Origin: Promethearchaeota archaeon
GTDB lineage: Archaea > Asgardarchaeota > Hermodarchaeia > Hermodarchaeales > Hermodarchaeaceae
NCBI GenBank assembly: GCA_048939625.1
Contig: JBHLPH010000028.1
Coordinates: 1-20,123 of the forward strand
Direction: 5' to 3'
Length of the DNA: 20,123 nt
In this document: positions 1-20,123 of the stretch, piece after piece
Position numbering within the stretch: the first letter of the stretch is position 1
Layout of the letters: each line of letters begins with the position of its first letter
Program-made: the position numbers and the translations under genes
The notes under the pieces: generated by a model
Told to the model about the DNA's origin: nothing
Databases searched by the model: none
Seen by the model: only the letters and a program-made list of their open reading frames with translations

Positions 1-1634
1 AAGTTGGAGATATCCGCTTTAGTCTGAGATAGATCGCTTTCAGCTTCAGTTAATCCAGTTATTTGTTCCTCTATTGAAGCTAGTTGTTCGGTGAGAGAGG
101 CTGCTCCTGCTTCGAGTTTTAAGTAATTCTGCTCAGCTGCCCGAAACGCGTCCAGTAGTTCTGTGGCATTCGGTTCATTGGGTATTTCTATTCCCTCAAG
201 AAGCGGGGAAGAGAGCGACCCAAACTGGGTTTGGATGTGCTCACAGTTCTGAGAGATTTGAATTGCTAAATTATCTTTACGCGTTCGTTGTTCTTGCAGC
301 TGTTCTTGGAATGCCTCTTTTGCTCGAAAATCAGCTATTTGCTCACCTAATTGCTCCTCTTTTGTCCGAAGTTGTTCTAATTTGGGTGCTGATTGCTTGT
401 ACCTGAGATAAACACGACTTAAGTAGAGTAAGAATGGAATGGCTGTAAGTATCAACACAATCCCAATAAGGAGATTAAAAAAGGCTGTTCCGATGCCTGC
501 GGCAGTGAGACCAATGGCTGGGATATAGAGTAGTGGTGAGAAAATCTGTTTCTGGCTTGCTTCAGCCTCCTGGCGTTGTGCTTTCACCCGCTCGTATTCA
601 ACCATGACATCATCAATCGGTGTCAGTCCCTCAAGTTGGCCTTCTAAGCCACTAATGGCTTCAGAAATCATTTGCTGTTTATCAAGGAGGGTTCGGAGCC
701 GATGTGAATTCTCCTGAAGAATTTTTACTGTTTTGGTATCCTCAGCTAGATGGTCTAACTGTTTTTGCTGTTTTTTGAGGCGCTTTTGCTGGGATTGGAG
801 TTTGGGGGCATTTGCGAGCTGTTTTATTAGCCGCTGCTTAGTTTCGGTTCGAAATGTGATTTCGCGTTGTAATTCCTCTTGTTTATCTTGAATCTCCTTG
901 TATGCTTTCACCGCAGTGTAACTTTTTTCTGTTTGAGCAAGAACCTGGCTCATTTCCTTTAGTTGTGCATCAAGCTGGGTTAGTTCTTCCTGCTTGATTT
1001 CCTTTTCTTCGGATTGTTTGAGGAAGTCTTCCTTGCGGCGTTGCAGTTGTTCTAAGGCGTTTCTTTCGGGATCTAACGCTTTTTTCATTGGTCGAAGTTC
1101 TAATGCAAGTTTCTCATCGGCTCGAGAGAAACATTCTCGACCCATCATAGCATTAATGACATGACGCCGTTCCATCTTGGGCATCTGGGCCAACCGATCT
1201 AAGTCCTTTTGCAGGACTACATTACTGGCAAGGAGGTCACTGAGTGTTATACCGTTAAGGAGGGAAGAGATCTCCTTATCAACTTCTTTTACACCGGTGG
1301 CCAATGTTGTGCTTTGACCAGAAGATCCAATTTTATGCAGAGTAGCGTGAGAAGGGCGTTTACGGTGGATTCTTCGTGTGATCCGATACTGTGTGTTTTC
1401 AAGTTCAAAATACAATTGAACAAGACATTGATCAGCATCATAATTGATTATCCGGTCTTTTTGTCCCATGGGCGCTTTATGGGTACGTCCAAAGAAGGCA
1501 AAGAGGATTGCTTCAAAAACGCTTGATTTTCCGGATTCGTTTGCTCCACTAACTGCCAGGATACCTACGGGGAATTTGATGTCCACATCGAGATGTTTGA
1601 AATCTTTGGTGATAAGTTGACGAAGAACGACCAT
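1..1634 (-). CDS. rad50: Rad50/SbcC-like SMC-family ATPase with an internal transmembrane hairpin (3' end truncated by window edge)
   Basis: Manual translation from ATG 1634 (1 nt after the mre11 stop) stays open to the window edge (544 aa): MVVLRQLITKDFKHLDVDIKFPVGILAVSGANESGKSSVFEAILFAFFG... It has a Walker A (GANESGKS), a Q-loop-like VVLQKDLD, then a long E/Q/K-rich coiled coil. It is the last gene of nurA-herA-mre11. Not in the supplied ORF track because there is no stop within the window. Confidence 0.93.
   Translation of the reverse strand, partial: MVVLRQLITKDFKHLDVDIKFPVGILAVSGANESGKSSVFEAILFAFFGRTHKAPMGQKDRIINYDADQCLVQLYFELENTQYRITRRIHRKRPSHATLHKIGSSGQSTTLATGVKEVDKEISSLLNGITLSDLLASNVVLQKDLDRLAQMPKMERRHVINAMMGRECFSRADEKLALELRPMKKALDPERNALEQLQRRKEDFLKQSEEKEIKQEELTQLDAQLKEMSQVLAQTEKSYTAVKAYKEIQDKQEELQREITFRTETKQRLIKQLANAPKLQSQQKRLKKQQKQLDHLAEDTKTVKILQENSHRLRTLLDKQQMISEAISGLEGQLEGLTPIDDVMVEYERVKAQRQEAEASQKQIFSPLLYIPAIGLTAAGIGTAFFNLLIGIVLILTAIPFLLYLSRVYLRYKQSAPKLEQLRTKEEQLGEQIADFRAKEAFQEQLQEQRTRKDNLAIQISQNCEHIQTQFGSLSSPLLEGIEIPNEPNATELLDAFRAAEQNYLKLEAGAASLTEQLASIEEQITGLTEAESDLSQTKADISN
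420..545 (-). other. Coding segment for a predicted two-helix transmembrane hairpin within Rad50 (aa ~364-405)
   Basis: Translates to IFSPLLYIPAIGLTAAGIGTAFFNLLIGIVLILTAIPFLLYL: 42 residues with no charged amino acid, flanked by ...EASQKQ and SRVYLRYKQ..., with coiled coil on both sides. Confidence 0.85.
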
Positions 1635-1635
1635 C

Positions 1636-2799
1636 TTACCACCCTCCTGATTCTTCGAGAAGCGTTATACCTTGCTCTAGGGCATTTTGCAGTAACTTCT
1701 TCTTCTTGGAATCCGTTTCTTGTTTGATTCGCTCGAGGACAAACTCTCGATATTCGGTCTTTGGTGGTTTCAGTTCTGCTTCAGGTATAAGAAAATCGGG
1801 ATCAGGGCTTACATATTCTAGGTCATCAATAATTTCGGTTGAAAAGCATTTGGCGAAGCCATGACGAACAACCTCGGTTCGTCGGTATAACTCAGCAGAT
1901 TTGATGGTCATAACCCCTTTCAGTCGAAAACGAAGTATCAGCTGGGGATTCCGTAGACGAGTTATTTCTTTGATAAGTAACTGGTTGATATTGGCATCTT
2001 TCGGAATTGCTACGTCGATGGTTTTCATAGGTCGGGTGGATACTGGAATTTGTTTGATTTCCTGTACGCCATCAGTGTCAACTTCGAGCCATACAAAGCC
2101 CTTCTTTTGGCTTTCTTCTGAAAAGGTAACATGCTCTGTACTTCCAGGGGTACAAATTGTCGTATTTCCTACCTTTTGCTTTTGGAATTCGTGGTTGTGT
2201 CCGGCAGCTAGATAGGTGAGTTTCTTAGGAACTGATTTGAGGAGAATATCAGGTTCATGTGGGAAGGTACCCCGAAGCCCTTCTACATTGTAGTGTGCAA
2301 GAAGGATGTTCACATCGCCTTTTCCAGGGATAGATAACTGGTAGAGAGGATCTTCAGTAGGAAGTAGCTGTGGATTAAATGACAACCCAGATATTTCCAC
2401 TTCGAGGTTATCGATATTTGTTGTGTTGGTTTGGATAGTTTCCCAATCTTGAAAGAAGTGAACGAAACCAGCACGGGCATATTCGAGTAAGGGGGCAACG
2501 CCATGTCGACGAGCCCGAGGAACATCATGATTGCCACTGATAATGTAGACGGGAATCTGTTTTTCGGAGAGCTTTCGAAAGGCTTCCATAACGTGAGCAC
2601 GGACTGGGTTGCGTGGGTTTAATCCATCAAAGAGGTCTCCGGAATGGAGAAAGAGGTCAGGTTTCTTTTCGAGAGCATAAGTAATAACAGAATCAAATGC
2701 CTTGAGAAAGTCCCGTTTCCGTTCATACCGTCGAGCCTGGAATTTTACGGCAGGGATGTCTAGATGGGTGTCTGATGTGTGGAGAATGGTAATAGGCAC
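1636..2799 (-). CDS. mre11: Mre11/SbcD-family (YhaO-like) DNA repair metallophosphoesterase nuclease
   Basis: Calcineurin-like motifs HTSDTHLD, SGDLFD, SGNHD, LLAH, AGHNH and PGS, plus a capping domain (ILRFRLKG). GTG start; lies between herA and rad50. Confidence 0.93.
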   Translation of the reverse strand: MPITILHTSDTHLDIPAVKFQARRYERKRDFLKAFDSVITYALEKKPDLFLHSGDLFDGLNPRNPVRAHVMEAFRKLSEKQIPVYIISGNHDVPRARRHGVAPLLEYARAGFVHFFQDWETIQTNTTNIDNLEVEISGLSFNPQLLPTEDPLYQLSIPGKGDVNILLAHYNVEGLRGTFPHEPDILLKSVPKKLTYLAAGHNHEFQKQKVGNTTICTPGSTEHVTFSEESQKKGFVWLEVDTDGVQEIKQIPVSTRPMKTIDVAIPKDANINQLLIKEITRLRNPQLILRFRLKGVMTIKSAELYRRTEVVRHGFAKCFSTEIIDDLEYVSPDPDFLIPEAELKPPKTEYREFVLERIKQETDSKKKKLLQNALEQGITLLEESGGW

Positions 2800-2805
2800 C
2801 GGTAA

Positions 2806-4437
2806 TCAGACCTCGGAGAATGCTCCCTTGAGCTTAGTTTCTTCTTTGCGTTCTTTGGCTAGTTTTTTGTCAATACCCGTAGCTTTTCGGGCTTTTTTAA
2901 GCCGCTCCACTACGTCGATATCAGCTCCGCCTTCCTTTGTTATTCGGGGTCGGACCTTCACCATGACCGGCGTCCTAGTTATATCACCGACAACAACGGC
3001 TTCTCCAACATTGAGACCAGGAAGATCTGAAATTAAATCTTCACTTAGACGTTCGGAGGATTGAGCAATAGCATTCTGATCGCGGGGATTTGTGATTTTG
3101 AGTACAATCTGGCTATTGCATTGACTCAGGCTGTCGGGATGGATTCGACCGGGTCGTTGGCTAATGAGAAGTAAGAAAATACCGAATTTTCGGCCTTCTT
3201 GGGCAATTCGACGGATAATGCGGGCAGAGTAAGTAAGGGTTTCAGGGGGGACGAAATTGTGAGCTTCTTCGACCACAATGAACACGGGATAAGCGAATTC
3301 ATCAGTGACAACAGCTTCGAAAACATCACGTAAAAGACGGCTGACGATATAATCCGTGCTGCGGTTTCCTAGCCCTGAGAGGTCTACGACCGACGCATGA
3401 TAGGGTTTAATGATGTTATTGATGGGAACGCCACTCCGTGAAAAGACACGAAGTCTTCGAAGACGTTGAATGTACTTAATTGCATTTCGAGCGCCAGCTC
3501 GCGTGTCCTTGTTCGCTTCCTCATCTTGAGCGACGGTGTTCAGCTCATTGATAATATCTTCCATTAGATAGACAACGTTTCGCTCTTTTAGACGATTTAA
3601 GGCTGCTTCGAGACCTGCACGGATGACCGTGAAGCTCTCACCAATAGCACAGATGTCGCAGAGTTCATCAAAATCTAAATCTGCAAGGCGCACTGTGTAT
3701 TCTTCCACTCGTCCGATATCTTTCTTACTATATCGACCTGTACTTTCGGGATTTTGGAAAACAGTAACATGGTCTGAAAAATCGTGTTTCGCCCCCGTTT
3801 CGGTTTGGCTTAGAAAAACGTAATCTGCGTGTGGATCAATAACGATAACAGTAGCGCCTCGTTGCATGAGTTCCTCGATGAGCACACCTGTGAGGTAACT
3901 TTTTCCTGCACCGGTCTGAGCGAGAATTGCTACATGGCGTCGGAACCCATTGATACGAATATTGACTGGAATTTGTGGGCGGGAAATTAGGTTTCCAATA
4001 TGGAGGCTAGCGTCGGGAGGATAGGCATAGAATTGTGCAAGAAGATGATCTGGTGCTATGTAAATTGGATTACCAGGTGTGACAGCCCGCCGGGGAAGAA
4101 GAATTCGAGGTGGGTGCCCCTTTTTGGTTGGGGTGAGATATCCAAGAACGCGGGCAACACCCCATGTTTTGACATCATCAATATGGGCTTCCTTGATTCG
4201 GGTGATAGCATCAAAATCGAGGTCCCGACGAAGGGCAAGGCTTTGGGAGGTAATACGTTCCACTTGGGCAAGTACTTGTACTTTTATTAGTGTACCTTCG
4301 ACGAGTTCTTCAGATTCAACCGTGAGATATTCGTATTTCTGTGGGTATCGTTTTCGTTCACTAGCAAAATAAAATTCGGTGGCTCTGGCTTCTTCAACAA
4401 TATAGCCGACCGGGTCACCATCACGTGATTCAGGCAT
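2806..4437 (-). CDS. herA: HerA bipolar DNA helicase/translocase
   Basis: N-terminal HAS-barrel-like region, Walker A RHVAILAQTGAGKSY, IDPH, Walker B VVEEAHNF, EGRKFG, SQRP and LPGLNVGEAVVVG. Overlaps the nurA stop by 8 nt. Confidence 0.95.
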   Translation of the reverse strand: MPESRDGDPVGYIVEEARATEFYFASERKRYPQKYEYLTVESEELVEGTLIKVQVLAQVERITSQSLALRRDLDFDAITRIKEAHIDDVKTWGVARVLGYLTPTKKGHPPRILLPRRAVTPGNPIYIAPDHLLAQFYAYPPDASLHIGNLISRPQIPVNIRINGFRRHVAILAQTGAGKSYLTGVLIEELMQRGATVIVIDPHADYVFLSQTETGAKHDFSDHVTVFQNPESTGRYSKKDIGRVEEYTVRLADLDFDELCDICAIGESFTVIRAGLEAALNRLKERNVVYLMEDIINELNTVAQDEEANKDTRAGARNAIKYIQRLRRLRVFSRSGVPINNIIKPYHASVVDLSGLGNRSTDYIVSRLLRDVFEAVVTDEFAYPVFIVVEEAHNFVPPETLTYSARIIRRIAQEGRKFGIFLLLISQRPGRIHPDSLSQCNSQIVLKITNPRDQNAIAQSSERLSEDLISDLPGLNVGEAVVVGDITRTPVMVKVRPRITKEGGADIDVVERLKKARKATGIDKKLAKERKEETKLKGAFSEV

Positions 4438-5767
4438 GACGAACCCTCCTTTCGCGACGTTTGAGTATTAATGGTATTTTCAACTCTTTTTCTATTAATG
4501 GTTCATACAATTTTCTTACATCACTCATGGGTAGACGGGCCTCCTGATCGGCTTTCACTAAATAGACATTATACAGCTCTAATCCCCCATACTCACCGCG
4601 CAAGGTTCCTAGGACTTCCTTGACCCGAGCGGGAGGTGGGTCGAGTAAGCGCGATGCTGCAATTTGGGAAATTCGGGTCGGGAGTCCGGCACTAAATGCA
4701 GGCATATCAATTCTCATTGGAGTATCGTTATACGCGAATTTCGCACAAAACGTCACAAATGTCGGAATTTGAAAGAAATTCTTCATTACAGGGATAGCCC
4801 ACTCCTCAAAGGCTTCCTCACGATCATAATCATTGTAGGCATCAACAAACCTCCGGCGGACATAAGCTGCCGGGTCTTTCGATTCGTATTTGAAGAGTGG
4901 AACATCCGGGTAAGGTTCAATTGGTGTTGTATAGCCAGCAGTTTTAGCCCATGCATAAATCAGCGAAAAATCGGGTCGTGGACGTCGAAGTTCATAAAGA
5001 AGATCCCAAACAAGATCATACTGGTTGCTACTAAGATCGAGCGCCTTTAAGATACTTCTAGCGGATAGCGATTGTTTCTTTTCAATATCGAAGAGCTGGT
5101 TCAATTGGTCGATTTTCGATGACGAGAGTGCAGGACTGAGATTCTTTATGATATCAGTCTTAAGGGACTCGAGTAGCATTCGTGTGAGGTGGCGTGCGAC
5201 CGAATCTTTACTAATGCCGAGAATCAGGATTTTTCGTTTCCGGCATTCTTCAAGGAGTTGCATAAAGGTCTGCAAATACCGGAGATACAAATCCCTTTCA
5301 CCAGGATAATTGAATGCAATTGGCACATGTGTAATTCGACCATACAAGGACCCATCAAGTAGCACTAAATCGACATCCGAAGTGTCTTGTACCGCCTGAA
5401 GTGCTACCTGATGTTCGATGTGTTCAGAACGAATACTTGCAAGGTCGATAAGTTGTTCACGGGGAGATGCAATCATGTGGGCATTTGAAGACAGTTGCCG
5501 GTAAGTCTGACCCCAAGAGGTGATAGCGCTTGCTCGGCAAATGTACATAAAGGAACCAAGAGCATATTCACGGGTTGAACGCCCACTATCCACAGCAATA
5601 ACTCGTAAATCGGATTTGAGTTCTGAAGGTAGGTCATGCCATTCTTGTTGAAAGGCCGTTTTCAAAAGTCCATCAAGTTCTGTAGATTCTTCACCTGTAA
5701 GTCGACGTCGAAAGGCATCACGTTTTTCCTGCAACTCGGTTAGGAATAAATCGAGAAAATGTGGCAT
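4430..5767 (-). CDS. nurA: NurA 5'-3' nuclease
   Basis: Motifs IAVDSG, LVLLDGSL, ILGISKDS, MRID and C-terminal YNVYLVKADQEARL; directly upstream of herA. ATG 5767 is preferred over GTG 5794. Confidence 0.9.
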   Translation of the reverse strand: MPHFLDLFLTELQEKRDAFRRRLTGEESTELDGLLKTAFQQEWHDLPSELKSDLRVIAVDSGRSTREYALGSFMYICRASAITSWGQTYRQLSSNAHMIASPREQLIDLASIRSEHIEHQVALQAVQDTSDVDLVLLDGSLYGRITHVPIAFNYPGERDLYLRYLQTFMQLLEECRKRKILILGISKDSVARHLTRMLLESLKTDIIKNLSPALSSSKIDQLNQLFDIEKKQSLSARSILKALDLSSNQYDLVWDLLYELRRPRPDFSLIYAWAKTAGYTTPIEPYPDVPLFKYESKDPAAYVRRRFVDAYNDYDREEAFEEWAIPVMKNFFQIPTFVTFCAKFAYNDTPMRIDMPAFSAGLPTRISQIAASRLLDPPPARVKEVLGTLRGEYGGLELYNVYLVKADQEARLPMSDVRKLYEPLIEKELKIPLILKRRERRVRHA

Positions 5768-5943
5768 AGACCGTCGCCCCACTGTCTGGTTCACAGATGC
5801 TGGATTGACGCCTTTAAACCTAACCCACGCAAGACGATAAGTTAACTAAAAGCAAATTACTTTGTAGCATTCGGATAATCCTATTAGCAGCCAAAACTTT
5901 ATTGGTGACATATATACCATCGGCTCACAATTGATTTGAAGAC

Positions 5944-6348
5944 GTGATGAAATTAATGCAGCTTGAACTAGTTTTTCTGTTACTGGTTGGAGTGCAACTA
6001 CTCAGTTTTTTTGTCGGGGTTGTTTTGCTATTTATTGCACTTTTCTTTGCTTCCCGAATCGTGACTAATCGTTTGGTGTCAATCAAAGAGGCGTTTATTG
6101 GTGCCCTTGCAACCCTGGTTATTTATCAAATCTGTGGATTAATTCTCTTCTTTGTGAATCCCAGCTATAGTGATCTAATCGCGCTCATCATTGCAGTAAT
6201 TGCCCTTACATTACTATTATACAAATACATCGATATTGGAATTTTCAGCAGTGTTGCCCTTGTCATGCTCTGTTTAGCCATTTTACTTGCTATCCAAGTA
6301 TTTGAAACTGTCATCGGTTACATTTTCTTTGTCCCTCTCCCGGGATAA
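5944..6348 (+). CDS. Small multi-pass membrane protein (about 4 TM), paralog 1
   Basis: 134-aa, almost entirely hydrophobic ORF with short polar loops (SRIVTNRLVSIKEA; YKYIDIG). The start could be 5944, 5947 or 5956. Confidence 0.75.
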   Translation: MMKLMQLELVFLLLVGVQLLSFFVGVVLLFIALFFASRIVTNRLVSIKEAFIGALATLVIYQICGLILFFVNPSYSDLIALIIAVIALTLLLYKYIDIGIFSSVALVMLCLAILLAIQVFETVIGYIFFVPLPG

Positions 6349-6458
6349 CAAAAGCCAGGCAACAAGGACTGCTCCTAGTAAAATTTTGCATTGGCAACGA
6401 AACTATAAAGGGAAGGAATTGGCTACTGGTAATAACCACCAAAAAGGTGACTACAACC

Positions 6459-6878
6459 ATGCTTATCCCTGAATTAATTTTCGCGGGTATTTCATTTCTC
6501 ATCATTTGGATATTTGGTTCGATCATCCTCTGGTTAGCAGGAAAAGTCGTATCCGGTTACAACGCTAAATTCACTGATGCTCTGTGGATTTCACTCATTG
6601 GCGCTATCATTCAAACGTTACTTGGTTTGGCAATGACCTTCTTCGTAATTCCACTGCTTCCCGCAGGATTACTCGGTCTTATTCTAGGAACAGTAGTACC
6701 ACTAATCATTGTTCTAATCGTCTACATCTGGCTGATCATGCATTTCTTTGATACGGGATTCCTTGGAGCCTTGGCTGTCGGAATACTGTATTTCATATTC
6801 ATGATCATCATCGGCATCGTCCTAATAATAATTGGTGCGATTCTCCTAGTATTCCTCATTATGATATTTGGTCCTTAG
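6459..6878 (+). CDS. Small multi-pass membrane protein (about 4 TM), paralog 2
   Basis: Hydrophobic ORF with loops AGKVVSGYNAKFTDA and MHFFDTG that match the upstream paralog. ATG 6459 follows a GGTGA SD-like motif; the ORF track start is GTG 6447. Confidence 0.8.
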   Translation: MLIPELIFAGISFLIIWIFGSIILWLAGKVVSGYNAKFTDALWISLIGAIIQTLLGLAMTFFVIPLLPAGLLGLILGTVVPLIIVLIVYIWLIMHFFDTGFLGALAVGILYFIFMIIIGIVLIIIGAILLVFLIMIFGP

Positions 6879-6907
6879 AATATGTGAAGGGCGAGTCAAT
6901 GCGTTGA

Positions 6908-6935
6908 CTTCCCTTCCCTCTCTTCTTTTTTCTCC
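6908..6935 (+). terminator. Pyrimidine/oligo-T tract, candidate archaeal terminator
   Basis: cttcccttccctctcttcttttttctcc lies about 30 nt after the 6878 stop, between convergent genes. Confidence 0.4.
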
Positions 6936-6955
6936 AGACACGTTTTCCTATCTTT

Positions 6956-7672
6956 CTAAGGAGGTTTTGTGGCAAGTATCCAGAAGATGGGTGTATAGAT
7001 TATCTTGGGTAACACCCATTCAACACCTTTTTCTTGAAGCAGGAGAGCTTCGGAATGAATCTCTGCACATATTGTTGGGAGATCAAAATTCCAAGATAAT
7101 ATTCCGAATCGGATTGATTGAAATGCTAATTCCTGTAATTCTCCAGGAAGATGGCCCCCAGTGAATGGATCAGCACCAAGCCTTGTTAGCGTTGTTACAA
7201 TAGGATATGGGGGTTTCGGAGTGCTACTTGAACCCCTTTCGTATATTTCAATTCTACCCGCATAATCAGGTTCAATACAAGCTAAAGTCCCATGTGGAGA
7301 GAGCACGTCATGAAGTTCCTGCAGAGCCTTTATTCTTTCAGCAATCCACATTATTGTAAAATGGCACAAGGCGAAATCTGCTGTTGCACCTTGGAATGGG
7401 AGAGCAGTCGCATCTGCGAGAAGATAATGCACGTTTTGATTTTTAGACGCAGTTGATAATCCTGAGCGAATTAACTGTTGATTAATGTCAAAGCCGATTA
7501 CAGTGCTATGGGAAATGGTTTCTGCTATCTCGGGAGTGATAGGTCCCGCACCACAACCAACGTCTAAGCAAATGGGGGCATGTGTCCACCTAGCTTGTTG
7601 GTAGAAAAACTGGCGCGTGGGTGCGGTACGCTCAGCTTGGTCGCAAAGGAATTCTTGAGTATAGGGTTGCAC
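6956..7672 (-). CDS. Class I SAM-dependent methyltransferase
   Basis: Motif I CLDVGCGAG, GFDIN, ADATALPF, and VLSPHG followed by IEPDY; 39 nt downstream of the radical SAM gene on the same strand. Confidence 0.88.
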   Translation of the reverse strand: MQPYTQEFLCDQAERTAPTRQFFYQQARWTHAPICLDVGCGAGPITPEIAETISHSTVIGFDINQQLIRSGLSTASKNQNVHYLLADATALPFQGATADFALCHFTIMWIAERIKALQELHDVLSPHGTLACIEPDYAGRIEIYERGSSSTPKPPYPIVTTLTRLGADPFTGGHLPGELQELAFQSIRFGILSWNFDLPTICAEIHSEALLLQEKGVEWVLPKIIYTPIFWILATKPP

Positions 7673-7711
7673 CAGTGTGTGCCTCCCAACAGGAGATTTA
7701 GGTAGAGTATT

Positions 7712-9040
7712 TTAGCCACCAATGTTGTGATGGCAACATACTTCCTTGTATTCGGTGAAGAGTGGACAACCGCCTCCACACGCTTTGAGTAGTTCACAGG
7801 AAATGCATTGGTCTTGGAGTTTTTTATGTCCGCGAAGGGCTTTTGCGGTTGGGTGATTCCATATAGTATTCCAAGAATCGGTGAGAATATTTCCTAGCGG
7901 TTCAAAGTAGCTTTGGCAGGGAAGAACGGCACCATTGGGTTCAATTGCGAGACTGGAATATGCCGCACTGCACCGACGAGGACCGAGACCATATTCGGTG
8001 GGATCGAAATGGCAATACATTGTGGGACTGTACCAAATCATGCGGATGTCATGTTCTGCTGCTTCGGCGAGAATATCGGTGATTATTTCATCAAGATCCT
8101 GTTCAGGGATGGCTTGTTCATCTGCTACCTCTTTGCCACTTCCCGAGTAGATGAGCCCGTTCATAGCAAACTGTTGCTGTCCAAGCTTAGCTAGGAAGGC
8201 TACGGTTTCGGTTATCCTTGGACGGTTAAGTTGAGTTAGGGTTGTATTTGTGATGGTATAAATGTCAGTGGCAATGAACCGTTTGAGTCCAGCCAAGGTT
8301 TCCTCCCAGGCTCCTTTGATTCCAACCATTTGGTCATGAATTTCGGGAAGATGAGACTCCAAGGTAATTTGAACATAATCAATTCCTGCTTTAACTAGGT
8401 CATCAACCAAGGAGTTGGTAAGGCGTCGTCCATTCGTAACGAGCCCTGCAATGATTCCAATGTCTTCGGCATATTGAACAAGTTCCACCAAATCATCGCG
8501 AAGTGTAGGTTCACCGCCTGTGAAGGTTACATGAGGAATCGCCTGGTCAAGAAGCACATCAAGAACTTTTTTCCATTTAGCTGTCTCAATTTCGTGGCTA
8601 GCATCCCATCCACGACGCTTTGCAGGAACATAACAGTGAGAGCAGGTATTATTACACCGATACGTGAGGGCTAAATCGACCCGATAAGGAGCCGATGGTT
8701 CATGCGAAAAGGGTTCCACTTCACCAAAATCAAAGGTTTCAATCGGTGACACATCTGGTTGGACAATGAAAGAGAGAATTTTGTCTTTTAACTCATTGTA
8801 GTGCGAACGAATAGTGTCAGAGTTGGTTCCCCGGTACTTGGTACGGATAAAATCAATGATTTCATCCTCAGATTTTCCTTCGACTGCTGCTATGGCATAA
8901 TCATACCCACTTTCATTAAGAAAGAGGAGGCGTGAGGCATCAACAACAATGGTGCCACCAGTAGGGTCTTTTCGGAGGTGGAATCGGTGGCCTTCTAATT
9001 CGCCTTTACCGAATAGGATTTTGCTTCTTTCTGTCTCCAT
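7712..9040 (-). CDS. Radical SAM/SPASM-domain protein with N-terminal PqqD/RRE-like region (PqqE-like architecture)
   Basis: CxxxCxxC motif (CNNTCSHC), FTGGEPTL, TNG; SPASM cysteines CSAA...GAVLPC...LGNI...CISC...CGGGCP. The ~100-aa N-terminal extension has beta strands, LNESG and then helices. Confidence 0.92.
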   Translation of the reverse strand: METERSKILFGKGELEGHRFHLRKDPTGGTIVVDASRLLFLNESGYDYAIAAVEGKSEDEIIDFIRTKYRGTNSDTIRSHYNELKDKILSFIVQPDVSPIETFDFGEVEPFSHEPSAPYRVDLALTYRCNNTCSHCYVPAKRRGWDASHEIETAKWKKVLDVLLDQAIPHVTFTGGEPTLRDDLVELVQYAEDIGIIAGLVTNGRRLTNSLVDDLVKAGIDYVQITLESHLPEIHDQMVGIKGAWEETLAGLKRFIATDIYTITNTTLTQLNRPRITETVAFLAKLGQQQFAMNGLIYSGSGKEVADEQAIPEQDLDEIITDILAEAAEHDIRMIWYSPTMYCHFDPTEYGLGPRRCSAAYSSLAIEPNGAVLPCQSYFEPLGNILTDSWNTIWNHPTAKALRGHKKLQDQCISCELLKACGGGCPLFTEYKEVCCHHNIGG

Positions 9041-9210
9041 CTATACTGCTCCTGATATAGGTTGAGTGTTCTTCATCAGACCACCAAGAAAAGTCTATCG
9101 ACCAAAAAGACTTAACACATGAAAGATAGGTTTTGGCTGGTTTTTCTGAAAAGTCGGAAGCCTTTTCGGGAGATTAAACGAAACATGATAGGACGGAAGT
9201 CGTTGATGGC

Positions 9211-9804
9211 ATGACCACAATGGAAGAAATGGAGCAGTTGGCTCGTATTTCGAATGTAGGACCAATTGCTCGACGCTATTTCGCGATGAACGCCTTTGAT
9301 GGCACTCTTACGATGCTTGGAATTATTCTGGCATCCCATTTCGCATTTCACTTTGATGCGGGGGCAATTGTCAGTGCTGGAATTGGGGCTTGCTTAGCCA
9401 TGATGTTTTCAGGATTAGCAGGAACCTATCTTGCTGAGAAAGCTGAGCGGGAACGGGAATTACGAGAGATGGAGCAGGCCATGCTGCGAAGACTTGATCA
9501 AACACTTTTCAAACGTGCTACTCGATTCGCTATAATAATCTCGTCAGTGGTTGACGGATTTGCTCCCTTTATGGCAGGGCTTTTACTTCTCGCTCCGTTC
9601 TTTGTTGTGGTATTTAACCCCACGTTTTGGTTTTACGCTGTCATAATCTCTGTAGCCACCGGATTTGTACTATTGTTCCTTCTAGGTGTTTTTCTTGGTC
9701 GTGTATCAGAACAAAACCAATGGCTCTATGGATTACAGACACTCGCTGCAGGTCTAGGAACGGCTATAGCCATTATTATTCTTGGATTCTTCTTTCCCCT
9801 TTAA
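9211..9804 (+). CDS. VIT1/CCC1-family membrane protein (archaeal TIGR00267-like)
   Basis: RRYFAMNAFDGTLTMLGII, SGLAGTYLAEKAERERELREME (acidic cytoplasmic helix), DGFAP and LFLLGVFLGRVS; about 5 TM segments. Confidence 0.82.
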   Translation: MTTMEEMEQLARISNVGPIARRYFAMNAFDGTLTMLGIILASHFAFHFDAGAIVSAGIGACLAMMFSGLAGTYLAEKAERERELREMEQAMLRRLDQTLFKRATRFAIIISSVVDGFAPFMAGLLLLAPFFVVVFNPTFWFYAVIISVATGFVLLFLLGVFLGRVSEQNQWLYGLQTLAAGLGTAIAIIILGFFFPL

Positions 9805-9809
9805 AATGT

Positions 9810-10613
9810 TCAACGAACCACAGGAAGCCCTAGCGCATCTGAATCCCGAAGATACCTATGAAATTCGCAAAGTCTGGGAGCCACCTGTTTAAAATCATTG
9901 AGTGAGTGGCTATCAGAACCCACAAAGAATCGTGCTTCTGCTTTAATTAATTCTGAGATTATGGGTTGGGAGGGATGAAGGCGCCCCCAAGGATGGCGTT
10001 GTCCCCGAAGGTTAATTTCAATTAGAACATCTAGCTGTTGACATAATCTGCCGAGTTCGAGGGTTCGCCGGTGCCAAAAATCAATGACTTTTTGATCATG
10101 GGGATAGAGTGGCACAAACCGCATTACGCCATCAAGATGAGCAATGCCATCGAATAGATTCGAACGAATGGCTTCTTCGACTTCAGTAAAATACCGGTGA
10201 ATAATCGTAGGCAATCCAATCCGAGAGACTAGAACATCTAATTCTTCTTTCGTTGTTACAGCCAGATTCTCGATAGTGTGGATAGTTCCAATGAAATAAT
10301 CGAAATCATTGCGATAGTTTTCACAGAATTCAGCAACCTCTTCAGCTCGGTCAGAGTAGTAATCCACTTCTAATCCCAAAAAACAGCGAGGATATTCACT
10401 TTTGGTGCGGTCAAATGTCTCAAGGAGCATTGGTATCGTTTGAAAGTTGAGATATCCAGGACGAGTAACAAAAGCTAGTTCAAAATGGTCTAGGAAGCCA
10501 ATGTGAATCGAAAGTTGATCTGCAAGGCGAGCATAATCACTCATAGGTGTTGAAGAATCAGGGCTATATTCAGTATGAATATGGAAATCGTAGACTGATG
10601 ATGTCGTACTCAT
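9810..10613 (-). CDS. PHP-family phosphoesterase (HisJ/HisK histidinol-phosphatase-like)
   Basis: Motifs DFHIHT, LDH, GLEVD, IGTIH, AHLD, IEIN and GSDSH. ATG 10613 is preferred over GTG 10625. Confidence 0.87.
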   Translation of the reverse strand: MSTTSSVYDFHIHTEYSPDSSTPMSDYARLADQLSIHIGFLDHFELAFVTRPGYLNFQTIPMLLETFDRTKSEYPRCFLGLEVDYYSDRAEEVAEFCENYRNDFDYFIGTIHTIENLAVTTKEELDVLVSRIGLPTIIHRYFTEVEEAIRSNLFDGIAHLDGVMRFVPLYPHDQKVIDFWHRRTLELGRLCQQLDVLIEINLRGQRHPWGRLHPSQPIISELIKAEARFFVGSDSHSLNDFKQVAPRLCEFHRYLRDSDALGLPVVR

Positions 10614-10656
10614 GAAATTAGTCACATGGAGATGTAAATTAGGGGTGGATTAGGGT

Positions 10657-11397
10657 TCACTCGTTGATATAGTATTCGTAACCTTTACGTTCGTAGGAAT
10701 GGATTTTTTGACTAAACGTGAATCCACGATTTTTGACAATTTGTATTTGACGGGTCGGAGTCTCATTGAGAGCAGCGGGAAGAGCAGTAAATCGAATTAT
10801 GGTATCGCTTAATCGTTCGATACTTTCTGCAAATTGTGGGCTGTGCATCTCCGGATAAAAAGAGGCAACGACCGTTAATTTTCGATGTTGAATTAAAGGC
10901 ACAAGGGCTAACCAGAATTGCCAGGCCGCGCGGTCGGATTCCATGGAATGGAGTAAGACACTGAGTGAATCTATATACATTCGAGCTTGGTCAAACCGTT
11001 TTACAGTTATTCGGAATTCCTCATAGAACTTAGCGGTGTATCGGACATTGGAACATCGGATTACTCCGTCTTTGGGTGGTGAGGTGGATTCACCATAGGC
11101 AAGGGAGGATAATCCGTCCATGAGTAGGAGTTGATCTGGTTTAGCTTCCTTTGTGAGTGCTTCAACGGGTGGTAGATGATCATATTCGTCCACGGTATGT
11201 TCAGAGAGGAGAATGATTGCACCCTCGTCTTTCTTGATGCCATTGCGAAGGAATGAGACACCGAGTAGACCAGATACACCACGGGATTCACCTTGAAGTT
11301 CCTCGATAAGACATGTGCTACCTCGTCTCAACCCGCCCCCGAGTAGAGTGTTGATAGGATCCCATTCGCATGTTATATAATCTTCATCAGCTGGCAT
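10657..11397 (-). CDS. KaiC/RAD55-like RecA-fold protein with degenerate Walker A (paralog A)
   Basis: INTLLGGGLRRGSTCLI, LLSEH, MYIDSLS (Walker B), SDTIIRF and IQIVKNRG (arginine finger). The P-loop position reads EELQGESRGVSG, with no GKT/S. Confidence 0.85.
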   Translation of the reverse strand: MPADEDYITCEWDPINTLLGGGLRRGSTCLIEELQGESRGVSGLLGVSFLRNGIKKDEGAIILLSEHTVDEYDHLPPVEALTKEAKPDQLLLMDGLSSLAYGESTSPPKDGVIRCSNVRYTAKFYEEFRITVKRFDQARMYIDSLSVLLHSMESDRAAWQFWLALVPLIQHRKLTVVASFYPEMHSPQFAESIERLSDTIIRFTALPAALNETPTRQIQIVKNRGFTFSQKIHSYERKGYEYYINE

Positions 11398-11434
11398 GAG
11401 ACGCCCTCTTTCTTGGCAGTCCTCCTATCGGTAA

Positions 11435-11441
11435 TTAATAA
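11435..11441 (-). promoter_or_regulatory. TATA-like element (TTATTAA) for KaiC-like paralog A
   Basis: Lies 37 nt upstream of ATG 11397. The same heptamer occurs upstream of paralog B (17445-17451). Confidence 0.4.
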
Positions 11442-11492
11442 GTCTTAGCTGTTTACAGTTCTTCTGACAGGACCTTTAGATGAGTTTGAGAA

Positions 11493-11500
11493 TTTATATA
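11493..11500 (+). promoter_or_regulatory. Archaeal TATA box (TTTATATA) for the SDR/dehydrogenase pair
   Basis: Consensus-matching box preceded by purine-rich GAGAA (BRE-like). The expected transcription start near 11523-11526 favours the downstream start codon. Confidence 0.6.
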
Positions 11501-11536
11501 CATGAGAATGCTGAGTGAGTGGGAGGCTTGACGACT

Positions 11537-12541
11537 GTGTCCCAGATTCCCTCTCTAAATGAACCAGTCCTTATTACAGGTGGTACTGGCTTTATCGGTT
11601 CCCATCTCGCCAAGCGCCTTGTCTCTGAAGGCTACAATGTTGTCTTATTTGAGGCTAGACCGAATCAGGCGCGAATCCATGAAATTGCAGACCAAGTTAC
11701 CGTGGTGGAAGGTGATGTTGGTGACTTGGAGAGCGTCAGTTCTACTCTCCGAGAGTTTAAGATTCAACACATCTTCCATACAGCAGCAAGCCTCTCAGTT
11801 GAGGCGGAAAAGGACTGTGAGGCAGCATTTACCTGCAACATATCAGGAATCTACAATATACTCGAAGCCGCGAGAGTTTTTGATGTTCAGCGCCTTATTT
11901 TTCTTAGTAGTCTAGCGGTATTTGGGGCGAATACGCCATTTCCCTTTCATGAAACGAGCTATCGTGATCCTGGAAGTTTTTACGGAGTCAGTAAAGCCTT
12001 TGGCGAAATGCTTGGAAATTATTACCATCTCCGTCACGGCTTTGATTTCCGAGGAGTCCGATTTGCAGTTGTAATTGGACCTGGGCGACGAGGAGCAGGA
12101 GCTACCGTGACGTACTCGAGTTTCATTGAGAACGTAGCATTAGGAAAAACGGGAATCATCGATATACCCGAAACAACGATTTTACCAATTATTTATGTGG
12201 AGGATGCTGCTAATTTTCTGATGGCTTTGTGGAAAGCACCGAAGCTTTCGCGTCGAATATACATCGCGGGAGGGGTGCCGATTCCGATTAAGGAACTAAT
12301 TACCACGGTTAAGACTCACATTCCAAATGCTGAAATTAATTTCGAATTAAATCCAGATGCAGAGCGAGTCGCCCAAACTTGGTCATTTCTCACAACTCTT
12401 CTGGTTCAGCAAGGGAAGGAAACGCTTTATCGCAATTTTGAAGAACTGGGTTGGGAACTACGCTTTGATTCGGTAACAGATATTGTCAAACACTTTATCG
12501 AATTTGTACAAAAACGAAAGGAAATCTATTCTACATTCTAA
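11537..12541 (+). CDS. Extended SDR NAD-dependent epimerase/dehydrogenase (L-threonine 3-dehydrogenase-like)
   Basis: TGGTGFIG, HTAASLS, SSLAVFG, YGVSK catalytic motif, and YYHLRHGFDFRGVR. GTG 11537 follows GGGAGG; the ORF track start is 11519. Confidence 0.85.
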   Translation: MSQIPSLNEPVLITGGTGFIGSHLAKRLVSEGYNVVLFEARPNQARIHEIADQVTVVEGDVGDLESVSSTLREFKIQHIFHTAASLSVEAEKDCEAAFTCNISGIYNILEAARVFDVQRLIFLSSLAVFGANTPFPFHETSYRDPGSFYGVSKAFGEMLGNYYHLRHGFDFRGVRFAVVIGPGRRGAGATVTYSSFIENVALGKTGIIDIPETTILPIIYVEDAANFLMALWKAPKLSRRIYIAGGVPIPIKELITTVKTHIPNAEINFELNPDAERVAQTWSFLTTLLVQQGKETLYRNFEELGWELRFDSVTDIVKHFIEFVQKRKEIYSTF

Positions 12542-12555
12542 GGGTGGGTTCATTA

Positions 12556-13512
12556 TTGAGTAAAATTACACGAACTGCCGTCTTGGGTGCTGGAGCAATG
12601 GGTCATGGTATTGCGCAGGTCTTTGCGCAGGCTGGATGCGATGTGGAATTATATGACATCGATGAGAAAGCGTTGAGCCAAGTTAAAGACAAAATTAATG
12701 CAAATCTTCTCTTTTTACAGAGACGACGAGCTATTGCACGCGAAACGATTCCTTTCACACTAACACGCATAAATTTAGAACCCGATTTCGATGCGGCTGT
12801 ATCTAGAGCGAACTTGATTCTTGAGGCAGTTCCTGAACGTTTAGACCTTAAACGTGAGATTTTTGCGCAGGCTGAAAGAGTTTGTCGTAAAACAGCCATT
12901 CTGTCGTCAACTACCTCTGTAATTCGGGTCGGTGATATTGCCGAAGGACTCAAGACCCCGGAGCGTTTGGTGGGAACTCATTGGATGAATCCGCCCTATG
13001 TCTTGCCGCTTGTTGAAATTATTCGTGCTCCGCAAACAAAGAAAACAGTAGTTAACCGGGTTCAGAAGTTTCTGGAAGAACAATGTGGAAAGCGCACTAT
13101 TACCTGCAATGATGCACCTGGCTTCATTGTTAATAGACTTGCAGGAGCGGTCTTAACAGAAGCAGCTGCACTCATTGAAGAAGGCGTCGCTTCTCATGTT
13201 GAAATCGATCGGGCATTCAAAGAACATCTTGGTCCAGTGTTTTTGCAATATGGTCCTTTTGGAAATCTTGACTATATTGGACTTGATGTTATCGTGCTGG
13301 CAGCCAAGTATTTATCGTGGGCTTTGGATGATGAGCGATACAAGCTTCCCAAGTGGCTGGAGGATACCGTTCTGAAGGGAAATTTGGGTATCAAGTCGGG
13401 TAAGGGCATCTATGATTATCACAATCAATCTCCAGAACAGCTCCGCCAGAAGCGCGCGGAGGAACTTCTTATATTACTTCAAAAAGTTGGTTTGAAGACT
13501 TACCAAAAGTAA
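12556..13512 (+). CDS. 3-hydroxyacyl-CoA dehydrogenase family protein (possibly acting on a free 3-hydroxy acid)
   Basis: GAGAMGHGIA, EAVPERLDLK, SSTTS, HWMNPP, LVEII, PGFIVNR, GPF..LD..GLD and G.LG.KSGKG.Y. Start is TTG 12556 or GTG 12544. Confidence 0.9.
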   Translation: MSKITRTAVLGAGAMGHGIAQVFAQAGCDVELYDIDEKALSQVKDKINANLLFLQRRRAIARETIPFTLTRINLEPDFDAAVSRANLILEAVPERLDLKREIFAQAERVCRKTAILSSTTSVIRVGDIAEGLKTPERLVGTHWMNPPYVLPLVEIIRAPQTKKTVVNRVQKFLEEQCGKRTITCNDAPGFIVNRLAGAVLTEAAALIEEGVASHVEIDRAFKEHLGPVFLQYGPFGNLDYIGLDVIVLAAKYLSWALDDERYKLPKWLEDTVLKGNLGIKSGKGIYDYHNQSPEQLRQKRAEELLILLQKVGLKTYQK

Positions 13513-13513
13513 C

Positions 13514-15202
13514 CTAATAGTCTCGTTTTGTTGTGAAGATTTGAGAAAGCAGGGTCATGTATTTTCTTGAGACTCGGACATCTAAGACATAAGGGTGTCC
13601 TGAGTCTGTTGCCCGTTTTAGAGCAGGTTTAATCTCATCGGGTTTTGTGACTAATTCGCCCCTTGCTCCAAGTCCTTCTGCGAGTTTATCGAAGCGGGCA
13701 TGCTCGTTGAGTAAGGTTCCACAAGAAGCTTGTTCTTCTGACCTGGTTTTTAGAAGGCGAGTATGGTATACTAGTCCCCACGCACAATCATTGTTCACAA
13801 TCGCAACGATCGGAATGTCATAGCGAACAGCAGTATCTAATTCACTAACATTAAACATGAAACTGCCATCACCAGAAATTAGGTAGACTGGCGTTTCAGG
13901 TCTAGCAAGCTTTGCTGCCAAACTGATAGGTAAGCCAGCACCTAAATGTCCGAGAGGCCCTTGTGAACCGATGATTTGCCCAGGGAAGTTAGCTCGGAGG
14001 TATAAATAAGCCCACGCCGTTGTATCCCCGCCATCGAGAATGAAAAGACTTTCTGGCGTTGCGAATTCACGAATTTCCTTCATGAGTCGTTGGGGTTTAA
14101 TTGGAAGCTCATCGGAATCGGCATCCTTCTCAAGGACTTCGAAGAGCTGTTCCCATGCTGCTCGGGATTGTTTAGCGAAACTGCTAGTCGCTCGCTTCTT
14201 CGTCAATTCTTTTGCAGTTTGGAGCATCTGATTGAGAACAGCTTTGGCATCACCGGTGATACCAACAGCGACCGGACAATTCTTCCCAATCGCGTCAGGT
14301 AAGATGTCGACATGAATAAATTTCGCACCCTCAGAATAGAAAGAGGGGTCACGGCCGAATCCAAGGAATTCATCGAGACGTGCACCAACAACGAGGATGA
14401 CATCTGCTTGACGTAAAAATGGATTAGCAATTGCGTTTCCTATGGAAAGAGGGTGGTTTTGTGGAAAACAACCTATTCCCAAATATTCTGCAGCCACAGG
14501 AATACCGAAGAATTCAGCAAGTTTTCTTAGTTCTTTGCAGCCTTGAGACCAGTAAACGCCACTTCCTGCGATTATCGCTGGACGCTCTGCTTTTGCTAGC
14601 AGTTTAACTGCGTTCTTGATCATGGTTGGATCTCCAAGTATGCGACCTGTTGGCCGGTATTGAGAGGGAGTTAGTGATTTCGGTATGGGCCCTTCATAGG
14701 GAGTAGATATGATATCTTTAGGGATATCAAGGAGCACAGGAGCCATTCGTCCTGTAAGGACAGCTTTGAACGCTTTTTGAAGATATTCTCCAATTCTATG
14801 AGGAAATATGCACCTTCGCGTCCATTTTGTAACAGAGGAGACTAAAGCTTGCAAATCGAGGTCTTCGAAGGCATCCATATCCGCGAGGGTGTGAGGAATA
14901 CTTGAAGTTAGAGCCACGACGGGGCTGCCCATGTGATAGGCTTGTGCTAATGCTGGAATCGCATTGACAATTCCAGGACCCATGGCAAGGAGACAGACTC
15001 CAGGCGTCCTAGTAACACGAGCCCACCCATCGGCAGCATTACCTGCCGCTTGTTCATGCCGGGTTGTGATAATTTTAATGCCCTCTGCAATTAGAGCATC
15101 GTATATTGGTAGGATTTCTCCTCCTGGGAGTGAGAAGACATGGGATATGCCTTCAGCTTTGAGCACCGAAGCTACTGCTTTACCGCTATTTTTTAGAGGC
15201 AT
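13514..15202 (-). CDS. Thiamine-diphosphate-binding enzyme, acetolactate synthase-like superfamily (ILVBL/2-hydroxyacyl-CoA lyase-like)
   Basis: TRHEQAA (catalytic Glu), GPG, and the ThDP motif GDGS...NNDCAWG; also GPLGHLGAG and ELDTAVRY. ATG 15202 follows AGGTGAGGTG. No regulatory subunit gene nearby. Confidence 0.9.
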   Translation of the reverse strand: MPLKNSGKAVASVLKAEGISHVFSLPGGEILPIYDALIAEGIKIITTRHEQAAGNAADGWARVTRTPGVCLLAMGPGIVNAIPALAQAYHMGSPVVALTSSIPHTLADMDAFEDLDLQALVSSVTKWTRRCIFPHRIGEYLQKAFKAVLTGRMAPVLLDIPKDIISTPYEGPIPKSLTPSQYRPTGRILGDPTMIKNAVKLLAKAERPAIIAGSGVYWSQGCKELRKLAEFFGIPVAAEYLGIGCFPQNHPLSIGNAIANPFLRQADVILVVGARLDEFLGFGRDPSFYSEGAKFIHVDILPDAIGKNCPVAVGITGDAKAVLNQMLQTAKELTKKRATSSFAKQSRAAWEQLFEVLEKDADSDELPIKPQRLMKEIREFATPESLFILDGGDTTAWAYLYLRANFPGQIIGSQGPLGHLGAGLPISLAAKLARPETPVYLISGDGSFMFNVSELDTAVRYDIPIVAIVNNDCAWGLVYHTRLLKTRSEEQASCGTLLNEHARFDKLAEGLGARGELVTKPDEIKPALKRATDSGHPYVLDVRVSRKYMTLLSQIFTTKRDY

Positions 15203-15234
15203 CGAACACCTCACCTATGCAACATATAGGCATG

Positions 15235-16485
15235 CTATATTGGTTCTAATTCTTTGCCCTTTGTCTCAGGGAGCAGCCAAGGTAGAATCAACATGAGGAT
15301 GAAGCCGAAACTTCCGATCAACATTGCTTGGGCCATTGGCCAAGCGAAGAAGTCTACTAGTATTCCGACAATCACTGCACCTAATGCAAATGCACGTGCG
15401 GTGCTAAAGATAAAGGAGGCAGCAGCAGCACGTGAGCTTGTTGGAAAGATTTCACTTGTCCACACTCCAAAGAGTCCATGGGAACTGAAACCTAAAGCTA
15501 GGATGAACAAGCCTCCGACTGCAACGATTGGACTGAACATGACGAAGGTTGCGATGGCAAATATTACTGTGCCAACAAGTCCGAAGAATGTAGGTACCAT
15601 GAAGCCTTTTCGTCGGCCTATCCTATCACCGATATATCCGATGAGTGGAAAGACGAAGAAGAGTACTGTGGCAATGATGAGGAAGATTAGTAAAGCATTT
15701 GTTTGTCCGAAGCCAAGCTCGACGTTTATGAAATACACTCCGAGGTCTACATAGGCATGATAGGCAAATTCTGCGGCCCAGAAGAGAATGATACAGATAA
15801 CGAGAAGCCGAAGATAACCTGAACGGGCAAGGCTCTTTATCTGATCGACCATTGGCACAGATTCTGCAGATTCAAGCTCGTGGTATTTCATCCACAGCTG
15901 TGATTCAGGTAAGACGAAATAGAGTATTGCTATGAACGGTAGTGGAATTAAGGCAATCAAGAAAACAGGTCGCCACCAATTAATTCCAAAAAACGGAACT
16001 AAGATCGGTTCGAGTACTAGCGTGGTAATTAGTACACCGACAAAGCCGATGATGAACATTGCGTGAACAAAACCTCCCCAGGTCGCACGTCGTTTGGGAG
16101 AATAGACTTCACCGAGTAAAGCAAAGGCAATACCCCATGAAACGCCTAACCCAGAAAGGATTCGGAGTGTTGCGAAAATTATGAAGTTCGGTGCAAAGGC
16201 AGAGAGACCAGTGAGGATGGCATCCCAGGCTATTGTGAGTAGTAGGATGTTTTTCCGTCCCATTTTATCTGCTAGACGTCCAAACAGTATGGCGCCAGGG
16301 ACTGTTGCAATGAATTGTGCTGACATGACGAACCCCATCCAAGAAATGGGAACGCCGAAGGCCAATTGTATGGGTTCTGCAAGTGCTGTGATGAGTGTTA
16401 GTCCGATAGCGTCATGAGCCCACCCGAGAGCACAGGCAAAGAAGACGATAAGTTTCTCTGTGCGTGTAAAGGGTTCTATCTCCAT
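15235..16485 (-). CDS. MFS transporter (organic acid/sugar-type)
   Basis: About 12 TM segments; motif A twice (GRLADKMGRK, GYIGDRIGRRK), EVYSPKRR/EIFPTSSR, and C-terminal LPETKG. Confidence 0.92.
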   Translation of the reverse strand: MEIEPFTRTEKLIVFFACALGWAHDAIGLTLITALAEPIQLAFGVPISWMGFVMSAQFIATVPGAILFGRLADKMGRKNILLLTIAWDAILTGLSAFAPNFIIFATLRILSGLGVSWGIAFALLGEVYSPKRRATWGGFVHAMFIIGFVGVLITTLVLEPILVPFFGINWWRPVFLIALIPLPFIAILYFVLPESQLWMKYHELESAESVPMVDQIKSLARSGYLRLLVICIILFWAAEFAYHAYVDLGVYFINVELGFGQTNALLIFLIIATVLFFVFPLIGYIGDRIGRRKGFMVPTFFGLVGTVIFAIATFVMFSPIVAVGGLFILALGFSSHGLFGVWTSEIFPTSSRAAAASFIFSTARAFALGAVIVGILVDFFAWPMAQAMLIGSFGFILMLILPWLLPETKGKELEPI

Positions 16486-16650
16486 GAGGAGACCTCCGTA
16501 GAACAGGAAGAGGGTAAATAAGGAGTTTTCTTGAGTATGTGCGGTTTCCCCCTAAAGGGTTTGTGATGAGTTCTATGAAGTGGAAAAGGTAATTTCTCAG
16601 CTGTTCAGCTTAAAGGAAAATTGGCGAGATTAAGTTACGTTTAGGAGAAT

Positions 16651-17394
16651 TCATTTTGAGAAAGAAAATTGGAAATCTTTGAGGGCGTATGGATGTTTTT
16701 TGTCATCAAAGTCGAGACCACGATTCTTAATGACTTGCATAAGGTGCGCAGGTTTACCATTAGAGGTAGGTTCACCAGTAAATTGGATGATGCAATCACA
16801 AATTCGTTCAATGCTCTCAACAAAGGCCAGTGAATGCATTTCGGGATAGAAGGAGGCAACGACTGTGAGTTGGCGATGGCGTATTAGTGGAAGAAGGCTT
16901 AACCAAAACCTCCAAGCCACGCGATCAGATTCCATTGCATGTAAAAGAACACTTAGAGAATCGATAAACATGAGAGGATGCGCAAATCGCCGTACGGTTG
17001 TTCGCCATTCTTCATAGAATTTGGCGGTATACCGAACATTAGAACAGCGGATGATTCCCTTTTCATCATTAGGGCTTATAGCAGGTTCTCCATATGTCAT
17101 CGAGGAAAGGGCATCCATAAAGACGAATTGGTCTGTTTTGGCTTTAGATAAGATCTGATGTGTTCCAGGTAAGTCTTGGAACTCCTTAACAGTGTGTTCA
17201 GATAATAGGAGAATGCCTCCTTCTCCACGCTCAATCCCCGATGAGAGGAAGTCCATGCCAATAAACCCAGTCATGCCACTGGATTCACCATGTAGTTCTT
17301 CAAGGAGACAAGTTGTTCCCCGGCGTAGCCCACCACCTAAGAAATTGTCAATGGCAGGAATTCCAATTGAAATGACATTTTTTGGGTCGGGCAT
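16651..17394 (-). CDS. KaiC/RAD55-like RecA-fold protein with degenerate Walker A (paralog B)
   Basis: Collinear with 10657-11397, with identical blocks IRCSNVRYTAKFYEE, IDSLSVLLH, LTVVASFYPEMHS and KNRG. The P-loop position reads EELHGESSGMTG. ATG 17394 gives 247 aa, matching the 246-aa paralog. Confidence 0.85.
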   Translation of the reverse strand: MPDPKNVISIGIPAIDNFLGGGLRRGTTCLLEELHGESSGMTGFIGMDFLSSGIERGEGGILLLSEHTVKEFQDLPGTHQILSKAKTDQFVFMDALSSMTYGEPAISPNDEKGIIRCSNVRYTAKFYEEWRTTVRRFAHPLMFIDSLSVLLHAMESDRVAWRFWLSLLPLIRHRQLTVVASFYPEMHSLAFVESIERICDCIIQFTGEPTSNGKPAHLMQVIKNRGLDFDDKKHPYALKDFQFSFSK

Positions 17395-17479
17395 TATCCG
17401 TTGTCCACCAGTAAAAGTTGCCCAAGCCAATATTGGCAACCGAGTTAATAACGATTTTTCAATTGCTTATTTTTTCTTT

Positions 17480-17499
17480 GAGTTAATGGAAATTAACTC
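17480..17499. promoter_or_regulatory. Perfect inverted repeat GAGTTAAT-GGAA-ATTAACTC, candidate transcription-factor operator
   Basis: 8-bp arms with a 4-nt spacer in the intergenic region upstream of KaiC-like paralog B; a third half-site, CGAGTTAAT, lies at 17441-17449. Confidence 0.55.
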
Positions 17500-17524
17500 G
17501 GACATTATGGCGTATTAATAATAT

Positions 17525-18556
17525 CTAGGGTAGCTTGAGTTTCTTTATTGCTGTTTTGAGGAGCACGAAGAGGTTGTCTAAGTCGTCTAAATGGCAGATT
17601 TCTACAGTCGAATGTAGGTATCGGACAGCAACCGAAATAGCCATCATATGGGCACCCATCCCTGCTCGTTGAATAGCAGCTCCGTCTGTTCCGCCTCCAG
17701 TAGCTCCGACTTGTAATGGAATTGAAGCCTTCTCAGCGATTACCTCAAATTGTTTGCGCAATTCTGTGGAGGCTATGGCCCGATTATCGTGCAATCGGAG
17801 AACTGGTCCGGCTCCGAGTGTCACTGGAGCAAGATGATAAGGCACATCAGGTGCATCTCCAGTAGCATAAGAATCGATGGCTAATACGATATCAGGAGTA
17901 AAGCGATTTCCGATTACTGTAGCCCCATGTAACCCAACTTCTTCTTGGACACTCCAAACGAAGGTAATTTTCCGATCTAAATCTTTCTTTGCGAAAGCTT
18001 TTGCTAATTGGATAAGAATGGCACAGCCGAACCGATCATCGATTGCCCTCCCACACAGGTACTTACCCTGAAGAATGAATGAATCCTTTTGGAAAGTAAT
18101 CGGGTCCAAAAGCCGAACATCTAAGGCTTCAGTTTCTTCCCGGCTGCGCGTGCACAAATCAATTTGGAGTTCCTGCCAGGGAACAACTTGTTTCATCTGG
18201 GCGCGATCTATCATGAGGTGTGGTGGCACCATCCCAATTACTCCACGAACTGGTCCAGATTGCGTGTGAATAATTACTGGTCGACTAGGTAGCAGTCGAT
18301 CATCAATACCACCAATTTTCCGGAATCGCAAACAACCATTGTCCTCAATGTGTGTAACCACGAACCCAAGCTCGTCCATATGGGCGATCATAAGGATATG
18401 TGGATCGCCTTTCCCGACGCTAGCATAGAGATTGCCCAAAGAATCCGATTTTAAGGAAAGGATATCACCAATACTTTCACGGATTGCTTCACGAATTGGC
18501 CCCTCATAACCAGACACGCCGGTGGAGGCAAGTAACCATTGCATTAATTCAAGCAT
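17525..18556 (-). CDS. M42 family (TET) metallo-aminopeptidase
   Basis: AHMDELG, IGGID, PPHL, DDRFG, QEEVGL, AID, GGTDG and RYLHS. ATG 18556 follows a GGAG motif; the ORF track start is 18589. Confidence 0.93.
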   Translation of the reverse strand: MLELMQWLLASTGVSGYEGPIREAIRESIGDILSLKSDSLGNLYASVGKGDPHILMIAHMDELGFVVTHIEDNGCLRFRKIGGIDDRLLPSRPVIIHTQSGPVRGVIGMVPPHLMIDRAQMKQVVPWQELQIDLCTRSREETEALDVRLLDPITFQKDSFILQGKYLCGRAIDDRFGCAILIQLAKAFAKKDLDRKITFVWSVQEEVGLHGATVIGNRFTPDIVLAIDSYATGDAPDVPYHLAPVTLGAGPVLRLHDNRAIASTELRKQFEVIAEKASIPLQVGATGGGTDGAAIQRAGMGAHMMAISVAVRYLHSTVEICHLDDLDNLFVLLKTAIKKLKLP

Positions 18557-18647
18557 AGCAAACCGCTCCAAAGGAGGAGTTAGTATCAATTCGCTTTCAA
18601 GGATATTTCAGCCTTTGGCTCGTCGTGAACTCCCCTTAGGATTCATC

Positions 18648-19059
18648 TTAGGACTGGCGTAACCGTAAGAAAACAGCAACCAGAAAAGTAGTTGCACAAA
18701 GAACTCCGATTGAAAGTACTATTGGACCAAGGAAGACATACAGATTCATCAGAATAAGAGAACTTTCCCATTGGTATCTGTCGACAGTTAGTTGAATAGT
18801 GCAATTTGCTTCTGGGCCGTATTCATTGACGAAAACGAAATGCAATTCACCGGAATGCAGAACGTGGAATTCACCGCTGAAAATCGGTTATTGGGACTTG
18901 GTAACTGTAAATTGAGTAACAGAGATACGGATAACTCTCTTCAGCGCTGAGTTCAAATCCCACATTCAGGGGTTTTCGACGCGTGGCAAATACGTGATTA
19001 TTGGTATATTGGGTCTTGTTTATTTACTAAATCGTCAAAAGAATACCAAAGCAAAGGAC
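18648..19059 (-). pseudogene. Disrupted small membrane-anchored protein (frameshift at 18880-18883, stops at 19024-19029)
   Basis: The 65-aa ORF extends upstream without a start codon (FSGEFHVLHSGELHFVFVNEYG...) to TAA 18890-18888. Removing one T from the TTTT run joins it to a frame open from 19023 (INKTQYTNNHVF...YQVPITD), which is preceded in frame by TAG TAA and a hydrophobic VLCFGILLTI. Confidence 0.45.
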
Positions 19060-19131
19060 TGATTCATGGGTTTACATTATTGTACTCCTTTCAGATGTCC
19101 ATTATTACCAGAATTGATAGTGAGGGATTTG

Positions 19132-20123
19132 ATGCAGGAGCCAGAGACGCGTCGCACGGACAAAATTGGGCTTCCACCGGGAAGCATTGTATATGTTGGT
19201 GACAAGGCTGTTGAAGCCACAGTAGTCTCATATACTCTATTCGATGAAAAATCTGTCAAAGAAAAAGTCATCAATTCCGTTGATGAATTACCAAAGCTAC
19301 CTAGCGGAAAAGGTGTATTATGGATTCAAGTTAGCGGTCTAGCCAATATTGACTTAATACAACAATTAGGTGAGAAGTTTCACTTGCATCACCTTGTCAT
19401 GGAAGACATTTTAGCGACGGATCAGCGTCCCAAAGTCGAAAACTATGATGGCCACGAATACATTGTTCTCAAGGCGATTATTAAGAAAGGGTCACGAATG
19501 ACGCCTGAACAAGAACAAATTAGCATAGTGTTAGGCTCAAATTATGTTCTTTCATTTCAGGAACGCCAGTCGCTAATCTTCAATTCAGTCCAGGAATGGA
19601 TTCAGGACAACGGGGGAAACATTCGAACTCGAGGTCCGTATTATCTCTTGTATTCCTTGATAGACTCGATCGTTGACCAATATTTCTTGTTCTTAGAAGC
19701 TTTTAGCGAAGAATTAGAGGATTTAGAACAGGAATTGGTTTCTGACCCCACACAGAATACCCTTCAATCAATCTACGACTTAAAGCGGACAATGATCATG
19801 ATGCGCAAAGCTATTTGGCCACTACGTGAGGTTGTAAGTCGATTAGAACGTGCCGAAACCTCTGAAATTAGAGAGCAATCGGAGCGGTTTTTACGAGATA
19901 TTTATGATCATGTGATTCGGGTGTTTGAAACTGTGGAAACATATCGTGAAGTGCTTTCTGGGATGCTCGACATCTACTTGTCAAGTATGAGCTATCGCAT
20001 GAACGAGGTGATTAAGGTTCTAACCATAGTTTCAACAATCTTTATCCCATTAACCTTAATTGTGGGAATATATGGGATGAACTTTCCAAGCATGCCCGAA
20101 TATCACTTTCCATTTAGCTATCC
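19132..20123 (+). CDS. corA: Magnesium/cobalt transporter CorA (3' end truncated by window edge)
   Basis: Manual translation MQEPETRRTDKIGLPPGSIVYVG...LHHLVMEDILATDQRPKVE...LSFQE...MNEVIKVLTIVSTIFIPLTLIVGIYGMNFPSMPE, which includes the GMN signature. Not in the supplied ORF track. Confidence 0.96.
   Translation, partial: MQEPETRRTDKIGLPPGSIVYVGDKAVEATVVSYTLFDEKSVKEKVINSVDELPKLPSGKGVLWIQVSGLANIDLIQQLGEKFHLHHLVMEDILATDQRPKVENYDGHEYIVLKAIIKKGSRMTPEQEQISIVLGSNYVLSFQERQSLIFNSVQEWIQDNGGNIRTRGPYYLLYSLIDSIVDQYFLFLEAFSEELEDLEQELVSDPTQNTLQSIYDLKRTMIMMRKAIWPLREVVSRLERAETSEIREQSERFLRDIYDHVIRVFETVETYREVLSGMLDIYLSSMSYRMNEVIKVLTIVSTIFIPLTLIVGIYGMNFPSMPEYHFPFSY

Follow-up and report, generated by a model that had tools for sequence, protein, structure and literature searches.

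A Hermodarchaeota Rad50 with a putative membrane hairpin in place of the zinc hook

The nurA-herA-mre11-rad50 locus

The window analyzed here is a 20,123-nt stretch of a metagenome-assembled Hermodarchaeota genome (contig JBHLPH010000028.1, positions 1 to 20,123). At its start lie four adjacent and co-oriented genes on the minus strand, nurA, herA, mre11 and rad50, with rad50 as the last gene of the operon. The preliminary description of this DNA had proposed a full nurA-herA-mre11-rad50 operon, and profile matches identify all four genes. The features discussed below are the following, with residues numbered as in Rad50:

3-1634, minus strand: 5′ part of rad50, aa 1-544; reading frame open at the 3′ end; AAA_23, E 1.3e-18
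3-419, minus strand: visible part of the C-terminal arm, aa 406-544; AlphaFold2 helices 399-471 and 490-550
396-419, minus strand: basic cluster SRVYLRYK, aa 406-413, abutting the C-terminal end of the hairpin
420-473, minus strand: second half of the putative hairpin, aa 388-405; strongly hydrophobic, KD19 up to 2.58
474-476, minus strand: turn between the two hairpin halves, a single Asn, aa 387
477-545, minus strand: first half of the putative hairpin, aa 364-386; Gly/Pro/Ala-rich, with the family motif SPxxYIPSIG
546-1139, minus strand: N-terminal coiled-coil arm, aa 166-363, from the AlphaFold2 model of homolog P0004
1524-1547, minus strand: Walker A motif (P-loop), GANESGKS, aa 30-37, by motif inspection
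1636-2799, minus strand: mre11, Mre11-type nuclease, 387 aa; Metallophos, E 4e-17; NCBIfam Mre11_Sulfo, E 9.4e-30
2806-4437, minus strand: herA, HerA helicase, 543 aa; DUF87/HerA central domain, E 6.9e-40; NCBIfam helicase_HerA, E 5e-70
4430-5794, minus strand: nurA, NurA nuclease, 454 aa; PF09376, E 5.9e-19, above the cut-off

The phosphoesterase motifs of Mre11 (DxH, GDxxD, GNHD and GHNH) are intact. Relatives have an identical gene order (L020-L023), and the linkage of mre11 to rad50 is kept at every full locus examined. The operon has no evident neighbors with a role in defense or DNA uptake.

A complete Rad50 without a CXXC motif

The rad50 gene is split over two contigs. The window and contig C45 share an identical 77-nt sequence, at the start of the window and at the end of C45, and the reading frame runs on into that contig (L003:9192-10001, minus strand), which encodes the remaining 244 aa (L003:9192-9926, minus strand). 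The joined Rad50 is 788 aa long, within the total of about 750-800 aa that had been predicted from the visible part. Past the join, the genes on C45 match the ones that follow rad50 in a relative, and P0003, a protein from an independent 4.8-kb database contig, is identical to the joined protein over residues 150-788. Because the gene is split and the metagenome-assembled genome carries 6.3% contamination, one might suspect a contig mis-join, a chimeric assembly or a pseudogene in decay. That suspicion is effectively refuted by the exact, in-frame 77-nt overlap, by the identical coding of residues 150-788 on the independent contig, and by the dozens of homologs, intact and 785-791 aa long, that occupy the same operon, and the invariant catalytic motifs also speak against it.

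Inspection of all 788 aa of the joined protein found no CXXC, and its only cysteines are C70, C168 and C464. The lack of a CXXC and the three isolated cysteines, which had been read from the 544 residues in the window, are seen in the retranslated frame, and a hook sought beyond the window edge was not found in the rest of the gene.

Apart from the hook, the protein has the Rad50/SbcC layout, with split ABC-ATPase head halves on either side of a long antiparallel coiled coil. The Walker A motif (aa 30-37), Q-loop (Q142), SGG signature (697-699), Walker B motif (731-732) and H-loop (H765) are intact and invariant in the family, and G30, G35, K36 and S37 are invariant across 28 homologs. The AlphaFold2 model, made for homolog P0004 (pLDDT 79), consists of a head and an antiparallel coiled coil. 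The N-terminal arm of about 198 aa contains modeled helices at 166-273, 276-292, 296-335 and 341-362, and 38% of the residues of this arm are charged; the C-terminal arm of about 235-259 aa has two non-helical breaks. Among solved structures the best sequence matches are archaeal Rad50 proteins, with M. jannaschii Rad50 at the top (E 2.2e-16), and the best Foldseek match is C. thermophilum Rad50 (E 2e-22), with archaeal Rad50 heads at TMt 0.65-0.78. Of the NCBIfam Rad50 equivalogs the best, NF003034, reaches 114 bits versus a cut-off of 700, as the heads match and the arms do not. A domain profile search did not find the hinge PF06470 in this Rad50.

A charge-free segment at the apex

Between the arms, aa 364-405 (nt 545-420, minus strand) form a stretch of 42 residues without D, E, K, R, H or Q, directly followed by SRVYLRYK. 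The stretch and the basic cluster had both been reported in the preliminary description and are seen in the translation, and the hairpin, which had been expected to lie equidistant from the two head halves, is centered at 0.49 of the 788-aa length. The longest run free of D/E/K/R/H/Q is 43 aa, whereas in 5000 shuffles it averaged 12.4 and never exceeded 28, so that the uncharged stretch is beyond chance. No other window of the protein approaches the hairpin KD19 of up to 2.6. The 20-aa flank on its C-terminal side has six K/R versus one D/E. Taken together, the segment offers what a two-pass hairpin requires, namely about 40 uncharged residues, two helices, a short turn and net-positive flanks.

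The two halves of the segment differ in predicted behavior. We estimate the insertion energy of the second half at about −1.8 to −2.0 kcal/mol, which is favorable, whereas the first half is marginal at about +2.5 to +3 kcal/mol. The estimated family median for the first half, computed on alignment columns, is +1.75 kcal/mol. The second half is therefore predicted to be clearly transmembrane-like and the Gly/Pro-rich first half only marginally so; the first half may need the second helix for insertion, or may not span the membrane fully. The apex helices in the AlphaFold2 model are short (370-383 and 388-396), the first having 14 residues at pLDDT 56-71. Within the Hermodarchaeota family P367, Y370, S373 and I374 are invariant in the first half of the hairpin and P400, F401 and L405 in the second. 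A complex prediction for two copies of residues 325-445 with the family alignment, run without controls, gave a score of 0.00, which speaks neither for nor against pairing of the apexes.

Hairpin-type and hook-type Rad50 in Asgard archaea

We surveyed the homologs for a hook or a hydrophobic apex. All of about 50 homologs (42-77% identity) have the hairpin and lack a CXXC, so the segment holds in close homologs as the preliminary description required, and distant bacterial SbcC matches all have a CXXC near residue 408. Hairpin-type Rad50 occurs in 18/18 sister genomes, or 19/19 Hermodarchaeota genomes when the source genome is counted, and a search with a hook-type Asgard Rad50 query detected no Rad50 of that type in these 19. 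A scan of the source genome with the zinc-hook model PF04423 yielded nothing above the cut-off, which only 3/14 control genomes exceeded; since this model is insensitive, we relied on CXXC inspection and on the hook-type Asgard Rad50 query. Absence of a hook-type Rad50 from the source genome is weak evidence when taken alone, because that genome is only 87.6% complete, and most of the argument is carried by the 18 sister genomes (72-91% complete). One further candidate for a hidden hook-type Rad50, a 965-aa SMC_N protein on contig C31, was rejected: it has no match to the A1 profile at E ≤ 1e-5, branches with SMC, in the outgroup of the tree, and has no Mre11 signal nearby.

Other Asgard archaea have hook-type Rad50 proteins, with a CXXC at the midpoint and no hydrophobic segment. 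Both types are present in four of the sampled Asgard genomes (G142, G029, G097 and G207), where each type has its own co-evolved Mre11, and in G034 the hairpin type is the only Rad50 found. The partners of hairpin-type Rad50 outside Hermodarchaeota match the Mre11 of the window at E 1e-50 to 1e-96, whereas partners of Asgard hook-type Rad50 match it only at E 1e-7 to 1e-21.

A wider clade in archaea and bacteria

None of the 150 nearest cluster representatives, found among 1.84 billion proteins, has a CXXC. A hydrophobic island at the midpoint is present in 140/145 full-length representatives, with a median length of 41 aa at a relative position of 0.49; across these 140 its length is consistently about 35-50 aa, and the flanks clade-wide carry a mean net charge of about +1.8 on each side. 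Beyond Hermodarchaeota, hydrophobicity, the length of about 41 aa and the basic flanks are conserved and the sequence is not. Such a combination of length and charge is what one would expect if the island were a two-pass hairpin whose ends face the cytoplasm. Clade members include proteins from Thermofilum, Dictyoglomus, Chloroflexi, Anaerolineales, Blastocatellia and Bathyarchaeia, and no Bacillota protein is among the named representatives of the 150. In a phylogeny of the heads only, excised directly and aligned with MAFFT, the 27 hairpin-type proteins all lie to the same side of a single branch (SH-aLRT 99). Judged by these comparisons, the apex feature is not peculiar to this gene and marks a large clade across archaea and bacteria.

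Comparison with known systems

Canonical archaeal Rad50 (P. furiosus, M. jannaschii, Sulfolobales) shares with the protein described here the four-gene operon and adjacent Mre11, the split ABC-ATPase head with all of its motifs, and the long antiparallel coiled coil, but has a CXXC zinc hook where this protein has a hydrophobic apex hairpin of about 42 aa. The hook-type Rad50 of Asgard archaea, which occurs in forms of 697-731, 864-872 and 934-965 aa, comes from the same phylum and shares the HerA-Mre11-Rad50 order and a comparable length. It differs in having a CXXC at the exact midpoint and no window above KD 1.6 near the apex, and in forming a separate lineage from the hairpin type on the heads-only tree. 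SMC proteins proper (condensin-type) also have SMC_N-type heads and a long coiled coil, but with a globular hinge (PF06470) at the apex, which this Rad50 lacks; the true SMC of the same genome, on contig C12, matches the hinge at E 9e-35.

Going by its published description, the closest studied analogue is SbcE (YhaN) of B. subtilis, an SMC/SbcC-like ATPase without a CxxC (Krishnamurthy et al. 2009/2010, PMC2811018). Its central domain is conserved and hydrophobic with a conserved proline, and was completely insoluble when expressed alone; that report never terms the domain transmembrane (PMC2811018). The partner of SbcE is SbcF (YhaO), an SbcD/Mre11-like nuclease, and the pair has a role in double-strand-break repair; in competent cells SbcE accumulates at the pole, and it has an effect on transformation (PMC2811018). 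By that description the two systems have in common the missing CxxC, the hydrophobic center and the SbcD-like partner (PMC2811018), but the bacterial gene context is yhaO-yhaN-yhaM, without NurA or HerA. Against the Pfam family of SbcE/YhaN, PF13514 (AAA_27), this Rad50 scores 19.4 bits (E 8.5e-4), under the gathering cut-off of 22, and its clade relatives score 20-33 bits, with 7/9 sampled at or just above the cut-off. Our literature searches found no follow-up on SbcE/SbcF and no account of an archaeal Rad50 whose apex is transmembrane or hydrophobic, and a 2026 review of NurA does not mention membranes, its Asgard section included.

A proposed membrane-tethered Rad50

The best explanation of these observations as a whole, to which we assign a probability of about 0.72, is that the rad50 product is the Rad50 subunit of a DNA-end-processing NurA-HerA-Mre11-Rad50 machine in which a membrane hairpin replaces the hook. 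The protein belongs to a distinct and widespread paralogous branch of the Rad50/SbcC family, in which a charge-free, helical hairpin some 41 residues long takes the place of the apex zinc hook. We propose that the hairpin inserts in the cytoplasmic membrane with an outer turn of one residue, and therefore that both arms stay cytoplasmic. The Mre11-Rad50 head would then be suspended below the membrane by an arm some 200 residues, or roughly 29 nm, long, and the apexes of two protomers would be held by bilayer confinement and lateral helix packing rather than by zinc. As the hairpin type is the only Rad50 in Hermodarchaeota, it presumably performs housekeeping double-strand-break end processing there. 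The preliminary description had arrived at a similar membrane-tethered arrangement, adding that end resection would be localized to the membrane for repair or for intercepting incoming DNA; its interpretation is partly supported, the architecture having withstood each in-silico check that it had set and the resection at the membrane and interception of incoming DNA being possibilities that would follow from it. Broader still is the view that an ancient second Rad50 branch, spread over Asgard and TACK-type archaea and several bacterial phyla, works embedded in the cytoplasmic membrane, which we offer tentatively while leaning slightly against it.

The apex could instead be soluble, its hydrophobic residues buried in a core such as a four-helix bundle between apexes or in a contact with another protein, so that it would serve as a zinc-free dimerization module. 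The invariance of specific apex residues in the Hermodarchaeota family exceeds the needs of a plain anchor and could point to a protein-protein interface, and the marginal hydrophobicity of the first half and the moderate apex pLDDT also fit a soluble module. However, 42 charge-free residues with a KD19 of up to 2.6 would be unusual for a soluble protein, the central domain of SbcE is insoluble (PMC2811018), and the clade conserves hydrophobicity, a length of about 41 aa and basic flanks rather than sequence, which is the signature of a lipid-facing anchor; we thus find a soluble apex very unlikely. A monotopic or re-entrant anchor, entering the cytoplasmic leaflet but not traversing the bilayer, would still tether the complex, and it would suit the short, Gly/Pro-rich first helix (14 residues in the model), the single-Asn turn that leaves no extracellular loop, and the conserved prolines near both cytoplasmic ends. 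Against it, an island of about 35-50 aa in 140 representatives has room for two full spans, and the second half as a full span has a favorable estimated insertion energy, which makes such a re-entrant arrangement quite unlikely.

A different question is whether a Rad50 of this same architecture deals mainly with DNA at the envelope (incoming or transferred DNA, viral genomes, uptake) instead of with chromosomal breaks. The presence of two Rad50 types with separate Mre11 partners in G142, G029, G097 and G207 suggests a division of labor, and the polar SbcE of competent B. subtilis cells, with its effect on transformation (PMC2811018), points the same way. Yet the hairpin type is the only Rad50 found in 19/19 Hermodarchaeota genomes and in G034, so it probably covers chromosomal repair there too, and the operon has no evident defense or DNA-uptake genes beside it. 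We regard a mainly specialized role as unlikely and favor the membrane-tethered Rad50 with a general role in end processing.

Research on double-strand-break repair has long asked what the zinc hook and the long coiled coils of Rad50 are for. Here a large natural clade, an almost undescribed branch of Rad50, lacks the hook and has a membrane-type hairpin in its place, as the sole Rad50 in one Asgard lineage and alongside a hook-type paralogue with its own Mre11 in others. If the hairpin truly lies in the membrane, apex dimerization by zinc would be dispensable once the membrane restricts the apexes to two dimensions, end resection could be organized at the cell envelope, and the little-studied bacterial SbcE/SbcF would gain a structural rationale. 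All Mre11-Rad50-HerA-NurA end processing in Hermodarchaeota would then be membrane-tethered, and confinement in the bilayer would stand in naturally for the hook, amounting to a natural experiment on the purpose of the hook and the long arms. The idea is made testable by the cultured carriers Thermofilum adornatum (WP_052886925.1) and Dictyoglomus, with B. subtilis as an analogue.

Current annotations of these proteins (Rad50, SbcC or AAA family ATPase) conceal the hydrophobic apex.

Rad50-like protein and its operon

At the left edge of the window lies the start of a rad50 gene:

Window 3..1634, minus strand: rad50 5′ part, ORF of 544 codons, open at its 3′ end

The assembly comprises 83 contigs (87.6% complete, 6.3% contamination), and the first 77 nt of the window's contig, C23, match the final 77 nt of another contig, C45, exactly; there the rad50 frame runs on for 244 more codons to give a protein of 788 residues. 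The database homolog P0003, from an independent 4.8-kb contig, equals residues 150-788 of the joined protein exactly. Past the join C45 carries a GNAT acetyltransferase gene on the other strand and then two ORFs of 456 and 176 aa that have no family assignment, a gene order that parallels the region downstream of rad50 in a relative. Because of the P0003 identity and the matching downstream genes, we conclude that the C23-C45 join is genuine.

The ATPase heads are of the Rad50 type. Pfam matches are AAA_23 (E 1.3e-18) and SMC_N, and the best sequence relatives of solved structure are archaeal and Thermotoga Rad50 heads, with that of M. jannaschii first (E 2.2e-16). The top NCBIfam models are archaeal Rad50 equivalogs (E 4e-33), with a score of 114 bits that lies far under the cut-off of 700 because the heads alone match. 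Walker A, Q-loop, SGG signature, Walker B and H-loop were all found and are invariant across 28 homologs. An AlphaFold2 model of the full-length homolog P0004 (66% identical), built from the family alignment, has a mean pLDDT of 79 and shows a Rad50-type head with a long antiparallel coiled coil. Foldseek placed Chaetomium Rad50 at the top for this model (E 2e-22), and archaeal Rad50 heads gave target-normalised TM-scores of 0.65-0.78.

Three genes, encoding Mre11, HerA and NurA, lie upstream of rad50. Mre11 has intact phosphoesterase motifs, HerA matches an NCBIfam helicase model at E 5e-70, and the score of NurA exceeds the Pfam cut-off. The preliminary description had named a full nurA-herA-mre11-rad50 operon, and all four genes were identified by Pfam or NCBIfam; judged by these assignments, the set corresponds to the classic archaeal end-resection operon.

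Hydrophobic apex

The same description had reported an uncharged stretch of 42 residues at nt 545-420, a basic cluster after it, and three isolated cysteines without a CXXC in 544 residues. Retranslation reproduced each of these exactly: residues 364-405 contain no charged or strongly polar residue except one Asn at 387, SRVYLRYK follows directly, and the cysteines of the 544-aa part are C70, C168 and C464 only. With C45 joined, no CXXC occurs past the window edge or anywhere else in the 788 residues, and the hydrophobic stretch has its centre at 0.49 of the length of the complete protein. The longest run free of D, E, K, R, H and Q is 43 aa, compared with a maximum of 28 and a mean of 12.4 in shuffled versions of the protein (n = 5000). 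In the P0004 model the apex forms short helices at 370-383 and 388-396, the second leading into the C-terminal arm, with pLDDT of 56-80.

Searching 5.8 billion proteins through a word index returned about 50 homologs (42-77% identity). Nearly all measure 785-791 aa, and their names indicate Asgard metagenome-assembled genomes. Every one has the hydrophobic stretch at the same place, as expected in close homologs if the preliminary reading was correct, and none has a CXXC. Within the Hermodarchaeota family the apex follows the motif SPxxYIPSIG...N...SIPFxxYL with invariant P367, Y370, S373, I374, P400, F401 and L405, a conservation that goes beyond mere hydrophobicity. The next tier of matches consists of 789-aa bacterial SbcC proteins (26-33% identity), all with a CXXC near residue 408 and none with a hydrophobic window. 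The window protein has all the defining features of canonical Rad50, the hook alone excepted. We conclude that it is an intact, conserved Rad50-type ATPase without a hook, encoded in a complete end-resection operon.

Distribution of hairpin-type and hook-type Rad50

We searched 301 genomes of the Asgard phylum with the family profile. All 18 sister genomes in the window's family (Candidatus Hermodarchaeota) have the full-length hairpin form, with a hydrophobic apex and no CXXC; it also turns up sporadically in four or more further Asgard families. Other Asgard lineages gave matches to the heads alone, and 14 such loci were extracted. The products of twelve of the 14 measure 697-731, 864-872 or 934-965 aa; each has a CXXC exactly at mid-length and lacks a hydrophobic segment in that region. 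These proteins, mostly encoded within HerA-Mre11-Rad50 clusters, are ordinary hook-type Rad50. The other two encode a short Rad50-like form.

When a hook-type Asgard Rad50 was used as the query against 19 genomes of the window's family, including the window's own, only the hairpin-type gene and one SMC-like ORF were recovered. The window's genome has two other AAA_23 proteins, namely a true, hinge-bearing SMC and an SMC_N protein of 965 aa, which is not a Rad50. Therefore, the family appears to lack any hook-type Rad50.

Both types occur together in four genomes of other families (G142, G029, G097 and G207; loci L075-L083). Here the window's Mre11 is matched at E 1e-50 to 1e-82 by the Mre11 adjoining the hairpin-type Rad50, but at only E 1e-12 to 1e-16 by the one adjoining the hook-type Rad50. 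The two types are therefore co-evolved paralogous Mre11-Rad50 modules. HerA is visible next to the hairpin-type module in two of the four (G029 and G142).

Beyond Asgard archaea, 1.84 billion cluster representatives were searched exhaustively with HMMER, with 821 matches at E ≤ 1e-30. No CXXC is present in the best 150 of these, and 140 of the 145 near-full-length proteins among them (570-1392 aa) have a hydrophobic island of median 41 aa, mostly 35-50, centred at 0.49 of the protein. The 15-residue flanks of the island, again among the best 150, each average about +1.8 net charge. Named carriers in this set include cultured Thermofilum adornatum, whose protein is annotated Rad50, Dictyoglomus turgidum, and Chloroflexi, Anaerolineales and Blastocatellia proteins. 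Further loci, in Bathyarchaeia, Nitrososphaerales/Thaumarchaeota, Thorarchaeota and Heimdallarchaeota, came from scanning species-representative genomes. Where the middle of the gene is covered, the protein always has a hydrophobic apex at its midpoint and never a CXXC, and all loci with upstream sequence have an Mre11 gene directly upstream.

In a maximum-likelihood tree built from two head segments, with arms and apex left out, 27 of 27 hairpin-type proteins fell on one side of a branch (SH-aLRT 99%), apart from Asgard and bacterial hook-type proteins. The hairpin-type representatives were the top matches of a profile built from hairpin-type proteins, so the tree is evidence of a coherent lineage, and its sampling is not unbiased. 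We show that the window protein belongs to a separate lineage in which a charge-free, hairpin-length apex with basic flanks is the rule.

Proposed membrane anchoring

Across the wider set, apex hydrophobicity, length and flank charge are kept and apex sequence is not conserved, a pattern expected of a lipid-facing hairpin that crosses the membrane twice and keeps both ends cytoplasmic. An antiparallel coiled coil needs an even number of membrane passes. We infer that the hairpin would insert in the cytoplasmic membrane, the two arms lying on its inner side, and would tether the Mre11-Rad50 head by an arm of about 200 residues. By textbook helix geometry the coiled-coil rise is about 0.15 nm per residue, so such an arm would measure roughly 29 nm. 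Bilayer confinement and helix packing could then take over the hook's job of holding two apexes together, and the Gly/Ala/Ser-rich first helix is of the kind that packs closely.

Insertion energies were estimated on an approximate Hessa-type scale. This gives a favourable value for the second half of the hairpin (about -1.8 to -2.0 kcal/mol) and a marginal one for the first half (+2.5 to +3 kcal/mol; family median +1.75), and no window in the rest of the protein falls under +7.7 kcal/mol. The marginal first half makes a re-entrant anchor possible in place of a two-pass hairpin, or the segment may form a soluble hydrophobic bundle.

Since Hermodarchaeota appear to have no other Rad50, the hairpin-type complex probably performs general break processing there. 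In genomes with both types, the two probably divide the work, possibly with a membrane-proximal role.

Relation to known systems

The closest studied system is B. subtilis SbcE (YhaN) with the nuclease SbcF (YhaO), described in 2009 (PMC2811018). SbcE is SbcC-like and lacks a CxxC, and its conserved hydrophobic-rich central domain, which has a conserved proline, was completely insoluble when expressed alone; that paper nowhere terms the domain transmembrane (PMC2811018). SbcE takes part in the repair of breaks and in transformation, and in competent cells it gathers in polar foci (PMC2811018). The window protein resembles SbcE/YhaN by description and is a candidate member of that family: its Pfam AAA_27 score is 19.4 bits against a cut-off of 22 (clade relatives, 20-33 bits), and no Bacillota proteins are among the named members of the nearest 150 representatives. 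We found no description in the literature of a membrane-type apex in an archaeal Rad50 or a NurA-HerA-Mre11-Rad50 system, and a 2026 review describes Asgard resection proteins as uncharacterised. The hairpin-apex Rad50 is real, widespread and effectively undescribed, and it is neither peculiar to the window's gene nor a new category of system.

Other SMC- and Rad50-like forms

A third, short Rad50-like ATPase (428-441 aa) is found in another Asgard family, f6 (L051/G145, L052/G211, L055/G005 and L066/G075). It has SMC_N/AAA_23 domains (AAA_27 at 30.7 bits on L055) and lacks both a CXXC and a hydrophobic apex. Every copy comes directly after an Mre11-like gene of its own, and the flanking sequence showed no HerA. 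In the heads-only tree the four group in a separate clade with full support. In the window's genome, the 965-aa SMC_N/AAA_23 protein (contig C31, L073:336-3233, plus strand) did not match the Rad50 family profile and was rejected as a Rad50; it is an unassigned SMC-like protein with no SMC hinge match and a very long tree branch. The true SMC is on contig C12.

Operon neighbourhood

Genes flanking the operon are:

Window 5944-6348, plus strand: small ORF (134 aa) divergent from nurA, no Pfam family
Window 6447-6878, plus strand: small ORF (143 aa) divergent from nurA, no Pfam family
Window 6956-9040, minus strand: radical SAM/SPASM enzyme and class I methyltransferase, adjoining the operon
L003:6775-8145 (C45), minus strand: ORF (456 aa) past rad50, no Pfam family
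L003:6245-6775 (C45), minus strand: ORF (176 aa) past rad50, no Pfam family

The radical SAM/SPASM and methyltransferase pair is also adjacent in loci L020-L022, and the operon neighbourhood is therefore conserved within the family. These loci have similar-sized ORFs at the position of the 134-aa and 143-aa ORFs. In two relatives the hairpin-type rad50 is followed directly by IS605-type OrfB/HTH remnants (L021 10462-10758; L022 10462-11418), which the window's genome lacks at the corresponding place. The 456-aa and 176-aa ORFs are syntenic downstream of hairpin-type rad50 elsewhere in Hermodarchaeota (L020 11739-13616; L023 7776-9618) and could be partners or merely conserved neighbours.
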